64,000 bases of DNA from the IMG/VR virus record IMGVR_UViG_3300045135_002615, positions 186,001 through 250,000 of that record; one strand, 5' to 3'. The translations under genes were made by a program, and so were the position numbers. How positions within the stretch are numbered: position 1 is the first letter of the stretch; every line of letters begins with the position of its first letter. This document shows, piece after piece, positions 1 to 64,000 of the stretch. The notes beneath the pieces are model-generated. The model made no database searches. It saw nothing but the letters and a program-made list of their open reading frames with translations, and was not told the DNA's origin.

Positions 1-545
1 CCGAAGGCGGAGAAGGTTTGATCTAATCTCTTATTACCCCATAGAGACATCCTCCATGAAGCTAACCACCATAACAACATAGTTATCACGGGCAACCACT
101 CCCACCAAGGTCCACCTGCGGTCTTTCCTTTTGAGAATGGGAGGAGAATGACCTTAAGGGGGTACGACAATACCTTTAGCACCAATTTGATGAGATAATA
201 GGTAACAATGATGGGGGTCGGGAGGACAAAAGGATTAGCGGTCTTACCCATAACTTCTGAAGGCAAGACTCCCTTCTTATATGCATCTAGACAGATGTCC
301 ACTTGCTCCTTATATCCATACTTCTCCATGTACATCTCAAACTTCATGAAGTAGGGTGTGTTAGAGACCCTCTTATATTGAGAGGCTGCCCTCACAGCGT
401 CATCGTAGCTCTTGAGAGACACCTCTTTTAGGATGACATCGGACACCTCTTTTGACCTGTAGATCTTAGGCACATACTTGTCTAAGAGTTCCTCAACTTT
501 ACGAGAGATCATACTCTTCTCTGCGGCTGTCAGTCTTCTGCTCAT
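1..545 (-). CDS. Hypothetical protein, 3' end outside window; putative virion cargo with hydrophobic segments
   Basis: Not in the ORF track; my translation MSRRLTAAEKSMISRKVEELL... stays open to the window edge; GGAGGAG RBS; GKTA motifs precede two hydrophobic stretches. Confidence 0.75.
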   Translation of the reverse strand, partial: MSRRLTAAEKSMISRKVEELLDKYVPKIYRSKEVSDVILKEVSLKSYDDAVRAASQYKRVSNTPYFMKFEMYMEKYGYKEQVDICLDAYKKGVLPSEVMGKTANPFVLPTPIIVTYYLIKLVLKVLSYPLKVILLPFSKGKTAGGPWWEWLPVITMLLWWLASWRMSLWGNKRLDQTFSAF

Positions 546-589
546 AACTACTCCTCCATAAATGTTTTTTATTTCGAGAGAGTAGCCTA

Positions 590-602
590 ATAAAAGCTTT
601 AT
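590..602. promoter_or_regulatory. Bidirectional copy of the ATA-N5-TTTAT element (putative late promoter)
   Basis: ATAAAAGCTTTAT matches the motif on both strands, between divergent starts at 545 and 640. Confidence 0.6.
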
Positions 603-639
603 TATCTTTTTTTTAGCGAACCACTACCGAGGAGCGTCT

Positions 640-1494
640 ATGTACAGACAATCAGAAATATGGGAGGACTTGAAGTCCACATTGAGAGATAAAAAAGAGT
701 CTTGGCTTCAGATGAGACTTGAACCCGCACTCAATAAGTTTATGGGTGAGAACTACACCCTCAAGGATAAAGGGTACTACCTCATATCCTGTAGGTTCGC
801 TCAGTTGTTCTTAAGTCATCCAAATGCTGTGAGGGCAGGGCTCTCCATAACAGGTAGTCACATCTTCTACTTTAAAGGTGATAAGTACGTCTTGGCTTCA
901 CCTGGATATGGGAGCTTCATCCCCCATAAAGAGATATGGAGCACTCAGACGGGGTTGGACATCTTGATCTTTATGAAGAAGTACGGCATCATCGTAGACC
1001 CACCTAATCAACGAGACCATATGGAGATCTCTAGGGTCTTCAATAGACGACTCGGTATCTACGGAGCTGAGCTCTTAAAGAAGGGTCTCTATAAAAATGC
1101 CTACTATGGTCAGGTATATGGCAATACCTATGTCGATGCTCTTAAGAAGATGAGCCGTGTGAAGGATGTAAGGTCTGGGCTCTATTTAGTCCCTTTATCC
1201 ACGTCCAAGTATAGTCTAAGAGAGGCGAAACTTGAATATGGGGATAGGAATATCTTCTACTACAAACTTCAAAAGTACGTCATATTGGTTGAGCACTCCC
1301 GTTACGAGCCTCACTTCCTTGCCGACCATCAAGATATTTATGACAGTGGTCGCCACAACCCTCTCCTTGACTTCATGTTAGATCATAAAATCAAGGTCAA
1401 GCCTAAAGGACGAGATTGGAGGGAGATCGAGCATATGATCATTCACACTAGACGTGGTCACCTCAGAGGGGTGGAGTTGATCCACTTCTTTTAA
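640..1494 (+). CDS. Hypothetical protein with internal domain duplication
   Basis: GAGGAG RBS; two halves share GxYL...IFY[FY]KxxKYV...FM..[YH]xI.V.P...D..EI. Confidence 0.75.
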   Translation: MYRQSEIWEDLKSTLRDKKESWLQMRLEPALNKFMGENYTLKDKGYYLISCRFAQLFLSHPNAVRAGLSITGSHIFYFKGDKYVLASPGYGSFIPHKEIWSTQTGLDILIFMKKYGIIVDPPNQRDHMEISRVFNRRLGIYGAELLKKGLYKNAYYGQVYGNTYVDALKKMSRVKDVRSGLYLVPLSTSKYSLREAKLEYGDRNIFYYKLQKYVILVEHSRYEPHFLADHQDIYDSGRHNPLLDFMLDHKIKVKPKGRDWREIEHMIIHTRRGHLRGVELIHFF

Positions 1495-2273
1495 GTCCCA
1501 AACTGACTGAACAGGTCATCAAGGTCAAGATCATCTACGTCTGTGTTGACCTCTTGAAGAGGGGTCTTCTCAAACTGAGTGATCACGTTGTTGACGCCCT
1601 CAATGGTATCCGTAAGGACATCCGTCTTAACAGGGGGTCTGTTAAGTGCCGCCTCAAGCTCTTTAGAAGCGGCATCATTCAACTGAGTCTCTACTGACTC
1701 ACGCTCTCGTGTAAAGTCCTCTACTAAGGACTCTGTAGTCACGCTAGGGTTAGATACCGTTGTACCCTCAAAGGTGTTCGCAGTATATGTCCTTGAACCC
1801 CAACGCTGACCTAAAGCAATCTGCTCCTGGCAAAGCTTGAGTTGATCCCTCAATCGACCTTGCAGGTCTTTGAGGTCAGTACGCTTCGCCTTGATCACAC
1901 TCATAAGGTCTTCAAGATCATGGACACTCAAGGTGAACTCATTGATCTTCCTTTGAATGTGAATCAAGCGGGTAGCCGCTAAAGCCTCTCTCTCCTTTTG
2001 AGAGCGACCTGAACGTACATGTGGGTCATTAGCGATTAAGCTGTCCTGCTCAATCTTGTACTCAGTCTGAGAGACCAATAAGTCCCTCTTGATCTTCTGA
2101 AGGTTATGGGACACCTCCATAAAGATCTTCTCTGTGCGACTAAGAAACCCTCGTACCTCAGAGGTCTTTTGATTTAACCGGCTAGGACCGAAAGCGATGG
2201 GGTCTGAGTCCAACTCAACATCCATCTCACCTAGTGTCTTATAGATACGATCAATGTAGTTCTGTTCAATCAT
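1491..2273 (-). CDS. Coiled-coil protein with acidic tail, possibly UvsY-like recombination mediator
   Basis: Long helical pattern; acidic DDLDLDDLF tail; function is inference. Confidence 0.5.
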   Translation of the reverse strand: MIEQNYIDRIYKTLGEMDVELDSDPIAFGPSRLNQKTSEVRGFLSRTEKIFMEVSHNLQKIKRDLLVSQTEYKIEQDSLIANDPHVRSGRSQKEREALAATRLIHIQRKINEFTLSVHDLEDLMSVIKAKRTDLKDLQGRLRDQLKLCQEQIALGQRWGSRTYTANTFEGTTVSNPSVTTESLVEDFTRERESVETQLNDAASKELEAALNRPPVKTDVLTDTIEGVNNVITQFEKTPLQEVNTDVDDLDLDDLFSQFGT

Positions 2274-2580
2274 CCTTAGACTCCATTGAAGTGATCAAAT
2301 GGGCGAAGTTACCCTTAGTTTTACTGATAGCCATGTTCATCTGACTCTCTGTTAAAAGCCCTGAAGCACCCGCTTGTTGGAAACCCAAAATGTTTACCTC
2401 AAGACTCAGTAGATGTGCAGCTAAACGACTCTCCTCAAGAGAGAGTGGCTCTGACTCATAGTTACCTGTTAAGGAGACAAACACATCTCCACCATTACGA
2501 GTCTTAACCACACGAGATACCATGATCTGTGATACCTGTGTTCCCTTACGAATCTTTGTGATCTTTTCTTTTAAACTCAT
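2266..2580 (-). CDS. Hypothetical protein
   Basis: GAAAGGA RBS before MSLKEK; overlaps the start of the next gene. Confidence 0.7.
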   Translation of the reverse strand: MSLKEKITKIRKGTQVSQIMVSRVVKTRNGGDVFVSLTGNYESEPLSLEESRLAAHLLSLEVNILGFQQAGASGLLTESQMNMAISKTKGNFAHLITSMESKDD

Positions 2581-2599
2581 TACGAGTCCTTTCAAGTGT

Positions 2600-3320
2600 T
2601 GTAGTTCTATGTCTCTATTATATTAACCTAAACCTACAACAACCCCCTATAGGGGGGTTAGACCACAAATATCCACTCTTAGTGGATGAACCTGAAGATA
2701 CTGAAGTATCTGTAGGTGTTGATGGTGTAGTTGAAGGAGTAGTTGTAGTTGTATTTGTAGCTGAAGCTGTAGGAGCTATAGTAGCAGTTGCTGTTGTAGT
2801 ACTAGTAGAAGTTGTATGAGTTGTTATTGGAGTAGAAGCTGTAGTTGTATGAGTAGATGTAGTTAGAGTAGATGTAGTTAGAGTAGATGCTGATGAAGTT
2901 CTAAGAGAAGTTCTCTTCTTCTTTTTAGTAGTAAACCTCAGACGATACTCTTTAGAGTCTCTATACTCTCTTAGACCTATACTCTAAGAGAGATTACTTT
3001 AAAGAGTAAGAAGATCCCCTAAGATAGTTTCTTATCAGTTACATCCAACGGAGTGATTGGACTAGGAGTCTTCCCATAGAGCATACCCTTCTCTTAAGAG
3101 GGAGGGTATATGTTAGCCCTTTTGCGTATGAACATTGTTTCTTGCTTCGCTAGATGCGTGCTAACTAGTAGCGTATCCCACCTAGTAGGTGTTACCTATC
3201 TCTCTACCCTCTTAAGAGGACTGAGGACATCTCCTTAGGGAGGAAGCAAAGTGGTTATACAAGTAGTTCAAGGTGAGTACAAGAAAAATCTATAACTCCT
3301 CTAACAAGACATAAGGAGAT
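2600..3320. other. Long intergenic region with strand skew, palindromes and CTCTTA(A)G repeats; candidate replication origin
   Basis: C-poor GTA/GTT triplet tract at about 2700-2900; CTCTTAAGAG at 3091 and 3209; inverted repeats at 2642-2658 and 2671-2687; lies between divergent genes. Confidence 0.4.
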
Positions 3321-3324
3321 AGAT

Positions 3325-3909
3325 ATGATCACGATACATCATGGTAGCGGAGTAGAGACCGCTATCGCGGAACTCTTAGAGGGTAAGACCCTCATCAAAC
3401 CACCATATGACGATTTGAAGGTAGACCCTGTAAAGGATTTAGTAGAGGCGTACTCTCAAGTATGGCCTCATAAGAACGCTTGTCTCTTAGCGGGTCCTTT
3501 AGATGCGGCTGATCCATCTACACTTGATATTCTCCTTAAGAGGATTGAAGAGCCCTTTGAGAACGCACCTGAGTTGATCTTATGGGCTCATGATTATGGA
3601 TCAGTTCCTGAGACGATCAGATCACGCTGTTCTGAGAGGTATCACTACCAACCTCAAGGTCAACATGAACTCTATATGCTCGGAGAGCAACTTTATAGTG
3701 CCGTAGAGAGCAGTTCTCTAGTAGACCTATCCAACACCCTTCGTAGGGTGGGTAAAGGTCAATACAGGGCTATTTTAGAGGCTTATGTGGAGGTGCTTGT
3801 AGAGAGAAAGGGTTGGGAGCATTACACAGAGGGTCTTAAGAAGCTCTTAGGGAGGAAGCATATGAGTGCTACCGCACTCTACGGGTTCTTTTTAGGGGAG
3901 GACTTATGA
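3325..3909 (+). CDS. Clamp-loader delta-prime (HolB-like), truncated AAA+ subunit
   Basis: LLKRIEEP and ETIRSRC motifs typical of DnaX/HolB; no Walker A. Confidence 0.75.
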   Translation: MITIHHGSGVETAIAELLEGKTLIKPPYDDLKVDPVKDLVEAYSQVWPHKNACLLAGPLDAADPSTLDILLKRIEEPFENAPELILWAHDYGSVPETIRSRCSERYHYQPQGQHELYMLGEQLYSAVESSSLVDLSNTLRRVGKGQYRAILEAYVEVLVERKGWEHYTEGLKKLLGRKHMSATALYGFFLGEDL

Positions 3910-4826
3910 GCGTTATGATAGTGTACGGAAACTGCCCTGAGTTGCTTTTGATAAGAGAGCAAGAAGTGGTTCAAGAGTATCGTGCTAACGGATATGAGGT
4001 TAGATACCTATCAGATAAAGAAGGGGTCTTAGAGGAGGTGTTCTCTAGTGGGCTCTTTGATGTAGACCCTGTACTCGTAGTTATCCATAACCCAACAAAG
4101 GTGAAAGGTCTTAAAGGCTACTTGTCAGACACGAGGGGTTGTGAGGTCTTAGTTGTACATGGCAATGAGCGTTTACCTAAGCTGTTAGAGGGACATCCTT
4201 ATCAGGAGCTCAACGAGCCTAAGTATGATGACCAAAAGGTGACATGGGCGGCGGAGTTTTTACACAACTACATCAAGCGTATGGGTAAGAAGATAGACCC
4301 TAAACTCTGTATTGCTGTCGTACAGAAGTCGGGTACTGATGTCGGTGTACTAAGATGGGAAGCTCACAAGTATGTGATGGCTGTCGGAGACTCAGAAGAG
4401 ATTCCTGCTAAGATCATAGCGGGTCTTTATTCTGAACTGAGTGATCGTTACGCTTCAGACTTGATCAACGCCGTAGCTTCTTGTGATCAGAAGTTCTTCC
4501 TTAAGGTCTGTGCTCGTATGGAGAAGTCCTCTTCAAAGGACTTGACCATGTCTGTCTGTAACGGGCTTTTGTTTTACAAGCTGAAGGAATGGGTAGACGT
4601 GGCAGTCCGCCTAGATGCCAAAGAGAGTTTAGATGACATTGCACACGATCTAGGTATCAACCCATGGAAGCTCACTAACATCTTAGTTCCTCAGATCAAG
4701 TCAATGGGTCTTAACAGAGTAAGGAAGCTCTTGAGGGCTCTCTACGAAGCTGAGGACTCCGTTTTAAAGGGTTCAAGGGGTCCATGGGAGAAGCTCAAGT
4801 CAGGGGTTTTGCTTGCTCTCCAATAG
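3906..4826 (+). CDS. Clamp-loader delta (HolA-like)
   Basis: IVYG start, SGLF, GTDVGVLRWEAHK, LGINPWK and C-terminal D..LKG pattern; translationally coupled to the HolB-like gene. Confidence 0.7.
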   Translation: MSVMIVYGNCPELLLIREQEVVQEYRANGYEVRYLSDKEGVLEEVFSSGLFDVDPVLVVIHNPTKVKGLKGYLSDTRGCEVLVVHGNERLPKLLEGHPYQELNEPKYDDQKVTWAAEFLHNYIKRMGKKIDPKLCIAVVQKSGTDVGVLRWEAHKYVMAVGDSEEIPAKIIAGLYSELSDRYASDLINAVASCDQKFFLKVCARMEKSSSKDLTMSVCNGLLFYKLKEWVDVAVRLDAKESLDDIAHDLGINPWKLTNILVPQIKSMGLNRVRKLLRALYEAEDSVLKGSRGPWEKLKSGVLLALQ

Positions 4827-4835
4827 TCTTTTTAT
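4823..4835 (+). promoter_or_regulatory. ATA-N5-TTTAT element
   Basis: ATAGTCTTTTTAT about 38 nt before the ATG at 4873. Confidence 0.65.
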
Positions 4836-4872
4836 CTGAGGTGCATGGGAGATATTCACATAGGTGGTCACC

Positions 4873-6492
4873 ATGAAGATAGCACATCAGATTTCAGACC
4901 TAGAGTTAAGACTCGCGAATCTTGAGAAAGAAGCGGGCATTGGATCATGGGTGGCAGAGTTCTTTGAAGACCGACCAACTTCAGCGGATTTGATACGGGG
5001 TAAGTACTTCTCTAAAGCTAACATCTCAGAGGTAAAGATAGATAACCTCATCTTGGACGGTAAAGACTTCAGGGGTGCTAACTTTCATCGCTCTTCAATG
5101 AAGTCCACCAAGGCAAAGGGAGCGTCTTTTAAGGGGGCGGGTATGTCGTGGGTAGACCTGAGTGGGTCTGTCTTTAATGGGTGTGACTTTACGGGCGTTG
5201 ATTTCAGGTTTGCCAACTTGAACAATGTCACGTTCAATGGGTGTTCCTTGAAAGGTGTGAAGCTCCACTCTTTAAGGGGTGCCGTCGGCGTTAAAATACT
5301 CAACAGCAATATAGAGGGCTTGACCATCATTGGAGGTGTTTTTAAGAGCCCTATACTCCCTCCCCTTAAGGGGGCATCCTTAAAGGGGGCTTCTTTTGAA
5401 GATTGTGCTCTTTCAGATGTAGAGAGTCCTGTCTCCTGTTCGTTTTACAATTGTGAGATAAATGGTCTGACGGGTGATGTCTTGAGTTCTAAGACGAATC
5501 GGTGTAAGGTTAAGGGTCTTAACCTTACCTCAGCCCAGAACACTCTATTTAAGGGTCTGATTGTGGAGGGTAAGGCTAAGATCAATAAGGGTGTTTCTCT
5601 TAGGTTCTCAGGTGTTCAGTTTATGGGTCCTAGTTTGACTCTAAATTTAATTAGTTCAGTGTTGTATGGTGTGACCTTTAGCAAGTGCTTCGTCTCCAAT
5701 ACCAACATCAAGGACTCAAAAGGAAAGATCGTTATCAGGAGTTGCGAGGGACTTGTTGATTTTAGAAACTGCTCTTTCCCGAACTCTCGGATCGAGAAGT
5801 GTAAAATATCAATGGGTGTCACTGACTTGGACTTGAGTGGTTCTCAGATTGTTAATAATGATCTGAGGTTCACAGGGGCTTCTGATTTAGATGTGACGGG
5901 TGCTGACCTTTCAGGCTCAGAGATTAGCGGGCTCATATACTCCGCAGAGATGAACCCCTCAGATTTTGATCAGGCTCTCATGTCTTTACGAGGTATTCTT
6001 GATGACCCAGGTACACTTAAGGGGTACATGGGTCTAGTCAAAACGATGCACCAAACAAAGGCGATCAAAGCAGAAGTCATTGAGAGAATGGAACGTCATT
6101 ATGACAAAAAGTTCACATCTCTCCGCCCTGAAAAGGAAGAGAAGCTCTTTGTGTTCATCTCTTATCTCAAGTATATAGACTCAGAGCTAAGCCTGATAAG
6201 AGAACTTAGTGGACCCCAACCCCATATTGAGAGCATTGAAAAAATGAATGACCTCCTTGAAGAGAGTACTTCAAACTCTCACAAGAAAGTAGACATTCTT
6301 TTAGGTATCTATCAAGACTATAGTGTACAAGAGCTCTCAGACCTCCTCACTGAAAGAGGGATGAGAAATAGATTACCCTCTGAAGGGCGATCTCTTGACC
6401 TCATATTCCTTAGAGTTGCTATGTTAGCTCTTAATGTTAATGAAAGAGAGCTCATCAAATATCTCAAGGAAGTCCGACCCCTATTTAAGTGA
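4873..6492 (+). CDS. Pentapeptide-repeat protein with N-terminal coiled-coil tag
   Basis: DFRGANF/SFKGA/DLSGS repeats; leader QISDLELRLANLEKEA. Confidence 0.8.
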   Translation: MKIAHQISDLELRLANLEKEAGIGSWVAEFFEDRPTSADLIRGKYFSKANISEVKIDNLILDGKDFRGANFHRSSMKSTKAKGASFKGAGMSWVDLSGSVFNGCDFTGVDFRFANLNNVTFNGCSLKGVKLHSLRGAVGVKILNSNIEGLTIIGGVFKSPILPPLKGASLKGASFEDCALSDVESPVSCSFYNCEINGLTGDVLSSKTNRCKVKGLNLTSAQNTLFKGLIVEGKAKINKGVSLRFSGVQFMGPSLTLNLISSVLYGVTFSKCFVSNTNIKDSKGKIVIRSCEGLVDFRNCSFPNSRIEKCKISMGVTDLDLSGSQIVNNDLRFTGASDLDVTGADLSGSEISGLIYSAEMNPSDFDQALMSLRGILDDPGTLKGYMGLVKTMHQTKAIKAEVIERMERHYDKKFTSLRPEKEEKLFVFISYLKYIDSELSLIRELSGPQPHIESIEKMNDLLEESTSNSHKKVDILLGIYQDYSVQELSDLLTERGMRNRLPSEGRSLDLIFLRVAMLALNVNERELIKYLKEVRPLFK

Positions 6493-6507
6493 GTCGGTAA
6501 AACTAAC

Positions 6508-6534
6508 GGGTGGGGTTGATAGTCAACCCCACCC
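6508..6534 (+). terminator. GC-rich hairpin after the pentapeptide gene
   Basis: GGGTGGGGTTGA-TAG-TCAACCCCACCC. Confidence 0.5.
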
Positions 6535-6580
6535 TTCTCAACCTAAGATTGCTCGTAAGAGCATACATGTCGAGAGTAAG

Positions 6581-9031
6581 ATGAACCAAGACGATTTTAA
6601 GTTTTCGGATCACGCCCTTTCCCTATTGTCTTCCTACTACATGGGTCAAGACGAACAAGACCCAACTGAGGCATTCCGTAGGGCGGCGTATTCTTTCACC
6701 CCTAATAAAGAGCTGGCAGAGAGGCTCTATGAGTATGTATGTAAGGGATGGTTTATGTTCTCCTCTCCTGTCCTCTCTAATGCAGGTCGTTCGGGACTAC
6801 CCATCTCTTGCTTTCTTAGCTATGTGGAGGACTCTATCACAGGTCTCATCTCACATACTGAGGAGCTGAGGTGGATGAGTGTTATGGGTGGCGGTGTAGG
6901 TGGTCACTGGGACGGTGTTCGCTCTGTATCAAACAAGTCACCTGGTCCAATCCCCTTCATCAAGACCGTTGATGCTGATATGGTTGCCTATCGTCAGGGT
7001 TTAACTCGTAAAGGATCTTATGCCGCGTACCTTGATGTTTCACACCCTGATCTTGTTGAGTTCTTAAATCTCCGCCTCCCCACAGGTGGTGACACCAACC
7101 GAAAAGCATTCAACATCAACAATGCACTCAACATCACAGATGCCTTCATGGAAGCTGTCCTTAAAGGAAAGCCATGGGACCTCATTGACCCTAATGATGG
7201 TGAAGTGAGAGACACCCTTGATGCCCGTGAACTATGGCAACGTATCCTTGAGGTTCGCTTCCGTACAGGTGAGCCCTACCTCAACTTCATTGATGAGGCG
7301 AATAGACACCTACCTCAACCCCTTAAGGACAAGGGGCTCAAGATCCATGGGTCTAATCTTTGTGTGAGAGGAGACACTCAAATCTTGACCGATAAGGGCT
7401 ACTACCCTATCCAATCACTCGCAGGTAAGCGTGTTAAAGTTTGGAACGGAAAGACATGGTCAACTTCCTTGGTGGCTAAGACAGGTGAAAATGAGAACCT
7501 ATTGAAGATCCGTCTTTCAAATGGGTCAGAACTCTACACCACCCCTTACCATAAGTTCTACACTGTAGAGGGTGTGGAGGTTCAAGCACAAAATCTTGAG
7601 AAGGGCTTAGCCCTCAAGCAGTTCAGCCTCCCTGTAGTGGCAGGTGAAGGCTCATGGGAGAACCCCTATAGCTTGGGGTTCTACCTCTATGATGCCACAG
7701 CCCCCGTTAATCTTGATCTTAAGACCCGTGTCTCATGGTTGAGTGGTTTCATTGACGCTAGAGGCTCAGTTGAGAAGCCCTTTACTCCCTTTATTCAGAT
7801 CAACCACTCTAACTATGACTTCATGCGTCAAGTGGCTCTTATGCTCAATACAATGGGCGTGGCCCCGATCTTAGAACAGAAGCCCACCCATACTGAAATC
7901 AAGATCAACCCCGTAGATGTACAACGACTAAAGGCTCTTGGGTTAGAGACACAGCGTCTTGTTGTCCGTTCAACTCACGTTGAAGGTTCTCACAAAGCTC
8001 AAGTTGAAGTCATGTCTGTTGAGCCATGTGGTGTGGCTGACACTTACTGCTTCAATGAACCCCAAAGACATATGGGCATCTTGAATGGTATCCTAACAGG
8101 CAACTGCAACGAGATCCATCTCCCTACCAGCCCTGAGAGATCCGCTGTCTGTTGTTTGAGCTCACTCAATCTAGAGCACTTTGACGAGTGGTGTGACACC
8201 ACCATCGTTGAGGACTTGATTGAGTTCCTCGATGATGTCCTCCAATACTTCATTGACAATGCACCCCATCAGCTCAGCAAGGCTATCTTCTCAGCCAAGT
8301 CAGAGCGGTCACTAGGTTTAGGGACTATGGGCTTCCACGCATATCTACAGCGAAAAGGTCTCCCCTTTGAGTCCGCCCTTGCTGTTGGTGTTAATCGCCG
8401 TATCTTCTCCACGATCAAGGAGAAGGCAGTACAAGCTACAGAGAGGCTCGCTAAGGAGAAGGGTGAATACCTTGATGGTATTGGCTCAGGTCGTAGGAAC
8501 TCACACTTGTTAGCTATAGCACCGAACGCCAACTCCGCTATCATCCTCGACACCTCCCCTAGTATCGAGCCTTGGAAGTCAAACGCCTTCACTCACCGCA
8601 CTCGTGCGGGCTCCTTCTTGCAGTTCAACAAGTACCTTGAAGAACTCCTTAAGACCAAAGAGGGTATCGACTTTGAGGAGGTCAAGCAGAGCATCATCTT
8701 GAGCCAAGGTTCTGTGCAACACCTTGAGTGCTTGACCGATTGGGAGAAGCAAATCTTTAAGACTGCATTTGAGCTTGATCAGATGTGGGTCGTTGAGCAC
8801 GCTTCTGTGAGACAAGAGTGGATCTGTCAAGGTCAGTCGGTCAACCTCTTCTTCCCTTCAGGCTCGGACATCAATTATGTCAGTAATGTTCACCTCTCAG
8901 CATGGAAGAAGAAGCTCAAGGGGCTTTACTATCTCCGCACCAATACTGGTGTAGTGGCGGATAAGGTCAGCGAGAAGGTGGAAAGACAAGCACTTAAAGA
9001 CTTTGATGAGTGCTTGAGCTGTCAAGGTTAA
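6581..9031 (+). CDS. nrdA: Ribonucleotide reductase class I alpha subunit, intein-containing
   Basis: SSPVLSN, PISCF, RKGSYAAYL, SNL/CNEI, AIAPNA, YY, C-terminal CLSC; start at MNQDDF preferred over the overlapping start at 6434. Confidence 0.95.
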   Translation: MNQDDFKFSDHALSLLSSYYMGQDEQDPTEAFRRAAYSFTPNKELAERLYEYVCKGWFMFSSPVLSNAGRSGLPISCFLSYVEDSITGLISHTEELRWMSVMGGGVGGHWDGVRSVSNKSPGPIPFIKTVDADMVAYRQGLTRKGSYAAYLDVSHPDLVEFLNLRLPTGGDTNRKAFNINNALNITDAFMEAVLKGKPWDLIDPNDGEVRDTLDARELWQRILEVRFRTGEPYLNFIDEANRHLPQPLKDKGLKIHGSNLCVRGDTQILTDKGYYPIQSLAGKRVKVWNGKTWSTSLVAKTGENENLLKIRLSNGSELYTTPYHKFYTVEGVEVQAQNLEKGLALKQFSLPVVAGEGSWENPYSLGFYLYDATAPVNLDLKTRVSWLSGFIDARGSVEKPFTPFIQINHSNYDFMRQVALMLNTMGVAPILEQKPTHTEIKINPVDVQRLKALGLETQRLVVRSTHVEGSHKAQVEVMSVEPCGVADTYCFNEPQRHMGILNGILTGNCNEIHLPTSPERSAVCCLSSLNLEHFDEWCDTTIVEDLIEFLDDVLQYFIDNAPHQLSKAIFSAKSERSLGLGTMGFHAYLQRKGLPFESALAVGVNRRIFSTIKEKAVQATERLAKEKGEYLDGIGSGRRNSHLLAIAPNANSAIILDTSPSIEPWKSNAFTHRTRAGSFLQFNKYLEELLKTKEGIDFEEVKQSIILSQGSVQHLECLTDWEKQIFKTAFELDQMWVVEHASVRQEWICQGQSVNLFFPSGSDINYVSNVHLSAWKKKLKGLYYLRTNTGVVADKVSEKVERQALKDFDECLSCQG
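7361..8104 (+). mobile_element. Intein in NrdA (248 aa) with partly deleted LAGLIDADG endonuclease
   Basis: NL|CVRGDT...ILTGN|CNEI; block B TTPYHKF; one intact motif LSGFIDARG. Confidence 0.92.
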
Positions 9032-9043
9032 TACTCTCTTTAT
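9031..9043 (+). promoter_or_regulatory. ATA-N5-TTTAT element
   Basis: ATACTCTCTTTAT upstream of the 9077-10670 gene trio. Confidence 0.65.
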
Positions 9044-9076
9044 AGAGTGGGTCCTCTTACATGAGGAGCCCGCCCT

Positions 9077-9553
9077 ATGCTAAACAGAGTCACTAATGCT
9101 TACTTGTCTAAGCTCTCGTCATATAAAGAGAACACCTACAGGGTGTCTACTCTAACCATCTTCGACACCCTCCCTAAGAAAAGAGTGAAGGTGAAGAGAA
9201 TGGATATGATTAAAGAGTCCGCTATCGGCGGGGATTGTTACAAAGCAAATGGTGACTACTTCATGGATAATGCTTACCATGAGCCTAACCTCCGCTTAGT
9301 GCATGGCGAGGTGAGGGGTCAAGGAGAGCTACAAGGCATCACCTATGGTCATTGTTGGTGTGAGCTAAACGGAGATGTCTTAGATTTCTCCAATGGGCGG
9401 AACATCAAGATAGACAAGAGGGTCTATTATGCACTCGGAGGTATCGACCATATAGATAACCTTCATGTGTACGACCTCAACACATTCAATCAAAACATCT
9501 CAAAACATGGTCATTGGGGTCCATGGGACCTCAAGACTAAATCAGGACTATAA
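9077..9553 (+). CDS. Papain/transglutaminase-fold-like protein
   Basis: GDCY...GHCWCE...VLD suggests a Cys-His-Asp triad. Confidence 0.5.
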   Translation: MLNRVTNAYLSKLSSYKENTYRVSTLTIFDTLPKKRVKVKRMDMIKESAIGGDCYKANGDYFMDNAYHEPNLRLVHGEVRGQGELQGITYGHCWCELNGDVLDFSNGRNIKIDKRVYYALGGIDHIDNLHVYDLNTFNQNISKHGHWGPWDLKTKSGL

Positions 9554-9565
9554 AGGAGGTCAACT

Positions 9566-10093
9566 ATGAGAGATAAGATTAGTCACCTAGAAGCCCGTAT
9601 TGCACTTCTTGAGCGTTCTTCTTCGGATCGCTTCCGTCCGAGTGATCCTGAGCCCGACCCTTCATGGCAACACACGTCCCCCAATGATATTGATGTACGC
9701 GGTCCCGCTGACCGCCCAAATGCGACACCTTCTGAACTGTGGGAGGAGATGAAAAACTACATGGTGGAGAATGGACTTGGTCGTGTTAAGGCTACGCCAG
9801 GCACTGTTTCCTTCTACCTCTTTTACTACCTAGACCCCGAACAATACCTAGACCCCGACCAAGCTAACTATTACCGAGGTCGCGAGCTTGCTGAAATCTT
9901 CGCCAGGATTGTCAGGAACAAAAGAGGATGGACTGACAGAGGATGGACTGCGAGGCAGCTTGGTGGGGACAAGGTACGGGTCACCAAAACCAAAGGTAGA
10001 GCTATTTACAGGGGTGAGCGTATCCATGTAGAAGGAGAAGCCATTTTCAGGGTCACTATCAAAAATGATTGGATCACCATCCACAAGCCTTAA
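9566..10093 (+). CDS. Hypothetical protein with coiled-coil tag
   Basis: MRDKISHLEARIALLER; AAGGAGG RBS. Confidence 0.8.
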   Translation: MRDKISHLEARIALLERSSSDRFRPSDPEPDPSWQHTSPNDIDVRGPADRPNATPSELWEEMKNYMVENGLGRVKATPGTVSFYLFYYLDPEQYLDPDQANYYRGRELAEIFARIVRNKRGWTDRGWTARQLGGDKVRVTKTKGRAIYRGERIHVEGEAIFRVTIKNDWITIHKP

Positions 10094-10103
10094 GGAGACA
10101 TTT

Positions 10104-10670
10104 ATGAGAGATAAGATTAGTCAACTAGAAGCCCGTATTGCACGTCTTGAGCGAGAGTCTAAGGAGAAGTATCCTTGGGACGATTGCATCAAAGATCAGA
10201 TGGAGCAGTACGGGGACAAAGAGACTGCTGAGAAGGTCTGTGGCAAGATCAAGGCACAGTCTCAGGGTAAGAAGGCATCAGATGCGGATCGAATGAATGT
10301 GTTCGTAGGCTCTCTCAAACAGCAGCTACCTCGTGACATCAAGATTGAGGTCTCTGTAGTTGACCGTGAGTCTCATGGCACTACTTATTCTGTTAGTATC
10401 TACCCTTTCAATCCGAATATCTATGATCGCATGGACCTTTTGCGTTTCAAGGGTGATCCAAGACGCTCCGCACCTGCCACCCCTGCGGCTAAGGCTTCCA
10501 ATCGTAAAGCTGCCAACGCTATTCGTAAGGCATTGAAGTTGTTCAATGATGACATTAGACTGCTCAATGACTATAGCTATGAAAAGCCAACTTTGAGGAG
10601 ACCAAGAGTTGGTCCAGCGTACTACGATGGTGTTGCACACGAGATTATCGTCCTCGCTTACAATGTCTAA
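10104..10670 (+). CDS. Hypothetical protein with coiled-coil tag
   Basis: MRDKISQLEARIARLER; small WDDCI...KVCG domain ending at KKAS; AAGGAG RBS. Confidence 0.8.
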   Translation: MRDKISQLEARIARLERESKEKYPWDDCIKDQMEQYGDKETAEKVCGKIKAQSQGKKASDADRMNVFVGSLKQQLPRDIKIEVSVVDRESHGTTYSVSIYPFNPNIYDRMDLLRFKGDPRRSAPATPAAKASNRKAANAIRKALKLFNDDIRLLNDYSYEKPTLRRPRVGPAYYDGVAHEIIVLAYNV

Positions 10671-10773
10671 TCCATTAGCGTTTCCTTAGTATAATAGGTT
10701 CAGAAGCCAAAGCCCATCACTTCCGATTGACTTGCTCCGGCTTCTATAACCCATTCAACATAGGAGATCGCAC

Positions 10774-11502
10774 ATGAGCGGTTTTGCAGATTTTAATCTC
10801 GGTTCATCGAACCAACTTCTTAACGCAGGCAAGACAAAGTGGAAGCCTGAGAACGGCAAGTATCGTGTGTCCTTCGTTGCCCTCCCCGGCATCGAAGAGG
10901 GCAAGCCTCAGTTTGAGGATGCTCAAGGCAACCCCACCAACCCTAACTTCAAGGGCGGTAGCACGATCTACATTGACAAGGTCGGTACAGTCCTCGACAA
11001 GGGTCCTGAGTTCCGTGCTCTCAGCAAGGATGGCAAGGCTCCCTCAACAAAGGTTGTGACCACCTTCGTGTTTTGGCCTACCGATTCAAATGGTGCTCTT
11101 GACAAGGATCGCTTTGCAAAGGGCGACTTTCAGGTACTCAACTACCCCATGAGCCTCGACAAGTACCGTCAGCTTGAGGGTATCAATGTTGAGTTCCCCC
11201 TCAGCAACCATGACCTCAACATCACGGTTGTTGACAAGCAGTTCCACAAGATGACGTTCTCCCCCTCACGCGACAGCCTCTTGAAGATTGTCTCTGAGAA
11301 GAACGCCTCTCTCTTTGAGAGTGTCATCGCCGCCGCTAAGCCCGTCCTTGACGCTCGTGAGTCAGACCTTGCAAACGCGGGTCACCTTACGATTGATCAG
11401 ATTCGTGAGAAGCTCAGTGGCAACATCGGCTCGCCTGTTGAGAGTAAGTCAAACAGCTTCGGCTCTAGTTTCGATGCTGATGACCTTCTCGATAACCTCT
11501 AA
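10774..11502 (+). CDS. Single-stranded DNA-binding protein (gp32-like)
   Basis: Beta-rich core, HDLNI, acidic tail FDADDLLDNL; strongly biased codons; TATAAT upstream. Confidence 0.6.
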   Translation: MSGFADFNLGSSNQLLNAGKTKWKPENGKYRVSFVALPGIEEGKPQFEDAQGNPTNPNFKGGSTIYIDKVGTVLDKGPEFRALSKDGKAPSTKVVTTFVFWPTDSNGALDKDRFAKGDFQVLNYPMSLDKYRQLEGINVEFPLSNHDLNITVVDKQFHKMTFSPSRDSLLKIVSEKNASLFESVIAAAKPVLDARESDLANAGHLTIDQIREKLSGNIGSPVESKSNSFGSSFDADDLLDNL

Positions 11503-11536
11503 GAAGGTTCGGTGACCTAGAGATAGGTCGAATGGC

Positions 11537-11592
11537 AAAAGCCCCCCTCTCCCAAGACTTCGGTCACTCAGGGAGAGGGGGGCTTTCTTTTT
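11537..11592. terminator. Bidirectional intrinsic terminator
   Basis: C-rich and G-rich inverted arms flanked by A and T runs, between convergent genes. Confidence 0.7.
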
Positions 11593-11771
11593 TCTACGAT
11601 CACATGAAGAGTACTGCCAATCATCTGAACAGAGATGACTCCACCTAAGTGGGTCTCTAGCTCTTTCAAGCCTTCTTCAGTTTGACGGCTTAATACGACC
11701 TTATCAAATCCCTTTGCCACTATGGGCTCAGGTCCTAATAGGATCACGGGGATTGTTTTATCTTCACTCAT
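11568..11771 (-). CDS. Small hypothetical protein
   Basis: AGGAGG RBS; ATA-N5-TTTAT at 11805-11817. Confidence 0.7.
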   Translation of the reverse strand: MSEDKTIPVILLGPEPIVAKGFDKVVLSRQTEEGLKELETHLGGVISVQMIGSTLHVIVEKRKPPSP

Positions 11772-11816
11772 AACTCACCTCCTGTCTCAGAGGTGGTCGT
11801 GACTATAAAAGCAGTA

Positions 11817-12155
11817 TCAGACCTTGACCCATGTGGTCAGGACTAACCAACCCCAATCTCTCAAGTCATCCTCAGTTGGGAGGATACCCCGCCTCGATTT
11901 GAGAGCAAGGTCAGAGGAGAGGTTCATCACCTTTTGGTCATTGTTCTTTACACCCCATCGGTACATCTCTTTTAGAGTCTCTAGGGGTAAGGGGGTCGAG
12001 CCACTATCTAAGGGCTTGATATGTCGCTCGTATTTGTCTTTAACAATCTGAGCCTCACCTGACCACACCTCTTCACCTGCTACGATTTTATTCCGAATAC
12101 GGGCGATGGTGTTGTCATTGTAAGGGAGGCTGTCGATCATCTCAAGTAGGGTCAT
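11817..12155 (-). CDS. Hypothetical protein
   Basis: Starts 1 nt after the stop of the 12157-12684 gene. Confidence 0.65.
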   Translation of the reverse strand: MTLLEMIDSLPYNDNTIARIRNKIVAGEEVWSGEAQIVKDKYERHIKPLDSGSTPLPLETLKEMYRWGVKNNDQKVMNLSSDLALKSRRGILPTEDDLRDWGWLVLTTWVKV

Positions 12156-12156
12156 G

Positions 12157-12684
12157 TTATACCTTTAGAGGATTACCATCCTCGTCAAAGAGACGCTCTA
12201 CATCGTATGAGCCATCATTAGAGACACTCACACTCCAGAGGTCTTTGGTTGCTTTATGGATTAGTGTTGTTTCGGAAGCTGCTGTGAGTGACAACCCGTC
12301 TAGTAGTGAGCTTGGTCCTGAGAGCACAATGAAGTGATCATCAAGGTTAGCTACTCTCATGGAAGCAACACGGAGGAACTCATTAGGTATCCTTTGTATC
12401 TTGTCGTTCCCGTCAAAACGGACAAAGGACTCGCCGTCTAGTTGAGTCACATCGCCGTTTGCGGTTCTTACAGATACAATAGTTCCCTTAGTCCCTGCGA
12501 GTGGTAGTTGACCTGGGATCACCACGCCATTATTTGTGTGTGCTACCACACGGGTTCCATCTTCAAAACTTCTCTCTCGTATAGCCTTACGACCTGAGTC
12601 AGTAAGGTCTGAGATTTTAGTGTTAAGCACGGAGTCCATGCTTGCTGTCTTGAAGTTTGAACCGAAGATGATGTCGTCACTCAT
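12157..12684 (-). CDS. Putative virion protein
   Basis: KTAS, RVAS, RVAN sites; LIHKATKDLW; motif at 12724-12736; AAGGAG RBS. Confidence 0.75.
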   Translation of the reverse strand: MSDDIIFGSNFKTASMDSVLNTKISDLTDSGRKAIRERSFEDGTRVVAHTNNGVVIPGQLPLAGTKGTIVSVRTANGDVTQLDGESFVRFDGNDKIQRIPNEFLRVASMRVANLDDHFIVLSGPSSLLDGLSLTAASETTLIHKATKDLWSVSVSNDGSYDVERLFDEDGNPLKV

Positions 12685-12739
12685 AACGCACTCCTTATTG
12701 TATGATTGACTAAGGAGTGCGTTATAAAAAGACTATTTT

Positions 12740-13402
12740 TTAGATGAACTTTGTGTTCAAGCCCTTCTTGAACTCCTTAATGGCTTTAAATCCATTTTCT
12801 GGGGAGTCTTGGTTAAGAATGGTGATCTCAATCGCTTTTTCGTTCACTACACGAACCGCGATGCCTTTGCTGAACTTGACAGTGTTAACCTCAACCTCCC
12901 ATCTTCCGTCATCATCTTTGTACCCATCGAAGAAATCAACATCAACCTTCACCACATAGCCGTAGAGGTCATCGCCGTGAAGTCCGTAGTGTGTAAACTC
13001 AACCGATAGATTTCGGTACTCCGCTATTTCGGGGCTATTCAGGAAACGCTTGACTTCCGCCACAACAGCTTTCTTCCCTTCAGCAATAGAGGTCTTGGGG
13101 TTGCTCTCCTTCTTCAAGAGTCTACGCACTTCGTCCTCAAACTTAACACCACCGGGTAGGGCGGGGACAAGGGACTTGTACTTAGGGTAGTTGCGGAAGA
13201 TAATCCTACGCAGGTTACGAGCTTGAGGCTCAGTCAAAGCATCACGAGGGGATGTCCGAACATTTTGGAGCCATACTTTAATGTCCATAAGGAAGCGAAG
13301 ATCACGACCTTTGACAGTATCACTGTTGATGATGATGTCGAGAAGGTGGGTCACTTTGACCATTTGCTGATAGGGGGTGTCATTGTAATAGGGATGGTTC
13401 AT
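12740..13402 (-). CDS. Hypothetical protein
   Basis: GGAGG RBS before MNHPYY; the longer start would overlap the RuvC-like gene. Confidence 0.7.
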   Translation of the reverse strand: MNHPYYNDTPYQQMVKVTHLLDIIINSDTVKGRDLRFLMDIKVWLQNVRTSPRDALTEPQARNLRRIIFRNYPKYKSLVPALPGGVKFEDEVRRLLKKESNPKTSIAEGKKAVVAEVKRFLNSPEIAEYRNLSVEFTHYGLHGDDLYGYVVKVDVDFFDGYKDDDGRWEVEVNTVKFSKGIAVRVVNEKAIEITILNQDSPENGFKAIKEFKKGLNTKFI

Positions 13403-13466
13403 ATCTGTATCCTCCGTTGTTAGTATAAGTCTATTATAGATATAAAAAGACTTACAGGAGACACTA

Positions 13467-14129
13467 ATGATACTAGGACTAGACCCCTCGCTCAGAAACT
13501 TTGGGTGGGTATTGATTGACGATGACGGCTCCTTTATGGACAAGGGTATGATGTCTACCTCAGCTAAGGAGGTCTTCATCGAGAGATACATATACCTCCG
13601 AGAAGGCTTAAGGGAGATCATTCAGAAGGTTCGGGCAGATCATCCTGATAACACACTCAAGGTCGGTATTGAGTCTCCGATCTTCAATGACCTGTACTCA
13701 GAGGGTATGTATGGACTATTCCTCTACTCTAATGAGGCTCTCATGCTTGAGAAGGTGGACACTGTCTACTTGACTCCCAACCAAGTGAAGGCTCATGCCC
13801 ATGCCTTCTTAGGTCGCCCAAAAGGTTGGAAGATGCTCAAAGCAGACATGGTGGATGCTGCGAAGCAAGCTACACAAGGTCAGACAGGTGCGAATAGGTG
13901 GAACCACCACCAAGCGGATGCCTTCTGGGTAGGTCGAACTGCGGCGAGGTTTTGGGCTCTCGTTGATGGTGACATAGAGTCCTCCGACCTTACCGACTTA
14001 GAGCGTAAGCACTTCTCAGACCTTGATCGCTATGTTAAGGGTAAGAAGGCAGGCAAGGTAAAGCGTATGGGTATTACACATAAAGAGAATGACCGCTTCT
14101 TCAGGTGGTCGGACGAGGGCAATAACTAA
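13467..14129 (+). CDS. RuvC-like Holliday junction resolvase
   Basis: ILGLDPSLRNFG, IESP, P.QVK, ADA. Confidence 0.8.
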   Translation: MILGLDPSLRNFGWVLIDDDGSFMDKGMMSTSAKEVFIERYIYLREGLREIIQKVRADHPDNTLKVGIESPIFNDLYSEGMYGLFLYSNEALMLEKVDTVYLTPNQVKAHAHAFLGRPKGWKMLKADMVDAAKQATQGQTGANRWNHHQADAFWVGRTAARFWALVDGDIESSDLTDLERKHFSDLDRYVKGKKAGKVKRMGITHKENDRFFRWSDEGNN

Positions 14130-14890
14130 TGGAGAACCAAATTTTTAATGAGTCCTGTTTAGACACCATGAGCCGTATGGGAGAGGGGACTATAGACTTA
14201 GTGGTTACAAGTCCCCCTTACTTTAACGCCCGCGAGTACAGCCAATACTCTGATGTCTCGTCTTATATGGAGACGATGAAAGAAATCTTTACAGAGGTTT
14301 ATCGGGTCTTGGGTGAGGCTAGGTTTCTAGCGGTCAATATATCCCCCGTCTTAGTCTCAAGAGAGAAGAGGAATGATGAGAGTAGGCGTATCCCTCTACC
14401 CTTCTACTATGTGCCTATGCTTGAGGAGATAGGTTTCTTATTTCTTGAGGACATTATATGGAAGAAGCCTGATGGGGCTGTGTACAACAGAACAGGGAAA
14501 TTCTCAACGCACCTCCGACCTCGTGCTTACAAGCCTAACTTGGTGACTGAGTATATCCTTGTGTTTCGTAAGCCGTCTGAGAAAATCTTAGACGCTTATC
14601 TCAAGGTGGGGTCACTTGTAGGGGAGAGTTATGAACGCACAAATGTGTGGGAGATGAACCCTGAGACACACAGCGACCACTCGGCTCCTTTTCCCGAAGC
14701 CCTGCCCTATAAGCTCATCGAGTACTACTCTTACGAGGGTGAGCTCGTATATGACCCCTTCTTAGGGTCAGGGACTACCGCTAAGGTGGCTAAGATGACC
14801 AAACGGAAGTACCTCGGCTCAGAGATCAATGGAGATTACTTCAAGATAGCCCAAAAGAGGATAGACCAAACACAGGAGTACTTCTTCTGA
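14129..14890 (+). CDS. DNA amino-methyltransferase, beta class (m4C/m6A)
   Basis: TSPPY, HSAPFP, DPFLGSGTT. Confidence 0.92.
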   Translation: MENQIFNESCLDTMSRMGEGTIDLVVTSPPYFNAREYSQYSDVSSYMETMKEIFTEVYRVLGEARFLAVNISPVLVSREKRNDESRRIPLPFYYVPMLEEIGFLFLEDIIWKKPDGAVYNRTGKFSTHLRPRAYKPNLVTEYILVFRKPSEKILDAYLKVGSLVGESYERTNVWEMNPETHSDHSAPFPEALPYKLIEYYSYEGELVYDPFLGSGTTAKVAKMTKRKYLGSEINGDYFKIAQKRIDQTQEYFF

Positions 14891-15690
14891 TGGAGAACCA
14901 TATTTTTAACGAGACTTGCTTAGATACCATGAGCCGTATGGGAGACAACTCCATAGACCTAGTGGTCACTAGCCCACCCTATGATAATCTCAGAACCTAT
15001 GATAACGACATAGATCAGACATGGGGTGAAACGGTTTGGAAGCCCATCATTTCTGAACTCTCTAGGGTAATCAAAGAAGGTGGTGTTATCGTTTGGGTTG
15101 TGAATGATGCCACCATTGATGGGGATGAGACAGGTACGAGCTTCAAACAGGCACTCTACTTTAAAGAGTGTGGTTTGAAGCTGTATGACACTATGATCTT
15201 TCAAAAGTCAGGGTGTGCCTCTCCTAGTAAGAAGAGGTATTACCCTTCTTTTGAGTATATGTTTGTATTCTCAAAAGGTCACCCTACTACATTTAACCCA
15301 ATCTTAGATCGGGAGAACAAGTGGAGAGAGAGATGGGGGAAGAAGCGAAAGAAGAGAAAAAAAGATGGTTCTTTCGGAGCAGACTATGACACCAAAGAAG
15401 CCCCTCAATTTGGTATGAGATATAACATATGGAAGTACCATCAGGGCTTCCAACGAAGCGGAGAGGATATCTTCGAGCATCCTGCCACATTTCCCGAAAA
15501 CCTAGCCCACGACCATATTATCTCTTGGTCTAACGAGGGAGATGTAGTTTACGACCCATTCTTAGGGTCTGGGACTACCGCTAAAATGGCTAAGATGACC
15601 AAACGTAAATATCTCGGTTCAGAGATCAACGCGGATTACTTCAGGTTAGCCCAAAAGAGGATAGATCAAACACAGGAGTACTTCTTCTAG
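14890..15690 (+). CDS. DNA amino-methyltransferase, beta class; tandem paralogue
   Basis: TSPPY, HPATFP, DPFLGSGTT; termini near-identical to the previous gene. Confidence 0.92.
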   Translation: MENHIFNETCLDTMSRMGDNSIDLVVTSPPYDNLRTYDNDIDQTWGETVWKPIISELSRVIKEGGVIVWVVNDATIDGDETGTSFKQALYFKECGLKLYDTMIFQKSGCASPSKKRYYPSFEYMFVFSKGHPTTFNPILDRENKWRERWGKKRKKRKKDGSFGADYDTKEAPQFGMRYNIWKYHQGFQRSGEDIFEHPATFPENLAHDHIISWSNEGDVVYDPFLGSGTTAKMAKMTKRKYLGSEINADYFRLAQKRIDQTQEYFF

Positions 15691-15754
15691 TGGTGGTTCG
15701 ATAACCCTTCTATCAACACGAGTTGTTCATAGACTAATCTATAGGAGATACTTT

Positions 15755-16510
15755 ATGCCTTACGGTCATATTTTTATGAGGTCCTCTTCCTCTAAGTTTA
15801 TGGGATACCTAAACAAAAACATCAAAGACTACTTTGATGATGTTATGAAAAGAGCAGCAATTTATGTAGTCCACAACCGCTCCCTCTCCGACAATCCAGC
15901 TACAGAGGGTAGTTGGTATGCTGACTTTGAACGTAGCATCAAGAAGTCCATGCTAGGCAAACTCGGTGCTAACTTCAATTCTCTCACCAAAGAAGAGAGC
16001 CTTGAGCTTATGGTGGGGTTCTTTGAGGATTTTCTTGGCAAGACAGGTCGCCAATACCGACCTGTGGTTCTACCTGTCATCAAGGAGATGGAAGCTCACA
16101 TTGAGTATATTCGTGAGCTCAGACGCAAACATGAAGAGGAGCTTGCGAGGGTTCGTGAGCTCAAACAAATCGAGCAGAGAAAGAGCCAAGAAGACCAAGC
16201 TATTAAGCCCGCTGTTGGGGATATACTCTATAGCTCTAGTGGGTACAGCATGACTCTTGTCTCGTACTACAAGGTCACTAAAGTCACACCAAGTGGTAAG
16301 TCTGTCACCTTACAGAAGCTAAACGATGAGAAGACAGGTGGCGGTTTTCATGGGTACATAGTGCCCTCAAAGACATTTGAGCAACCAGGTCTTGTCCACC
16401 GTAACAAGAGAGTGCTTCTCACTAGGGATGGCTACTCCGTGAAGATCAACAACTATGAGAGGGCATACCTGTGGGACGGTAAGCCTAAATACTACAATAC
16501 GATGGACTGA
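15755..16510 (+). CDS. Hypothetical protein (helical N-terminus, SH3-like C-terminus)
   Basis: AGGAG RBS; VGDILYSSSGY...YYKV; variant motif ATAACCCTTCTAT at 15701. Confidence 0.75.
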   Translation: MPYGHIFMRSSSSKFMGYLNKNIKDYFDDVMKRAAIYVVHNRSLSDNPATEGSWYADFERSIKKSMLGKLGANFNSLTKEESLELMVGFFEDFLGKTGRQYRPVVLPVIKEMEAHIEYIRELRRKHEEELARVRELKQIEQRKSQEDQAIKPAVGDILYSSSGYSMTLVSYYKVTKVTPSGKSVTLQKLNDEKTGGGFHGYIVPSKTFEQPGLVHRNKRVLLTRDGYSVKINNYERAYLWDGKPKYYNTMD

Positions 16511-16549
16511 TTGGGTATCATACTCCACAGACCAACACGGAGGTGTTAG

Positions 16550-17050
16550 ATGTGGAGGAATGGCAAGGGAGATAAAGTGACCCTTACAGATGTTCTCTCA
16601 TTTGTTGAGAAGGCTCATGCAGTAGGGTCACAGGTAGTAGTTGGTACAGATAGTCAGCCTTTCAATCATGGCACTTTCTCTGTGACCGTAATCGCATTCC
16701 TCTCTAGTGATCGCTCCGTGCATGGCAGGTACTTTTACTTAGAACACTCAGAGCTGACTAAACACCACAATCTTTTTGAGAGGATTTATCACGAGGTGAG
16801 CCTCACGATAAACCTACTACATGAGATCAAGCATTTGACCCCTATAGAGGACATAGAAGTCCATATAGACGTGAGCCCTGATAATGGGAAAACAAAGACC
16901 TCACGTTGGTCAAATACCCTTGTTTCGATGGTTAGAGGGTATGGCGTTCGTGAGGTCTGTGTGAAGCCTTCTTCTTGGTGTGCTTCTAAGTTAGCAGATG
17001 CTTACACCAAGAAGAGGAGTATTCGTGTACTGAGGAACAGGGCTCAATAG
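16550..17050 (+). CDS. RNase H-fold YkuK/DUF458-like protein
   Basis: VVGTDSQ, ERIYHEV, IEVHID, KP..W.AS..AD. Confidence 0.8.
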   Translation: MWRNGKGDKVTLTDVLSFVEKAHAVGSQVVVGTDSQPFNHGTFSVTVIAFLSSDRSVHGRYFYLEHSELTKHHNLFERIYHEVSLTINLLHEIKHLTPIEDIEVHIDVSPDNGKTKTSRWSNTLVSMVRGYGVREVCVKPSSWCASKLADAYTKKRSIRVLRNRAQ

Positions 17051-17460
17051 TCGAAGTCTAGGGAGATCTCCAAGAGCTTGATCTCATCCTCTTCGAGAGG
17101 CTCACCGAGTACACTGATCACCATCTCGTAACGGAAGGTCACATCGGGGTCTCCCTCTTCGGGGTAATCTTCACTGTACGCTTTGACTTCCATAGAGTCG
17201 TCATCAGCCCAGTTAACCCAACCAAGATCCTTTAATCTCTCCTTCTTGATAAAGGAGAGTAGGTCTTCAAGGCTCTTGAACTTCTGCTTACGGTACATGG
17301 TGGCATAATCCTGCTCATAGTCACCGCTACCATCAGGGGAGAACCTAGTCTCTACGGAATAGACTGAAACCTCGAACCTATCCTTAGCGGGTTTCCCCCT
17401 AAGAGTCTTTTTTTCAAGGCGGGCAATGCGGCTCTCTAGCTCACTTATCTTGTTGATCAT
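17044..17460 (-). CDS. Acidic hypothetical protein with coiled-coil tag
   Basis: MINKISELESRIARLEKK; motif at 17495-17507. Confidence 0.8.
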   Translation of the reverse strand: MINKISELESRIARLEKKTLRGKPAKDRFEVSVYSVETRFSPDGSGDYEQDYATMYRKQKFKSLEDLLSFIKKERLKDLGWVNWADDDSMEVKAYSEDYPEEGDPDVTFRYEMVISVLGEPLEEDEIKLLEISLDFDY

Positions 17461-17503
17461 TGATCAAATCCTTTCATTACATGTGTAAGGATTTATAAAT
17501 AAG

Positions 17504-17866
17504 TTATCGTTTCCTGTTAGGGTTTCTTGCTTCGTAGTCGATGCGTGCTTTTTGCTTACGGCACTTATCCGAGCAGTATCTTTTTCTGTCTTGAGCCACA
17601 ACTTCTGTGCAATCGTAGTTGTCACAGACCTTGATCGTGACTTCAACGATTTTTGAGATCTTTTCGTTTTGCTGTTGTTGCATCTCTTCTTGTGTGTGTG
17701 GGTATCCCGTCATGCTTCTACCTGGGCATGGGTGATACCAACAGCTCTCATTACTCTCAGGGTAACTTGGGGAGGTAAGTCGAGAGAGGCACTTCCACTT
17801 CTTTTTTCCATCGGAGTCGATAAACCAATGGACTCTGCATTTTCTTGAACCATCTAAAATAGCCAT
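17504..17866 (-). CDS. Cys-rich putative Zn-binding protein
   Basis: C..C...YCSDKCR plus N-terminal Cys/His residues. Confidence 0.65.
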   Translation of the reverse strand: MAILDGSRKCRVHWFIDSDGKKKWKCLSRLTSPSYPESNESCWYHPCPGRSMTGYPHTQEEMQQQQNEKISKIVEVTIKVCDNYDCTEVVAQDRKRYCSDKCRKQKARIDYEARNPNRKR

Positions 17867-17948
17867 ACTTGTGTTCCCACTTTAAGTTGTTTTAATCGTC
17901 CAATACCATACAATCGGTATAGTGGCACACTAACAGAAAGGCGGAAGA

Positions 17949-18692
17949 ATGTCACAGGATTTTAGGGAGAGACTTGTACCTCTATTCGGGGATAACATGG
18001 GCGGAGTAGCCTATGTTCAGCACATGGGAGATGACTTAACTCAAGTAAACGCAGCTCGTGCGTCACTAGGTAAAGTATCGACAGAGATGGGTGCTTCGGA
18101 ACTCCGTCTCTCTAACTTCTTAATCAGATCTGGTCACACAAGCACCTCTGAGCATAATACGCTCACCCTTTGGTTCAAAGTACCGATGTTCGTTGCTCGT
18201 CAACACATGCGACATAGAACCTTCTCATACAATGAGATCAGCCGTAGATACACCGCTGAATCTATTGAGTTCTACTTCCCTGAGAGTATGAGGCTTCAAG
18301 ACACCAAGAACCGCCAAGCAAGTCTTAACGAGCTAATAGATCCTCCTATGGACATCTATCCACAGATGCTTGAGTCCCGTAAATGTACTGAGGCTATCCG
18401 TTACCATACGATGCTCTCGGTACAGCTCTTTGAAGAGATGGTCGAGAAGGGTATAGCCCGCGAACAAGCTCGTATGGTGCTCCCTCAGAACCTCTATACA
18501 ACATATTGGTGTACGGGTAGCCTTCACAATTGGATTAATAGCTTCATAGCTAAGAGAGACCATGAGGATGCCCAATGGGAGATGAGGGTTGTCGCTAGAG
18601 AGGTGAGCCGTCAAATCTCAGAGGTTTGGCCTATCTTGCACGAGAACTTTGTCAAGCATGGGAAGATCCCCGCACTTGATTCTCCTATCTGA
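17949..18692 (+). CDS. thyX: Flavin-dependent thymidylate synthase
   Basis: RHRTFSYNEISRRY, REQARMVLP, AQWE. Confidence 0.96.
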   Translation: MSQDFRERLVPLFGDNMGGVAYVQHMGDDLTQVNAARASLGKVSTEMGASELRLSNFLIRSGHTSTSEHNTLTLWFKVPMFVARQHMRHRTFSYNEISRRYTAESIEFYFPESMRLQDTKNRQASLNELIDPPMDIYPQMLESRKCTEAIRYHTMLSVQLFEEMVEKGIAREQARMVLPQNLYTTYWCTGSLHNWINSFIAKRDHEDAQWEMRVVAREVSRQISEVWPILHENFVKHGKIPALDSPI

Positions 18693-18721
18693 TCTATAAG
18701 GGAGATGAAAGGAGATTACTA

Positions 18722-18907
18722 ATGAAAAGACATTTGACCCCACTCATCCTCAGCCACACCTCATCTCGCAGGTATGACCGACAGCGTCTCTTGAAGGCGA
18801 TTGATAAGCTGACCCCTGAAGAGCAAGCAGACCTATTTGCTATCCTCCAAGACAAGACCGAGGAAGCACAGAAGTACAAGACCTTATCCCGCAGACGCAT
18901 GTTCTAA
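18722..18907 (+). CDS. Small hypothetical protein
   Basis: AAAGGAG RBS; MKRHLT start resembles the MRHLT leaders. Confidence 0.6.
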   Translation: MKRHLTPLILSHTSSRRYDRQRLLKAIDKLTPEEQADLFAILQDKTEEAQKYKTLSRRRMF

Positions 18908-18959
18908 TAGGTCTTTTATCTCATAGACCTCTCTAACAGATGACAGAGAGGTCTATGAG

Positions 18960-19511
18960 ATGAGAAGAATAGCAAAAGCAAACGTAACACCGATCAGACA
19001 GAGGACACAGTTCTCTTGCGTGTCTACTTCAACGTGTATGGCACTCAATGCGGTCGGTGTTAAGTGTACCGAGGACGAGGTTAATGAGGTTATCGGTGCT
19101 CGTCCCATGCAAGGTGCAAGGTGGGAAGAGGTGCTCGCATGTGCTCAGTATTTCGGGTGTAGGGCAACGCTTACGACACCTGCAACTCTCACCCAAGTTA
19201 AGGCTTGGACTGACGCAGGTAAACCTGTTCTCATCGCATGGAACCCAGAGGGGCGGGATTGGAGCCATGCAAGTCTTATCTTTGATGTGACGGGTGAAAA
19301 GGGAAGCTATGTCGTCCATGTAGCTGATCCTAACATCCCTAACCCTGACAAGACAACCCGTGAGGTTAGTGAGGATGAGTTCTACTCAAAGTGGTACGAG
19401 AAGTGGCCTAACTATTTAGTACGTCGCCCCGCTCTCATGATTGAGCGAGAGGTCTGTGAGAATGGTAGGCAACTTATGGCGAGTAAGATCGCGTCTAAGT
19501 ACCTACGCTAA
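18960..19511 (+). CDS. C39-like cysteine peptidase
   Basis: Q...SC, H, ADP catalytic pattern; motif at 18907-18919; C-terminal KIASKYLR. Confidence 0.8.
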   Translation: MRRIAKANVTPIRQRTQFSCVSTSTCMALNAVGVKCTEDEVNEVIGARPMQGARWEEVLACAQYFGCRATLTTPATLTQVKAWTDAGKPVLIAWNPEGRDWSHASLIFDVTGEKGSYVVHVADPNIPNPDKTTREVSEDEFYSKWYEKWPNYLVRRPALMIEREVCENGRQLMASKIASKYLR

Positions 19512-19558
19512 TAGTTCATTTATCCATAGGCATATGCAACTAGATGCCACCGTGAGGT

Positions 19559-20671
19559 ATGACCATGTCAGACATCTTCGATAAGATTACAAAAGACTTT
19601 CTACGCTCAAAGAGAGCTAACTTTGCTCAACCCCTTCGTCTCCAACCTGACTACGGCGAGAGGCAGGCTGAGCTTGACATCCAAGCACGCTTCCATGAAG
19701 GACCTCAAGGTCGCAAGGAGTTTAAGGAATGGATGGGAGATCAACCTAAAGATTTCCAAGAGGAGTGGGAAGCGAACACTGAGGAGTATGGGGATAAGTT
19801 CAAGAAGGCACGCTTCCATGAAGGACCTCAAGGTCGTAAAGAGTTTAAGGAATGGATGGGAGATCAGCCTGAAGATTTCCAAGAGGAGTGGGAGGCGAAT
19901 ACAGAGGAGTATGGGGATAAGTTCAAGAACGCCTCCGACTTCTTTGCTGAAGATCACCTACCTGGCTCATACATGAGCCGTCAGAATCTAAGAGACATTA
20001 ATGACATGTCTGAATTCATCGAGGAGGACATTGGAGAGGAGGAGCTAGAGGATTGGGTTGAGGATAAGATTTCCCATGCTCATGCTGACCTTAATGATGT
20101 GGCTCGTTATAGGGGCTATCGTGACCGCCACACTGAAGAGACGTTCAAGCAAGCAGCTACCTTCTTGGGTGGAGGTATTGAGAGCGATCTTTATGACGAG
20201 TATGACTTCGATGAGTTTGAAGATATGCCCATGTCACGCACAGCGGCAGCTTCGGGTCTTTATGGGTACACCAAGAGAGTTCAAGGGGACGTTGAGTCTG
20301 CTATCCGTAAGCTACAGAAGAAGGTGGACAGCCTAGCTCGTTTCGTAGAGTCTAAGCACCCTGAAGCGGGCTCATACTTTTCTGCAAGAGCAGAGAACGC
20401 AACTTGCCCCGCTTCAAAAGCGTTGAGTAGAGCGTGCTTGATTAACAAGGCACCGAGTAGAGTGCTCAATGGTCCTTACGGCTTTAAGTCTTCTGTGGCT
20501 AAGGCTTCTCAGAAGGCGATCTCGGACTTGATCCTTTACTCAGGCGAGGTTGCACATGGTCTATACCTCAAGGATAGAGCACATGTACCTTTCTTGAAGG
20601 AGCACCTTCGTAGGAAGCGTTGCCCTCTGACACGGCTCATTATCGAAGCTCTCCCTTCCGATGCTATCTAA
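19559..20671 (+). CDS. Putative internal virion polyprotein
   Basis: Modules separated by KRA/KKA/KNA/KQA/RTA; LEDWVEDKI domain; motif at 19511-19523. Confidence 0.75.
   Translation: MTMSDIFDKITKDFLRSKRANFAQPLRLQPDYGERQAELDIQARFHEGPQGRKEFKEWMGDQPKDFQEEWEANTEEYGDKFKKARFHEGPQGRKEFKEWMGDQPEDFQEEWEANTEEYGDKFKNASDFFAEDHLPGSYMSRQNLRDINDMSEFIEEDIGEEELEDWVEDKISHAHADLNDVARYRGYRDRHTEETFKQAATFLGGGIESDLYDEYDFDEFEDMPMSRTAAASGLYGYTKRVQGDVESAIRKLQKKVDSLARFVESKHPEAGSYFSARAENATCPASKALSRACLINKAPSRVLNGPYGFKSSVAKASQKAISDLILYSGEVAHGLYLKDRAHVPFLKEHLRRKRCPLTRLIIEALPSDAI
19685..19930 (+). repeat. Two tandem 123-bp (41-aa) repeats
   Basis: ARFHEGPQGRKEFKEWMGDQPxDFQEEWEANTEEYGDKFK twice. Confidence 0.95.
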
Positions 20672-21389
20672 GATTTTTGGGCTCTTAGTCTTCTTCTTCC
20701 CTGTAGTCTGTCATGGGCAAGTGGTAGATGTTGAGACTAATAGAGAGACTACATCAGAGGGTCTACATGGCTCATTTGAGCTTGGTGCTTCTCTTCAGAA
20801 AGGCAACGTAGATGTCTTTCAGTATGCAACCGCCATACGGGTTGACTACTTGAAGGATGGGCATCACCTCTTTTTGATTGGCTCCACTCTGTATGGAGAG
20901 GATAAGGGTAAGGCTTTCCAAGATGAGTCTTATGGACACTTGAGATGGGCTCTGATGAACACACATGGTGTAGGTGGAGAGCTGTTCACTCAAGTGCAGG
21001 AGGCAAGGTTTAAGATGCTCTCCCTTCGCCAGCTTGTTGGAGGAGGTGCGAGAATGTCCTTCTTAAAGGGAAACTTCGCTATGGGTGTCGGCTGTATGTC
21101 TGACTATGAGCTCTTATCAAGTGGCTCTGATGGGCTTGTAGCTCGATGGAATACCTACTTGAGGGTGGCTACAGGAGGCGACCTTAAAATGGGTCTATTG
21201 GCTTATTTCCAGCCTCATATAACACAGCTTGAAGATTATCGAGTATTGAGCCAGGCATCAATAGAGTTCAAGATCGGTGAGGCTTTATCGGTTTCACAGG
21301 ATTTTGTTCACACCTACGACACTAGACCCCCTCAAGGTGTGGTTGTGTCTGATGTCCAAACCATCATTAAGCTAAAGGTCAAACTATGA
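20661..21389 (+). CDS. Outer-membrane beta-barrel, DUF481-like
   Basis: Signal peptide, GN motif, alternating beta strands to the C-terminus, YD..P. Confidence 0.65.
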   Translation: MLSKIFGLLVFFFPVVCHGQVVDVETNRETTSEGLHGSFELGASLQKGNVDVFQYATAIRVDYLKDGHHLFLIGSTLYGEDKGKAFQDESYGHLRWALMNTHGVGGELFTQVQEARFKMLSLRQLVGGGARMSFLKGNFAMGVGCMSDYELLSSGSDGLVARWNTYLRVATGGDLKMGLLAYFQPHITQLEDYRVLSQASIEFKIGEALSVSQDFVHTYDTRPPQGVVVSDVQTIIKLKVKL

Positions 21390-22894
21390 GTTATCGACAT
21401 CTAAATGGTTGCACCATTGGAGACCATCAGGGGATCTATATGGGTGTTAATCTAAGTGTCCCAAAAGCCATTAACCTCGTCAAGGCTAAGATCAGTGTTT
21501 TTAAGTTTTATGTAAGTCAGCATGGTTCCCTGCTCAACTCCATACCTGCTCCCCATCAGCGTGTAAGTAACGCTGATATAGTCACCGTTGTTCTTCTTGC
21601 GGATTTTCTGTATCACAAGATTGACTTCCCTAAAGGGAAGGCGAGGCGTGTGAGGGCGATTAAGAACAAGTTGAAAAAAGCTAGCTTGAGATCTAGGGCT
21701 AATGGGAACATTAAGTGGTACGTTGCACGCATGTCTCATATTGAAGATATGTTAGAGCTACTGAAGTACCCGCTCAAGCAAGCCTCCTCACATAAGACAC
21801 TCGGTCCGTTCACGCTAAAGAACCCTATACACTTGAGTGACGATAAAGTATTGAAACTTGAGGCAGCCTGCAAGGAAGCATTAAGGCTTTGCACGAACAG
21901 CTTAGCTCCTAACTTTACTTCCTGTCTTTATGGGGACGTGACACTCACAGAGAAGATAGGCAGATCAGATTGGCTCGCGTGGTATCACTCTGCGAAAGAC
22001 GATATTACTCTTAAGTACTTTGATCACGCGAAGCGTCTCTTTATCCGTACCTTCATTCATGAGCTTGGTCATAGATACTATCGTAAGGTACTCCCTGCGG
22101 ATAAGAAGGCATTGTGGGCTAAGTATCACATCCTAGCCACTACTACACGGGTGGATATAAGAGATTGGGTGCAAAATCCCTTCGCGGAATTTTATGTTGG
22201 GTACGCGAGGACTAGGGAACAAATCTCAAGTACTCTTGAACCTGGCTTGACGAGGGCTCTCATACATAGTTTTGACTACGAAGGTGTTCGTTTCCTAACG
22301 GATAATGGAACCCTATTCGGACCCTTCGATATTAAATGGGTCAAGTCTACACTCCGCTCTAAAATGGGTCACCTTCCTTCTCAGTATGCGTCTACTTCGG
22401 CAGAGGAACACTTCTGTGAAGCATTGGCTTACAAGGCTATTGGTGAGCTAAGTAAATCTGCACTAGAGTCTTTCAACTCCATTATCATTGATGGGGCTCC
22501 CTCATCTCCTTCTCCGAGCATGGTATCAGAAGTAGCACCTCCCGCTCCTGTAGCTCCAACCCCTGAGCCAAAGAAGCCCAACCTACTCCGCACAGATCAT
22601 CAACATCGTGCGTGTCTAGAGTTAGCTGAGAGACTAGGTATCACTTACAAGGGAGGGGGTAACAAGTACGGCATCTTCATCTATGAGAATGTGGGCACAG
22701 CAACGAAGCACGCCTATATGTTCCTTGAAAGAAGCACCAACAACCTATTCCTACCTAAGACAGCAACCTCACCAAACACAAAGGTAAATCTCGGCAACTT
22801 GTCAGATAGTGATCTTGATGATCTTGTAAGTTTTAAGCGTATGGATAAGCTCCGCCCTAAATGGAGAACACAAGCGAAGATTAAAGGTGTGTGA
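21386..22894 (+). CDS. Zincin-like metallopeptidase domain protein
   Basis: FIHELGH and PSQYA...EEHFCE; Pro-rich linker. Confidence 0.65.
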   Translation: MSYRHLNGCTIGDHQGIYMGVNLSVPKAINLVKAKISVFKFYVSQHGSLLNSIPAPHQRVSNADIVTVVLLADFLYHKIDFPKGKARRVRAIKNKLKKASLRSRANGNIKWYVARMSHIEDMLELLKYPLKQASSHKTLGPFTLKNPIHLSDDKVLKLEAACKEALRLCTNSLAPNFTSCLYGDVTLTEKIGRSDWLAWYHSAKDDITLKYFDHAKRLFIRTFIHELGHRYYRKVLPADKKALWAKYHILATTTRVDIRDWVQNPFAEFYVGYARTREQISSTLEPGLTRALIHSFDYEGVRFLTDNGTLFGPFDIKWVKSTLRSKMGHLPSQYASTSAEEHFCEALAYKAIGELSKSALESFNSIIIDGAPSSPSPSMVSEVAPPAPVAPTPEPKKPNLLRTDHQHRACLELAERLGITYKGGGNKYGIFIYENVGTATKHAYMFLERSTNNLFLPKTATSPNTKVNLGNLSDSDLDDLVSFKRMDKLRPKWRTQAKIKGV

Positions 22895-22897
22895 CAC

Positions 22898-23362
22898 ATG
22901 GATAACGTAACCAAGATAGACAGACTTGTGGCTTGTGTTGAAGACCCTTCAAAGGTTTTCTATGAGTGGGACACAATCCTTGAGGCACGACCTATTCCAA
23001 CTTATTGGAAGCGTAAAGGGACAACGGTCACGCTCAGGTCTTTTGGACCTCAAGGTAATGTGATTAGCCTTCAGCCTTACACTCATCTATTAGGTATGGA
23101 CTACAAGATCAAGATCAAGGGGTGGATACAGACCCCTAATGCCTTTGTCTTTGTGGTTGACCCCTGTGGTTTGCCTTCTGATGTCACCGACCCATATCTA
23201 GTGGTAGCGATGTCGAGTGACATCCTTGACTATGATAGAGCACTTCGTATGATCCGATCAAGTGAAGTACACCCTTGTAACTTTGAGGTCACAGCCACGA
23301 TTGGTTATCGTGATCGGCTCAGGAGACAGGTCAGGTTTGATATACCCTCTGATATGGTGTAG
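22898..23362 (+). CDS. Hypothetical protein
   Basis: Operon-packed ORF; only weak resemblance to 2H-phosphoesterases, without HxT motifs. Confidence 0.6.
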   Translation: MDNVTKIDRLVACVEDPSKVFYEWDTILEARPIPTYWKRKGTTVTLRSFGPQGNVISLQPYTHLLGMDYKIKIKGWIQTPNAFVFVVDPCGLPSDVTDPYLVVAMSSDILDYDRALRMIRSSEVHPCNFEVTATIGYRDRLRRQVRFDIPSDMV

Positions 23363-23403
23363 TTCTTTTATATTCTTCATGGTGTGTTCTAAGGAGAAGC
23401 ATT

Positions 23404-23811
23404 ATGAAGAAAAAAGCATCAAGTCAGGCAGGGTGGTCTTTACTGACCAGTGGGGTGTCACAAGCGAGGGTGGAAGCACACATTGTGAGGATAGCCCTCA
23501 ATCAGATGCTTGACGCTCTCTCTAACTCTCCACTTAAAGAGGAGTTCTATCGCCTCTGTGGAGACAACCTAGAGGCACTCCCCTTACATCTGAGTAAGAT
23601 GGAGCGTCAGTTAGACAAGACCAACTATGCATTGATCACTATGGGTGGGGATTACTACCGACAGAGGCTGACCCATGAGGATAGAGAGTCAGTGGACATG
23701 GCAGCCAAGTATAATCCGACACCTTCACCCACGCTTACCAAGTCTTCAAGTATAGATGATCTTGAGATGAGGATTGCTTATTTGGAGGATTTGAGGCGTA
23801 AGGCTAAGTGA
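23404..23811 (+). CDS. Putative virion protein with C-terminal coiled-coil tag
   Basis: KKAS start; IDDLEMRIAYLE; GTAGTTCTTTTAT at 23359. Confidence 0.75.
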   Translation: MKKKASSQAGWSLLTSGVSQARVEAHIVRIALNQMLDALSNSPLKEEFYRLCGDNLEALPLHLSKMERQLDKTNYALITMGGDYYRQRLTHEDRESVDMAAKYNPTPSPTLTKSSSIDDLEMRIAYLEDLRRKAK

Positions 23812-24775
23812 TAGACTCTAAATAAGCGAGAGCTTGCTCCTTCGCTCCATTAGATGCCTTCACCTGCATGACCCTCTCTTTGAGGGTCAATTCTGACCAA
23901 CCTTCAGTTGCCACCTCTTTCATCTTCTCTACAATCTCTTCCATACGCTCTTTGCTCTCCTTCTCACGGACAGCCTCTTCAATCTTGAAGACTTCCTCAG
24001 CGTCACGGCAAGGGACATTGTGTCGGATGAACTCAATCTTATCCTTAGAGGCTTGCACTTCAACCACACAAGGCTTACGATCAAGATCATCAAGGTGAAG
24101 CGACCCTCTAGTCAGCGACCCTACGTTGACCACTGTGCTTCCATTAGGTAATACAGTGACACCTTGATCTTTATGCCAATGCCCAAAGAACCACCCGTCA
24201 ACGTCTGTGATCGTATTGAGGAAGTCGTACCCAACGATGTCCTCACTCTCAAACATTGAACCTGTCTCCCCCTTTCGAGCAAGCAGGTGGCAAGCCACAA
24301 GTAAGTAGTCTTCATCACCCTTCTTCAGATCACGGAGCAAATCAAAGTTATACTCTGTGCCATGATAGGGGATGCCCACAAGACGGACCTTACACCCGTC
24401 TTGCTCTAAGATGACCTCTTGAGCACCACCAAACTCGGTGAACACTCCTGATGAGAAGAGAACAGAGAGGGGTTGCTCAGGGAGGTACTCATATTTGCCG
24501 TATTTAACATCATGGTTGCCTACAAGAGCGTATACAGGGCATGGGTAGTCTCGGTGTGCGTCTAAAGCTTTACGGACAAGAGCATGGGAGTTCTTGGTGG
24601 GTGACTTTACATCAAAGAAGTCTCCTCCATCTATCACTCCGTGAGCTTTGGTCTTTTCAGCCAGCTCACCGATCCATCTTAGTTTTGCACACACGTCAGC
24701 CGACCACGAGCCTTCACGCCTTCGTGGTGTTTTATCTGCCATGTGTACGTCTGTTCTCCATATCAGTTTGATCAT
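23804..24775 (-). CDS. Mre11/SbcD-like metallophosphoesterase nuclease
   Basis: DVH, GDFFD, GNHD, GHWH, GSL. Confidence 0.88.
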   Translation of the reverse strand: MIKLIWRTDVHMADKTPRRREGSWSADVCAKLRWIGELAEKTKAHGVIDGGDFFDVKSPTKNSHALVRKALDAHRDYPCPVYALVGNHDVKYGKYEYLPEQPLSVLFSSGVFTEFGGAQEVILEQDGCKVRLVGIPYHGTEYNFDLLRDLKKGDEDYLLVACHLLARKGETGSMFESEDIVGYDFLNTITDVDGWFFGHWHKDQGVTVLPNGSTVVNVGSLTRGSLHLDDLDRKPCVVEVQASKDKIEFIRHNVPCRDAEEVFKIEEAVREKESKERMEEIVEKMKEVATEGWSELTLKERVMQVKASNGAKEQALAYLESIT

Positions 24776-24868
24776 GTATTCACTCCTTGAGTGGGTTATA
24801 CAAGGCTTATGGTGTTAGTTTGTTTATGAGGGTCTTGCTCATAAAGGTTTGTTTTTTTGGAGATGACC

Positions 24869-27346
24869 ATGAGTATTAAGATAGCCCGTACTTTAAGGAT
24901 GGCTCTCAACAAGAGATTAGATGAGATAGATGAGATGATCCACATAGGTTCTCCTCAAGCCCGCCATCGTATCTTAGAGGCTAATCATATTCTCCACACT
25001 CTAGCGAACCAGCTCCATAGAGAAGCTACCAAGTCTAACGCAGAGAGAGAAGACGAAGGAGCAGAGAAGCTCATTCGTAAGGATCCCAAGAAGAGGGAGA
25101 GGAGAACAGACCTCCGCAAGAACAGGGTTGAGTTTGAAAAGGACCCTGACCTTCAAGGGTTAAACCGAGGAGATGGTGGCGACCCTGATCTTTCTAGGAG
25201 AGATCGTAAGATGGGGTCTGATTTAGATGTTGTTGAGAGACGGCTACTCTCTATTGCTAAGTCTGCTCTGAGCCATGAGTCTGTTTCACAACAAGCTCGT
25301 AAAAACCTAAGAAAAAATACTTATCAGGACAAGGACTCCAATAAGACAGTCTCTTTTGAGACTGCCTATACTAAGGGTAATCCCTCAGCGGTTGCTGACC
25401 TGAAGAAAGAAACCAGTAGGCTCAAGAAGGAACAAAAAGAGGAAGGTGGAGGGGGGCTCTTAAACCCCTTAGACTCACTGAAGCCCTCTCAAAAGCTATT
25501 ATTTTCTGAGATCGCTAAGGGTAAAGAGATATCGACATTGACTTTAGTTGAGGAACTCGTTCTTCAAGAGTCAATCTCTTCTCTAATTGAAGTTAAGGTT
25601 GAACTAGAGAAGAAGGGCGTTGTTGAACCTCCTCCTGAGAAGAAGAAAAGAAAGACACGGTCAGATAAGGGAGTACCTAGAGGACCATATACTAAGAGAG
25701 TTAAGGAAGAACTTGAGAAGATACTTCCTGATGAGATTGCTGGTGAAAATACTGCTGAATCGGTAGACTTAGATATACTCTCTTCCACTAGGTTGTTAGA
25801 TGCCAAGTCGTTAAACAACGCTCTATCGTCTATGGTTGAGACTTCCAAGAAAGAGGTTGCCAAGTCTGAAGCCCAATCCAAAAAGAAGCTCGTCGTAGAA
25901 AAAAAAGAGACAAAGAGAGATGTTGCCCAGCTCAAGTCCATCCTTGAATCTACGCCTGATAACACTAACGTAAAAAAACTTATGGAAGGCGTGTCAGAAC
26001 TTGATGAGAACCAACTTGAAGAGATGCAAGAGGCTAAGGAGAATAAAGAGGAAGATATCATAGCTGTTGTACTTGATGAGGGGGACTTAAATGAGTACAT
26101 CAAAGATGGGCAAGAGAAGGTGGACATCTCATCGCCCTCTGGGTTGGGCGAGGGTATTGCCTTAGAAAAGGCTAAAGAGGGATTGTTAAGAGATCCGATA
26201 TGGTCTTACCCATCCCCTCCTTCTGATCCAAAAGCATTAGAGGAGCATAACGACTACGTCTTATCAAGTGTCTTTGCAAGCTACTCCGGTATGGACCGTG
26301 AATTGCAGAGCGAGGTGTTGTCTTCATCACTTGAACGTAGAGAGAAGCTACTTGAAGAGATCAAGTCCAACACAGAGGGTAAGAAAGAAAAGGAAGATCA
26401 ACTCTCTAATCTTAATATGGCAATCTCTTCTATGAACATATTTTCAATACTTGAGGGTGATGAACCTTTAAAAGGCTTCAATGAAGTACCTAAAGACATT
26501 GTGTCACTTGCAGAGGTGAAACGCTCCGTCCCTATGCTTAAAATGATAGCACTCATGTCTGATCATGGTCAATCCAATATAGATATGAGAGAGGCGACAA
26601 AAACAGCTTTAGCTGAAGTGTCCGATGAAGACTTCATTGATTCTATGGGAGGGGATACGGGTCCTTACGGGGACTTACTAAAAATGTTAGACCCCTCTTT
26701 TTGCCCTCCTTCACTCAATAATAATGATGCCTCTGAGGGGGAGTGTCCGTCACCTATGACAGATGAAGATAGGAAAGTTATTCGTGACACGATAACCACT
26801 CTATTCCTGGACGGTCAGAGCTTAAAGAGGATTAATGAGGGGGCTTCAAAAAAGAAGTTTAAAACAAAGAAGAATGAAGACGAACAAAACTTTGATGCTC
26901 ACAGCGAGAGTGATGTCTCAGGTTTTGAAGAATATGAGAGCATCCTCTTTGAAGATGGTCCTCCTTCAAAAGAGAAGTTTGAAGAGTTTGGTGACATGGT
27001 TAGGGAGGAAAACTTGAGGAGGCTTGATCAAGAGCAAGGTCTGCCTAAAAATATACAAAATGCTGTTAGGGGACGAGGGAGACCCAAAAAGAAACCAGGT
27101 GACTCAAAGGGTAAATACACAAGACGTGAAAAGCCCGAAGGACCATTAGATGGGAGCTCCAAAGATGACACAGCACCCGCAAAGAATAAGGGCGGACGCC
27201 CAAGAAAGAAGCCTGGTGATCCAAAGGGTAAATATACAAGGCGGTTGGAGCCTCAAGAGGGTCAGGGCAGGGACAATGACCTGCTCGAAGAGATACGCAA
27301 GAGACATGAGGCTCTTTGGAATGAGCTAGAGAGAGACTTCGGTTAA
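24869..27346 (+). CDS. Large charged head-module protein with AT-hook-like repeats
   Basis: GRP[KR]KKPGD.KGKYTRR twice, RSDKG; lies upstream of the protease; motif variant at 24815. Confidence 0.75.
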   Translation: MSIKIARTLRMALNKRLDEIDEMIHIGSPQARHRILEANHILHTLANQLHREATKSNAEREDEGAEKLIRKDPKKRERRTDLRKNRVEFEKDPDLQGLNRGDGGDPDLSRRDRKMGSDLDVVERRLLSIAKSALSHESVSQQARKNLRKNTYQDKDSNKTVSFETAYTKGNPSAVADLKKETSRLKKEQKEEGGGGLLNPLDSLKPSQKLLFSEIAKGKEISTLTLVEELVLQESISSLIEVKVELEKKGVVEPPPEKKKRKTRSDKGVPRGPYTKRVKEELEKILPDEIAGENTAESVDLDILSSTRLLDAKSLNNALSSMVETSKKEVAKSEAQSKKKLVVEKKETKRDVAQLKSILESTPDNTNVKKLMEGVSELDENQLEEMQEAKENKEEDIIAVVLDEGDLNEYIKDGQEKVDISSPSGLGEGIALEKAKEGLLRDPIWSYPSPPSDPKALEEHNDYVLSSVFASYSGMDRELQSEVLSSSLERREKLLEEIKSNTEGKKEKEDQLSNLNMAISSMNIFSILEGDEPLKGFNEVPKDIVSLAEVKRSVPMLKMIALMSDHGQSNIDMREATKTALAEVSDEDFIDSMGGDTGPYGDLLKMLDPSFCPPSLNNNDASEGECPSPMTDEDRKVIRDTITTLFLDGQSLKRINEGASKKKFKTKKNEDEQNFDAHSESDVSGFEEYESILFEDGPPSKEKFEEFGDMVREENLRRLDQEQGLPKNIQNAVRGRGRPKKKPGDSKGKYTRREKPEGPLDGSSKDDTAPAKNKGGRPRKKPGDPKGKYTRRLEPQEGQGRDNDLLEEIRKRHEALWNELERDFG

Positions 27347-27397
27347 TTCCTTTTCAATAGTCCTTTTATGAGTGGGTGTAATAAAGTGGAGGTGTCT

Positions 27398-27910
27398 ATG
27401 CACAATAAGCGAGCCACGACTTATGTCGATTACCAAGAGAGAGCCAAAGGCTTCAATGTAGGGCAACGTGTGTTCCCTTACACTGAGGCTAAGCCTACTA
27501 AGGCGGGCGTTGTTCTTGCGGTATATCCTGCTATCGGGATGGTTGATGTGCAATTCCCACATGGCACTACACGCTTGCCCGTTGAGGACTTAGTGATCGA
27601 CACCTCTAACGATAGTGAGTCTTATCCCGTAGAAGAGAATAGCCTCCCTAGTGGAGATGCTGTTGTACCTGTGACAAGCAAGACAGCTAAGAGAGTTGCT
27701 TCACGTCACATGGAAGCTATGTATTGGGCTGCGGTAGATCGCAAGTATCGTCTCTGTAGGGGTGAAGACCCCACACGACCTTCTTGCCCCAAGTGTAAGG
27801 AGACTATGGGCACCTCCATCTACAAGAGAAGAGAAGGTGTCAGCGAGAAACTTCTTGTTTGTCCTTCTTGCCTCTTTGTCATTAAGAACACAGACTTGAT
27901 CGGAGGCTAA
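27398..27910 (+). CDS. Head-module protein with SH3-like and Zn-ribbon domains
   Basis: GGAGG RBS; CPKC...CPSC; KRVASRH; motif at 27357-27369. Confidence 0.75.
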   Translation: MHNKRATTYVDYQERAKGFNVGQRVFPYTEAKPTKAGVVLAVYPAIGMVDVQFPHGTTRLPVEDLVIDTSNDSESYPVEENSLPSGDAVVPVTSKTAKRVASRHMEAMYWAAVDRKYRLCRGEDPTRPSCPKCKETMGTSIYKRREGVSEKLLVCPSCLFVIKNTDLIGG

Positions 27911-27911
27911 A

Positions 27912-29354
27912 ATGGCATTCTTAAGATACGCTAAGGCTAATGTAGTGCGACCTGAACTACATGGTCTTGAATGGGATAAGGTCAGGGTCGCTTCGGGAGA
28001 CAAGAAGCTAAACAAGTCTCTCAAGAAGCAAGCTGAGGATATCCTTGGAGAGCCCTTCACACCCGAAAGATTCCTCCTTACTCACTCTACTATTGTTTGC
28101 TCCGTAGACGCAGTCTCTCCTCCCAATACCAAAACAGGTAATGTTGTTGAAGAAGGGGCTAAGGTAAATCGCAAGTATGCCGATTACAGAGTGTCCCCTG
28201 AGACGGATAAGTTTATCAACAACAACCTTGATTGTTGGTCACGGGGGGTCATCAAGAAGTCTTATCAGACTTTCATTGGGGCACATAACTTCGTGGAGCA
28301 CATCCAAGTTGAGGAACTCTCTAAAGGTCGCATTATTGATGCTGTTCTCCGAGATATTGGTGATAGCCTCTATGTGGATATACTTGTAGCCACAGACCGC
28401 AAGCACAAGGACCTCGTTGATCAAATCGTCTCAGGTAAGATGAACTCCATGAGTATGGGTTGTAGCGTCGAGTTTACGATTTGTACTAAATGCGGGCACG
28501 TTGCCGCTGATGAGACTGAGATGTGTCCCCATGTTAAGTATGAGAAGGGCAACACCTTCTTTGACGAACAGGGTAATAAGCATAGGGTTGCGGAGCTCTG
28601 TGGGCATGAAGATGTAGGAGGTACCGCAGGTGTGACCTTCATTGAAGCCTCATGGGTTGCCACGCCCGCATTCCCTGGTGCAGTAGCCCGCAACACCATT
28701 GAAATCCCATCAGATGAACCTGCTAAGGTTGCAAGCCTTAATGAAGTCCCTGAGAAGTGGATTGCCAAAGCCGCCTCTCTTGTTGACTCTCCTTGGTATG
28801 ACCCTAATGGAGTGCTTAGTAAGGTCGCAGGTCCCTTTGACGACATGGGTGGTGATGACGATAGTGACGGAGATAAAAAAGAAGAAAAGCCCGACCCCTC
28901 ACTACTCTCTCAACTTGAAGGTGTCTATGAAAAGGCGGTTATTGATCGTTTCCGTCAAAAGCTTGAGAATGAGATGAAGAAGGAGAAGGCTCAGGAAGCC
29001 ATGAACCCTCCTATCAGTAAGTCTACTGTCGAGCAAAATGACACCGTCATCAAAGAAGGTCATGTGAACGCAGCTCAGTATCTTAACGCTCTAGAGATCG
29101 CTGTTAAGACCGCCTCTTCAACTGAGGAAGCTGTGTTGAACCTTACTTTGGTCAACAATCACTATGGGGTTAATATCCCTCCTCATGTGTACAAGCTGGC
29201 TTCTAAGCTCGGCTCAACCTCAAACCATAAAGATGTAGATAGTTTCCTTAAGAAGGCTTCTACTCTACATGGTAAAATCTTGTCTAGTTCTGAAGCTCGC
29301 ATCCTAGTTAGGCTAGCTAAGATACTCTCAATCAACTCTTTCGGGCAGAGGTAA
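27912..29354 (+). CDS. Prohead (capsid maturation) protease
   Basis: FVEH, SMSMGC, Zn insert CTKC..C.H, FIEASWVATPA (HK97/assemblin-type pattern); position before scaffold and capsid. Confidence 0.8.
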   Translation: MAFLRYAKANVVRPELHGLEWDKVRVASGDKKLNKSLKKQAEDILGEPFTPERFLLTHSTIVCSVDAVSPPNTKTGNVVEEGAKVNRKYADYRVSPETDKFINNNLDCWSRGVIKKSYQTFIGAHNFVEHIQVEELSKGRIIDAVLRDIGDSLYVDILVATDRKHKDLVDQIVSGKMNSMSMGCSVEFTICTKCGHVAADETEMCPHVKYEKGNTFFDEQGNKHRVAELCGHEDVGGTAGVTFIEASWVATPAFPGAVARNTIEIPSDEPAKVASLNEVPEKWIAKAASLVDSPWYDPNGVLSKVAGPFDDMGGDDDSDGDKKEEKPDPSLLSQLEGVYEKAVIDRFRQKLENEMKKEKAQEAMNPPISKSTVEQNDTVIKEGHVNAAQYLNALEIAVKTASSTEEAVLNLTLVNNHYGVNIPPHVYKLASKLGSTSNHKDVDSFLKKASTLHGKILSSSEARILVRLAKILSINSFGQR

Positions 29355-29389
29355 AGTCCTGCCCCGTCATGTTAGAAAGGAATTGCCTT

Positions 29390-31036
29390 ATGTCTAGGTA
29401 TGACCGTTCAAATAAGTCTCGCAGGGCTATGGCTACACGTCGCCGTCGCTTTGCAAACTCTTCTATCCCTGGCTCAGACAACCTAGGTTGGGAGCACTTC
29501 GGACACCCCGCTGCTGGCGAGCAACCTGCTGTCGATGAGTATGGTTTTGATAGCGAGTTCGGTGAGGGCGTTCGCAAGGGTCCTTACAGCTCTGGTGCCG
29601 CTCCTGCCTCTTATGGTTGGTCTCCTGAGCACCCCGCTGCTTCAGACATGGTTCGTGAGGATTACGCCATGACTGAGACCCTCCGTAACGAGAACCTCAA
29701 GAAGGCTATGGAGCGTAAGGCAGCTAAGTGCATTGAGATTGCTGAGTCACGCCTCGGTAAATATGCGAGTGCCTCTGAGATTGAGGATCTTGCTCTTCGT
29801 TTCATGGATCTCCCCAACAGCGTTGTGAATGGTCGTGTCGCTTCTCTTCGTAATGCTGATAACGCTGTTCAGATGAACACAGGCTATGAGGGTCTTGACT
29901 TCACAGGTCCTGGTAACGCAGGTTCTGATCTTGAGGCAGACGAGTGGATGTCTGACGAGTTCGAGGCTGACATGGACATGATGGCTGATGAGCTTGAGGC
30001 AGACGAGTGGATGTCTGATGAGTTCGAGGCTGACATGGACATGATGGCTGATGAGTTCGAGGCTGATGAGCTTGAGGCTGACATGGACATGATGGCTGAG
30101 GACATTGAGGCACATGATCTCTTTGACGAGTATGACCTCGATGGTGATGACCTCATCTCCCGTGATGAGTGGGGCGGTAGCATGGGGGCGTTCGATGTAA
30201 TGGATCTTGATGAGGATGACTTCCTCTCTCGTGATGAGGTTGCTATGGGTCTAGGTGACTCTTTCGGCAACCCTTCACAGGCGGAGATGCTCGCTGAGGA
30301 GATTTCTAATCTTAAGCAAGCTAATGCCCGCCTCGCCCGTCAGGTTCGTAAGCTTGCCGATAACGCAGTTCAGCAAGCTACGGACTACACCGTAGAGGAC
30401 TTCAGCGATCCTATCGACACTACACCTGAGTCTGAGGAGGGTGAGGGCACTCCTACTCAGCGTCTTGCCCGTCTTGAGCGTCTCGCATCTGTACTCGCAG
30501 ATTACATGGGAGAGCTTGAGGCTGAGGAGGAGATGTCTGACATGAATGATCCTCACTACGGCTACTCAAAGGCAGCAGGTGATGAGCCCGAAGAGGAAGA
30601 GGGTGACGATGAGGATCTTGAGGAAGATGCCAAGAATGTTGCAGAGACCGCAGAAGATCCTAAGTCTGAGAAGAAGGCTTCTGAGGATCTTGAGGAAGAG
30701 GAGGCTGAGGAAGAGGAGACTGAGTCTGAGAAGAAGGCTTCTGACGACAACATGGGTCTCGATGTAGAGGACGGTGACATGGAGATTGATCCTCGTCTTG
30801 CTTCTATCTTCACCGCTTCTGACGAGGAAGAGGCTGAGGAAGAGGAGGCTGAGGAAGAGGAGACTGAGGGAGAGGAGCCTAAGTCTGAGAAGAAGGCTTC
30901 TTACAAGCCCGCTATCAATACTCGTCAGGCAAGTGTTAAGACCCTCGGTAACATCAGCCGTGAGGCTTCTGCTTCTTCTGATGAGCTCAGCAAGCTTTGG
31001 GCTTCAGCTCCTGACGTGAGCAAGTTCTTCGGTTAA
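29390..31036 (+). CDS. Capsid scaffolding protein with EF-hand pair
   Basis: Highly acidic, coiled coils, between protease and capsid genes; many [KR]xAS sites. Confidence 0.75.
   Translation: MSRYDRSNKSRRAMATRRRRFANSSIPGSDNLGWEHFGHPAAGEQPAVDEYGFDSEFGEGVRKGPYSSGAAPASYGWSPEHPAASDMVREDYAMTETLRNENLKKAMERKAAKCIEIAESRLGKYASASEIEDLALRFMDLPNSVVNGRVASLRNADNAVQMNTGYEGLDFTGPGNAGSDLEADEWMSDEFEADMDMMADELEADEWMSDEFEADMDMMADEFEADELEADMDMMAEDIEAHDLFDEYDLDGDDLISRDEWGGSMGAFDVMDLDEDDFLSRDEVAMGLGDSFGNPSQAEMLAEEISNLKQANARLARQVRKLADNAVQQATDYTVEDFSDPIDTTPESEEGEGTPTQRLARLERLASVLADYMGELEAEEEMSDMNDPHYGYSKAAGDEPEEEEGDDEDLEEDAKNVAETAEDPKSEKKASEDLEEEEAEEEETESEKKASDDNMGLDVEDGDMEIDPRLASIFTASDEEEAEEEEAEEEETEGEEPKSEKKASYKPAINTRQASVKTLGNISREASASSDELSKLWASAPDVSKFFG
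29933..30100 (+). repeat. 63-bp tandem repeats (EADEWMSDEFEADMDMMADEL)
   Basis: Units start at 29933 and 29996, plus a partial third. Confidence 0.9.
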
Positions 31037-31053
31037 TCTTGAAAGGGGCTTCA

Positions 31054-31066
31054 ATAGTCCTTTTAT
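31054..31066 (+). promoter_or_regulatory. ATA-N5-TTTAT element for the decoration/capsid operon
   Basis: TCAATAGTCCTTTTAT, identical to the copy at 27354. Confidence 0.7.
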
Positions 31067-31187
31067 AGTCTCACGCTATACTGATGGAAACATCCAACTC
31101 GGGGTTAGGGTCACAACCCACCTCAATCTAACAACAAACACACTACTCTCTTGAAAACAGAGAGTATGAGCACAATAGGAGATTACT

Positions 31188-31775
31188 ATGGCTCTACTTG
31201 GACAAGCTAGTGGTGGGTTCACTGAGAGCAGCTCTGCTCTGCGTATTCTGCACGTTGGTGTTCGTAACACCCTCGGTCAGCTCACCGCAGATAGCTTCAC
31301 TCAGTCTAACCCCAAGTTTACAACCGATGTTGACCGCATCTCAGCCGCACCTGGCCTTCTAACAGGCGTCTTCGGTGTCCTTAGCGGTTCTATCGCCTTC
31401 ACTCGCGGTGACGAGGGTGCGAGCTTCCACGGTGGTCCTACCGCCGCAGCAGGTCGTGCTCACACTGAGCGTGTTCTCGGCGTGTTCATCAACAACGCAA
31501 GCGGTAACGCTTTCGAGAACCAGCCTGGCGTTGCAAGCAACAAGGGTCCTTATGTCTCTGCACAGGGTAGCTACGCTAACCGCCTCTATGAGACATCTCA
31601 GACCGGTGCTGATGTTGCTCTTACCTATGCTTCAGGTGACAGCCTCTACGCTTCTATCAATGGTTTCCTTACCAATGACACCAACCAGCGTCACACGGAT
31701 ACCACTGAGATCGCCATCCTCAAGATTGCTCCCGACTCTACGTCTGACGAGCTAGTTTACGACCAGCGTATCTGA
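31188..31775 (+). CDS. Capsid decoration/cement protein
   Basis: Gly/Ala/Ser-rich, VLGVFIN...ASNK, immediately upstream of the capsid gene, biased codons. Confidence 0.7.
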   Translation: MALLGQASGGFTESSSALRILHVGVRNTLGQLTADSFTQSNPKFTTDVDRISAAPGLLTGVFGVLSGSIAFTRGDEGASFHGGPTAAAGRAHTERVLGVFINNASGNAFENQPGVASNKGPYVSAQGSYANRLYETSQTGADVALTYASGDSLYASINGFLTNDTNQRHTDTTEIAILKIAPDSTSDELVYDQRI

Positions 31776-31795
31776 TAGATAAAGGAGTATATATC

Positions 31796-32674
31796 ATGAG
31801 CAATACCGTAGATAACAGCGTTAAGAACAAGATCATCAGCGACTTCATCAAGACCCCTCAGGGTCGTGCTAAGCTCGCTGCTTCAATGACTCAGCCCCTC
31901 CGCCTCCGCCGTGACTATACATCAGTCGGCCGTAAGACCTTCCAGGTCGAGCAGCTTCCTGATGGAGCACTCCCCATCTACGACAAGGATCCCGATGTGA
32001 CCGCATTTGTCGTTGGTGAGGAAGGCGAGAACATCCTCGCTATCACCAAGCCACGCCGTGTGATCTTCCCTCTCTTCGAGATCGCATCTAACCCTGAGAT
32101 TCCCCTCACACAGATCAAGGAGCGTAGATTCGACCTCATCGAGCGTGCTCAGGATCTCGCTAGGGCTCAGATTCAGGCGGCTGAGGACGAGCGTGTGTTC
32201 GCTATACTCGATGCCGTTGCAGCTAACGGCTTCGACAGCGTTGCAGGTCAGACTAACGCTGACATCCCTGTCATCGCTCCTCTCAATGGTGCTGTCCTCG
32301 CTGACGCATTCGCACAGATCGAGCGTCACGACCTTCGCGTTGCCCGCGTATTCATGAACGCTCGTGACTACGCTGACATCCGTAAGTTCGGCCGTGATAT
32401 TCTCGACATCGAGAGCCAGGCTGCTCTCCTCAAGACTGGTCTTCAGGCTACTCTTTGGGGTGCTCAGATCATCACATCACGTCTCGTGCCTGTCGGTACG
32501 GTGTACGTCTGCTGTGAGCCTGAGATGTTCGGACGTATCCCCGTTCGTACTGAGCTCACCGTCCTCTCTGCTGACGATCCTAAGGCTCGTACAATTGGCT
32601 TCAGCGTCTTTGAGAATTTGGGCATTGGTGCCTACAACCCTCGCGGTCTAGTCCGCCTCACTGTTACTCGCTAA
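31796..32674 (+). CDS. Major capsid protein (HK97 fold)
   Basis: 292 aa; strongest codon bias; module position; GRAKLAASM..PLR...DY..VGRK, WGAQI, C-terminal NPRG; followed by a terminator. Confidence 0.88.
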   Translation: MSNTVDNSVKNKIISDFIKTPQGRAKLAASMTQPLRLRRDYTSVGRKTFQVEQLPDGALPIYDKDPDVTAFVVGEEGENILAITKPRRVIFPLFEIASNPEIPLTQIKERRFDLIERAQDLARAQIQAAEDERVFAILDAVAANGFDSVAGQTNADIPVIAPLNGAVLADAFAQIERHDLRVARVFMNARDYADIRKFGRDILDIESQAALLKTGLQATLWGAQIITSRLVPVGTVYVCCEPEMFGRIPVRTELTVLSADDPKARTIGFSVFENLGIGAYNPRGLVRLTVTR

Positions 32675-32715
32675 TAGCTTGTAACTAGCTGATTTAGTTC
32701 AGCTAAGAGGGTTTC

Positions 32716-32760
32716 AAAGCCCCCCCCCGATCTCCTTAGATGGAGGTCGGGGGGTTTTTC
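32716..32760 (+). terminator. Intrinsic terminator
   Basis: C-run-GATCTCC / GGAGGTC-G-run stem followed by a T tract. Confidence 0.8.
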
Positions 32761-32961
32761 GTTTGTATGTGGGGAGAACCTTAGTAGTTTCTATCAGTAA
32801 AAAACGCCCCCCCGATACAGCCATTGATAGAAGGAGCTGAATGACCCTTTAACATCATTAGAGTCACGGGCTACACGGTATGCCTCAAATATTTATAGTT
32901 TATCCATTACTGCTACTATAAGTAATTGTAGGTAAACTATTTCACAACAAAGGAGGACATC

Positions 32962-33216
32962 ATGTCTTTAGATAAAAGAAAACTAGAAGAAGTCTTTGGA
33001 GAAGCTGAGATGGCATTTTGGGATGCTGTCGCATCGTCTTTTCCTGAAATCAAAAGTGGAGATCTCTCTCCATCTGACTCTGCCAAACTTGAAAAAGCCA
33101 TGAAAGAGGCAATCCAATCTTGGTATGTGGGCAATCAGCCTGCGGGTGAATCAACCAGCCAGATTGTCCGTAATCTTGAGCGTAGGGTTGCCCGACTCGA
33201 AAAGTCATCAAGGTAA
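32962..33216 (+). CDS. Small protein with C-terminal coiled-coil tag
   Basis: AGGAGG RBS; IVRNLERRVARLEK. Confidence 0.75.
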   Translation: MSLDKRKLEEVFGEAEMAFWDAVASSFPEIKSGDLSPSDSAKLEKAMKEAIQSWYVGNQPAGESTSQIVRNLERRVARLEKSSR

Positions 33217-33301
33217 TCGGAAATACATTTGTTCTCTTTTGTGGTTTTTCGCCATCCACAGATGGTTGATAGAAACTACTAAGGAGAACCTTAGATCAAG
33301 C

Positions 33302-33348
33302 AAAAAAAAGCTCCTCCACTTCCCTTAGATGGAAGCGGAGGAGCTTTT
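33302..33348. terminator. Bidirectional terminator
   Basis: AAAAGCTCCTCC...GGAGGAGCTTTT. Confidence 0.8.
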
Positions 33349-33374
33349 AGCTCAAGGTTAAGAGTGTTGTTTTC

Positions 33375-33707
33375 TTAGCGGAGAGTGGTGTCGCGGATGA
33401 TTCGAGCCGTCAGCTCTGCATTCTCAGCCTCGTCAATAGCGATCTCCGCGAGGAGGAGGTCACTCTTGTCAATAGAGATGGTCTCGCAGTCACGAAGCTC
33501 AAGCTCATCCGCCTGAGCCTCGCTTGACTCGCTGAGGAGGATGATCTCCCTAGCGAGACGATCACTAGTGCAGATGGTGATCTCTTGTGTAGACTGCAAT
33601 GACTCAGTAATCTCAAGGCTGAGGGAGGTGAGCGAGCAGAGGAGGGCGGCGGTGGCGGTCAAAAGTAAGCGGAGAGCGATGTCGCTGATTAAGGAGATGA
33701 TGGTCAT
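33375..33707 (-). CDS. Small exported or membrane-anchored acidic protein
   Basis: Hydrophobic N-terminus; IC....LARE...LELxDCE shared with its neighbour; own leader and terminator. Confidence 0.75.
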   Translation of the reverse strand: MTIISLISDIALRLLLTATAALLCSLTSLSLEITESLQSTQEITICTSDRLAREIILLSESSEAQADELELRDCETISIDKSDLLLAEIAIDEAENAELTARIIRDTTLR

Positions 33708-33822
33708 AGTTGTTTCCCTTTACTTGTGGGTTGTTGTTGTTGTTACAATCATATATCAATGCCGATTGAGGGGGGTGTTTTCCACCCTAATTGGGTTTAA
33801 AATATCTTTACTGCTAGGTTAA

Positions 33823-33867
33823 TAAAAAAGCCCCTCACTTCTCAGATTAAGGAAGTGAGGGGCTTTT
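33823..33867 (-). terminator. Intrinsic terminator
   Basis: AAAAGCCCCTCACTT...AAGTGAGGGGCTTTT. Confidence 0.8.
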
Positions 33868-33895
33868 GGATCAGTAGAGAGGCCACTTAAGAAAA

Positions 33896-34177
33896 TCAGT
33901 AGAGGGTCTGAGAGTAGGCTCGGAGAAGTCCGAGCTTCTCCTCCGCCTCCAAAATGGCGAGCCAAGAATAAAATGCCTCATAACTGTCTTCCACTTCAAT
34001 GATCTCGCAATCAGTTAGCTCAAGGGCTTCCCTTGTGCTCTCGTCTGATCGCCCGCTCAGGCTTACTCGCTCCCTGGCGAGCTCGCCTGAGTAACAGATC
34101 TCGATGGTGGTGTCTTGGGCGGAGGCGACTGAGGAGAGGGCGGTGAGGGCGAGAAGTGTAGTTAGAATGGTACGCAT
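33896..34177 (-). CDS. Small secreted acidic protein, paralogue of 33375-33707
   Basis: Signal peptide ending ASA|Q; two conserved Cys. Confidence 0.78.
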   Translation of the reverse strand: MRTILTTLLALTALSSVASAQDTTIEICYSGELARERVSLSGRSDESTREALELTDCEIIEVEDSYEAFYSWLAILEAEEKLGLLRAYSQTLY

Positions 34178-34299
34178 TGTTGTTTCCCTTTTGTGTGTTG
34201 TTGTTGCTTACAGGTATCAATGCCATCAGGGGGGGGTGTTTTTTTGGTTATTTATATATATACATTTGCATTAACCACCCTCTATTGGAGCAAAAAAAT

Positions 34300-34815
34300 A
34301 TGAGACACTTAACAGCAAGTCAGAAGATCGCTCACCTTGAGCATCGCCTCGCTCGTCTTGAAAGAAGAGCTACGCATTGGACTGATGTCTACCATCCGAG
34401 TGAGATGGTAGACGGCTACGTTGATGATATGGGCTACGAGAAGTACCCACCCAGCTATAGCCAAGGACCGGTATGTGACTCTATAGCAAGAGAGATGAGT
34501 CGCCGCCTGAAAAGGAAGGGTTATAATATCCAACATATGCCTGATTGGGTTGGGTATAGGATTCACCTCCCTTTGAATGGGATCACTTATGAGATGATAA
34601 ACTCAGATACTGATCCAAGTCTACCTCTCTGTAAAGAGTTAGTTCTCCAGGTAATGAAGGACGCAGGTCTTAAGGGTCATGTGTACTACAGGAGAGGGTC
34701 TCACTACTACAGGAAAGAGCTTGCGGGGGGTCGCTGTCTCCTTAGTATTAGTTGCTCACAAGATGAGGGTCTGAGCTTTGATGTAGACAGGGTGATAACC
34801 CGACGTAGGAGATAA
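34300..34815 (+). CDS. Hypothetical protein with coiled-coil tag
   Basis: GGAG RBS; MRHLTASQKIAHLEHRLARLERRA. Confidence 0.8.
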   Translation: MRHLTASQKIAHLEHRLARLERRATHWTDVYHPSEMVDGYVDDMGYEKYPPSYSQGPVCDSIAREMSRRLKRKGYNIQHMPDWVGYRIHLPLNGITYEMINSDTDPSLPLCKELVLQVMKDAGLKGHVYYRRGSHYYRKELAGGRCLLSISCSQDEGLSFDVDRVITRRRR

Positions 34816-34868
34816 GGGGGTTATACTCCATTTATCACCACCACATCAGGCACCAACTAAAGGAGGAG

Positions 34869-35243
34869 ATGTCCATGAGACACTTAACAGCTAGTCAAAA
34901 AATCGCTCAACTTGAATCCCGTATCGCCCGTCTAGAGAAGCAAGCCTCTTTGAGAAGAGGTCTCGACAGGGAGGAGGAAACCGTCTTAGATGAAGTAATC
35001 CACCACTACAGACTCAGGCCACGAGACTATGAAGATGTCGAAATTAGTATTGAGGATCAGGTAGGGCGTGGGGAAGATAGGATCGTGCTCTATGAGGTGT
35101 CTCTTTTCAAAGAAGACGGGGATAGCTTTACTTGCTATGTCCTTTATGACGCTTACGAAGAATTGGTGGAAGGGTTTTACGATTACCAAGATGATTATGA
35201 AGCCCAAAGAGCCTTTGACTCACTAGTAGAGCGACACGCATAA
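34869..35243 (+). CDS. Acidic hypothetical protein with coiled-coil tag
   Basis: MRHLTASQKIAQLESRIARLEKQAS; motif at 34823-34835. Confidence 0.8.
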   Translation: MSMRHLTASQKIAQLESRIARLEKQASLRRGLDREEETVLDEVIHHYRLRPRDYEDVEISIEDQVGRGEDRIVLYEVSLFKEDGDSFTCYVLYDAYEELVEGFYDYQDDYEAQRAFDSLVERHA

Positions 35244-35420
35244 CCTAAAGGGTGAGACATACTCAACGAGTATGGGTATTTTTGATGGCGTTAACTCTCA
35301 GATATAGTTGCTGATAGCAACAGATACAGACACCCCTGATAGGGTTGGATGTAATAAAGACTCCGTAAGGGGTCTTTATCTATATAAGGGCTTTACACAC
35401 TTAACCTTTATGGAGACGAT

Positions 35421-36035
35421 ATGTCATTCACCTACTATGATGAGTACGCTGATTTTGAGCCTGCTCTTATCCCTGTTGATTTAGAGTTTTTCGCCACCGT
35501 ACAACGAGAGCTCACCTTGGACTTCCAAGTGTCCTCATTTTGCGACCTTTACAAGTCCGACCCCAATGATCAAAACCTGCCTTGCGTCTACCCTGCCCTC
35601 CGCCTGATTGGTGAGGATGTTGACTTTGAGAAGATCAAGCTCAACGTAGAGGGTGCTAACCTCGTGGCGACAGACTCCTATATGGAGGATGATTGTCGCG
35701 TGATGGTTTGGGTCTTTGCCCCGACCTCAACAGGCTATGCACAGATTCAGTATGGTGCAGCCTTAGAGGATAAGGCAAAGCTCACATGGTTCTCAACAGA
35801 CGACAACTCTTACTTGGTCTGCGACTTTGATGAGAACCCCGTAAGTGTCACGGATGCGAAGCTCGGTCTTTACCAAGAGATTTACACTCCTGAGAAGAAG
35901 GAGCTACGAGAGGACAACCGCAGGATTTTAGAGTTGCTGAAGAATACGGATAACGGTTTAGAGGTGTCCTCTTACCTTGAGTTGATTCAGCAAAATCTTG
36001 AGAAGATGAAAGAGTGTAACGGTTACACTTGCTGA
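35421..36035 (+). CDS. Acidic hypothetical protein
   Basis: GGAG RBS, 204 aa. Confidence 0.7.
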   Translation: MSFTYYDEYADFEPALIPVDLEFFATVQRELTLDFQVSSFCDLYKSDPNDQNLPCVYPALRLIGEDVDFEKIKLNVEGANLVATDSYMEDDCRVMVWVFAPTSTGYAQIQYGAALEDKAKLTWFSTDDNSYLVCDFDENPVSVTDAKLGLYQEIYTPEKKELREDNRRILELLKNTDNGLEVSSYLELIQQNLEKMKECNGYTC

Positions 36036-36418
36036 TCGGGTTCTGTACCCTCATCTTCAACAGAAGCCTCAGCTTCCTCAGAGGGAGTTGGGGCTTCTTC
36101 GTTTTCTGAGAACAGGGACGCCATCATCTCAGCCATCTTATCTTCGTCCATATCTTCCATTCCCTCGCCCCCAAAGAGACCCGCAAGGGGGTTATCTTGA
36201 CCTTGTAGCATCTCCTCGATGCCACCCTCTGTCTCGGCAGCCTTCATGAGCTTCTCCATATCAAGGTTTCCACCCATAAGGAGCTTCATCATCTCCATGA
36301 TGTCGTTCATGCCGAGTGGCTTCTCAAGCTCTTTACGCTCACGGGCTTTACGCTCCTTGCGGCGTTGCTTGATACGGATCTTCTTCTTGTGTGCGTTACG
36401 TTGTTTCTTGTTCATCAC
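36023..36418 (-). CDS. Hypothetical protein with basic N-terminus and Met/acid-rich C-terminus
   Basis: AAGGAGG RBS. Confidence 0.7.
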   Translation of the reverse strand: MMNKKQRNAHKKKIRIKQRRKERKARERKELEKPLGMNDIMEMMKLLMGGNLDMEKLMKAAETEGGIEEMLQGQDNPLAGLFGGEGMEDMDEDKMAEMMASLFSENEEAPTPSEEAEASVEDEGTEPDQQV

Positions 36419-36494
36419 ATACCTCCTTATCGGTGTCTTGTCTTATACCGATAGTATAAAGAGGTATATGGCAACACAGTACGGAGAGCGAACA

Positions 36495-37094
36495 ATGATA
36501 GAGATTAAGATAGGAGATTGCGTAGATCGCCTCAAAGACCTAGAGGACAACTCCGTTGACGCAATCATCTCAGACCCACCTTATGGTGTGAAGTATATGG
36601 AGAGTGGGTGGGACGATATAGGAGAAGGCTCGCAACAGAGAGAGTGGCACAGAGCTTGGTTGAAGGAAGCTCATAGGGTTCTTAAATGTGATGGTGTCCT
36701 CAAAGCGTTCTCTAGTGCTAAAACCCTGCATCATTTAACCTCTGCTATGGTCGAGGTAGGATTCGTAAACCTCTTAGTCGAGGCATGGGTTTACACAAGT
36801 GGTATGCCGACAGGAAACTACGATATGGCTAAAGGCATCGAGGCAACTATCCTGTTTGGAGACTCGAATAAATCAACATTCAAAAAACTTAAAGGGACTC
36901 GTAAAGAGGGCAAAACGGGGTATGCCAAACTTAGAGTAGAGCAAGGTACTAGAGCCACAGATTATGGTCTTTCATCTAGTGCATTTGACCTTGAGCCTCA
37001 AACTAAAGAGGGATCTCTTTACATGGGCTATGGTACTACCCTTAAGAAGTCATGGGAACCTATTTGTATCGGGGTTAAGAGATGTCACTCTTAA
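36495..37094 (+). CDS. Split methyltransferase, catalytic (DPPY) subunit copy A1
   Basis: SDPPY ... GYGTTLKKSWEPI; no FxGxG motif. Confidence 0.85.
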   Translation: MIEIKIGDCVDRLKDLEDNSVDAIISDPPYGVKYMESGWDDIGEGSQQREWHRAWLKEAHRVLKCDGVLKAFSSAKTLHHLTSAMVEVGFVNLLVEAWVYTSGMPTGNYDMAKGIEATILFGDSNKSTFKKLKGTRKEGKTGYAKLRVEQGTRATDYGLSSSAFDLEPQTKEGSLYMGYGTTLKKSWEPICIGVKRCHS

Positions 37095-37143
37095 CGATGA
37101 TGAAGGGGCTTCTCGGTTCTTTAAACAGTTCAAGAAAGAGTAA
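37093..37143 (+). pseudogene. Remnant 3' end of a middle (B) subunit
   Basis: Reads NDDEGASRFFKQFKKE*, matching the end of 37693-38301. Confidence 0.75.
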
Positions 37144-37146
37144 CTA

Positions 37147-37696
37147 ATGATAGAGATTAAGATAGGTGATTGTGTAGATCGCCTCAAAGACCTAGATGAC
37201 AACTCAGTTGATGCAATCATCTCTGACCCCCCTTATGGGCTCAAGTTTATGTCTAAAGGTTGGGATGACATAGGTGAGGGTAGTCAACAAAGGGAGTGGC
37301 ATAGGAAATGGTTAACCGAAGCTCATAGGGTTCTTAAACCTAATGGGGTACTCAAAGCCTTCTCAGGGTCGAGGACATTCCATCACCTGATAGGGATGAT
37401 GGAAGAGATAGGCTTCTCAGATTTATCCGTAGAGGCTTGGACATATGGTTCTGGCTTCCCCCAAATCACATAACGTGGCTCTTGGCATCGACAAGAAACG
37501 TGGTCACGGGAACAGGGGTCGGGCGATACCCACAGCGTCAAGGTATCAAGCCTCAGATAAAGAGGAGGAGAACAAGCTCACCTCAAACCCTGTGGAGGAG
37601 TACAGGGCTAAGACGGAAGCCTCCGCACCTTTTGAGGGATGGGGGACAGCTCTAAAACCCGCATGGGAGCCCATTTGCATAGGAGTTAAAAAATGA
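37147..37696 (+). CDS. Split methyltransferase, catalytic subunit copy A2; frameshift at a C5 run (37458-37462)
   Basis: SDPPY; YGSGFP|KSHN motif broken by one extra C; ends WGTALKPAWEPI. Confidence 0.8.
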
Positions 37697-38301
37697 TTAT
37701 CACGTTACTGAGAAAGCCCTTAGAGGGGAGCGTAGCAGATAACGCCCTTAAACATGGTTGTGGGGCTATCAACATAGATGGCACTAGGGTGGGTACAGAA
37801 GCTCGCTCTTACAAAGGTGCAGGTAAAACCGATAAGGTTTACTCTGAGAGTGGGGCAGGTATGTTAGACGGCAGAGGGAAAGATATGGAGTTCTCTGTAG
37901 AGGGTAGGTGGCCTGCTAACTTCATTCTTACTCACCTTGATGGCTGTGAAATAAAAGGCACTAAGAAAGTTAAATCGGGTACTGCTTATCAGGACAAGAG
38001 GGCGGGGATCAATCATGTATACAGTGCCAATTTGGGTCCAAATGTAAAGGGAAAAGCAGGGTATGCAGATGAGGAGGGGAAAGAGGAAGTGGCGGATTGG
38101 GCTTGTGTAGAGGGTTGCCCTGTCATAGAGCTTGACCAACAAAGTGGACATCTTAAAAGTACGACAAGAAAACCCACAGGAAATCCGATATACCCTACCT
38201 CAAACACCTCAGTCACATGGAACCCAAACAATGTGATGGACACATCACAACGAGGGTTCAATGATGAGGGCGGGGCTTCTCGGTTCTTCAAGCAGTTCTA
38301 A
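37693..38301 (+). CDS. Split methyltransferase, middle (variable, putative target-recognition) subunit B
   Basis: RKPL, GAINID, GRWPAN, GGASRFF. Confidence 0.8.
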   Translation: MIITLLRKPLEGSVADNALKHGCGAINIDGTRVGTEARSYKGAGKTDKVYSESGAGMLDGRGKDMEFSVEGRWPANFILTHLDGCEIKGTKKVKSGTAYQDKRAGINHVYSANLGPNVKGKAGYADEEGKEEVADWACVEGCPVIELDQQSGHLKSTTRKPTGNPIYPTSNTSVTWNPNNVMDTSQRGFNDEGGASRFFKQF

Positions 38302-38335
38302 TATCGCGGTATGCGATTACACTAAGGAGAGATAA

Positions 38336-40252
38336 ATGAAAGACATGATTGATTACTTTAAAACGATGATTACCCCACCTGTAGAGGATGCTCTTGTGCT
38401 CGTAGCTAAGCCTTCTGAGATTGCTTATGATGAGTATATTCAGGAGGTCTTAGAGGAGGGTGAACTCGCACCTACTAGGGAGCCTATGGTTCACGGAGTC
38501 ATCCTCTTGGAAGAGCCTACAGATGAAGAATCTAAGCAGCTACTTTCCATCTTGAAGCCAGGTGGACATGTTGTACTGATCCCTGTAGACCCGATTGGAT
38601 ACAAGGGGGTGGTCGCCCTTGAGGACACAGGGTTTGAGGTACGAGATGCAATCTTTGTAGCAGATGATCCATATACCTTTTACTACACATCTAAGGCGAG
38701 TAGAACTGAGAGAGAAGCAGGGCTTAAGTCTAAAGATGGTAGTAGAGCCAACACCCACCCTTGCCTCCACCCCAGAGCAGATGTGCTCACAGATAGAGGG
38801 TATCGTCCTATCGAAGACATTAAGATTGGCGATAATGTCTATACTTCATCGGGGACGTTCCATAAGGTAGAGTATGTCTCCCGTCATCCTTACACTAGCC
38901 CATGCCTATATGAGATCTCAGTGCAAGGAACTAACTACACAACGCTCAGTTCTGATAATCATCCTTTCTTAATCTACCGCCCCGTTCGTAAGTCTAATGC
39001 TATTGTAGGAGGCTCTGTGGGATGGGTACAAGGCTGTGATATTCGTAAGGGGGACTATACGATGACCCCTGTCTTTAAAGAGCCTGTCGAAGACTCTCCT
39101 CTATCTCAAGATTCTTATGAGGGTTGGTTTGTGTTTGGGCTATGGGTTGCTGAGGGGGTTCTCCATACTTCGGGAGGGGGGTCCAACAGATACCCTTCTT
39201 TCACAATCAACTCAGAAAAGATCGAGCTTATTGAAACGATCAAACGTGTGTATTCTTCTGTGAATGTCTCAGTCTACGAAAAGCAAGGGAACGCAGTTCA
39301 AGTGGTGGCTTTTTGTCGAGACAAGGGGGAGGAGTACTTCCGTCTAGCAGGTAAAGGGGCGGGCACTAAGTCTCTCGACCCAAGCATATGGAAACTGAGC
39401 CTTTCAGAGAGACAAGCAATCTTAGATGGTTATATGGCAGGAGATGGGTGTGTAATTCGCTCATATACTCAAGCCAAAACGGTATCGCCTGATTTGGCTA
39501 GTCAGATGAGATTACTAGCCCACTCTGTAGGTCTTAAAGCAAACCTGTTTCGTTATGAGGGGAGTGTCGGAAGGGGTATTGGAGATCGTAAGTTTAAAAG
39601 CACCCTTCCTGAACACCATCTTAGATTTTACTCTAAGAACTTGAAACAAGCGAGAGGGGGCGGTTCAAGGAAGCCGAGCCGACCCACTATTATAAACCAT
39701 GAGGGAGTTGATTTTGTACTCTCCTATATTAAGTCTGTGGTGGAAGTTCCTTATGTAGGAGATGTCGTGAACCTCTCTGTTGAAGGCGACCCTACCTTTC
39801 AGACTGCTGTAGGTATGAGTCACAATACAGTGAAGCCCATAGGGATTATGGAGTGGTGTGCTAGGGACCTTGAGCCTAACTCTAAAGTCGCAGAGCCCTT
39901 CATGGGTTCAGGTACTACGGGTATCGCCATGAGCCGTCTTGGGCACGACTTCGTGGGTATAGAGCTGAACAAAGAATATGCGGAACTCAGTGAATCTTGT
40001 ATAAGGCATTGGATGCCCATTGGCACAGAGATCAAATCTGAGGCAGATGTGGGCAAAGCAGAATCTGCTCAAGGAGGGCAGGTATCTATTTTGACATCTT
40101 CGGATAGGAGACAACAATATGACACGTTATTGTGTTGCAACAGGAGAGAGTGCCAAGAGAGCCTTCTTGAAGGCAAAGGAGGAGAACCCTTTCCTAGACC
40201 CTTACAAGGCTTACTTCATCGAGAACTCGCATTGTGTATACAGCTTCGCTGA
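38336..40252 (+). CDS. Split methyltransferase, SAM-binding subunit C with intein; true stop probably 40107
   Basis: KAS..ER, HP|TVKP, PFMGSGTT; probable 1-nt slip at T4 (40089-40092). Confidence 0.85.
   Translation: MKDMIDYFKTMITPPVEDALVLVAKPSEIAYDEYIQEVLEEGELAPTREPMVHGVILLEEPTDEESKQLLSILKPGGHVVLIPVDPIGYKGVVALEDTGFEVRDAIFVADDPYTFYYTSKASRTEREAGLKSKDGSRANTHPCLHPRADVLTDRGYRPIEDIKIGDNVYTSSGTFHKVEYVSRHPYTSPCLYEISVQGTNYTTLSSDNHPFLIYRPVRKSNAIVGGSVGWVQGCDIRKGDYTMTPVFKEPVEDSPLSQDSYEGWFVFGLWVAEGVLHTSGGGSNRYPSFTINSEKIELIETIKRVYSSVNVSVYEKQGNAVQVVAFCRDKGEEYFRLAGKGAGTKSLDPSIWKLSLSERQAILDGYMAGDGCVIRSYTQAKTVSPDLASQMRLLAHSVGLKANLFRYEGSVGRGIGDRKFKSTLPEHHLRFYSKNLKQARGGGSRKPSRPTIINHEGVDFVLSYIKSVVEVPYVGDVVNLSVEGDPTFQTAVGMSHNTVKPIGIMEWCARDLEPNSKVAEPFMGSGTTGIAMSRLGHDFVGIELNKEYAELSESCIRHWMPIGTEIKSEADVGKAESAQGGQVSILTSSDRRQQYDTLLCCNRRECQESLLEGKGGEPFPRPLQGLLHRELALCIQLR
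38762..39826 (+). mobile_element. Intein with LAGLIDADG homing endonuclease (355 aa)
   Basis: HP|CLHP...SHN|TVKP; NHPF; FGLWVAEG and LDGYMAGDG. Confidence 0.93.
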
Positions 40253-40523
40253 GGCGTTGTTTAGCAAAGACAAGTTCTTAGGGCACACCCGTAACAAGTC
40301 CTGTAGGGCGTTAGTTCTAGAGGGTGGTGTCGGGTACTTCTTCTTCATCGACCCACCTGAGAGGACTCTTGAAGATATAGAGTCTTGTGTGGACCACTTG
40401 AATGAGAAGGATACCCCGATTACGGATCGTATCCTCAAGGGTCTAGAAGATGAGTTAGTCAAGTGTGGTATGACCCAAGAGGATGCTCTCATCAAGATTG
40501 ACGAGTTGCTCCATGATCTTTGA
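40119..40523 (+). CDS. Hypothetical protein
   Basis: AGGAG RBS. Confidence 0.65.
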   Translation: MTRYCVATGESAKRAFLKAKEENPFLDPYKAYFIENSHCVYSFAEALFSKDKFLGHTRNKSCRALVLEGGVGYFFFIDPPERTLEDIESCVDHLNEKDTPITDRILKGLEDELVKCGMTQEDALIKIDELLHDL

Positions 40524-41277
40524 GAACTCAAGGACGAGGCTACATCTTGGTGACTGCACTCAAGATAACTTTTTCACAGAGCCTTTCATCGACCTGACAG
40601 TCACATCACCTCCGTACAATCTCAGCATAGAGTATGAAGACCATGATGATGGTGGTTCTTATGGGGACTACTTGGACTTCTGCACTCAGTGGATGACCAA
40701 CTTGTACAGATGGTCTAAGCCTAACGCTAGGTTCTGTTTGAACATCCCTTTGGACATCCAGCTGGATGGTTCTCGCTTCATTAGTGGTGATTTAACACGA
40801 GTGGCACTTGAGTGTGGTTGGCATTACAGGACTTCTATCATATGGCATAAAAACCAAGTGACTTCGAGGACTGCATGGGGTAGTTGGATGTCTCCAAGTG
40901 CTCCAATGGTGATTGCTCCTGTTGAGATGATCCTTGTGTTCTACAGAGATGATTGGAAGAAGCCCGATTTAAACGGATTGGGTACTGATCTCAGCAAGGA
41001 AGAGTTCATTAAATGGACAAGTGGGATGTGGTCTATGGCTACGGAGTCTGCGAAGCGTATAGGACACCCTGTACCCTACCCCATAGAGCTACCCCATCGT
41101 TGTATCAAAATGTTCAGTTGGATCGGGGATACTGTATTTGACCCATTTGCGGGGTCTGGGACGACCCTCATCGCCGCCCACAATTCTAAGCGAGACGCAG
41201 TAGGCGTTGAGCTTTCCAAAACTTATTTTGATCTTGCTGTGGAGCGTTTCTCTAAAGAGTGCTTCACGTTGCTTTAA
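40513..41277 (+). CDS. DNA amino-methyltransferase, beta class
   Basis: TSPPY, TAWGSWMSPSAP, HPVPYP, DPFAGSGTT. Confidence 0.92.
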   Translation: MIFENSRTRLHLGDCTQDNFFTEPFIDLTVTSPPYNLSIEYEDHDDGGSYGDYLDFCTQWMTNLYRWSKPNARFCLNIPLDIQLDGSRFISGDLTRVALECGWHYRTSIIWHKNQVTSRTAWGSWMSPSAPMVIAPVEMILVFYRDDWKKPDLNGLGTDLSKEEFIKWTSGMWSMATESAKRIGHPVPYPIELPHRCIKMFSWIGDTVFDPFAGSGTTLIAAHNSKRDAVGVELSKTYFDLAVERFSKECFTLL

Positions 41278-41324
41278 TACCTTTTTTATGAGTCTCTCCT
41301 GTTAAAGTTGAGGAGGTTTCTGAC

Positions 41325-43325
41325 ATGGACTTTTTAGTACACCCATATAGGTTTAGACGGGTTAGGTTGGCATCGGCTCACTTGAGCCATGCTCATTTGG
41401 TGAAGATAGCCAAGTACCAGTACAAGGTCGCTGAGAAGATGGACCTTGAGACCAAGTTTGAGGAGACAGACCCTTACACGGGAGAAGTCCCGACAAGCAA
41501 GAAATTCTTTAACCGTCTGACATGGCTCAACAACATTGCACAAATGGGAGCTTATGCGTTCATCTCGGATCTTACAGGTCCTATCAGCAGGTTGCTCAAT
41601 AGCTTAGTGAACATGTTATTTAGGTCACCTGTACTCAACTACTTCCTCGCGGGTCACTTTCAAGATGTCAAGGACAGGGCGGTTATCCTTGCTATCAAAA
41701 GTTTTAAGAGGGGTATGGCGTATCGAGATAATGCTGAAAAGTATGATCGCATGGAGTTTGATTACTTCAAAGAGCAAGGGTTTGATGCAAAGGTTGTCAG
41801 TAATCCTGTTCCATACACTCCCTCTCTATACAAGCGAACTAGAGACATCATTAAAACATATAGTCCGCCTAAAGAGAAGGTTGTCCCATTCTTCAGGATG
41901 GAGGTTAAGATTAAACCCAAGCAGAAGTCTTATAAGGACTTACCTCCACTTCCTGGTTTCGACAGGGGTAAGCTCCCGCCGACTTTCTCTGCTAAGAAGG
42001 GCGTTATGTATGAGTTCTTTTTATTGGGGTATTGGAGAGCCCATGAAAAGAGATCAAGGCAATACGAAGAGGAACTTAAGAAGAATGGTTTAGATGGTGC
42101 GAGGATTCAATTTGAAGACTCTAAGATGTCTGAGGCGGATCGTAATCTGGTTGTTGATCGCGTTAATCTTGAGATTGATTCAAAGCTCACATTACACTTC
42201 TTCAAGGATACTTTATTTGGTCTTGTGACCGACCCGTTGTATCTTCGTTCTATTGCTGTGAAAACGTGGAAGGCTGTCTATGGGGGTCTTCCTAGGAAGA
42301 CACTATGGCAGAAGATAAAAGACGGGGTGAAAGGGGCTCTTACTGCTTTCCTCTCTTATGGCATCACTGCTATTGTTAAATGGAAGATCGGCGGTGCATT
42401 TGTAGGCTTTTACGCGGCGACCTCTTTATTCGGGTATTCAGGTAAGGCGTTGGCGTTTTGGCTACTAGGGGGTATTCCTTTCACCTATCTTGCAACTAAA
42501 GCAGCGTACCTCTTTAGGGAGTTCGCATCTAAGCATATACTCAAGGATTATGATGCTCTTTTAACTCTCCTTGCAGAAGAGATCACAGATGCTGATGTGG
42601 ATGTGAGGCAAGGACTTGAGCGTATCCGTGCTCTTAACAGGAACAAGTTGGTTGCAGAGAGAGACCGAAAAAGAGATCAAGCTCGCTTCAAGGCTATCAT
42701 AGAAAAGAAGGAGGAGGGGCTTAAGAAGAAACCTGTAAATCTTCGTGATTTCACCTTGCGTACCATGACTACAGAGGAGAAGCGTGAATATAATGGGTTG
42801 GTGGGTACACAAAAAGAAGAGTACCTACAAGCACTCATGGACAAAGTACATCGTGAGCTTTTAAACCAAAAAGAGTTTGAGGAGTCCTCTTTAGAGGAGG
42901 ACTATATAGAATACAGGGAAAGGGTCCTCAATCAAAAGAGGGAGGTGGGGATGTATGTTGAGGAAGAGATTGAAAAAGCTCGTGGTAAGTACTATGGTAA
43001 GTTGCAGAGACAGTTGAATAAGCAGTTGCTAAAACTAGAGCAGCTTGAGAACAGCCCTAAAAAGTTGACCTCAGAGGTAGCTAAAAGAAGACGTGAGAAA
43101 CGCATAGCTCAGCTCAAGGCAGATATTGAAGAGACTCGTAACGAGCTTCTTAGGTTCGAGAGAGAGCAGACTCTTCCCCCAAGTGTTGTTGGGAAAATAT
43201 GGGACAAAGTAAAGAGCTCGGTAGGTGAGGTTCTCCCTGATGCCCTAAAACCCACTGAGCTAGAGGATCTCATACACAAAGGCGACACTGTCTATGAGTT
43301 TAAAGACACAGACAGGAACTCTTGA
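41325..43325 (+). CDS. Putative virion protein with central hydrophobic helices and C-terminal coiled coil
   Basis: RLAS/KIA/KVA leader; motif at 41277-41289; paralogue of 43884. Confidence 0.75.
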   Translation: MDFLVHPYRFRRVRLASAHLSHAHLVKIAKYQYKVAEKMDLETKFEETDPYTGEVPTSKKFFNRLTWLNNIAQMGAYAFISDLTGPISRLLNSLVNMLFRSPVLNYFLAGHFQDVKDRAVILAIKSFKRGMAYRDNAEKYDRMEFDYFKEQGFDAKVVSNPVPYTPSLYKRTRDIIKTYSPPKEKVVPFFRMEVKIKPKQKSYKDLPPLPGFDRGKLPPTFSAKKGVMYEFFLLGYWRAHEKRSRQYEEELKKNGLDGARIQFEDSKMSEADRNLVVDRVNLEIDSKLTLHFFKDTLFGLVTDPLYLRSIAVKTWKAVYGGLPRKTLWQKIKDGVKGALTAFLSYGITAIVKWKIGGAFVGFYAATSLFGYSGKALAFWLLGGIPFTYLATKAAYLFREFASKHILKDYDALLTLLAEEITDADVDVRQGLERIRALNRNKLVAERDRKRDQARFKAIIEKKEEGLKKKPVNLRDFTLRTMTTEEKREYNGLVGTQKEEYLQALMDKVHRELLNQKEFEESSLEEDYIEYRERVLNQKREVGMYVEEEIEKARGKYYGKLQRQLNKQLLKLEQLENSPKKLTSEVAKRRREKRIAQLKADIEETRNELLRFEREQTLPPSVVGKIWDKVKSSVGEVLPDALKPTELEDLIHKGDTVYEFKDTDRNS

Positions 43326-43813
43326 ATCTTCTCTTTAGAGACAGATTTATTATTCTTGATCAGTTCAAGCACCTGCCCTCTAAACACAAGGAGAGGTGAG
43401 AAGGTGTCTTCAAGCACGGATGCCCGGAGCCCGTGCTTTTTTATTAGCTCAGTGGCAATCTGCACCGCCATCCTCGCTTCAAGTGTCTTTAACATCTCTG
43501 TGACACTGGTTGTCACAGAGAAAAGACCATCCCCCCATACGATTTTCGCGTCTTGCCCATATACGACTTCTAGCGTCTCAGGGTTGAGTTCTCCTTCGAG
43601 TAAAAAGTTTTGCTCCTTGAACAAGACCCAAGATTCGACCTTGAAGTCATCATATATCTTGGACTCGACATAGTCCACTCTAGGGATACGAGATAAGCTC
43701 TTTGACAGGAGACCTTCTAGGTCAAGCCCTATCGCTTGAAGGACTCTTGCCTTAAGCCCCCCGCAAACTAGTGAGGGTGTGCCATTCTTTTTTGTGATGT
43801 ATTTAGCTTTCAT
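43292..43813 (-). CDS. Hypothetical protein, paralogue of 44998-45642
   Basis: GGAGG RBS before MKAKYI; shared VL[FY]K...LL.G, EA..A, HG..VLE..F.P. Confidence 0.7.
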   Translation of the reverse strand: MKAKYITKKNGTPSLVCGGLKARVLQAIGLDLEGLLSKSLSRIPRVDYVESKIYDDFKVESWVLFKEQNFLLEGELNPETLEVVYGQDAKIVWGDGLFSVTTSVTEMLKTLEARMAVQIATELIKKHGLRASVLEDTFSPLLVFRGQVLELIKNNKSVSKEKIQEFLSVSLNS

Positions 43814-43883
43814 GTGACCTCCATATTTTTTAGTTCTCTTATACACTGAATCTTGTTAATGGGGTCTAACAAGGAGTATTAAC

Positions 43884-44993
43884 ATGAACTTTCTACTACC
43901 ACACTCTGAGTATGTTAAGAGAAGGTATGCCTCAAAGCATATGCCAACTAGACAGATGTCCTTAATCGCTGTAGCTCAACTTAAGGGTCTAGACCGTCAA
44001 GCATCTATTATAGATGACCTGAAACAGTTTAATCTAGGTGCTTGGTGGGATAAAAAGTACGAAGAACTCTCAGAGAAGAAAAAGAGATGGCTCGAAAACG
44101 TATCGTTTGAAGGCATTGAGTTCATAGAGACAATCAAGAAGCCCTTTGTGACGACTTTGATTAAGACGATATCCTCTTTTATGACGGGACCTGCGTTGAA
44201 CTGGGTTTGGAAGGGAGTTTATGAGGCAGTCGCAACAAGATTGTTCCCCATTTGTCAAGATAGCTTTAGGGCAGGGGCCGTCTATAGAATAGAGATGGGG
44301 ACTACTATAAGGGTGAACGCATCTGAGTTAAGATCTCAAAAAATAGCCTACGACTATTGGAAGATGGGTTGGGACGACGCAAATAAAGTCCTATCCAAAG
44401 GTCACCCTATGAGAGCTTCTCAATATGATAAACTCTCAAAGAGACAAGTGCGAGATATTGAGTCAAGGCTCATCAGGGAGATCAAGGAACTCTTCCTAGT
44501 ACACTTCGTTAACAACATAAAGTACAACTTCGTTGATAACCCTCTTGGTGTTTGGAAGATGGTTAAGCACAACTGGCTCAAGGAGAAAGCTAAAGGGAGG
44601 GGTTTCTTTTCAAAAGTGATCGGGGTGCTACCAGGTATCGTTTTTGGTCTTTTTAAACTTGCAGCATGGTTTATCTTCTCTAAGGTGCTCGCCGCAACAG
44701 GAGGTGTACTAGGCGTTATTCTCTTGATAGGTAAGACCGTCACAAGTTTCTTGATCCCAACTATCCTACACTATATTACGGACGCTTGGTCTAAGTTCAG
44801 GTATGGTGAAGCTGTCTCTGAAGATATTAAGAAAGAGAAGTTTGACTCCGAGAGTAAAATGAAGCTTCAAAAGAAGATCGAGGAGAAGGCACTAGAAGAA
44901 AGAGGTCAGTTGTTTGACAAGGTGAAATCAAAAGCAGTTGGCTTTTGGAGTGGTGAAGAAGTTCACCCTAATGCCCCACTTAACGAAGATTAA
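43884..44993 (+). CDS. Putative virion protein with hydrophobic helices, paralogue of 41325
   Basis: M[ND]FL leader, RYAS, RQAS, SF..G, G[YW]W/YW..GW, hydrophobic block. Confidence 0.75.
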   Translation: MNFLLPHSEYVKRRYASKHMPTRQMSLIAVAQLKGLDRQASIIDDLKQFNLGAWWDKKYEELSEKKKRWLENVSFEGIEFIETIKKPFVTTLIKTISSFMTGPALNWVWKGVYEAVATRLFPICQDSFRAGAVYRIEMGTTIRVNASELRSQKIAYDYWKMGWDDANKVLSKGHPMRASQYDKLSKRQVRDIESRLIREIKELFLVHFVNNIKYNFVDNPLGVWKMVKHNWLKEKAKGRGFFSKVIGVLPGIVFGLFKLAAWFIFSKVLAATGGVLGVILLIGKTVTSFLIPTILHYITDAWSKFRYGEAVSEDIKKEKFDSESKMKLQKKIEEKALEERGQLFDKVKSKAVGFWSGEEVHPNAPLNED

Positions 44994-44997
44994 AACT

Positions 44998-45642
44998 TTA
45001 GGAAGCTAAGAGCTCTTTTACAATTTGGTCGCAGGTAAGAGATCCTCTCTTCATGTCTACAAGGCTAATCTCAACCATGCGACCGTCCAAGAAAACTCTC
45101 AATCTAGGTCGGAATGGATGCTCAAGTACCATCTCACCACCTACTGCCACACCATGTCTTTCTAAGCGGCTCTTTATTTTATTAAACTGACTACTTGCTC
45201 TCTCCATAGCTATTTGAGCTTCAAAGTGTAATGTAAACAGTTTTTGTGTTCTACTTAAAGTCAAAGACCCTGAATCTAATGTGTGGGTGAGTACCATGCC
45301 CTTCACTCCGAAATCGACATGGACATCACCTCCTTCATTGGGTTGGCACACCTTACCTGCCAAAAGTATCGTGTGTCCCTTGTACAGCACTTTAGCGGAC
45401 AGGTGAAAGTTCTTGTCGTTCACTTTCACCTTTGCTGAATACACATCTCTTAGTGATTCCAATGTGGCTTCCACGTCACTTGCTATATCATCCCCTTTAA
45501 GAAAAAGGGGTATGTTTACAATCCCTCCCCTGTAGACTTTAAGTTCACCTTCAACATCTTTAATGTATAAGGCTGCCTTCTTCTCAAGGTGGCTGATCCT
45601 TTTTTCTAAATCATAGATTCGTTCCACAGCTGTCTTTCTCAT
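44998..45642 (-). CDS. Hypothetical protein with coiled-coil tag
   Basis: MRKTAVERIYDLEKRISHLEKKAA; AGGAG RBS; motif variant at 45680-45692. Confidence 0.78.
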   Translation of the reverse strand: MRKTAVERIYDLEKRISHLEKKAALYIKDVEGELKVYRGGIVNIPLFLKGDDIASDVEATLESLRDVYSAKVKVNDKNFHLSAKVLYKGHTILLAGKVCQPNEGGDVHVDFGVKGMVLTHTLDSGSLTLSRTQKLFTLHFEAQIAMERASSQFNKIKSRLERHGVAVGGEMVLEHPFRPRLRVFLDGRMVEISLVDMKRGSLTCDQIVKELLAS

Positions 45643-45754
45643 AGTTAACTCCTGTCTCCTATTCACTACAAGAGACCCTATAGATAATCTATCGTAAATT
45701 GGTCACCCCACCTCCGCATTGATATAAGTCCTTAAGATTACGAAAGGATATACA

Positions 45755-46372
45755 ATGCTTACACCCCAAGAGATTCTCTTTATCATCCTGTCCCTACTTG
45801 GGGCAGACAACGCTAAGGTCGATGATACAGCTAAAACCCGCATGGCTGAGCTGAGCCAAGCAATCTCTGACCATCAATCTGAGACAGTATCAGCACACAC
45901 GCTAATCGCGGTTAGCTTCGTTGAAGACCGCTTCTCCTATGACGGAGATCAAGGAGCAAACCACAAGGGTGCTTGTGGTCCTTATCAGCAGATCCCGAAG
46001 TGGGCTGCTGAGGAGGTCACTTGCTCCGACCTTGCAGACCCTCAAACTGCTACCCGTGTAGCAGTCAAGAGCATCAAATGGTTCTACAAGACCTTTGGTG
46101 AGAAGCTCGACACCCTCTGCCACTACAACGGTGGCATGGAGTGTGTTGGGGGTGCGGTTGACTACGCGGAGGATGTCAAGAAGACATACCGCAAGAGCAA
46201 GAGCCTTCTTAAGAGGTATCGCTCAAAGACACCCTCCCTCAAGACGACTATCAAGAAGGTTAAGACACGCAAAAAGAAGCGTGTCCACACCCCACCTCCA
46301 CCTACACTAGACTACGTTGGTCCCCCTCCTACCATCTATGGGGACTATGTTGGACCCCCTGACTCTATCTAA
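45755..46372 (+). CDS. Lytic transglycosylase-like exported protein
   Basis: A...VE.RF, GACGPYQ, HYNGG; basic and Pro-rich tail. Confidence 0.6.
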   Translation: MLTPQEILFIILSLLGADNAKVDDTAKTRMAELSQAISDHQSETVSAHTLIAVSFVEDRFSYDGDQGANHKGACGPYQQIPKWAAEEVTCSDLADPQTATRVAVKSIKWFYKTFGEKLDTLCHYNGGMECVGGAVDYAEDVKKTYRKSKSLLKRYRSKTPSLKTTIKKVKTRKKKRVHTPPPPTLDYVGPPPTIYGDYVGPPDSI

Positions 46373-46382
46373 GGAGCCCCCC

Positions 46383-46541
46383 ATGAAGTTCAAAATCTGC
46401 TTAGTCCTCATTCTCATCATCAAAGCGGTACTCCTCATTACCACTCTCTCACAGCCAGTGGTTTTCTCTGCTGACCTCTCAAGTGAGAAGTTCCCAGAGC
46501 CTTGCGTTGAGTTCATCCCTCAAGACCGCAAGTGTCCATAG
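46383..46541 (+). CDS. Small membrane or secreted peptide
   Basis: AAGGAG RBS; hydrophobic N-terminus. Confidence 0.5.
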   Translation: MKFKICLVLILIIKAVLLITTLSQPVVFSADLSSEKFPEPCVEFIPQDRKCP

Positions 46542-46589
46542 AAAAAAAAACTCCCCCCCCCCCTCCACTCATTAATATAAAGTAGTAAG

Positions 46590-46780
46590 AGGTAGTGGGT
46601 GAGGTTCCCTGAACCACCTTCAACTAGATGTAACATTCCTAGTTGAAGGTGGAGGGTAGAGCCCCCCCACGAGTTGACCCACCCAACTAAGTGGTCAGCA
46701 TAGAGCGTCAAGCTCACAACTTGAAACATCATAGGAGTTAATACTCCACACTAAAGGGCTCCCAATATGGGAGCTTTTAG
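46590..46780 (+). ncRNA. Candidate structured ncRNA
   Basis: Perfect 14-bp stem 46614-27/46639-52 with outer pairings, further hairpins, promoter-like motif upstream, terminator at 46751-46780. Confidence 0.5.
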
Positions 46781-46919
46781 TTTATTTAGGGTAGGGCATC
46801 CACAATGGATAAACTCATCTACCTATATGCGTCAGCGATCATTATTTCTGCTCTCGCTACTCACTACCTGCTAATCTCCCTCTTAATAAAAATCTTCTAC
46901 TGAAATCTTAAGGAAAAAA

Positions 46920-47210
46920 ATGATTTACTTTATTATTCTTGGGCTAGTCACGCTCGGCGTAGGTCTTTACCACGATGATATTCGCATCTTCTTTGGTATC
47001 TTCATCATCGGCATGACTGCGATGGCTCATCGAGCAGAGGAGGTGGTGACCTTCTCTGTGTGTGAGACCGAGGCTCAGAAGTTCGCACCTGTGGAGCGAC
47101 ACGGTCTTGAGGCTCTTAAGAAGGCTTACCCCTCACTTCAGTGTGAGGAGGTGAAACTGAGCCGAAGTGAGGCTGCCCGAATCCGCGAGGCGATCATTAA
47201 AACTCGTTGA
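46920..47210 (+). CDS. Small membrane protein
   Basis: Two N-terminal hydrophobic helices; AAGGA RBS. Confidence 0.7.
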   Translation: MIYFIILGLVTLGVGLYHDDIRIFFGIFIIGMTAMAHRAEEVVTFSVCETEAQKFAPVERHGLEALKKAYPSLQCEEVKLSRSEAARIREAIIKTR

Positions 47211-47234
47211 CAGAGGTGTGCTCCTTAGTATAAT
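47207..47234 (+). promoter_or_regulatory. Sigma70-type promoter for the tRNA region
   Basis: TTGACA-N16-TATAAT. Confidence 0.8.
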
Positions 47235-47275
47235 AGAGGTGCAGATAACGCCACCTCAAAAGAGGAACACATTCA

Positions 47276-47347
47276 GGTCCCATCGTCTAGTGGTCAGGAC
47301 ATCGGCCTTTCACGCCGAGAACACGGGTTCAAATCCCGTTGGGATCA
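47276..47347 (+). tRNA. tRNA-Glu (UUC)
   Basis: Cloverleaf; anticodon arm TCGGC-CTTTCAC-GCCGA; GGTTCAAATCC; CCA not encoded. Confidence 0.95.
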
Positions 47348-47715
47348 TTCTAACAAGCCCCTCAGCGGGCTTCTTTTTTTGGATTCACTAATGAACAAAG
47401 ATATTCGATCCCTCTCCTCCATCTTCGGAGGTCTTCCTAACTACCTCCAAAGGACAAAAGACTTCTCATGGACATGTATTGATAAGAGGGGGTATAAGGT
47501 TTCACTGTACTACACCCCTACAAAGCCAGGTGTGGTAGAGGTGTACGAGCCCCCCCTCATGGATGGGTATTAAGGTCGATTCCTTTGGGATTGGCTTTAT
47601 AGATATCTCCGATCTCCATCTTTTCTTTGAGAACAAAAACTACTAACTCTTGGAAGTGAGAGTCTGTAATAATCACTCACTTAGGGTGATTATTACTATA
47701 ACCTTTTCACATAGA

Positions 47716-47788
47716 GGGTTGTTAGCTCAATAGGTAGAGCAGCGGACTTTTAATCCGTTGGTTCAGGGTTCGAGTCCCTGACGACCCA
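47716..47788 (+). tRNA. tRNA-Lys (UUU)
   Basis: Cloverleaf; GCGGA-CTTTTAA-TCCGT; GGTTCGAGTCC; CCA not encoded. Confidence 0.95.
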
Positions 47789-47869
47789 TTACCCCATAGG
47801 CTCCGTAGCTAGGAGCATACGTTTTCAGCCACCCATTAGTAGGTGGCTTTTGTTTAGGAGAACAAACAA

Positions 47870-48124
47870 ATGCAGATCAAGAATCTTACACGCAGTTTCT
47901 TTTACTTTGACGGCAACATCACCGAGGCACTTGAGGAGTATGTTGTCAAGCATCACGGTCTTACCTTTGATGGTGACCTCATCATTGAGGACGAGCAGGG
48001 TCTGTGGTTCATCAGCCCAGGTGAGTACATCGTCAAGAGTGATGATGTGATCATTGGTGCATGTGACGCAAGCGGTTTCGCAGAGTACTCACTCTACGCC
48101 TCACAGATCGAGGTGGCACGATGA
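47870..48124 (+). CDS. Small hypothetical protein
   Basis: AGGAG RBS; PGEYIVK. Confidence 0.7.
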   Translation: MQIKNLTRSFFYFDGNITEALEEYVVKHHGLTFDGDLIIEDEQGLWFISPGEYIVKSDDVIIGACDASGFAEYSLYASQIEVAR

Positions 48125-48402
48125 AGAAGCTCCTCGCTGTACTCGCTCTCACCGCTCTTGCCACAGGTTGCACCGATGCCACAATCGGTGCTTATGGGTC
48201 TTACGGCTCACGGGGTCACGCCACTTGCTACTCAGGCGGCAAGGTCACTTTCAACGCGATCTCAACGGGTCGCGTGAAAGACCAAGAGAACTCAGACGGG
48301 TTCTCAGCCAAGTGGCAGGACGTGGGGTCTGATGGGAAACCTCAAGGACCTGTCTACTACGCCACGGTAAGTGGGCAGTGCATCATCAAGTACCTCGACT
48401 GA
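48121..48402 (+). CDS. Lipoprotein
   Basis: MKK, hydrophobic stretch, LATG|C lipobox. Confidence 0.75.
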   Translation: MKKLLAVLALTALATGCTDATIGAYGSYGSRGHATCYSGGKVTFNAISTGRVKDQENSDGFSAKWQDVGSDGKPQGPVYYATVSGQCIIKYLD

Positions 48403-49768
48403 TGATCACTTCAACACTAGCCAAGCTAGTGGCAACGCTGGTCGACTTGCGTAAAATACTCGCAAGACGACCCGCAGGGAAAGGCTGATAGAGTTCCTCT
48501 CTACTTAAGAGTTGGTCTTCAGTCAAATCCGCATTCCTAGCTACGGCTCTTAAGGGCTCTTTAAGAGCTTCATTAAGGGTTGGGGAGCTAGTCTCTATCT
48601 TGTATAGAGTTGGCAAAGCCCCCTCTACATATCCGTTCTTTAAAGCATCGGACATGGAGAGGAGGGCTTTTTCTGTTTGTACTCTCCTCACTCTACCCTC
48701 TGCTTCCGTATGACCACCTACTTTGAGCCTGATCAGTGAACCCGTTAGAGCATTAGCCCTCTGCCTCCACAAATCTTGTGTGTGGGTATGAGGGCTTTCT
48801 TGTGCTTCCTTTAAGAGCATCTCAGCTCTCTCTGCTGTCTTTTCAGCGTGTTCATCATAAGGGTATGTGATCATCTCATTGAAGTTAAGAACGCACTCAA
48901 AAGCGGATCCAAAGAACTCGGCTTTGAACTCACCATCAAGGTTAGGTTGGTGGACATGTCCTCCTGTAAATGCGGCGAAATCCTCCATCCACCCCATTCC
49001 CCATATGACTCTAGGGGCTTCTACGGCATGACAGTCGAGTACTCCCTTGTGCCTGTTTAGTTGGATTGTCTTGAGAGCCTGACCGCTAATGAAAGGGGCG
49101 ACGAGGACTAGTGGTCTGCCCTCAAATCCACCCATGAGCTCCATGATCGGCACGACCTGCTTCAAGTCTTTGAGGGGTTGGCTTGATAGGGCAAACATAG
49201 GTCCTTCTAGGTATGCCTCTTTATCTGTATGTATTCTTACTGATGAGTGTAGTGCCTCTGACTCAATGACCTCACACCCGACACCGATACCCTTCTCTAG
49301 CGTGATGTGTGTGGCTAGACCTCCACTCAGGTTGAGTGCCTCAGCGACCTTCTCAACACTTTCCCTATCTAAAGAACTCTCCATACCTATCTTGATAAGG
49401 GTATGTTCACTTGAGGGTAATGGTTTGATGTCTTTGATAGCCTCTAATACCGCATTATCGACTTGGTTAGTGTATGTCGGGTGTGGTGAGTCATACATGC
49501 GTGAGAAGCTCTTTAAAAGCCCCGTAGAGAGCAGGCAAGCAGTTTTAGCACCATCACCATTACCACATACCTCCAGGAGGTTGTATTGGACTATTTTTTG
49601 TATGATTGGGTTAGGGTAGTGCCATGCATTGAGTATGGACTTAGCGGAGGGGTTGTTCCATATTGAACCCCCTCTTTGCATCAATACGGTAGTCCCCTTT
49701 GCTTTGTGGGCGGCGAGCAAGATTTGTTCTACCTGTTTGATCGCGGGTATAAGATTATGGAACGACAT
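48386..49768 (-). CDS. Divergent GroEL-like chaperonin
   Basis: KGTTV, GDGAKT, RPLVLVA, AVEAP, D.A..TGG, LKVGG.TE.E, G.V.G, EPLR. Confidence 0.8.
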   Translation of the reverse strand: MSFHNLIPAIKQVEQILLAAHKAKGTTVLMQRGGSIWNNPSAKSILNAWHYPNPIIQKIVQYNLLEVCGNGDGAKTACLLSTGLLKSFSRMYDSPHPTYTNQVDNAVLEAIKDIKPLPSSEHTLIKIGMESSLDRESVEKVAEALNLSGGLATHITLEKGIGVGCEVIESEALHSSVRIHTDKEAYLEGPMFALSSQPLKDLKQVVPIMELMGGFEGRPLVLVAPFISGQALKTIQLNRHKGVLDCHAVEAPRVIWGMGWMEDFAAFTGGHVHQPNLDGEFKAEFFGSAFECVLNFNEMITYPYDEHAEKTAERAEMLLKEAQESPHTHTQDLWRQRANALTGSLIRLKVGGHTEAEGRVRRVQTEKALLSMSDALKNGYVEGALPTLYKIETSSPTLNEALKEPLRAVARNADLTEDQLLSREELYQPFPAGRLASILRKSTSVATSLASVEVIISRGT

Positions 49769-49799
49769 CGAGGATCTCCATGTGAAAGGACTATGAAAC

Positions 49800-50744
49800 A
49801 TGTCTTCATCCGTTATACAGACTAGATCATCAGCGATCAGCTATAATACACGAGCCGCTAATTCAGTAGGTTGGGGTGGGTCTATCCCCCCCGCAGCAAT
49901 AGAGGCTTTCCCAGGTCTTGCTAAAGACCCTTCAACCAATGACTTTGCATTAGCTGTGGAGGCCTTCCAAGAGAAGACTTTTGGTGCGGGTGCTTCAGTA
50001 GATGGGAAGATGGGGCGTGGTACATGGTCCGCTCTCCTGAAGCAGTATGATCGAGTAGATGATACACAGCCCTTTTGGACTATTAACGACAGGCGTGTCA
50101 ACGTGGAGATTGACCCCTCTGTGGAGGTTGTAAACTTTGATCAGCCAGGTGGTCTTGATCTACACCGATTTGGTCACTTCTCATCTCGTAAGCGACCCCC
50201 ACGCTTTATTGTGGTACATTGGGGCGGTCTTGACCCTCATCATTGTTACAGGGTATTCTCAAGCCCTGATCGTCAAGTGAGCTCTCATGCGGGTATTGGG
50301 GTCTCACCTGAAGGCACCGCTACGATCTATCAGTACCTCGACCTCAACCATAAGTCATGGCACGCAGGTTGGGCAAACTCATATTCTGTAGGTATTGATA
50401 TTTGTCAGCAACCTTCTCTTAGGTGGAAGGATCATTACATCAAGAATGGTTACAACGTCCAAGAGATGAAGAACATGACGGGCAGGGGCGATGCTAATGT
50501 TTTGACCCTTGATCCTAGAGTAGCAATCGCTACTCGTGAAGCCGTTAAGAGCCTCTGTAAGGTTCTTAACATCCCTTATCAGTTCCCATGTGGTTCAGAT
50601 GGTCAGAGCTATGAGGGTGGTTTTTATCATGGGGTAGTGGATAAGGATTATCTCACTAACTCCTTCACAGGTGTGATTGGGCATCATCATATCACACAGA
50701 AGAAGTGGGATTGTGCCTGTTGGTGGGACACTCTCTTTGGTTGA
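49800..50744 (+). CDS. N-acetylmuramoyl-L-alanine amidase with peptidoglycan-binding domain (endolysin-like)
   Basis: AFQ...VDGKMG..TW; IVVH, SSH, WHAG..N..SVGI, GHH...K.DC. Confidence 0.85.
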   Translation: MSSSVIQTRSSAISYNTRAANSVGWGGSIPPAAIEAFPGLAKDPSTNDFALAVEAFQEKTFGAGASVDGKMGRGTWSALLKQYDRVDDTQPFWTINDRRVNVEIDPSVEVVNFDQPGGLDLHRFGHFSSRKRPPRFIVVHWGGLDPHHCYRVFSSPDRQVSSHAGIGVSPEGTATIYQYLDLNHKSWHAGWANSYSVGIDICQQPSLRWKDHYIKNGYNVQEMKNMTGRGDANVLTLDPRVAIATREAVKSLCKVLNIPYQFPCGSDGQSYEGGFYHGVVDKDYLTNSFTGVIGHHHITQKKWDCACWWDTLFG

Positions 50745-50751
50745 TTGATAC

Positions 50752-51057
50752 ATGGCTTCTCTCTTCATTAGTAATGATCTGACGAAGGCACTCAAACTAA
50801 AGGTTAGTCTTGGGTGCCCCCACATACACTTTGTAGCTGAAGAGGATTGTGACTCCTTCACTTCAGAGATTGTTTGGGGAGAGGTCTTATTTAATGGTCT
50901 TCAAGTTGCCCTGAATATGGGGGCGTGTATCGTTTCGTATGTAGACCATCACAGGAGGTCTACATTTATCGACCCTGACGACCTTGACCTATTGCTATCA
51001 CAACAGAAGAACTTGGAATCATACTTGAGAGAAGTAGATGTCTATCACGTTAGATGA
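50752..51057 (+). CDS. Hypothetical protein
   Basis: Operon-packed ORF. Confidence 0.55.
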   Translation: MASLFISNDLTKALKLKVSLGCPHIHFVAEEDCDSFTSEIVWGEVLFNGLQVALNMGACIVSYVDHHRRSTFIDPDDLDLLLSQQKNLESYLREVDVYHVR

Positions 51058-51610
51058 AGCCTACCAGATGTACATGATGGGTATTGGATACAGAGACATC
51101 TGTCAGCATATGGGTCTTGACATGGACCAAGCTAGATGGAAGGTCAAGAGTTATGCTTTGAAGAACAATCTCTTGTATCCTCGCCCCCCTCAAGATCATA
51201 CTCTCCTCTACAATCTATACTTGAACAAGATGCCCCCAAAAGACATTGCCAGGTATCTAGGGATACGCAGCAATAAGATATGGGAACGCCTTGACAAGTA
51301 TTGTAGGGAGAACTATCTGCCGATGCCAACAAAAAAGCCCTACGAGAGGGCTCAGGTGGCTTATGCTCTTAGGCAACGTGGTTTGAGCTATAGTAAGGTA
51401 GCCAAGATGGTAGGCTACTACGACAGGTCAAACTGCTTCAATGCGATTAAGGCTTATTGTCGTACTTACGGGGTTGGTGATAGTTCCCATACTGAGGGGG
51501 CTGACCATACTGATGACCATACTGAGGAGGTTGTCCATAGTGATGTCCATAGTGAGGAGGGGGAGGGGGATACCCATAAGGGGGGTATTGGTGATGATGG
51601 CGGGGAGTAG
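51038..51610 (+). CDS. Triple-HTH DNA-binding protein
   Basis: Three repeats: YRDIC..MG, PKDIARYLG, YSKVAKMVG. Confidence 0.65.
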   Translation: MSITLDEAYQMYMMGIGYRDICQHMGLDMDQARWKVKSYALKNNLLYPRPPQDHTLLYNLYLNKMPPKDIARYLGIRSNKIWERLDKYCRENYLPMPTKKPYERAQVAYALRQRGLSYSKVAKMVGYYDRSNCFNAIKAYCRTYGVGDSSHTEGADHTDDHTEEVVHSDVHSEEGEGDTHKGGIGDDGGE

Positions 51611-52043
51611 ACTCACGGAAGATGTCTCTCTCCCAACGCTTCCTTTGACGGCTGATGGTAGAGGGGCTTACTTGGTGGACGCATCTCTCTGAGAGTTCTT
51701 TATCGTTGAGACCCGCGTCATAGAGATTGATGACATGGATCATGTATCCAAACTTTGTACCCATCTCGATGTAAGGGTCTACTTCCCACTTGCGTGAGAA
51801 GGTGTTGTGGACAACAACGGCATGCCAGTCATCTTCGAGGAGATCTCGTGTCGATTCTTTACACCACTCATGTGCTTCTTTGAGCTTCTCGACATCAAAG
51901 TGGTACTCGCCTTTATCGTTGATGAAAAACTCGTCAACGCAGATCTCGGTGCGTGTGCTTACATCGCCGCAAATAAGATTCGCCAGCTCTGTCTTACCAG
52001 ATCCTGATAGTCCTCGGATTAAGATCAGTTTTTTATTCTTCAA
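51447..52043 (-). CDS. P-loop kinase (AAA_33/N4BP2-like) with Tyr/Gly/Gln/Pro tail
   Basis: RGLSGSGKT, AHEWC, VVHNTF, R.VH.V. Confidence 0.85.
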   Translation of the reverse strand: MKNKKLILIRGLSGSGKTELANLICGDVSTRTEICVDEFFINDKGEYHFDVEKLKEAHEWCKESTRDLLEDDWHAVVVHNTFSRKWEVDPYIEMGTKFGYMIHVINLYDAGLNDKELSERCVHQVSPSTISRQRKRWERDIFRESTPRHHHQYPPYGYPPPPPHYGHHYGQPPQYGHQYGQPPQYGNYHQPRKYDNKP

Positions 52044-52054
52044 TGTCGTAGCTC

Positions 52055-52240
52055 CTAAAGCTGTATCTCGATCACCCTCTTGGGCTCTTCTTTTTTTCGC
52101 TCAACAATCGGGCGATCTTGAAAAGGGTTGTCTTCTAAGGGTAGGGGTAGTTGAATCCCCCTGTCCCAATCTTCTTGCCACTCCTTAACGCTTGGGGGTG
52201 GCTTACGTTCTTTTATATTGATCCAAGTCATGTTTGTCAA
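52055..52240 (-). CDS. Small hypothetical protein
   Basis: GAAGGAG RBS; QLPLPL; VIEIQL end. Confidence 0.55.
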   Translation of the reverse strand: MTNMTWINIKERKPPPSVKEWQEDWDRGIQLPLPLEDNPFQDRPIVERKKEEPKRVIEIQL

Positions 52241-52305
52241 CTCCTTCCGTGTTCATATCTTATAATAAGAGTATGCCATGCAACACACACAAAGGATATT
52301 CACAC

Positions 52306-52650
52306 ATGGACAAAGACGCAATCGCAACACGTTTACTTACTCTCCGCTCACTCATCCTCCAACTCAAGGAGGAGGAGAACGTCCTTCGCTCTCAGCTTGA
52401 GGTAGGGGACAGCATTGAAGTTCCTATGGGTAAGGTCACTTTCTACACTCAGGTTCGTACCACTTACAATGAGACCGAGCTCTACAGCCATCTTATGGAG
52501 GAAGGTATTGACATCGACCTCGTTGGTGAAGCTCGTGTTCGGGTCAGTCGTGAGAAGGCGGAGTCCGTAAATGAGGACATCGCTACGATCTTGACACAGC
52601 ATCGCGAGGTTACTGAGGTTCCCTCTCTCAAGGTTACGCCTAAGAAGTGA
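52306..52650 (+). CDS. Hypothetical protein
   Basis: AAGGA RBS; TATAAT upstream. Confidence 0.7.
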   Translation: MDKDAIATRLLTLRSLILQLKEEENVLRSQLEVGDSIEVPMGKVTFYTQVRTTYNETELYSHLMEEGIDIDLVGEARVRVSREKAESVNEDIATILTQHREVTEVPSLKVTPKK

Positions 52651-52708
52651 TAGTCTGTTTATGGGGGGGCTGATTTATCACAAGCCAACCATGAAGGGTG
52701 TTCCCCAT

Positions 52709-53194
52709 ATGAGATACTTGACTTCAAATATGAGCAGGTCTGTACCGCACATGCCCAATCTTTCCGTAGCACAGAGGAAAGATCTCTTCCGATTAGAGTC
52801 GATGCTCTCTTCTACTCAAGAGTATACACAGCTGCCCTCCGCTTACTCCAAGATGACTCACATATTAAAAAGTAAGGTCTTCACAGACCGGAGTAGCGTA
52901 GATGATGCCAGTAACCATATCGAGTCTCTAGGCGTATTAAAAGATGTCTTTGACAGGGTCAGGAATCACCTCAAAAAAGAGATGGTGAGAGAGTATAAAG
53001 AGCTTCTTGCGGATCGTAGGTCTGCGGAGGTGCGTGGTGACATTGCACTAGTAGAAGACCTCGAAGATGAGATCTACTTTCATCAGCGGGATTTTAATAA
53101 GACTACGGATCGACTCAAACTTATTGATCGTCAATACCGCACAGAGATCAATGTACTCGTCAAGCACAAGGTCAGCCTGACCCGTATACGTTGA
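52709..53194 (+). CDS. Helical hypothetical protein, putative virion cargo
   Basis: MRYLTS start; motif at 52650-52662. Confidence 0.7.
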   Translation: MRYLTSNMSRSVPHMPNLSVAQRKDLFRLESMLSSTQEYTQLPSAYSKMTHILKSKVFTDRSSVDDASNHIESLGVLKDVFDRVRNHLKKEMVREYKELLADRRSAEVRGDIALVEDLEDEIYFHQRDFNKTTDRLKLIDRQYRTEINVLVKHKVSLTRIR

Positions 53195-53245
53195 TAGTCT
53201 TTTTATAGGTACTCTCTCCTATCAATCCACGATAGGAGAATACCT

Positions 53246-54856
53246 ATGTATCCACGTCGCCGTAGGCTGTCTCGCACAGCTTCATTTAATCGCGTTCGCA
53301 CCGCTTCAACTTCATTACTTCGTCAGCTTCACAAGATTGCGAGTCCTCAAGAGATTCATCGCAAGTACAAGGGCATCGTCTCTCAGTTCATGTCTGATAA
53401 GTATACTGCGATGGACGATGCTATCCATGATACAATCTTTGATCCTAATGAAAAGAAGCTAGGGACTCTCAGCCTTCGTGACCTCGTAGAGCTAAAGACT
53501 GAGCTCTCAGATGCGGTTGCCGAGCTTAATGATGCTTGGAACTCAGCTAAAGCTAATGCTCCTAAGATCAAGGCGATGCTTCAGAGGGAGATGGGTAGTG
53601 CCTCCGAGGATGACCTTGAGGTTCTTGAGGGGTACTATGACGAAATCCAAAGTTTCCTTCGTAATGGACACCCTCTTGCAACATACAACCCTTATGCTGA
53701 CTTCCTTGTGAAGATTGATGAGGAGATTGAGGAGAGGCGTACCGAGGGTGAGGACGATGCTAGGTGGAGACGTGAGCTCACCGAACTAATTGCTGACTTT
53801 GAGGATAGCTTGGCAGAGCTTGAGGTCATGGATAGAGAGGTTCGTAGCTATGCCGATCTTCGCCCTCTTAAGATGGTGAAGGTTGATGTTGATATGCTCC
53901 TTGACACTACGGGACTCGGATCAAGTTTCCCTGATCGCTATTCACGGGGCATACTATCAAGTATAAATATGGACGCCGCTCGTGCTTCAATCGCAAAGAA
54001 GAGGCACGAGCTGCTCAACCTCCAAAAGGCACTTCCAAGTGTCAAGGTCGTAGAGCGTAAGCTCAAGGAGTTTGAGAGCGGTGTTCGTGAGAGACATGAT
54101 CTCATCCGCCGTGCGAAAGAGGTTGATGCTCACACATGGCAGATGAACATTGGTCCTGATGCAGAGAAACTCAAGGGGAAGACCGAACTACTAGAGGCTC
54201 GTTCATCAGCTGTCAGAGCTGCAATTACGCTCTATCTGAGAGACCTCAAGATTTTCTCCATTACCCTAGCGGGTCAGATTACACGTCTTGAGAAGGTTTA
54301 TGAGTCATCTCGTGATGTTGAGATCAATGCGAACCTTGCTTCTGAGAGGAAGATTAAGTATTTGAAGTCTTCTCTCAGAGACATTCAAACTGTCCTCAAT
54401 CGTGGAGTAAAGTCCTCACGAGACCTTAAGGCTCTTACTGAGCGGTTTGAAAAGTTAGAGGCTCAGGCACAAGCAGGTGGGTCATCCGTGGTTCGTGAGA
54501 TTGCACATCAGCTTCGTGATACAAAGGCAGCTCTCAAGTCCGTTGTGGTCGATGAGGGACTCATGGGTAAGTTTAGAGGTCTCTTCTCTCGCAAGGCTTC
54601 TTATGAGTACATGGCAGAGATGGATCGTGTAGCCTCTGATATGGGTTACATGGGTTCAGACATAGACATGATGGCAGACGAGTGGATGTCTGACGATCTT
54701 GAGGCTGAATTCATGGGAGAGGATCTTGAGGCCGACTTCATGGCTGAGATGTATGTCGAAGGTGATGACTTCGAGGCTATGGAGGTGATGGCACCTCGCA
54801 GGGCTTCAATGAACCGTAGGGCTTCACGCCTCGCCCGTAGACATCTTAGGGGCTAA
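53246..54856 (+). CDS. Coiled-coil putative inner-head protein with scaffold-like acidic tail
   Basis: RTAS twice, KIAS, RKAS, RVAS, RRAS twice; DMMADEWMSD; motif at 53194-53206. Confidence 0.8.
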   Translation: MYPRRRRLSRTASFNRVRTASTSLLRQLHKIASPQEIHRKYKGIVSQFMSDKYTAMDDAIHDTIFDPNEKKLGTLSLRDLVELKTELSDAVAELNDAWNSAKANAPKIKAMLQREMGSASEDDLEVLEGYYDEIQSFLRNGHPLATYNPYADFLVKIDEEIEERRTEGEDDARWRRELTELIADFEDSLAELEVMDREVRSYADLRPLKMVKVDVDMLLDTTGLGSSFPDRYSRGILSSINMDAARASIAKKRHELLNLQKALPSVKVVERKLKEFESGVRERHDLIRRAKEVDAHTWQMNIGPDAEKLKGKTELLEARSSAVRAAITLYLRDLKIFSITLAGQITRLEKVYESSRDVEINANLASERKIKYLKSSLRDIQTVLNRGVKSSRDLKALTERFEKLEAQAQAGGSSVVREIAHQLRDTKAALKSVVVDEGLMGKFRGLFSRKASYEYMAEMDRVASDMGYMGSDIDMMADEWMSDDLEAEFMGEDLEADFMAEMYVEGDDFEAMEVMAPRRASMNRRASRLARRHLRG

Positions 54857-55427
54857 GCCCAAACTCCCTTCGAGATACAGGCAGGTAGTCAAAGCCAGGT
54901 GACACGCTCTCCCCATCGGAGATCTTCTTGCCCTCTTGATCTACCTTCATGTTAAAGGTCGCCTTTTCAGCACATGGGCTGAATGTGGCGACCTCTTCTA
55001 TATTGTCCGCCCACGCCATGAGGTAGGTACTCCCCTCAAATGGATTACCCTTAAAGTCTGTGCGTAATCCATAAGCAAACACGGGGACTCCGAGTTCATC
55101 CGCAACCCGTGTTAAGTCATACACCTGTAGCTTATTCAAGAACTGAGACTCATCTACGAATATGACCTTGAGCTCTCTTCGTGCATGCTCTTCAGACACT
55201 ATCTCAAACAAAGAGCTGTGCTCTTTAAGGGGGGTGGCCTCATGCTTAAAGCCCACCCTTGAAGCCACCTGAGCGACACCATCCCTTTTAGCTGCTATAG
55301 ATGGTATGAGCATCATGAAAGGGATTGATCTCTCATTACAAGAGTGAGCCCTCATAAGGAGGTTTGCGGTCTTACCCGCATTGACTGTTGAGTAGATAAA
55401 GTTTAACAAGGTGACATCTCTCTCCAT
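54846..55427 (-). CDS. tdk: Thymidine kinase
   Basis: NAGKT, ASRVG, VDESQF, YGLRTDF...FEGS. Confidence 0.93.
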   Translation of the reverse strand: MERDVTLLNFIYSTVNAGKTANLLMRAHSCNERSIPFMMLIPSIAAKRDGVAQVASRVGFKHEATPLKEHSSLFEIVSEEHARRELKVIFVDESQFLNKLQVYDLTRVADELGVPVFAYGLRTDFKGNPFEGSTYLMAWADNIEEVATFSPCAEKATFNMKVDQEGKKISDGESVSPGFDYLPVSRREFGLSP

Positions 55428-56029
55428 CCAAAATAGGATGATACTTTGTGGCGAACCTCTTGCACGAGGTTTTTTACTTTTTTACTATCCCACCCATATG
55501 TCCTAGCAATGTGTGAAGACTTCATCCCACCCATCATCGCGTCATACACTTTAAGGGCATCATCGGTGAAGCGACTTCTTACCTCTTCCATGATCATGTC
55601 ATCCGAGGGGTCTTGGTCATAAGACAAGTCCATAGAGTGTGAGTGAGAGCTTGAGATGTCCTCCTCAACACCCAACATGGCTTTAGAGCTGTCTTTACGG
55701 TGTTTATTGATGACGTTCATTACGATGCAGTTCATCACCATGACCACATAGGTTGAGAAAGCTGACTTCTCAGGGTCATAGGGACAAGAACCCTCATTAC
55801 GGATCATAATCCCTTTGTAGACTTCTTGTAGGACATCTTCCGGATCAAGTCCTTCCTTAGATACGGAGTGGGCTTGTCTCTTATAGAAGATAAGGCGAAC
55901 GTCTTGACTTCTTGTATCAAGGTCAATCCCTAGTTTGCGGGGTTTGACTTGATCAAAACTGAAGGATGCGATAGGAGTGATCCCGATTTGCCATTGACGT
56001 GTGGCTTCAATCCCTGAATAACTCGACAT
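55403..56029 (-). CDS. Sigma70-family sigma factor
   Basis: Region 2 EDVLQEV...YDPEKSAFSTY; C-terminal HTH. Confidence 0.75.
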   Translation of the reverse strand: MSSYSGIEATRQWQIGITPIASFSFDQVKPRKLGIDLDTRSQDVRLIFYKRQAHSVSKEGLDPEDVLQEVYKGIMIRNEGSCPYDPEKSAFSTYVVMVMNCIVMNVINKHRKDSSKAMLGVEEDISSSHSHSMDLSYDQDPSDDMIMEEVRSRFTDDALKVYDAMMGGMKSSHIARTYGWDSKKVKNLVQEVRHKVSSYFGWREMSPC

Positions 56030-56125
56030 GAGAGTCCTTTCGATTGGTTCATATTGTCAGCTTCACTCAAGAGCAAGGATTTAGTTGACTTCGAGAACTC
56101 GCCTTAAGTGAAAAGCTAGTTGTAA

Positions 56126-56153
56126 ACTATAGTGAATGTATAAGTGCTGTCAA
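56126..56153 (-). promoter_or_regulatory. Sigma70-type promoter for the sigma-tdk operon
   Basis: TTGACA-N16-TATAGT on the minus strand. Confidence 0.7.
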
Positions 56154-56178
56154 GTCACAACAAAGATAAAGGATTCTA

Positions 56179-56931
56179 ATGAACTTACTATTGATCGCAA
56201 CCTTGTCCCTACAATGCATGATCCCTTACGTCCAAGAAGCCTCAAGGACTGAGATACTTAAGGGGTGGAAGTATTACAGAGGTCGAGCTACCTCATCTTC
56301 ACGAGCTCTCCGTCTTTTGAGGTATATGGAGGAGGGTGGCGACATTGACACCCGTTTACTTGCCCTGTCATGGATTGAAGGGAGACTTCGTACAGGGGTT
56401 AAAAGAGGAGACCGAGGACGTGCCTGTGGGATATTCCAAATCCATGCACGACACTCTTACCCCATGTTCTCTCGTAAGAGGGGCTATGTGGATTGGGATG
56501 AAAAGGAGTCTAAGCATCTCATTGAAAGAGAATGCCGTCAGCTTGAACACACTAAGTATTCTATAACCACCATGAATAGGTACTTAGACTATATGGATAG
56601 AAGAGACTTGCACCCCTGCCATCACAACAGCGGACCAAAAGGCAAGTGCAACACATGGTATAAACAAAGACTCGATTTTTGGATCGGGTTCTTCGAGATC
56701 GCTAAGATAGCGTGCGACCCAGAAAGAAGAGAGAACATTATGGCAATGATGAGAACAGGAAACCCTATCCCTACCGCTCCCGCTCCCTTGATGCAAGGGT
56801 ACATGGATGCTATCTCTGGTAAGGATGTACAAAGCGAAGACCCTGTTTACAAGTCAGGTTATGATCTAGCTTTGCTTGTTAAGGAGGGTAAGGCAGAGGC
56901 ACCCACTTGGGCGGCAGAGGGGAATGGATGA
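56179..56931 (+). CDS. Lytic transglycosylase-like protein
   Basis: ALSWIEGR, GRACGIFQ, CHHNSG; resembles 45755. Confidence 0.55.
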   Translation: MNLLLIATLSLQCMIPYVQEASRTEILKGWKYYRGRATSSSRALRLLRYMEEGGDIDTRLLALSWIEGRLRTGVKRGDRGRACGIFQIHARHSYPMFSRKRGYVDWDEKESKHLIERECRQLEHTKYSITTMNRYLDYMDRRDLHPCHHNSGPKGKCNTWYKQRLDFWIGFFEIAKIACDPERRENIMAMMRTGNPIPTAPAPLMQGYMDAISGKDVQSEDPVYKSGYDLALLVKEGKAEAPTWAAEGNG

Positions 56932-57596
56932 AGGACTTATGGCTCAGGAAAGGGCTAGGTCCACCCTTACCTGAATACCAAAAGTACCTTGATTCACGAG
57001 GAGTCACAGATCAGTGCTCCGTATCTTTCCACTCATGGATGCCACATGATGAAGTTCAATGCCCTAAGTTCAAAGCACACTATGGTGCTCAAGGTGAACG
57101 TATCTCACAACACCTTATCGTCCCCGTCACTTCACCAAGAGGTGAGATACTTGGACTAGAGTGTCGCAAGATCATAGACGGAGAAAAGAAGGTAACCCAA
57201 TACCGAACCGTCAGTTCACAATGGAACCCGTATATACTCGGTGCAGAGAAGGCATTTGAAGCACTATGGTCAGGGGGTGACGTATGGGTCGTTGAGGGTA
57301 TGTTTGATAAAGTAGCCCTTGACAGGATCTTACCCAAGACAGATGCAGTTATAGCTACTCTTAGAGCGGGTATGGATGCGATCACCTTAGAGATGCTCAC
57401 TCAGTTCTATACACCTGCTTCTACTATCTATGTCTGTTATGACAATGATGAGACAGGTAGGAAGAAGGCTAAGTGGTTGCATAAGTCGTTTATTGACAGA
57501 GGTGTGAGGGCTGTCGTGTGGTCATATAGAGGTAAAGACCCTAATGATGTATGGACACATGGTGGAGACAAACAACTAATGAGAATGTTCCTATAG
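56928..57596 (+). CDS. DnaG-like TOPRIM primase (no Zn finger)
   Basis: YL.SRG, VVEGMFD, YDND.TG, KDPND. Confidence 0.85.
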   Translation: MKDLWLRKGLGPPLPEYQKYLDSRGVTDQCSVSFHSWMPHDEVQCPKFKAHYGAQGERISQHLIVPVTSPRGEILGLECRKIIDGEKKVTQYRTVSSQWNPYILGAEKAFEALWSGGDVWVVEGMFDKVALDRILPKTDAVIATLRAGMDAITLEMLTQFYTPASTIYVCYDNDETGRKKAKWLHKSFIDRGVRAVVWSYRGKDPNDVWTHGGDKQLMRMFL

Positions 57597-57605
57597 GAGG
57601 GCATC

Positions 57606-58613
57606 ATGATCGCTGAATATATATGGGTAGATGGTAGTGAACCTACGGCTCGTTTGAGATCAAAGACCAAGATTTTTCACGAGGAGGTCGAAGAGTGGCC
57701 TCTGTGGTCTTTTGATGGTTCTTCCACTAACCAAGCCACAGGAGATCGTTCGGATTGTATCCTTCAACCCGCCGCGATCATTAATGACCCTCTCAGGGGA
57801 GGAGACAATGTCCTCATTCTCTGTGAGGTGTTTAATGCCGATGGGACACCCCACCCAACCAACAACAGAGCTAGGCTTCGTGAAGCCCTTAAAGGGCATG
57901 AGGACTTAGACGCATGGGTGGGCTTTGAGCAAGAGTATACTTTGTTCTCAGGTTCTCGCCCATTAGGGTTTCCTTCTGAACGTAGGTTCCCACCTGCTCA
58001 AGGTCCTTATTACTGTGGTGTGGGGTCAGATGAGGTAGCAGGTAGGGCTCTAGTAGAGAAGCACCTTGATATGTGTCTAAAGGCAAAGATACCTCTTACG
58101 GGTATTAATGCTGAGGTCATGCCTGGTCAATGGGAGTACCAAGTGGGTGGTCCCAATGTAGACCCTCTAGCAGGTTCTGACTTTGTGTGGTTGTCTAGGT
58201 GGTTGCTTTACCGCTTAGGTGAACACTATGAGTTAACCGCGACCCTCGATCCTAAGCCTGTGCCAGGTGATTGGAATGGTGCGGGTATGCACACAAACTT
58301 CTCAACTAGGGCGATGCGTGAAGAGGGTGGTATTGAGGAGATATACAAGGCGGTGGAAACCATTGGCACTCACATCAAGAACCACTTGGATCGCTATGGT
58401 AATGGGATTGAGTCTCGTCTAACAGGCTTGCATGAGACATGTAGATATGACGTATTCAAGTACGGGGTTTCAGACCGTACAGCTTCTATCCGCATCCCTC
58501 TTGAGACTGTCAGGAATGGTTGTGGTTACTTTGAGGATCGCAGACCTAATGCGAATGCTGATCCTTATCTTGTCAGTGAGGCACTTATCCGTAGCATCAC
58601 GGGGACGTGGTAA
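57606..58613 (+). CDS. glnII: Glutamine synthetase type II
   Basis: AEYIWVDG, FDGSST.QA, GFEQEY, NAEVMPGQWE, DWNGAG.HTNFS, RLTGLHET, EDRRP. Confidence 0.95.
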   Translation: MIAEYIWVDGSEPTARLRSKTKIFHEEVEEWPLWSFDGSSTNQATGDRSDCILQPAAIINDPLRGGDNVLILCEVFNADGTPHPTNNRARLREALKGHEDLDAWVGFEQEYTLFSGSRPLGFPSERRFPPAQGPYYCGVGSDEVAGRALVEKHLDMCLKAKIPLTGINAEVMPGQWEYQVGGPNVDPLAGSDFVWLSRWLLYRLGEHYELTATLDPKPVPGDWNGAGMHTNFSTRAMREEGGIEEIYKAVETIGTHIKNHLDRYGNGIESRLTGLHETCRYDVFKYGVSDRTASIRIPLETVRNGCGYFEDRRPNANADPYLVSEALIRSITGTW

Positions 58614-59199
58614 GTCGGTATTGTTTTAAATCCTCAATGGAAAAGTGAGGGTTCAACATAGAGAACTTATGGAAGGCAGACTTCTCCCCACGTCTAAGGA
58701 CGCCCGAAGCCTTCACTAGATCATCTCGATAGCTCTTTGCCTCATTGAGTGCCTCTAGGGGTGCTAACCCCGCAATAGTGAATACACCCTCCCCTTCGTG
58801 AACCACTACAATCTGACCTTCAGAGATGTAGCACGAAGGGGAGGGTTTTTTCATGAGAGGGAAGTCGGGTGCGTTTACAGTCTTCACACCTACTCTAAAT
58901 CCTAGAGGTGACAAGTCAGGTACGTTGTAGTCTTTAGACGCACCTATGCTACGATCAGAGAACCTAACACCTAAATGCTTCTCTACTGCTAACTCCCCTG
59001 CCCATCCAGTCACCCACCTTTTGAGTACCGATTTAGGGTCCTCGATGTAGTGTCCTTCACGCTCTTTAACCTCAGCGAGCTTGATCGCCACCTCTGCGAT
59101 CTCTTTTAGTTCGCTACGTTCTAGAGTAATCTTGGTACACATACTTAGGTGGGGTTCGACAATAGCTTTGTAGCTTGCTTCAATGTCTCCGTATATCAT
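58597..59199 (-). CDS. PD-(D/E)xK-like protein
   Basis: G..GELAV, PDL, VGVKT. Confidence 0.5.
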   Translation of the reverse strand: MIYGDIEASYKAIVEPHLSMCTKITLERSELKEIAEVAIKLAEVKEREGHYIEDPKSVLKRWVTGWAGELAVEKHLGVRFSDRSIGASKDYNVPDLSPLGFRVGVKTVNAPDFPLMKKPSPSCYISEGQIVVVHEGEGVFTIAGLAPLEALNEAKSYRDDLVKASGVLRRGEKSAFHKFSMLNPHFSIEDLKQYRLTTSP

Positions 59200-59260
59200 G
59201 TTACCTCCTCCTTGTTAGATGTTCTATACTAAGTTATATGAGAGAAAGGGTGGTGTCTAC

Positions 59261-59563
59261 ATGGAAGAAGATTTAGACCTCTTTGGCACGATTGAGATGC
59301 TGTTGACATCTTTGTCTTACCACCTTCAGTCTAAAGAAGAAATACTGAAGGTGTGGGTTCACTTGGGTGAGAAGATTGGAGTGCAAGACATCTTCCCCCA
59401 TTCTCAAGTCGTTATCACACAAGACGAAGATGGGAACTATCAACCCGTGATGATGGTCTCTTCTCCAACTAAAGAGCTCGTGGACTATATCACCGACTCT
59501 GAGTTCTTGACTGATGGTGTGGTAGCCATTTGTCTAGATGACATCAAGAAGCTAGGTCACTAA
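59261..59563 (+). CDS. Hypothetical protein
   Basis: First gene of a packed + strand run. Confidence 0.65.
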   Translation: MEEDLDLFGTIEMLLTSLSYHLQSKEEILKVWVHLGEKIGVQDIFPHSQVVITQDEDGNYQPVMMVSSPTKELVDYITDSEFLTDGVVAICLDDIKKLGH

Positions 59564-59982
59564 TGATCTACAGGAGAGACGGCTTGATCTTCATGTCCAT
59601 TAAGGACACCTATACGGGCTATTTGAAAGTAGCTAAGATACTCCCCACTGAGACCTCTTGGGGTGTCTTTGAACCCGCTATAGATGTGATTGAACCTTTG
59701 ATACCTGAAGCCTCCCCAGAGGCACTGGATCGACTTTTACGAGGAGACCCGACCCCTTTTAGGAATACAAAGGGGTTGAGAGAGCCTCAAGGGTGTCTCA
59801 AGCTAATAGACACTGATCGCTATTGTGATGAGCAAGACACCTGTCTCTCTTACAACAAAACCTATTGCACTTTAGGACATCGTAAGATGCCTGATTGCTT
59901 CTCACCTGTTGCAGGTGATCAAATCCGCCCTCTTATCCTTGCTTGGAAAGAGGGTTTTTTCATTGTCAGGGAAAGGACATGA
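59563..59982 (+). CDS. Cys-containing hypothetical protein
   Basis: TAATG coupling with the upstream gene. Confidence 0.65.
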   Translation: MIYRRDGLIFMSIKDTYTGYLKVAKILPTETSWGVFEPAIDVIEPLIPEASPEALDRLLRGDPTPFRNTKGLREPQGCLKLIDTDRYCDEQDTCLSYNKTYCTLGHRKMPDCFSPVAGDQIRPLILAWKEGFFIVRERT

Positions 59983-60638
59983 ACATGTTTAAGAGTGCTT
60001 CAAAGACCCCTCGTACCATGCGTAGAATTTATGAGGAGGTAGACTCTCCTATGGGTGGTCCAGCTAATGAGAATGCGGACTACTTTGGTGAGATCACTGT
60101 CAGTGATAACCACATCTACCTCTATCGAGGGATCACACCTAAGTCTGTTATGGAGATGGGGATTGCCATCAAAACCATTAGTCAACAGATCGTCAACATG
60201 GTGACTGACCTTGACCTACCTTCAGCTCCACCTATCCATCTCCATATCAACTCAGGAGGTGGGTGTGCTTTCAGTGGACTTGCGGGTGCAAGTCATATTT
60301 TAGGTTCAGACATCCCTGTGTTCACTTATGTTGAGGGTTCTGCTGCATCAGCGGCGACCATTATGTCTTGTGTTGGAGCAAAGCGTTTCATCACCGAGCA
60401 TAGCTTTATGTTGATCCATCAGATCAGCACTGGTGTGTGGGGTACATATGAGAACCTGAAGGACGAGAAGGAGTCTATGGATGCACTCATGGCTCAACTT
60501 GAGGGGATCTACTTGAAGAACACGAAACTCAAGAAGAAGGACCTGAAAGAGCTGTTGAAGCGTGACCTATGGCTCAATGCAGATCAATGTTTAGAGAAGG
60601 GTCTGGTAGACGAGGTCATCAAGTACGAGAGGGTTTAA
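59979..60638 (+). CDS. clpP: ClpP-like protease
   Basis: INSGGG, AASAAT, MLIHQ, RDLWLNA...GLVD. Confidence 0.85.
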   Translation: MNMFKSASKTPRTMRRIYEEVDSPMGGPANENADYFGEITVSDNHIYLYRGITPKSVMEMGIAIKTISQQIVNMVTDLDLPSAPPIHLHINSGGGCAFSGLAGASHILGSDIPVFTYVEGSAASAATIMSCVGAKRFITEHSFMLIHQISTGVWGTYENLKDEKESMDALMAQLEGIYLKNTKLKKKDLKELLKRDLWLNADQCLEKGLVDEVIKYERV

Positions 60639-61177
60639 AGAGGACACGCCTCATGTGAGGGGTCTTTCTCACCTGCGTAATAGACGGTGACCACATTAAC
60701 CATAGACCCTTCAACTTCAAATACCACAATCAAGTCACCGAGTGCTTCTGCTCTCCACTTGAGTCTTTGTCCCATAAAGATACGCTCTTTGATCTGCTCG
60801 ATGACCCTTGATCTCTTGTTGTAGTTCTGTCGAAGGTATCTACCAAACAGGTTGAAGTAAGTCTTTAGGTCACCTATAGTCACACCTCTCTGATCCATAC
60901 GGAACTGAGCGTGTGTGGTGATCTTCATCCTCTTGAATGTCTTATCCCCAACTCGTTCAAACTCTAGGTCATAGATATTATGAGTGTACGAGTCAGGGAT
61001 GGCTTGTCCTTCTTGAACGATTCTCACAAGTTGCCTCTTTAGTTTAGGGTTTCGGATATTATCCTCGATCCTCCTCTTAGTGTGGCATACTCCGCCTGGG
61101 TATCCGAGTGGAGGGTTCAAGTCCGAGATACGCTCAAGTCGAGCGACCCTCATGATTAGTCGGTCTATCTTGTTCAT
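60635..61177 (-). CDS. Tagged protein with DUF4258/RelE-like putative RNase domain
   Basis: MNKIDRLIMRVARLER; TTHAQFRMDQRG...VVF...VVTVY. Confidence 0.6.
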   Translation of the reverse strand: MNKIDRLIMRVARLERISDLNPPLGYPGGVCHTKRRIEDNIRNPKLKRQLVRIVQEGQAIPDSYTHNIYDLEFERVGDKTFKRMKITTHAQFRMDQRGVTIGDLKTYFNLFGRYLRQNYNKRSRVIEQIKERIFMGQRLKWRAEALGDLIVVFEVEGSMVNVVTVYYAGEKDPSHEACPL

Positions 61178-61229
61178 TTTTTAGCTCCTTTATGTACTTA
61201 ATGTGATGAATTCATAAAGGAGCTATGAC

Positions 61230-62930
61230 ATGGACCCTATCGACCGACTAATCTCAAGCCTCAACAAGAAGGTTATCCGTAAACTCGCCGCTGAAGACCT
61301 CCCTACCTTTGAGGAAGCGATCAAGGGAAAGACCTTCAAGAACCCTAATACGGGTAATGACGTTCAGTTTGGATCACTCCCTGCCGAAGAGCAGAAGAAG
61401 ATCCGTGCTGAATATGACAAGAAGGTGGAGGAGCTTGAAGGAGAGGGTAAGGGTAAGGGAGAGAAGAAGCCTCTCAAAAAGATGACCAAGGTTCAATTGC
61501 TTGATCAGCTTGAAGGGGATAAGGACTTCTCAGGGGTTGATCTCACTAAGTTTAAAGACTTTGATTGGTCAAGTGTGGATTTGAGGGGTGCTAACTTCTC
61601 AGGTTCAGACCTGACAGGTGCGTACTTTGGTGTTGGTTCTAGACTCGAAGGAGCGAACTTTGAGGGTGCTAATCTTTCAGGTGTCGAGTTCAGAGGGAAA
61701 AAGGGTTATGGCGTGAGCCCGTACAGCGATACTCCAGATACTGTCCATAAAAACGTCAACTTCAAGGGTGCTAATCTTGAAGGTGCGGAGATGTCTTTTC
61801 TTCGTTTTGAAAATTCAGATTTAAGCGGTGCTAATCTAAAGGGTGCTGAGCTTGACGCGGTGATGATAGATAGAAAATGCACCGTAAGAGGTGCTGACTT
61901 TGAGGGTGCAACCTTTCATGCCTCCCAATTCAATGGCGTCAATCTGAAGGGTGTGAACTTTGCGGGAGCAACCATAAAGTCTGGGGGTGGATATAATAAC
62001 AGTAGAAGAACCTTCGACAGAGCGAACATCTCAGGTGCAGACTTCTCAGGTGCAAACTTCGCCTTCGGTGACGCTTTTAGGTTTGGTGGTAACTTTGGGA
62101 AACCCGCCAAAATAAATGGAGCTAAGTTTAGATTTGATGTTCTAGAAAGTGTGGGAACTAAAGAATTTAAAGCATTTGGCTTTGATAAAGACAATCCTCC
62201 TGAAGGCTTGTCCGATAAGGTTCTACATAAAATGGTTGGTGGTAGGGAGTACCTAGAGTATAGGGAGGCTGAAGAAGATAAAGCTGAAGAAGCTAAAGCT
62301 AAGGCTGATGCGGAAGCCAAAGCTAAAGCTGATGAGGAAGCCAAAGCCAAAGCTAAAGCTGATGAGGAAGCCAAAGCCAAAGCTAAGGCTGATGAGGAAG
62401 CTAAAGCTAAGGCTGATGCTGAAGCCAAAGCTAAGGCTGATGCTGAAGCCAAAGCTAAGGCTAAAGCTGAAGCCAAAGCTAAGGCTGATGCTGAAGCCAA
62501 GGCTAAGGCTGATGAGGAAGCCAAAGCTAAAGCTAAGGCTGATGAGGAAGCCAAAGCCAAGGCTAAGGCTGATGAGGAAGCCAAAGCTAAAGCTGAGGAA
62601 GAAGAGAAGATCAAAGAGAACTCAAAACGTCTTAAAGACCTTGAGTCTAAGATTAAAGCCGTTAAGAAGAAAGATGATCTCATTGACCTTGTGTCTGAGC
62701 TAGGTAGGATGAAGGGTCAACTCTCAAACGCTAAGTTTAAGGACAAACTAGAGTCTGAGATGAAGGCTGTCGATAAAGCTGTACAAAACGCGAAAGAGAA
62801 CACGTCTTTCACGGGTAGGATTAAGAGCTTCTTCGGTCTAGGTAAAAAGGCAAGGCTCAAGGAAGCCCGACTCTTGCTCAATGGACTTCAGGATGAGATC
62901 GAGCATCTCAAGAGGGACATCAACCGCTGA
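61230..62930 (+). CDS. Pentapeptide-repeat protein with TolA-like Ala/Lys/Glu helix
   Basis: GANF/GANL/GADF repeats; KAKADEEA repeats; RKLAA and KKAR sites. Confidence 0.85.
   Translation: MDPIDRLISSLNKKVIRKLAAEDLPTFEEAIKGKTFKNPNTGNDVQFGSLPAEEQKKIRAEYDKKVEELEGEGKGKGEKKPLKKMTKVQLLDQLEGDKDFSGVDLTKFKDFDWSSVDLRGANFSGSDLTGAYFGVGSRLEGANFEGANLSGVEFRGKKGYGVSPYSDTPDTVHKNVNFKGANLEGAEMSFLRFENSDLSGANLKGAELDAVMIDRKCTVRGADFEGATFHASQFNGVNLKGVNFAGATIKSGGGYNNSRRTFDRANISGADFSGANFAFGDAFRFGGNFGKPAKINGAKFRFDVLESVGTKEFKAFGFDKDNPPEGLSDKVLHKMVGGREYLEYREAEEDKAEEAKAKADAEAKAKADEEAKAKAKADEEAKAKAKADEEAKAKADAEAKAKADAEAKAKAKAEAKAKADAEAKAKADEEAKAKAKADEEAKAKAKADEEAKAKAEEEEKIKENSKRLKDLESKIKAVKKKDDLIDLVSELGRMKGQLSNAKFKDKLESEMKAVDKAVQNAKENTSFTGRIKSFFGLGKKARLKEARLLLNGLQDEIEHLKRDINR
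62280..62600 (+). repeat. AKAKAD(E/A)E low-complexity tandem repeats
   Basis: Repeated GCTAAGGCTGATGAGGAAGCCAAA units. Confidence 0.95.
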
Positions 62931-62996
62931 CAATCCTCCCTCGTTAGTCTTTTAATAGAAGCACCACTCTGAGAGACTAATGAAAGAGGGTGCTCT

Positions 62997-64000
62997 ATGG
63001 CAGACGTTATTAGCAAGAATTATGAGGTCGTTACCACATTCGGTATCTATACCTTTACCGTCACCTCAGATGAGAATGGCTATACCTCTGTAGGTAATAT
63101 CCGTAGGAACGGCTCCGTATGGACAAGCGACTATCCCGCAGAAGTCCATGCCGCCATCCAAGATGCTATCCTAGAGGTAGAGTCCCTTAACGGCTCAAAC
63201 CCTCAGAACTACCTCATCGCGGATAACTTCCTATCCGAGATTGCAGAACTCGGTGCTCAAGCTCAATTCGCAGCCCGCACCAACCTCGGGTTCTCAAATA
63301 TCTCTATCGGTGATCTCTCCGATGTAGAACTCGGAGGTAACCTCGAAGAGAATAAGATACTCAAGGTAGTTAATGGTGTCTTTACTCAAGCCGATCTCCC
63401 CGCAGGTGTTGGTGGAGGCTTCACGCAAGAAGAGATTGAAGACTTCGTAGGGGCTATGCTCACCGATGGTGGTGGGATCACATGGACATACGATGACAAT
63501 AACTCTCAGATCAGTGGTGCGGTTACAATCTCACACCTGTCTGTAGGTGGACTCTCAGATGTGTCTCTCAATAATCCTGTAGATGGTCATGTACTCCGCC
63601 ATAATGGTGCAGGTCAGTTCGTAAACGTACAGCTCTCATATAACGATCTCGCAAACCTTCCCACACTAGGAACCGCATCCTCAAAAAATGCAGGTACCGG
63701 AGCAGATGAAGTCCTCCTATTGACACAGGCAGGTATTCTCCCCGCCCTTGATGGTTCAAACTTGACATCTCTACCCGCCATCACAATCGGTAGCCTCTCA
63801 GATGTGGATCCTAATGGAGTAGTTAATGGGCAGGTGCTTGTCTATGATAACGGCTCTTGGGTACCTGGTAACCCTGGTGTCGTCTATTCAGATGAGCAAG
63901 CTCAAGATGCCATCAATGACATGCTCAACAATAATGGAGCTGTCCATAGTGGTATCAACTTCGTCTATGATGACGTAGCTAACTCCATGACAGCCTCCAT
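62997..64000 (+). CDS. Fibre-like structural protein, 3' end outside window
   Basis: Not in the ORF track; my translation MADVISKNYEV... is open to the edge; ARTNLG, three LSDV repeats, GQVLVYD...W, E.[IA].D...ML. Confidence 0.8.
   Translation, partial: MADVISKNYEVVTTFGIYTFTVTSDENGYTSVGNIRRNGSVWTSDYPAEVHAAIQDAILEVESLNGSNPQNYLIADNFLSEIAELGAQAQFAARTNLGFSNISIGDLSDVELGGNLEENKILKVVNGVFTQADLPAGVGGGFTQEEIEDFVGAMLTDGGGITWTYDDNNSQISGAVTISHLSVGGLSDVSLNNPVDGHVLRHNGAGQFVNVQLSYNDLANLPTLGTASSKNAGTGADEVLLLTQAGILPALDGSNLTSLPAITIGSLSDVDPNGVVNGQVLVYDNGSWVPGNPGVVYSDEQAQDAINDMLNNNGAVHSGINFVYDDVANSMTAS

What the first reader, a model, noticed from the sequence alone, without database searches (positions are those of the whole stretch)
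36495..40252. Three-gene split methyltransferase with duplicated, swappable modules
A phage beta-class MTase type that I recall as one chain (DPPY...GFPKS...ALKPAxEPIxxARKP...GRWPAN...ASRFFYxxKAS...HPTVKP...FxGSG) is here cut into A (catalytic DPPY), B (variable region) and C (SAM-binding, with intein). The cuts look evolved: A ends EPICIGVKK, B restarts IITLLRKP, B ends SRFFKQF, and C has its own RBS and a degenerate copy of the LKPGGH/GFEVRD segment. The order is A1, remnant of B1 (37093-37143), A2, B2, C, so several A/B modules may share one C. Inference: combinatorial methylation specificity for anti-restriction.
Basis: partly seen in the sequence, partly recalled or inferred. Interest (0 to 1): 0.72.

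Follow-up and report, generated by a model that had tools for sequence, protein, structure and literature searches.

The report
Three-piece phage DNA methyltransferase with swappable modules
A marine jumbo phage encodes a DNA methyltransferase split into three separate, translationally coupled genes. The split is conserved and under selection in many uncultured phages, which carry varying numbers of the first two pieces upstream of one shared third piece. This probably lets them methylate several DNA motifs to escape host restriction.

Summary

**Layout, window 36495-40252**
- A1: intact catalytic DPPY half.
- B1: a deletion scar.
- B2: intact recognition module.
- C: SAM-binding half, interrupted by a LAGLIDADG intein (38762-39826). 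Its last codons are frameshifted.

**Evidence that the split is conserved**
- All 27 related viral loci have A, B and C as separate ORFs cut at the same residues.
- The ORFs are joined by ATGA or TAATG overlaps.
- dN/dS is 0.03-0.22.
- Arrays range from ABC to BABAABA..C, and always end in a single C.

**Evidence that the pieces work together**
- Natural fusions exist: A-B-C, B-C, C-A and B-B-B-C.
- A complex prediction scored 0.86 against a best control of 0.35.
- A model of a natural C-A fusion shows that A plus the C-terminal half of C form one canonical Rossmann methyltransferase domain.
- The N-domain of C is a conserved pseudo-catalytic half (EPT in place of DPPY) that lies outside that fold.

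**Other points**
- B is a mosaic of three hypervariable segments that assort independently.
- This genome retains only one intact set: A1 + B2 + C.
- Combinatorial specificity and anti-restriction remain inferences.
- No characterised member or paper was found.

The parts
36495..37094 (+). A1: intact catalytic-half module (motifs IV-VIII, DPPY), class 'alpha'. It ends IGVKRCHS because the usual ATGA stop is mutated. An alternative in-frame start lies at 36469.
   Evidence: ORF and translation. PF01555 positions 1-111, 45.8 bits. 80% identical to the L018 A module with dN/dS 0.12. Homologous to the N-terminal halves of M.RsrI and CcrM.
37082..37146 (+). B1 remnant: the B start codon plus 4 codons, joined out of frame to the last 17 codons of a B module (tail 37093-37143). 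It is followed by a normal B-to-A junction.
   Evidence: Sequence. Direct repeat D4, 39 nt, 85% identical to the B2 tail. B-profile positions 191-208, E 7e-5. Junction comparison.
37147..37696 (+). A2: catalytic-half module, class 'beta', interrupted by a +1 frameshift in the five-C run at 37458-37462. This gives ORFs 37147-37473 and 37445-37696.
   Evidence: A is continuous in 21 relatives. A relative in run X2 lacks one C at 37458, and the source-sample contig is identical to the window.
37693..38301 (+). B2: intact target-recognition module (202 aa) with RKP, GRWPAN, DWACVEGCP and GGASRFF motifs and three variable segments. It overlaps A2 by ATGA.
   Evidence: It maps to residues 179-305 of single-chain phiPsal1 gp045. 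No Pfam or PDB match. It is the only intact B in the genome.
38336..38761 (+). C, N-extein: pseudo-catalytic N-domain (HG.ILL.EPT in place of D.IISDPPY; LKPGGH; GFEVRD), followed by motif X (FYYTSKAS..ERE) up to NTHP.
   Evidence: residues invariant in 14 C proteins. SD AGGAG lies 9 nt upstream.
38762..39826 (+). Intein (355 aa) with a LAGLIDADG homing-endonuclease domain. It starts with Cys1 and ends His-Asn, with Thr at +1. It is inserted in the HP|TVKP motif.
   Evidence: LAGLIDADG_3 at 29.8-32 bits. Hint_2 at 25-26 bits, below its cut-off. Boundaries. All 14 relatives have HPTVKP uninterrupted. Related populations give no coverage here.
39827..40252 (+). C, C-extein: SAM-binding half (TVKP, FMGSGTT, VGIEL). 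The last codons are frameshifted by loss of one T in the run 40089-40092. The ancestral stop lay near 40105.
   Evidence: PF01555 positions 160-220. Relatives end ..SIFD(I/L)F. Relatives X2 and X3 carry the extra T. Sequence.

Best explanation
The locus encodes a naturally split beta-class DNA amino-methyltransferase, probably N6-adenine because motif IV is DPPY. It is made of three separately translated subunits.

**The three subunits**
- A carries the catalytic half of the Rossmann fold (motifs IV-VIII) plus a variable loop.
- B is the target-recognition domain.
- C carries a conserved pseudo-catalytic N-domain, motif X, and the SAM-binding half (motifs I-III).

**How it works**
- The genes are translationally coupled by ATGA or TAATG overlaps, with a Shine-Dalgarno sequence inside the upstream gene's last codons.
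- The proteins assemble non-covalently. A completes the fold of the C-terminal half of C in trans. The conserved ends of B and the last strands of the C N-domain clamp onto A.
- In related phages, arrays of several divergent A and B modules precede a single C. One SAM-binding scaffold can then serve several catalytic and recognition modules.
- Recombination at conserved junctions and at conserved segments inside B reshuffles the modules.

**State in this genome**
The array has eroded to one usable set: A1 + B2 + C. C must first splice out its intein. A2 and B1 are broken.

**Shown versus inferred**
- Shown: gene anatomy, conservation, selection, mosaicism, natural fusions.
- Predicted in silico: assembly and fold complementation.
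- Inferred: enzymatic activity, multiple specificities, and an anti-restriction role.
For: **Conserved split**
- All 27 IMG/VR loci have A, B and C in different frames with identical cut points. A ends IGVKK in 21 of 21 modules. B starts MII(T)LRKP in 22 of 22.
- Junctions are conserved at the nucleotide level.

**Selection**
- dN/dS is 0.03-0.22, with dS about 1 or saturated. This holds both against relatives and between paralogues in one locus.

**Arrays**
- ABC, BAC, AABC, BABC, ABBA..BC and BABAABA-deaminase-C all end with one C.
- Flanking genes are not conserved, so the cassette travels or persists as a unit.

**Natural fusions** among the 150 best of 220 clusters at E below 1e-30
- About 82 are B-C fusions without DPPY, and 50 are C only.
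- About 8 are C-A fusions, and there are single-chain A-B-C forms with the N-domain (P0009, P0142).
- One protein has three complete B domains fused to C (P0063).

**Complex prediction**
- For L024 A+B+C, ipSAE was 0.86 against a best control of 0.35. In the tool's calibration that mark was reached by 58 of 80 solved complexes and 2 of 110 mismatched pairs.
- A's DPPY strand (residues 20-29) and C's FxGSG strand (163-171) both lie in the interface.

**Fold model of the natural C-A fusion P0010**
- pLDDT was 78.5.
- Residues about 110-425 (SAM half plus A) align as one Rossmann methyltransferase domain, at Z 18-19.5 with 170-177 residues aligned.
- The N-domain lies outside that alignment.

**Collinearity and mosaicism**
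- A, B and C are collinear with single-chain phage methylases, with residues duplicated at both cuts.
- The three variable segments of B assort independently. Identity is 15-27% in the variable segments and 69-84% in the conserved spacers.
- Close relatives in estuary samples have other module orders.
Against: - There is no biochemical, transcript or methylome evidence.
- The complex prediction used my own shallow alignments, so its calibration holds only roughly. The model may also be re-assembling a familiar single-chain fold from memory.
- C folded alone gave a poor model (pLDDT 53.6), so nothing independent is known about the N-domain.
- The window's own copy carries three lesions: the A2 frameshift, the B1 deletion and the C tail frameshift. 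It may be on its way to being lost.
- A B-less C-A locus exists (L040), so B may not be strictly required.
- Free A modules also occur next to a fused A-B-C gene (L038), which the simple model does not explain.
Confidence: 0.8

Rival explanations
1. Fixed pairs or spare cassettes rather than combinatorics. Each A works only with a cognate B, or only one set is used at a time. The extra modules would then be recombination reservoirs or decaying duplicates, and arrays would not multiply specificities.
For: In the window the extra modules are indeed broken: the A2 frameshift and the B1 deletion. Truncated or hybrid B modules occur in L009, L018, L019, L020 and L033. A and B counts are often 1:1.
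Against: L014/L015 carry 4 A and 3 B modules, all intact. Paralogues there have dN/dS 0.15-0.22 and dS about 1, so each copy is maintained. The same A variable-loop type is followed by different B types in different loci, and the B variable segments assort freely. Unequal counts such as 2 A: 1 B and 1 A: 2 B do not fit strict pairs.
Confidence: 0.3
2. Recoding. Ribosomal frameshifting or read-through at the junctions makes one continuous A-B-C polypeptide, so the split is only apparent.
For: A-to-B junctions are A-rich (GTTAA(G/A)AAATGA). In the window this gives six A in a row, which could slip by -1. A few relatives really are single chains.
Against: In the downstream frame a TAA stop lies directly before the ATG in nearly all junctions. 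The A-run is not conserved as a slippery heptamer. B-to-A and B-to-C junctions have no slippery sequence. Orders such as B-A-C would give a non-collinear fusion. Each downstream gene has its own SD and ATG.
Confidence: 0.04
3. Random decay or a sequencing artefact of a single-chain methyltransferase gene.
For: The window does contain two homopolymer frameshifts and one internal deletion.
Against: The A|B and B|C cuts are at identical residues in 27 loci, with strong purifying selection. An independent assembly at depth 17 is identical to the window. The three lesions are additional to the conserved cuts, not the cause of them.
Confidence: 0.02
4. The pieces do not act together. C could be a stand-alone inactive SAM-binding or DNA-binding protein, and A and B could have other partners.
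For: C has a complete-looking set of secondary-structure elements of its own (pseudo-half plus SAM half). A and B alone have no characterised relatives.
Against: A, B and C are always adjacent although their flanks differ. Natural fusions occur in several orders. Complex and fold predictions agree. A lacks any SAM-binding motif, and C lacks motif IV.
Confidence: 0.05

Closest known systems
Single-chain beta-class phage DNA methylases of the 'HindIII-like' / GRWPAN type (for example Pontimonas phage phiPsal1 gp045, Mycobacterium phage Ukulele gp94)
   Same: The motif order is the same: DPPY, GFPKS, LKPA.EP, RKP, GRWPAN, GGASRFF, KAS..ER, HPTVKP, F.GSG. A, B and C cover them collinearly at 34-47% identity in the conserved parts.
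   Different: They are one polypeptide with no pseudo-catalytic N-domain before motif X and no module arrays. In the window's family the residues at each cut are duplicated on both sides (EPICIGVKK / IITLLRKP; SRFFKQF / FYYTSKAS).
Solved beta-class N6-adenine methyltransferases (M.RsrI, CcrM, M1.HpyAVI, M.BceJIV, M.MboIIA)
   Same: A matches their N-terminal catalytic halves (E 2e-11 to 3e-7). C matches their C-terminal SAM-binding halves (E 4e-14 to 9e-9).
   Different: In those enzymes both halves are in one chain. They form homodimers of complete folds (PMC7544214). Here a single fold is shared between two chains.
M.AquI and M.EcoHK31I, natural two-polypeptide cytosine-5 methyltransferases
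   Same: A DNA methyltransferase whose conserved motifs are divided between separately encoded polypeptides that are both needed. In M.AquI the cut lies in the variable region (PMC3404938).
   Different: They are C5 enzymes of cellular restriction-modification systems, with two pieces and one copy of each. They have no arrays, no pseudo-half domain, and are not beta class.
Multispecific cytosine-5 methyltransferases of Bacillus phages (SPR, phi3T, rho11s) (from my own knowledge, not checked here)
   Same: One catalytic core serves several tandem target-recognition domains, which lets a phage protect itself against several host restriction enzymes. The B-B-B-C fusion proteins (P0063 and others) are a direct parallel.
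   Different: There all domains are in one chain and the enzyme is C5. Here the recognition and catalytic modules are separate subunits.
Type I restriction-modification methyltransferases (M2S1) with mosaic HsdS
   Same: There is a separate specificity subunit, with variable recognition regions between conserved spacers that recombine. The specificity gene is translationally coupled to the methylase gene (EcoKI: PMC3510504, PMC3874165).
   Different: HsdM is a complete gamma-class fold, and HsdS does not complete any fold. Type I systems are cellular defence systems with a nuclease. This is an orphan phage system.
MettL3-MettL14 and ciliate MTA1-MTA9-p1-p2 complexes
   Same: They are beta-class enzymes in which an active DPPW subunit works with a partner whose motif IV is eroded (EPPL, NALW). 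In ciliates there are also separate DNA-binding subunits (PMC7544214). The N-domain of C has EPT at the equivalent place.
   Different: Those partners are complete methyltransferase folds that dimerise. Here the pseudo-element is only a half-fold attached to the real SAM-binding half.

Membership tests
Beta-class DNA amino-methyltransferase (Pfam PF01555 N6_N4_Mtase) | Sequence match above Pfam's gathering score | tested here: met
   A1 45.8 bits, first part of A2 52.6 bits and C 43.9 bits, against a cut-off of 26.7. Each covers only part of the model: positions 1-111 for A and 160-220 for C.
Beta-class DNA amino-methyltransferase (Pfam PF01555 N6_N4_Mtase) | Motif IV (D/S)PP(Y/F) lies N-terminal to motif I F.G.G, with the recognition domain between them | tested here: met
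   The gene order A (DPPY), B, C (FMGSGTT) reproduces the beta order, collinear with single-chain relatives. Some relatives have the orders B-A-C or C-A.
Beta-class DNA amino-methyltransferase (Pfam PF01555 N6_N4_Mtase) | Both halves of the fold lie in one polypeptide | tested here: not met
   Stops separate A, B and C in the window and in 27 of 27 related loci.
Beta-class DNA amino-methyltransferase (Pfam PF01555 N6_N4_Mtase) | SAM-dependent methylation of adenine N6 or cytosine N4 in DNA | not testable with these tools
   Inferred from DPPY and from homology to M.RsrI and CcrM.
Naturally split (multi-polypeptide) DNA methyltransferases such as M.AquI | Conserved motifs are divided between separately translated polypeptides, and the arrangement is conserved and selected | tested here: met
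Naturally split (multi-polypeptide) DNA methyltransferases such as M.AquI | The polypeptides associate, and all are required for activity | tested here: inconclusive
   Support is in silico only. The complex score was 0.86 against a best control of 0.35. Natural fusions exist. The fused form folds as one Rossmann domain. No experiment has been done.
Multispecific phage methyltransferases (several recognition modules, one core) | More than one intact recognition module is served by one catalytic/SAM core | tested here: not met
   In the window only B2 is intact and B1 is a remnant. The feature is met in relatives: L014 has 3 B and 4 A, L016 and L018 have 2 or more B, and P0063 has 3 B fused to C.
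Multispecific phage methyltransferases (several recognition modules, one core) | Each recognition module confers a distinct target sequence | not testable with these tools
   The only evidence is the hypervariability and mosaic structure of the B segments.
Class 1 intein with LAGLIDADG homing endonuclease | Cys/Ser at position 1, terminal His-Asn, and a nucleophile at +1 | tested here: met
   The intein starts with Cys1 (CLHP...) and ends ...SHN, followed by Thr at +1.
Class 1 intein with LAGLIDADG homing endonuclease | Removing it restores an uninterrupted conserved host motif | tested here: met
   NTHP + TVKP equals the HPTVKP that is invariant in 14 intein-free C proteins.
Class 1 intein with LAGLIDADG homing endonuclease | Hint and LAGLIDADG domain matches | tested here: inconclusive
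   LAGLIDADG_3 scores 29.8-32 bits, above its 22.5 cut-off. Hint_2 scores 25.1-26.2 bits, below its 28.4 cut-off. Splicing activity was not tested.

The most novel reading that the evidence does not exclude
Uncultured marine (mostly jumbo) phages carry a combinatorial methylation system. Interchangeable catalytic-half subunits (A) and mosaic recognition subunits (B) assemble in any pairing on one shared SAM-binding scaffold (C). The scaffold's pseudo-catalytic N-domain acts as the docking platform. An array of m A and n B genes could then give up to m x n target specificities, for example 12 in L014. Recombination at conserved junctions would continually re-deal the modules in an arms race with host restriction systems.
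Probability: 0.35. Interest if true: 0.88.

Novelty: new variant of a known kind. Interest (0 to 1): 0.77.

Why it matters
- If the pieces assemble as predicted, this would be a beta-class DNA methyltransferase whose single Rossmann fold is shared between two polypeptides with a third recognition subunit. I found no described natural example.
- It forms a large family: 220 clusters at E below 1e-30, almost all metagenomic and viral. Public annotation lists the members only as 'hypothetical protein' or 'DNA modification methylase'.
- It offers a natural system for studying fold complementation.
- It suggests a route by which phages multiply methylation specificities cheaply.
- It gives a ready-made modular scaffold for engineering methyltransferases with swapped recognition modules.
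- It warns annotators that short 'partial' methylase ORFs in phage genomes may be functional subunits rather than pseudogenes.

Tried and rejected
- **Nucleotide search:** the region found nothing among 50,697 phage records.
- **Isolate phages:** a protein search with the N-domain of C found no isolate phage carrying that domain. It found only matches to the true A region of HindIII-like methylases, plus one metagenomic megaphage.
- **C folded alone:** AlphaFold2 gave a poor model (pLDDT 53.6), and its Foldseek matches were meaningless.
- **B against solved structures:** only a chance-level ferredoxin-like match, E 0.63.
- **Promoters and terminators:** the scan was not above shuffled expectation, so it gives no operon evidence either way.
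- **Flanking synteny:** neighbours are not conserved between loci, apart from a weak homologue of the 134-aa ORF in L007/L008.
- **Cellular genomes:** a scan of 185,579 species genomes gave only 4 loci, all in metagenome-assembled bins, so there is no host clue.
- **Literature:** five searches found no description of natural split beta-class methyltransferases or module arrays.
- **Programmed frameshifting at the junctions:** rejected, because a stop sits in the downstream frame just before each ATG and there is no conserved slippery site.
- **A2 frameshift as an assembly error:** rejected, because an independent assembly of the source run is identical at depth 17. Only contigs were available, so minority in-frame variants cannot be excluded.
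- **RNA evidence:** no RNA run was shown to hold the region. The run search was made with kind 'any' and was not a dedicated RNA search.


Full report
**Setting**

The window is bases 186001-250000 of a 296,642-bp viral record, estimated 95% complete. It is therefore a jumbo phage. The probable source is a seawater metagenome. The genome holds three complete PF01555 methyltransferase genes in addition to the locus examined here.

**Anatomy in the window**

All genes are on the + strand.
- **A1 (36495-37094):** an intact 199-aa protein with DPPY that matches only the first half of the Pfam methylase model.
- **B1 remnant (37082-37146):** a start codon and four codons, joined out of frame to the last 17 codons of a B module. 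A normal B-to-A junction follows it.
- **A2 (37147-37696):** a second A module, 77% identical to A1 over the first 105 residues. It is split into two ORFs by a five-C run at 37458-37462.
- **B2 (37693-38301):** overlaps A2 by ATGA. It has no Pfam family.
- **C (38336-40252):** has its own AGGAG ribosome-binding site. It consists of:
  - an N-domain;
  - motif X;
  - a 355-aa intein (38762-39826: Cys1, LAGLIDADG domain, His-Asn, Thr at +1) inserted in HP|TVKP;
  - the F.GSG SAM-binding half.
- **C tail:** the last codons are frameshifted by loss of one T in the run 40089-40092. The ORF therefore runs about 50 codons into the next gene.

**Are the lesions real?**

Logan's independent assembly of the probable source run gives one 11.7-kb contig at depth 17 that is identical to the window over all 4,001 bases laid. 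Related populations in estuary samples have one C fewer at 37458 and one T more at 40088. They lack the intein. They also join the modules in other orders, with an A1-type module directly followed by B, and a B tail followed by an A1 start. The lesions are therefore real mutations of this population. Module content differs even between close relatives.

**Is the split evolved?**

A scan of IMG/VR with B2 returned 27 loci from contigs up to 375 kb.
- In every locus A, B and C lie in different frames.
- The cuts fall at the same residues in all loci:
  - A ends IGVKK in 21 of 21 modules;
  - B starts MII(T)LRKP in 22 of 22 and ends GGASRFF.QFKK..;
  - C starts M..MI.YF.
- Almost every junction is an ATGA or TAATG overlap.
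- The codons for the last residues of A contain a GGAG Shine-Dalgarno sequence for the next gene.
- A stop in the downstream frame lies just before its ATG.
- dN/dS is 0.03-0.22 with synonymous sites near saturation. This holds for A, B and C against relatives and between paralogues within one locus.

This rules out decay. It also makes recoding into a single chain unlikely.

**Arrays**

The loci read ABC, BAC, AABC, BABC, ABBA-B'-B-C and BABAABA-[dCMP deaminase]-C. There is always exactly one C, and it is always last. Flanking genes are not shared between loci.
- The first 106 residues of A are 84-91% identical across loci. The loop between GFPKS and LKPAWEP is only 35-48% identical, and it falls into a handful of types.
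- B has four conserved segments (69-84% identity). They separate three hypervariable segments (15-27% identity) whose types assort independently. This is the signature of recombination.

**Do the pieces work together?**

1. **Collinearity.** A, B and C cover single-chain phage methylases collinearly. About six residues are duplicated at the A/B cut and about four at the B/C cut.
2. **Natural fusions.** A profile of C searched against 1.84 billion representative proteins found 220 clusters at E below 1e-30. Of the best 150:
   - about 82 are B-C fusions that lack DPPY;
   - 50 are C alone;
   - about 8 are C-A fusions;
   - two or three are A-B-C single chains that keep the N-domain of C;
   - one is B-C-A;
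   - several carry two or three complete B domains fused to C.
   Such fusions are classical evidence that the parts act in one complex.
3. **Complex prediction.** The A, B and C proteins of the simple locus L024 scored 0.86, against 0.35 for the best control. The tool's verdict was 'supports binding'. In its calibration that mark was reached by 58 of 80 solved complexes and 2 of 110 mismatched pairs, and because my own alignments were used those counts hold only roughly. The interface includes A's DPPY strand, C's F.GSG strand and motif X helix, residues 88-122 of the C N-domain, and the conserved motifs of B.
4. **Fold model.** An AlphaFold2 model of the natural C-A fusion P0010 had pLDDT 78.5.
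   - Residues about 110-425, that is the SAM half plus A, align as one canonical Rossmann methyltransferase domain.
   - The matches are to Trm14, Trm11, TrmN and TrmI, at Z 18-19.5 with 170-177 residues aligned at 2.1-2.9 Angstrom.
   - Residues 1-109 stay outside the alignment.
   So A, not the pseudo-half, completes the fold of C.

**The N-domain of C**

The N-domain resembles the A region of single-chain relatives (LKPGGH..GFE.RD) and has a beta-alpha pattern like a half Rossmann fold. In place of D.I.SDPPY it has HG.ILL.EPT, which is invariant in 14 proteins. It occurs in nearly all proteins of this clade in which A is separate or permuted. It is absent from the classical single chains. 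I infer that it is a docking or stabilising platform for A. This is analogous in spirit to the eroded-motif partners MettL14 and MTA9 of other beta-class enzymes (PMC7544214). The role is an inference only.

**What this genome can do**

The whole genome has one intact B, one B remnant, one intact A, one frameshifted A and one C. At most one enzyme, A1 + B2 + spliced C, can be made. Even that depends on the altered tail of C being tolerated. An A1-class module followed by B and C is the only set seen on the L031 contig, so that pairing is plausible.

**Comparison with known systems**

The parts belong to the beta-class amino-methyltransferases: A matches M.RsrI and CcrM, and C matches M.BceJIV, M1.HpyAVI and CcrM. 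The defining single-chain arrangement is not met.
- Natural two-polypeptide methyltransferases are known only for C5 enzymes, M.AquI and M.EcoHK31I (PMC3404938).
- Multispecific Bacillus-phage C5 enzymes, known to me but not checked here, and Type I HsdS shuffling (PMC3874165, PMC3510504) are functional analogues.
- All close homologues are metagenomic. They are named 'hypothetical protein' or 'DNA modification methylase'.
- Only four loci occur in 185,579 species genomes, all in bins.
- Five literature searches found no description.

**Verdict**

The finding is real, and it is a new variant of a known kind. It is a tripartite, translationally coupled, modular beta-class DNA methyltransferase family of uncultured phages. 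The window's copy is a partly eroded member that also carries an intein.
- The split and its conservation are shown.
- Assembly is predicted.
- Multiple specificities and an anti-restriction role are inferred.

Noticed in passing
window 38762-39826: C carries a 355-aa intein with a LAGLIDADG homing-endonuclease domain, inserted exactly in the invariant HP|TVKP motif. None of the 14 related C genes, nor the related estuary populations, has it.
   Followed up: yes
L009:3238-5001: An A module of a 375-kb relative carries an insertion of about 400 aa after AWSYG. It starts CLCEDTEILT and ends ..FVTGN followed by S. This looks like a second, different intein, ending Gly-Asn instead of His-Asn, in the GSGFPK motif. 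It has no Pfam match.
   Followed up: partly
window 40089-40092 and 37458-37462: Two homopolymer-length mutations lie within 2.7 kb: T5 to T4 at the end of C, and C4 to C5 in A2. Both are confirmed by an independent assembly, and both sites are in-frame in close relatives.
   Followed up: yes
L014:9185-9646 (also L015): A dCMP/cytidine deaminase gene (PF00383, 72 bits) sits between the last A module and C. Its GTG start lies 4 bases before the end of the A gene.
   Followed up: partly
B modules, alignment A2 (window 37693-38301): Four cysteines are invariant in 22 B modules (HGCG, GCE, DWACVEGCP). This suggests a structural metal site. The only PDB hit is a chance-level match to a ferredoxin-like C..CP motif.
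   Followed up: partly
window 40483-41277; 14192-14857; 14953-15657: The phage has three further complete single-chain PF01555 methyltransferase genes. The one next to the locus has SPPY rather than DPPY, as N4-cytosine enzymes often do.
   Followed up: partly
P0063, P0059, P0056, P0055, P0050 (search hits): Some relatives fuse two or three complete B recognition domains in tandem to one C in a single polypeptide of up to 899 aa.
   Followed up: partly
L038 (TARA scaffold, 34 kb): A fused A-B-C gene (P0009) is preceded by several free A-type genes and two small complete methylase genes. The simple three-subunit model does not explain why free A modules sit beside a fused enzyme.
   Followed up: partly
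window 40119-40523: The 134-aa ORF just downstream of C has no family match. It does have a 30%-identical homologue immediately upstream of the module array in L007/L008.
   Followed up: no
window 36023-36418 (- strand): A divergently oriented 131-aa ORF is extremely rich in Lys/Arg at its N-terminus and in Glu/Asp/Met at its C-terminus. It has no family match.
   Followed up: no

What the first reader, a model, noticed from the sequence alone, without database searches (positions are those of the whole stretch)
46585..46785. Candidate novel structured RNA
About 190 nt with no credible ORF lie between a promoter-like motif and a terminator. There is a perfect 14-bp stem CCACCTTCAACTAG/CTAGTTGAAGGTGG extended by CCCT/AGGG and GTGGG/CCCAC, then hairpins TGACC/GGTCA, TCAAG/CTTGA and GGAGT/ACTCC. 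It is near the tRNA genes, and I do not recognise the family.
Basis: partly seen in the sequence, partly recalled or inferred. Interest (0 to 1): 0.6.

Follow-up and report, generated by a model that had tools for sequence, protein, structure and literature searches.

The report
Structured leader RNA in a jumbo phage
An uncultured marine jumbo phage has a conserved, strongly folded non-coding stretch of about 200 bases with its own promoter and terminator, lying just ahead of two tiny membrane-protein genes; it is probably a regulatory leader or small RNA of a kind already seen in phages, but it matches no catalogued RNA family and nobody has shown that it is transcribed.

Summary
Window 46585-46785 folds far better than shuffles on the + strand (z -7.0). 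It is the most structured of 42 intergenic gaps in this 296.6-kb phage genome. It has no conserved ORF and no Rfam, tRNA or tmRNA match. An ~85% identical relative from other metagenomes keeps the whole fold (z -7.7). Placing its 25 substitutions at random would cost about 22 kcal/mol, whereas the observed set costs about 5 (P~0.007). The DNA just behind the terminator is unalignable. Formal covariation is thin: one double compensatory change, in the terminator. The upstream motif belongs to a genome-wide phage promoter class (C-rich tract plus ATTNATATAAR). That class normally sits 24-46 nt before a start codon; here it sits 227 nt before one, with a terminator between. Two conserved small membrane-protein genes follow without a promoter of their own. 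Best reading: a promoter-proximal, terminated, structured leader RNA, as in phiKZ 5'UTR short RNAs or lambda 6S/StxS. Whether it acts in cis or in trans is open. The nearby tRNAs have their own promoter and look incidental. No RNA data exist. It is a new RNA in a known kind of arrangement, of moderate interest.

The parts
46542..46563 (+). A9-CT-C11 tract directly after the stop codon of ORF52. The C-rich run is the upstream element shared by the genome's 'class A' promoters.
   Evidence: Read. C-rich tracts 12-30 nt before TATAAR recur at about 10 intergenic sites. The tract lengths differ in L003.
46570..46599 (+). Promoter core and start region, CATTAATATAAAGTAGTAAGAGGTAGTGGG. The -10-like TATAAA lies at 46576-46581. 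The inferred start is about 46587-46589.
   Evidence: The block is 30/30 identical in L003, against about 85% for the rest. TATAA[AG] is enriched in non-coding DNA: 88 of 225 sites lie in the 7.5% of the genome outside ORFs. A more distant lineage (L004) has ATTCATATAAGTG at the same position, behind its small ORF. The start site is inferred, not measured.
46588..46787 (+). Predicted non-coding RNA or leader of about 200 nt.
   Evidence: Folds. No conserved ORF on either strand. Indels of -2, +2 and -1 nt occur in L003.
46595..46670 (+). H1, a long composite hairpin. It is made of GUGGG/CCCAC, an internal part, CCCU/AGGG and the 14-bp core (46614-46627 with 46639-46652), with the apical loop AUGUAACAUUC.
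   Evidence: In L003, changes inside it give A-U to G-U, G.U to A-U and G.U to G-C. The outermost pair of the 14-bp stem is lost, and one inner pair is lost on both sides together.
46673..46699 (+). H2, GUUGACC(C)AC / GUGGUCAGC, with the invariant 8-nt loop CCAACUAA.
   Evidence: Its only change is A-U to G-U, in L003 and L015.
46703..46715 (+). H3, GAGC-GUCAA-GCUC.
   Evidence: It is extended to 6 bp in L003 and L015 by a 2-nt insertion on the 5' side and an A to U change on the 3' side.
46734..46747 (+). H4, GGAGU-UAAU-ACUCC.
   Evidence: The stem is invariant in three sequences; one loop base changes.
46751..46787 (+). Intrinsic terminator: CUAAAGGGCUCCCA-AUA-UGGGAGCUUUUAG followed by UUUAUUU.
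   Evidence: Found by the terminator scan. One pair reads G.U in the window, G-C in L003 and A-U in L015. Predicted pairing probability exceeds 0.999, with no competing antiterminator in either sequence. The next 19 nt are only 21% identical in L003.
45755..46541 (+). Upstream genes: an SLT-domain transglycosylase (45755-46372) and a 52-aa membrane or secreted ORF (46383-46541). They have their own class A promoter near 45725 and no terminator before the element.
   Evidence: Pfam SLT, E 2.4e-6. Differences from L003 fall mostly at third codon positions. Promoter listing.
46805..47210 (+). Downstream genes with no promoter of their own: a 32-aa single-TM ORF (46805-46903) and a 96-aa two-TM ORF (46920-47210).
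   Evidence: Both are conserved in L003 and L015, with an in-frame indel and the same length. No family match. No promoter-like site lies between the terminator and 46805.
47207..47347 (+). Perfect sigma-70 consensus promoter (47207-47234) and tRNA-Glu(UUC) (47276-47347). This is a separate transcription unit.

Best explanation
The locus is a promoter-proximal, terminated, structured leader RNA of a marine jumbo phage.

A phage 'class A' promoter starts a + strand transcript near 46588. Its parts are a C-rich tract and a -10-like TATAAA at 46576-46581. The first ~165 nt fold into four helices: H1, a ~27-bp composite hairpin, then H2, H3 and H4. H1-H3 may be closed into a junction by weak pairing between the 5' end and the conserved CAACUU linker. 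A fifth hairpin followed by a U-rich tail is an intrinsic terminator.

Most transcripts should stop there and give a stable RNA of about 200 nt. The fraction that reads through is the only visible source of mRNA for the two small membrane-protein genes behind it (ORF32 and ORF96). The terminator therefore acts as an attenuator.

The conserved fold is the regulatory part. It most likely binds a factor that sets read-through or RNA stability, and the terminated product may also act in trans.

Shown: the structure, its conservation, the strand, the absence of coding, the promoter class, the terminator hairpin, and the lack of another promoter for the downstream genes.

Inferred: transcription itself, the start site, termination efficiency, read-through, and any binding partner.
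For: Structure:
- z is -7.0 in the window and -7.7 in L003.
- It is the top-ranked of 42 intergenic gaps and 9th of 5929 genome windows.

Strand:
- The + strand folds better than the - strand in both sequences: -83.5 against -79.7, and -85.6 against -78.0 kcal/mol.
- All variable pairs pass through G.U on the + strand, which would be A.C mismatches on the - strand.
- The U-rich tail and all neighbouring genes are on the + strand.

Selection on the fold:
- L003's 25 substitutions leave an MFE of -78.3 kcal/mol, and the real L003 sequence with its indels folds at -85.6.
- The same substitution spectrum placed at random gives -61.4 +/- 5.6; 0.7% of trials do as well.
- The element is about 85% identical, while the 19 nt after the terminator are 21% identical.
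- One terminator pair is G.U, G-C and A-U in the three sequences.

Promoter:
- The 30-nt block is identical in L003.
- TATAAR is about 5-fold enriched in non-coding DNA.
- Sites with a C-rich tract and ATTNATATAAR lie 24-46 nt before start codons elsewhere in the genome.
- The L004 lineage has the same motif in the same place.

Leader role:
- No promoter lies between the terminator and ORF32/ORF96.
- Both ORFs are conserved as coding.

Precedent:
- In phiKZ and other virulent phages, 42 terminators lie inside 5'UTRs and yield abundant short RNAs; species of 71 and 141 nt were confirmed by northern blot (PMC10914365).
- The terminated PR'-tR' transcripts of lambdoid phages (lambda 6S RNA, StxS) precede late and lysis genes and can act as sRNAs (PMC7547250).
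Against: - No RNA data: no RNA run holds the locus.
- Only two close relatives, one of them partial, so formal covariation is not significant.
- No alternative antiterminator pairing is predicted, so nothing shows that termination is conditional.
- No Q-type antiterminator gene was found.
- Transcripts from the upstream SLT promoter would also cross the element, so the downstream genes need not depend on this promoter.
- The U-tract is interrupted, most so in L003, so terminator strength is uncertain.
- The host and the RNA polymerase that reads class A promoters are unknown.
Confidence: 0.5

Rival explanations
1. It is a free-standing, trans-acting small RNA gene. The ~200-nt terminated transcript is the functional product. 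It pairs with host or phage mRNAs through conserved loops, or it titrates a protein. Read-through is irrelevant.
For: It has its own promoter and a strong terminator hairpin with no competing structure. The fold is far more elaborate than termination needs. The H2 loop is invariant and the H1 loop nearly so. An A/U-rich single strand precedes the last hairpins, as in many Hfq-type sRNAs (sequence). StxS shows that such terminated phage transcripts can be true sRNAs (PMC7547250).
Against: No complementarity to the phage genome beyond chance: the longest match is 13 nt, inside a gene and on the wrong strand. The host is unknown, so host targets cannot be tested. ORF32 and ORF96 would then be left without a visible promoter, other than read-through from this same unit.
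Confidence: 0.25
2. It is the 3' UTR or intercistronic processing and stability module of the SLT-ORF52 operon. The long H1 duplex would be an RNase III-type processing site, as in T7 early mRNA. The other hairpins would protect against 3' exonucleases, and the last hairpin would terminate the operon.
For: No terminator lies between ORF52's stop codon and the element, so transcripts from the promoter at about 45725 must run into it. H1 is a ~27-bp interrupted duplex, long enough for RNase III (RNase III substrate length is established knowledge). Long hairpins are common at gene ends in this genome.
Against: This does not explain the perfectly conserved class A promoter placed immediately before the structure. 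The genome's other long hairpins are single terminators with T-runs, not five-helix arrays.
Confidence: 0.15
3. It is a DNA-level element, such as an operator or other protein-binding palindrome, an origin or a packaging signal, and not an RNA.
For: A perfect 14-bp inverted repeat is also a DNA palindrome. The - strand also folds better than shuffles, at z -5.4.
Against: In L003 the two changes in the 5' arm have no matching change in the 3' arm. One of them is tolerated only as an RNA G.U pair on the + strand. G.U pairs occur throughout on the + strand only. There are no iterons, AT-rich unwinding region or repeats, and no second copy in the genome.
Confidence: 0.05
4. It is not a functional element. 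It would be a chance or relic structure, for example a decayed gene or the annotated 70-aa - strand ORF, conserved only because the relatives are close.
For: Only about 15% divergence is available, and the covariation statistics are not significant. The JGI annotation calls a 70-aa gene here.
Against: The - strand ORF is broken in L003. Random placement of the observed substitutions destroys the fold. The adjacent spacer has diverged beyond alignment while the element has not. The element diverges less (12.6% substitutions) than SLT third codon positions (36 of 205, 17.6%).
Confidence: 0.05

Closest known systems
5'UTR-derived short RNAs made by premature termination in virulent Pseudomonas phages (phiKZ T102/P112 at 71 nt, TU237 at 141 nt; PMC10914365)
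   Same: A jumbo or virulent phage with a promoter, then a structured transcript under 250 nt ended by an intrinsic terminator just upstream of protein genes, which are reached only by read-through. Function is unknown there as well.
   Different: No sequence or Rfam relationship. The phiKZ RNAs are shown by cappable-seq and northern blot, whereas this one is only predicted. This one is longer, with five helices.
Lambda 6S RNA and StxS: the PR'-tR' terminated leader of lambdoid late operons (PMC7547250)
   Same: A promoter, a short non-coding transcript (lambda 6S length of about 194 nt is from my own knowledge), an intrinsic terminator, and then genes that include lysis functions. The terminated by-product can be a trans-acting sRNA.
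   Different: No Q antiterminator homologue is present. The phage is not lambdoid. A lysis role for the downstream genes is only a guess. This fold is more elaborate, and no processing or Hfq data exist.
HK022 put RNA (a cis-acting, RNA-mediated processive antiterminator; own knowledge, reviewed in PMC4496710)
   Same: Promoter-proximal stem-loops in the nascent RNA, lying upstream of terminators, with no need for an alternative terminator/antiterminator fold.
   Different: put is two specific stem-loops of about 70 nt. No similarity was tested or seen. There is no evidence that this RNA modifies RNA polymerase.
T4 stable RNAs C and D encoded in the tRNA gene cluster (own knowledge; no open paper found)
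   Same: Small stable RNAs of unknown function encoded by a large virulent phage next to tRNA genes.
   Different: The T4 species are co-transcribed and processed with the tRNAs. Here the element has its own promoter and terminator, and two ORFs and a separate promoter lie between it and the tRNAs.

Membership tests
Any Rfam 15 family | Covariance-model score at or above the family's gathering threshold | tested here: not met
   Only the two tRNAs pass in the whole window. With permissive settings on 46300-47000, the best hit is an insect lncRNA model without structure, at 22 bits against a threshold of 50.
tRNA / tmRNA / tRNA-like | Cloverleaf or tmRNA detected by ARAGORN or RF00005 | tested here: not met
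   ARAGORN and Rfam find only tRNA-Glu and tRNA-Lys, at 47276 and 47716.
Riboswitch or classical attenuator leader | Mutually exclusive terminator and antiterminator pairings | tested here: not met
   Folding up to the terminator's 3' arm leaves its 5' arm unpaired. The terminator forms with P over 0.999 in both the window and L003.
Riboswitch or classical attenuator leader | Structured leader plus intrinsic terminator between a promoter and the regulated genes | tested here: met
   Promoter at 46576-46581, terminator at 46751-46787, ORF32 at 46805, and no promoter in between.
Lambdoid PR'-6S-tR' / Q antitermination module | A Q-family antiterminator gene in the genome | tested here: not met
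   PF06530 and PF03589 find nothing in the 296.6-kb record, while control genomes give hits.
Lambdoid PR'-6S-tR' / Q antitermination module | A constitutive promoter followed by a ~200-nt terminated transcript ahead of late or lysis genes | tested here: inconclusive
   The layout is met in silico. A lysis role for the neighbours rests only on the SLT domain, small TM ORFs, a weak Rz-like lipoprotein hit (E 0.007) and an amidase nearby.
Phage 5'UTR-derived short RNAs (premature termination) | A mapped transcription start and a mapped 3' end within the 5'UTR, with a short transcript under 250 nt | not testable with these tools
   No RNA run holds the locus. Only the sequence signals are present.
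Conserved structured RNA (general criterion) | Statistically supported covarying base pairs | tested here: inconclusive
   Three sequences give 58 pairs: 1 with changes on both sides and 7 with wobble-type one-sided changes, all cells paired. 333 of 500 shuffles do as well. The substitution-placement simulation supports selection on the fold, P about 0.007.
RNase III processing site | About two turns of mostly continuous duplex RNA | tested here: met
   H1 is predicted as about 27 bp with small internal loops. Cleavage itself is not testable here.

The most novel reading that the evidence does not exclude
The element founds a new family of phage regulatory RNAs. In this reading, a junction-forming leader binds a phage or host factor (RNA polymerase, a protein or a small molecule). 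That binding decides whether transcription passes the terminator into two small holin-like membrane-protein genes next to a transglycosylase. It would be an RNA-based checkpoint for late or lysis functions in a jumbo phage that has no Q-type antiterminator.
Probability: 0.12. Interest if true: 0.6.

Novelty: new member of a known kind. Interest (0 to 1): 0.35.

Why it matters
Regulatory RNAs of virulent and jumbo phages are barely charted. The few known cases come from transcript mapping in cultured Pseudomonas phages, and their functions are unknown. This locus is a clean, sequence-only example from an uncultured marine jumbo phage, with a defined promoter class, fold and terminator. It could be tested directly in vitro, and it offers a handle on how such phages gate small membrane-protein genes.

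It also corrects a database annotation that calls a spurious 70-aa gene here.

Its reach is limited. The family is so far confined to one narrow phage lineage, and nothing yet shows what it does.

Tried and rejected
Searches for a known family:
- Rfam at gathering and at permissive thresholds found nothing.
- ARAGORN found no extra tRNA or tmRNA.

Searches for more homologues:
- blastn against 50,697 phage records hit only the tRNA.
- Protein-anchored scans of viral contigs with the SLT and GroEL-like genes found no close relatives.
- An SLT profile scan of viral and metagenome contigs gave only relatives at 28-36% identity. In the one checked (L007), the next ORF follows the SLT gene directly, with no intergenic gap. 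The covariance model found nothing in any of them, nor in the one whole record that could be searched.
- Exact-pattern scans for H1, H2 and the promoter block in viral contigs, and for H1 in 185,579 prokaryote genomes, gave 0 hits.
- Word searches with the SLT and ORF96 proteins gave only the L003/L015 lineage and the short L004/L005 contigs.
- Identity look-ups with the small ORFs gave no further contigs.
- The L004/L005 contigs end 48 nt after the promoter, so that lineage's RNA body could not be read.

Other tests:
- Second copy in the own genome: none.
- Antisense targets in the phage genome: nothing beyond chance.
- Antiterminator alternative fold: none.
- Coding potential: the - strand 70-aa frame is broken in L003; a 15-codon GTG frame is not conserved; a 5-codon frame is treated as chance (reading of the sequence).
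- Q antiterminators and single- or multi-subunit phage RNA polymerases: no hits. The T7-type search had no positive control, so it is uninformative.
- ORF96 function: Pfam, PHROGs and the protein atlas were all uninformative.
- CAACU occurs three times in the element (46621, 46684, 46717), all conserved. About one such 5-mer triple is expected by chance in 200 nt, so I do not lean on it.

Full report
**Where the window lies.** The window is bases 186001-250000 of a 296,642-bp IMG/VR virus record, 47% G+C, estimated 95% complete. DNA runs that hold it are seawater, estuary and other aquatic metagenomes. It has no close relative among 50,697 deposited phages. The genome carries 11 tRNA genes in three clusters. 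I found no recognisable phage RNA polymerase. There is a weak sigma-70 region-2 match in ORF 55403-56029, at 19 bits and below Pfam's cut-off.

**The observation.** The 201-nt stretch folds at -83.5 kcal/mol on the + strand, against -51.6 +/- 4.5 for dinucleotide shuffles (z -7.0). On the - strand it folds at -79.7 (z -5.4).

- In a scan of 5929 overlapping 200-nt windows of the genome, it ranks 9th on the + strand after correction for G+C.
- Among 42 intergenic gaps of at least 150 nt, it has the lowest z-score (-6.8).
- The other highly structured gaps I looked at are dominated by single long terminator hairpins of 12-21 bp followed by T-runs. This locus has five helices, and only the last one is followed by a T-run.
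- Rfam has no match at gathering or permissive thresholds. ARAGORN finds only tRNA-Glu(UUC) at 47276-47347 and tRNA-Lys(UUU) at 47716-47788.

**Relatives.** Contigs of other metagenomes laid on the region revealed a relative about 87% identical, found in two independent studies.

- The neighbouring SLT protein led to a 2233-nt Logan contig, L003, with SLT 95% identical. L003 spans the whole element.
- ORF96 led to a second contig, L015, which starts inside the element at window 46639.
- A third lineage (L004/L005, SLT 59-62% identical) is known only from ~1-kb contigs that stop 48 nt after the promoter motif.
- No other homologue turned up in any collection, and there is no second copy in the genome.

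**Conservation.**

- L003 is about 85% identical across the element, which is similar to the flanking small ORFs. The 19 nt between the terminator and the next start codon are only 21% identical.
- A 30-nt block containing the promoter motif and the first bases of the RNA (46570-46599) is identical.
- The element differs by indels of -2, +2 and -1 nt, and no ORF is shared on either strand. The 70-aa - strand frame that the JGI annotation calls a gene is broken in L003.
- By contrast, SLT and ORF52 show clear third-position bias: 36 of 47 and 14 of 20 differences. ORF32 has too few differences to tell (5, 0 and 4 by codon position), but it keeps its frame through a 3-nt indel and is 29/33 identical in protein.

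**Is the fold conserved?**

- L003 folds into the same architecture at -85.6 kcal/mol (z -7.7). The consensus fold has 58 pairs, all formed in both sequences.
- I applied L003's 25 substitutions to the window sequence. The MFE stayed at -78.3 kcal/mol. Three hundred random placements of the same substitution spectrum gave -61.4 +/- 5.6, and 0.7% did as well.
- Variable pairs go A-U to G-U (H1 and H2), G.U to A-U and G.U to G-C (H1 and the terminator).
- One terminator pair is G.U in the window, G-C in L003 and A-U in L015, which is a true double change.
- H3 is lengthened from 4 to 6 bp by an insertion on one side and a substitution on the other.
- With three near-identical sequences the formal covariation statistics are not significant: 333 of 500 shuffles reach the observed values. 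The case for selection on structure therefore rests on the simulation and on the contrast with the unalignable spacer, not on covariation.
Both arms change without compensation.

**Strand.** The + strand is favoured by four observations: the energies in both sequences; the wobble pairs, which would be A.C mismatches on the - strand; the U-rich tail; and the orientation of every gene from 45755 to 48402.

**Promoter.**

- TATAA[AG] occurs 225 times in the genome, and 88 of those lie in the 7.5% not covered by a crude ORF model. Related heptamers are among the most intergenic-enriched words, as are C7/G7 runs.
- One subclass, which I call class A, has a C-rich tract 12-30 nt upstream and the core ATT(N)ATATAAG(T). 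In this class the -10-like hexamer lies 24-46 nt before a start codon at about ten sites. One of them is the SLT gene's own promoter, at about window 45725.
- The site at 46553-46581 is a textbook member, with an A-run, C11 and CATTAATATAAAG. Its next start codon, however, is 227 nt away, with a terminator in between.
- The start site (about 46587-46589) is inferred from spacing only.
- A second promoter-like class, TATAAA-N4-CTAT, is also visible.

**Terminator and leader logic.**

- The last hairpin (46751-46780) is followed by UUUAUUU.
- When the RNA is folded up to the terminator's 3' arm, the 5' arm stays free. In the full RNA the terminator forms with probability above 0.999, in both sequences. 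No antiterminator alternative is visible.
- Behind it lie ORF32 (one TM helix) and ORF96 (two TM helices and a charged tail). Both are conserved as genes. Neither has any promoter-like sequence of its own.
- The next promoter is the perfect TTGACA-16-TATAAT at 47207-47234, which serves tRNA-Glu.
- Upstream, no terminator separates SLT-ORF52 from the element.
- The element is therefore three things at once: the 3' end of the upstream unit, a short unit of its own, and the leader of ORF32/ORF96.
- The neighbourhood holds an SLT transglycosylase, small membrane ORFs, a lipoprotein with a weak Rz-like hit, and an amidase at 49800-50744. That hints at cell-wall or lysis functions, but it is only a hint.

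**Interpretation.**

- The best-supported reading is a promoter-proximal, terminated, structured leader RNA.
- The same layout has been mapped experimentally in phiKZ and other virulent phages. There, 42 terminators sit inside 5'UTRs and give abundant short RNAs of unknown function (PMC10914365).
- In lambdoid phages the terminated PR'-tR' transcript (lambda 6S RNA, StxS) precedes late and lysis genes and can itself be a trans-acting sRNA (PMC7547250).
- Membership of the lambdoid system is not supported, because no Q-family gene is found.
- A riboswitch-type switch is not supported either.
- My evidence cannot settle whether the fold works in cis (setting read-through or stability), in trans, or as an RNase III-type processing site. 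I weight these 0.5, 0.25 and 0.15. A DNA-level role and 'no function' get 0.05 each.
- I found no antisense target in the phage genome. The host is unknown.

**Verdict.** The interpretation, 'novel structured RNA', is partly supported: the structure, conservation and novelty of sequence hold, but expression is untested and covariation is thin. The arrangement is of a known kind, and the link to the tRNAs is incidental. Interest is moderate to low (0.35). It is a new member of a known kind.

Noticed in passing
window 45690-45730, and genome-wide (e.g. G000 9827, 12283, 143979, 145264, 169682, 282966): A phage promoter class ('class A'): a C-rich tract, often behind an A/T run, then ATT(N)ATATAAG(T). 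The -10-like hexamer lies 24-46 nt before start codons, and the leaders that follow are A/C-rich (..TAAGAAACAACAAC..). The SLT gene uses one.
   Followed up: partly
window 11806, 12725, 31064(-), 53204(-), and others in G000: A second intergenic motif, TATAAA-N4-CTAT (e.g. TATAAAaagACTAT). It is often just behind an inverted repeat and next to a divergent gene start. It may be a separate temporal promoter class.
   Followed up: no
window 47207-47234: A perfect sigma-70 consensus promoter (TTGACA, 16 nt, TATAAT; 12 of 12) directly in front of tRNA-Glu(UUC). This implies that the host RNA polymerase is used.
   Followed up: no
window 47348-47715: The stretch between tRNA-Glu and tRNA-Lys is replaced in the relatives by about 323-332 nt of unrelated sequence that encodes a different small ORF. 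It is a variable slot flanked by two conserved tRNA genes.
   Followed up: partly
window 46520-46732 (-): The public (JGI) gene call places a 70-aa protein on the - strand over the structured element. The frame is broken in the relative, so the call is probably spurious.
   Followed up: yes
window 46920-47210: ORF96 keeps its length and its two N-terminal TM helices, but it is only 58/96 identical to the relative's copy, while the SLT gene 600 nt away is 95% identical. Its C-terminal half evolves very fast.
   Followed up: partly
window 46542-46563: The homopolymer tracts A9 and C11 in front of the promoter differ in length in the relative (A9..C6). Such tracts can shift by slippage and could tune promoter strength.
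   Followed up: no
window 33217-33374, 11503-11816, 18900-18960: Other very stable intergenic folds (z about -5 to -6.5). Most are single perfect hairpins of 12-21 bp with T-runs, that is, unusually long terminators. The region 33217-33290 has an extra 23-bp irregular hairpin.
   Followed up: partly
window 55403-56029 (-): A 208-aa ORF with a weak Sigma70 region-2 match (19 bits, below the cut-off). It is a possible phage sigma factor that could read the TATAAR promoters.
   Followed up: partly
window 48121-50744: A lipoprotein with a weak Rz-like spanin hit (48121-48402), a divergent GroEL-like chaperonin (48386-49801, - strand) and an Amidase_2 peptidoglycan hydrolase (49800-50744) lie close to the SLT gene. 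This may be a cell-wall or lysis neighbourhood.
   Followed up: partly

What the first reader, a model, noticed from the sequence alone, without database searches (positions are those of the whole stretch)
54600..54856. Scaffold repeat copied into a distant gene
24 nt are identical between 29935-29958 and 54673-54696 (ADEWMSD), within a similar Asp/Glu/Met-rich tract. The 53246 protein also starts with an Arg-rich stretch like the scaffold. This is direct evidence that scaffold sequence is grafted onto another late gene about 25 kb away.
Basis: seen in the sequence. Interest (0 to 1): 0.6.

Follow-up and report, generated by a model that had tools for sequence, protein, structure and literature searches.

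The report
Scaffold-like tag on a distant phage protein
In a marine jumbo phage related to Bacillus phage G, a protein encoded 25 kb from the head genes carries a copy of the scaffolding protein's own acidic, methionine-rich repeat. The copy is flanked by likely protease sites, and it most plausibly acts as a removable tag that loads the protein into the assembling capsid.

Summary
Positions 29935-29958 and 54673-54696 are identical (24 nt, ADEWMSD), and no codon shuffle of the tract reached this length (0 of 3000, maximum 18).

The window lies in a 296.6 kb marine jumbo phage related to phage G. Its head module runs protease 27912, scaffold 29369, decoration-like ORF 31188, capsid protein 31796.

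The distant gene, 53246-54856 (called p53 here), encodes a 536-aa protein. It has an Arg-rich N-terminus, a helical core (about aa 34-448) and a C-terminal acidic/Met tract (aa 453-517). The tract is bracketed by [RK]xAS motifs.

- Only three relatives are known (81, 80 and 45% identity). All keep the tract and the motifs, so this is not a recent graft.
- Among 125 scaffolds of this phage group, the p53 tract matches its own genome's scaffold best.
- Two other genomes each have an unrelated protein carrying a copy of its own scaffold type's variable segment. In both, the amino acids are conserved but synonymous sites have diverged.
- [RK]xA[SN] is about 10-fold enriched in scaffolds, the protease and p53, and absent from the capsid protein.

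Best reading (confidence about 0.5): a scaffold-mimicking, protease-removable capsid-loading tag. "Late gene" is unverified, and no virion data exist.

The parts
53246..54856 (+). Gene 'p53': a 536-aa protein of unknown family that carries the scaffold-like tract.
   Evidence: ORF. AGGAG at 53234-53238, 7 nt before the ATG. Orthologs P0002, P0003 (80-81% identity) and P0097 (45%) start at the same Met. No Pfam or PHROG family.
53246..53344 (+). N-terminal Arg-rich segment (aa 1-33) with three [RK]xAS motifs (RTAS, RTAS, KIAS). Proposed propeptide.
   Evidence: A12-S13, A20-S21 and I31-A32-S33-P34 are invariant in the 45%-identical ortholog.
53345..54589 (+). Helical core (aa 34-448), the proposed mature protein.
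   Evidence: AlphaFold2 predicts it as all-helical, with pLDDT mostly 70-90. It has no [RK]xAS motif inside. There are no significant fold matches.
54590..54601 (+). RKAS motif (aa 449-452) immediately before the tract. Proposed cleavage site.
   Evidence: R449, A451, S452 and Y453 are invariant across the family.
54602..54796 (+). Acidic/Met-rich tract (aa 453-517), the scaffold-like tag. It contains the 24-nt identity at 54673-54696.
   Evidence: Predicted disordered, pLDDT below 50. Repeat number varies among orthologs.
54797..54853 (+). Basic C-terminal tail (aa 518-536) with two RRAS motifs.
   Evidence: R518, A520 and S521 are invariant.
29369..31036 (+). Scaffolding protein gene, lying between the protease and the decoration/capsid genes. 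The true start is probably Met8 at 29390.
   Evidence: Position in the head module. Relatives conserve the N-terminus from MSRY.... There are 11 [RK]xA[SN] motifs.
29924..30103 (+). The scaffold's acidic/Met repeat tract: 63-nt units at 29926, 29989 and 30037. It contains the other copy of the 24-nt identity at 29935-29958, and a second EWMSD at 29998.
   Evidence: (D4, D9). The tract is hypervariable across 125 scaffolds, while the capsid protein is 90-97% identical.
30890..31033 (+). KKAS motif (aa 508-511) followed by the conserved 44-aa C-terminal tail of the scaffold. Proposed maturation site and capsid-binding tail.
   Evidence: K501, K502, A503, S504 and the tail are invariant in 14 scaffolds. 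The analogy is to the herpesvirus scaffold M-site (PMC4498786).
27912..29354 (+). Head maturation protease (480 aa).
   Evidence: phrog_18299, head maturation protease, E = 5.8e-15. Six [RK]xAS motifs against 0.65 expected.
31796..32674 (+). Major capsid protein (292 aa). The ORF at 31188-31775 before it sits where phage G has its decoration protein gp26.
   Evidence: phrog_2522, E = 1e-51. 38% identical to phage G gp27 and 47% to Tunturi_5. Gene order as in those phages.

Best explanation
The 536-aa product of 53246-54856 is made as a precursor. Both of its ends imitate the phage's own scaffolding protein: an Arg-rich N-terminus, and a C-terminal acidic/Met-rich repeat tract built from the same units as the scaffold's hypervariable tract (DMDMMAD, EWMSD, DLEAD).

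The tract acts as a loading tag. By associating with the like tract of the scaffold (repeat with repeat, or acidic tract with Arg-rich ends), it draws the protein into the scaffolding core of the procapsid. The head maturation protease then cuts at the [RK]-x-A-S motifs that bracket both terminal segments. This is the same kind of Ala|Ser site that releases herpesvirus scaffolds. What remains is the helical core (about aa 34-451), inside the head or free.

Shown here:
- the homology of the tracts;
- the match of each tag to its cognate scaffold type;
- three independent cases in three genomes;
- the enrichment, placement and conservation of the motif.

Inferred:
- binding to the scaffold;
- packaging into the head;
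- cleavage at the motifs;
- the fate and function of the core.
For: 1. The tract is rare and specific. An acidic/Met composition screen was run on seven whole genomes of this phage group. In each it finds the scaffold, plus only p53 and a small ORF in G000, one ORF in G007 and a weak one in G003.

2. Tags match their cognate scaffold. Against 125 distinct scaffolds:
- the p53 tag scores best with its own scaffold (104; next 93; median 52);
- the orthologs' tags also score best with this scaffold, though their own scaffolds are unknown (P0002: 181 against 128; P0003: 129 against 107);
- EWM occurs only in this scaffold and the p53 family among 93 proteins.

3. There are independent cases.
- G007: a pentapeptide-repeat protein has a 47-aa tail sharing the 9-aa run MAMMDDHMG with its own scaffold type. 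No shuffle of 1500 exceeded 7 aa, while the nucleotide run is only 14. Its orthologs stop exactly where the tail begins.
- G004: ORF P0101 copies its own scaffold type's box plus MWAD/ELEAD units. Identity is 25 of 29 aa but only 65 of 87 nt, so the match is kept at the protein level.

4. The protease-site signature. Counts of [RK]xA[SN]:
- scaffolds: mean 9.4 against 0.98 in shuffles (n = 125);
- p53: 7 against 0.9 (0 of 2000 shuffles), all in aa 1-33 and 449-527;
- protease: 6 against 0.65;
- capsid protein: 0.
The motifs are conserved in the 45%-identical ortholog.

5. The scaffold tract is hypervariable while the capsid protein is 90-97% identical. This argues that the tract's partner is the scaffold itself rather than the shell.

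6. Sea and estuary runs that hold p53 relatives also hold 90-96% identical scaffold relatives that keep the EWMSD copy. In run X3 the scaffold contig continues with YMA, like that run's p53 tag unit DYMAD.
Against: - There is no direct evidence that p53 is in virions or is cleaved.
- The gene sits among nucleotide-metabolism and replication genes, not structural ones.
- p53 is absent from close relatives with 94-97% identical capsid proteins, so it is dispensable.
- Only 3 of 9 genomes examined show a tagged non-scaffold protein. The tag is C-terminal in two and N-proximal in one, so the 'system' is loose.
- [RK]xxS is also the consensus of basophilic protein kinases.
- The cognate scaffolds of P0002 and P0097 are unknown, so co-variation within the p53 family rests on one 10-nt contig end.
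- The phage has a different shared N-terminal leader on at least 10 other ORFs. That leader could be the real targeting signal.
Confidence: 0.5

Rival explanations
1. p53 is itself a minor scaffolding or core-building protein that helps form or size the very large procapsid. On this reading it is not cargo, and it shares the tract because it co-polymerises with the main scaffold.
For: Its layout parallels the scaffold: Arg-rich N-terminus, long helices, an acidic tract, and motif-rich ends. The tract matches the cognate scaffold.
Against: It is absent from complete relatives with nearly identical capsid proteins and similar genome sizes. It lacks the scaffold's conserved N-terminal domain and its C-terminal capsid-binding tail. 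No similarity remains once the tract is removed. The other two tagged proteins are unrelated to it, and one is a pentapeptide-repeat protein.
Confidence: 0.17
2. The tract is a recombination-prone, minisatellite-like sequence that spreads between genes by illegitimate recombination or gene conversion. It is tolerated as a disordered acidic tail with no targeting role.
For: Copy number and unit order vary between orthologs. The 24-nt identity, and a 26-nt identity between the L085 ortholog's tag and this scaffold, are DNA-level features. The tail is predicted disordered.
Against: The tract is retained in frame in all four family members down to 45% identity and is bracketed by invariant motifs. 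In G007 and G004 the scaffold-like segments keep amino-acid identity while synonymous sites have diverged, which indicates selection on the peptide. Each tag matches its own scaffold type.
Confidence: 0.13
3. The tract has an intrinsic biochemical activity that each protein needs on its own, with no contact between the two proteins. Candidates are binding of divalent or soft metal ions (Asp/Glu/Met, and His in some lineages) or acting as a DNA mimic or polyanion inside the head.
For: In the scaffold the tract lies next to an EF-hand pair. The G007-type tract (DHMGMED repeats) resembles Met/His-rich metal-binding repeats; this resemblance is from general knowledge and was not tested.
Against: A generic activity does not need lineage-specific motif matching (EWMSD, MAMMDDHMG, MWAD), which is what is seen. 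It also does not explain the flanking [RK]xAS clusters.
Confidence: 0.1
4. The [RK]xAS motifs are phosphorylation sites of a basophilic Ser/Thr kinase that regulates assembly proteins, not protease sites. This is a rival for that sub-claim only.
For: Arg or Lys at position -3 from Ser is the classical basophilic kinase consensus (general knowledge). The motifs lie in disordered, basic regions.
Against: Ala at -1 is invariant, which kinases do not require. The motif is enriched in the protease itself and sits just before the scaffold's conserved C-terminal tail, as the A|S maturation site does in herpesvirus scaffolds. No search for a kinase gene in this genome was made.
Confidence: 0.1

Closest known systems
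T4 capsid targeting sequence (CTS) on internal proteins IPI-III (reviews found, e.g. PMC9958956, PMC9026906; details from general knowledge)
   Same: A short peptide on otherwise unrelated proteins directs them into the scaffolding core of the prohead. The prohead protease then removes it, and the cargo stays in the head and is injected.
   Different: The T4 CTS is about 10 N-terminal residues and is cut at L/I-x-E. It is not a copy of the scaffold's own sequence. Here the tag is 40-110 residues, repeat-based and usually C-terminal, it is homologous to the cognate scaffold's hypervariable tract, and it is flanked by [RK]xAS.
Herpesvirus UL26/UL26.5 (protease sharing the scaffold's sequence) and scaffold M-site cleavage (PMC4498786)
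   Same: A non-scaffold function enters the procapsid because it carries scaffold sequence. The scaffold is released by cleavage at an Ala|Ser site about 25-40 residues from its C-terminus. The phage scaffold here has an invariant KKAS 44 residues from its end.
   Different: In herpesviruses (and, from general knowledge, lambda C/Nu3) the sharing comes from nested in-frame genes at one locus. Here separate genes 25-110 kb away carry diverged copies. Neither the protease fold nor its specificity was tested here.
Propeptides of phiKZ/SPN3US head proteins (PMC5694885, PMC7411985, PMC10052503, found)
   Same: Jumbo phages in which many head and ejection proteins are trimmed by the prohead protease at a short consensus.
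   Different: The consensus differs (S/A/G-x-E, from general knowledge) and so does the capsid lineage. No reported homology between those propeptides and the scaffold repeat is known to me.
Encapsulin cargo-loading peptides and engineered P22 scaffold-fusion cargo (general knowledge)
   Same: A terminal tag on cargo gives encapsidation in an HK97-fold shell. The P22 system fuses cargo to a scaffold fragment, which is what nature appears to have done here.
   Different: Encapsulin tags bind the shell directly, are conserved and are not cleaved. The P22 fusions are man-made.

Membership tests
Scaffolding protein family of this phage-G-like group | Gene lies between the head protease and the decoration/capsid genes. 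| tested here: not met
   p53 lies 22 kb downstream of the head module, next to thymidine kinase.
Scaffolding protein family of this phage-G-like group | Conserved N-terminal domain (PGYDNLGW...FGHPA...) and conserved C-terminal tail (VKTLGNIS...LSKLW..APDVSKFF). | tested here: not met
   Both are invariant in 14 scaffolds and absent from p53. The profile comparison with the tract removed finds nothing.
Scaffolding protein family of this phage-G-like group | Acidic/Met-rich repeat tract. | tested here: met
T4-type capsid targeting sequence | N-terminal peptide of about 10 residues, removed at an L/I-x-E site. | tested here: not met
   The tag is C-terminal, about 65 aa long, and flanked by [RK]xAS.
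T4-type capsid targeting sequence | Sufficient to load a protein into the prohead core. | not testable with these tools
   Needs virion proteomics or reporter fusions.
Substrates of the head maturation protease | Carries the protease's cleavage motif at accessible sites. The motif here is inferred, not known. | tested here: inconclusive
   [RK]xA[SN] is enriched 7- to 10-fold in the scaffold, the protease and p53 and is absent from the capsid protein. Cleavage at it is unproven.
Substrates of the head maturation protease | Processed termini observed in virions. | not testable with these tools
   No proteomic data exist for this uncultured phage.
Pentapeptide-repeat proteins (the G007 tagged protein only) | Pfam Pentapeptide repeats above the curated threshold. 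| tested here: met
   PF00805, 139.9 bits against a cut-off of 20.2.

The most novel reading that the evidence does not exclude
Phage-G-like jumbo phages have a natural, modular and evolvable capsid-loading system. Any protein can be sent into the procapsid by acquiring a copy of the phage's own hypervariable scaffold repeat, bracketed by Ala|Ser protease sites. The tag works by like-with-like association with the scaffold, so tag and scaffold must co-evolve. This would make loading lineage-private and keep out the cargo of co-infecting relatives.
Probability: 0.3. Interest if true: 0.75.

Novelty: new variant of a known kind. Interest (0 to 1): 0.6.

Why it matters
How jumbo phages choose which proteins go into the head is largely unknown outside T4 and the phiKZ group. 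Such proteins include ejected anti-defence proteins. If the reading here is right, three things follow.

- Cargo could be recognised in uncultured phage genomes from sequence alone, as a copy of the cognate scaffold's variable repeat plus flanking [RK]xAS.
- A specificity for the protease of the phage G lineage would be proposed.
- There would be a natural counterpart of the scaffold-fusion trick used to load P22 particles.

It would also give a function to the otherwise puzzling hypervariability of the scaffold tract. All of this can be tested with virion proteomics on the cultured relatives, phage G and Tunturi_5.

Tried and rejected
- Complex prediction of scaffold aa 8-260 with p53 aa 440-536: no verdict (score 0.23, mark 0.34). 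It is not used as evidence either way.
- Fold searches of the p53 model against BFVD and PDB, and the ESM Atlas look-up, gave only generic coiled-coil rows and nothing significant.
- Pfam and PHROGs gave nothing for p53, its two upstream neighbours, or eight other motif-rich ORFs.
- tblastn of p53 against 50,697 phage records found no match. The IMG/VR pattern scan found none. LR745208.1 has none.
- Looking for a syntenic p53 next to thymidine kinase in four relatives showed that synteny is not kept.
- A JGI metagenome scan for a close scaffold relative, meant to find the cognate scaffold of P0002, found none.
- A DEWMSD-coding pattern in IMG/VR found four unrelated contigs.
- The idea that p53's C-terminal 150 aa is a larger scaffold fragment was rejected. 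A first profile comparison gave 92% probability. With the tract removed from both alignments nothing remained, and each flank alone gave nothing.
- The protease searched by sequence against PDB gave no meaningful hit, so an assemblin-like fold is not shown.
- Raw local scores of whole scaffolds against all ORFs are dominated by Glu/Lys-rich coiled-coil noise. Only the G004 hit was real.
- The phage G multi-omics paper gave no cleavage-site information.
- A TATCAAT promoter-like motif upstream of p53 is not specific enough to date its expression.

Full report
**What the window is.** The window is bases 186001-250000 of a 296,642-bp virus record that is judged 95% complete. Runs holding it are seawater and estuary metagenomes. 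Its 292-aa major capsid protein (31796-32674; phrog_2522, E = 1e-51) is 38% identical to Bacillus phage G gp27, 47% to Tunturiibacter phage Tunturi_5 and 88% to the 485-kb uncultured phage LR745208.1.

The head module runs as follows:
- protease at 27912-29354 (phrog_18299);
- a 555-aa acidic protein at 29369-31036, in the scaffold position;
- a 195-aa ORF where phage G has its decoration protein gp26;
- the capsid gene.

Tunturi_5 has the same gene order. The group is abundant: 573 IMG/VR stretches encode a relative of this capsid protein, and the 80 best are 90-97% identical.

**The observation.** 29935-29958 and 54673-54696 are identical over 24 nt and encode ADEWMSD in frame. With one 15-nt gap the similarity continues upstream through D(M/I)DMMAD.

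- In 3000 codon shuffles of the distant tract, the longest nucleotide match to the scaffold tract was 18. A 7-aa match arose in 0.2% of shuffles.
- Composition-adjusted BLASTP gives E = 6e-7 over about 50 residues.
- A reversed scaffold profile, which has identical composition, gives nothing.
- Given the shared peptide, identical codons have P of about 0.008.
- Used as a query on the whole genome, the scaffold tract finds only itself and this site.

One limit applies. Real scaffolds of the group share motifs, so one other scaffold of 125 also reaches a 7-aa run with this region. The specificity lies in the full local score and in the DNA identity.

**The distant gene.** 53246-54856 encodes 536 aa. 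The long start is supported by an AGGAG 7 nt upstream and by conservation of MYPRRRR... in relatives. The automatic gene call had begun at Met49. AlphaFold2 predicts an all-helical core, with pLDDT of 70-90 for roughly aa 35-435, and an unstructured tail from 435. No family, fold or look-alike was found.

Exhaustive searches find only three relatives:
- P0002, 80% identical, on a 10-kb contig with the same neighbours;
- P0003, 81% identical;
- P0097, 45% identical, also next to thymidine kinase.

Complete relatives with 94-97% identical capsid proteins lack the gene.

**The tract is old in this family, so it is not a recent graft.** All four members carry it between two invariant blocks, FSRKASYEYMAEM and MAPR.AS. 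The number and kind of repeat units differ: there are 11-aa and 33-aa insertions in P0002, and other variants in P0097. The L085 ortholog's tag shares a different 26-nt identical run with this window's scaffold.

**Scaffold tracts are hypervariable, and tags follow their cognate type.** Across the group the scaffold diverges to about 50% identity while the capsid protein stays at 90-97%. After the conserved box TGY.GLDFTGPGN, each lineage has its own acidic/Met repeat, for example DLEADD, DHMGMED..IMAMMDD, EDLMADEDIM or DEFDMMSD.

Against 125 distinct scaffolds:
- the p53 tag scores best with its own scaffold (104; next 93; median 52);
- the orthologs' tags also score best with this scaffold (181 against 128; 129 against 107; 90 against 78);
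- EWM occurs only in this scaffold and in the p53 family among 93 proteins.

Runs that hold p53 relatives also hold 90-96% identical scaffold relatives that keep the EWMSD copy. In run X3 the scaffold contig continues with Y-M-A, the unit that fills that run's p53 tag (DYMAD). That unit is absent from both genes here. This is thin evidence, only 10 nt, but it points the right way.

**Independent cases.** I assembled nine genomes of the group from fetched stretches.

- *Composition screen.* Run on seven of the genomes, it flags the scaffold in each, and beyond it only p53 and a small ORF in G000, one ORF in G007 and a weak one in G003.
- *G007.* The flagged ORF is a pentapeptide-repeat protein (PF00805). 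Its last 47 residues share MAMMDDHMG with G007's own scaffold type, while no shuffle exceeded 7 aa. The longest nucleotide match is only 14. Its orthologs in G003 and P0100 end exactly where this tail starts, which makes it a clean terminal add-on.
- *G004.* ORF P0101, 38 kb from the scaffold, contains ADNAVQVNTGYD.GLDFTGP.N.EDEL plus MWAD/ELEAD units of its own scaffold type. Identity is 25 of 29 residues but only 65 of 87 nucleotides, and MWAD occurs in just 4 of 125 scaffolds.

In both of these cases the amino acids are kept while synonymous sites have drifted. The mimicry is therefore selected and is not merely recent DNA copying.

**The flanking motif.** Counts of [RK]xA[SN] against shuffled expectation are:

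| Protein | Observed | Expected from shuffles |
|---|---|---|
| Scaffolds (n = 125) | 9.4 (mean) | 0.98 |
| p53 | 7 | 0.9 (0 of 2000 shuffles reach 7) |
| Protease | 6 | 0.65 |
| Capsid protein | 0 | 0.3 |

In p53 all seven motifs lie in aa 1-33 and 449-527, bracketing the tract, and most are invariant at 45% identity. In scaffolds an invariant KKAS sits 44 residues before the end, ahead of the most conserved part of the protein.

This mirrors the herpesvirus scaffold, which is freed from the capsid protein by cleavage at an Ala|Ser M-site near its C-terminus (PMC4498786). I therefore read [RK]xA|S as the likely specificity of the head protease. This is an inference: the protease fold was not established, and R-x-x-S is also a kinase consensus.

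**Mechanism proposed.** The precursor p53 joins the scaffolding core through its scaffold-like tract, and possibly its Arg-rich end. The protease then removes both ends. The helical core of about 47 kDa stays in the head or is released.

The tract varies freely while the shell protein is nearly fixed. Its partner is therefore more likely the scaffold itself (like-with-like, or acidic tract with Arg-rich ends) than the shell. That would also explain why each tag must resemble its own scaffold. The pentapeptide-repeat cargo in G007 suggests injected DNA-mimic or anti-defence proteins as one use, but this is speculation.

**What weakens it.**
- There are no proteomic or expression data.
- p53 sits among thymidine kinase, a sigma-like protein, a Toprim protein and glutamine synthetase genes.
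- The tag is found in 3 of 9 genomes and at different positions in the proteins.
- A separate N-terminal leader is shared by at least 10 ORFs and may be the main targeting signal.
- Similarity between p53 and the scaffold does not extend beyond the tract.

**Verdict.** It is best filed as a new variant of capsid targeting by shared scaffold sequence. It is akin in logic to the T4 CTS and to herpesvirus UL26/UL26.5, but it is a member of neither.

Operators' notes were kept. Read laying was given 1,668 letters. No alternative genetic code was used. The large protein search was used only after the word search and family scans had left the protein open.

Noticed in passing
window 19559-20671 (+), P0102; relatives G004:194119-195582 (P0101) and G001:203724-205304: The N-terminus of this 370-aa protein family imitates the N-arm of the major capsid protein (KI..DF...QPLRL.(P/R)DY; pairwise E = 0.002). 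In this window it also has DLYDEYDFD, matching the scaffold's DLFDEYDLD (28 nt, 89%; repeat D16). The G004 and G001 members carry a scaffold box as well.
   Followed up: partly
window 34177-34815 and 34869-35243 (both +), with similar DNA repeats at 9565 and 10103; G000 5004, 19496, 75691, 81282, 83001, 103698, 148676, 149700, 167855: At least 10 ORFs begin with a shared leader, M(R)HLTASQKIAQLE.RIA.LEKQAS, which often ends in a KQAS motif. The leader is also present in G003, G005 and G007. It may be a second targeting or propeptide signal of the T4 CTS kind.
   Followed up: partly
window 30110-30268 (scaffold aa 248-300): The scaffold contains a canonical EF-hand pair (DLDGDDLISRDE and DLDEDDFLSRDE). 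The EF-hand Pfam matches are below threshold here but are recorded for many scaffold relatives. A calcium-binding scaffolding protein would be unusual.
   Followed up: partly
window 36023-36418 (-), P0096: A 131-aa ORF with a Lys/Arg-rich N-terminus and an acidic/Met-rich remainder is the only other ORF in the genome passing the tract screen. It has no homolog in six relatives. It overlaps the annotated start of 36219-37094, whose homologs align only from about aa 90, so both may be real.
   Followed up: partly
window 32829 (-), 33754 (+), 34215 (+), 45724 (-); also G000 169681 and 127821: An intergenic motif TATCAATG, then about 8-10 nt, then a run of G, often followed by T's, recurs near gene ends. 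A TATCAAT also lies 20 nt upstream of the p53 start. Whether it is a promoter or a terminator was not determined.
   Followed up: no
window 29369-29389 and 53246-53389: Automatic gene calls in the protein databases start both the scaffold (at Met94) and p53 (at Met49) too late. This cuts off the conserved Arg-rich N-termini.
   Followed up: yes
window 61230-62930 (+) and 4864-6492 (+): Two pentapeptide-repeat proteins. The first has a long (A/E)KAKAD repeat array at 62235-62658. The genome holds many pentapeptide-repeat ORFs (20 matches). None in this genome carries the scaffold-like tail seen in G007.
   Followed up: partly
G000 148676-149644 and 149700-150665 (outside the window): Tandem paralogs of about 320 aa with the RKIAHLEARLARLE leader and a C-terminal cluster of three [RK]xAS motifs (KTAS, RVAS, R(T/I)AS). 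They are further candidates for protease-processed virion proteins.
   Followed up: no
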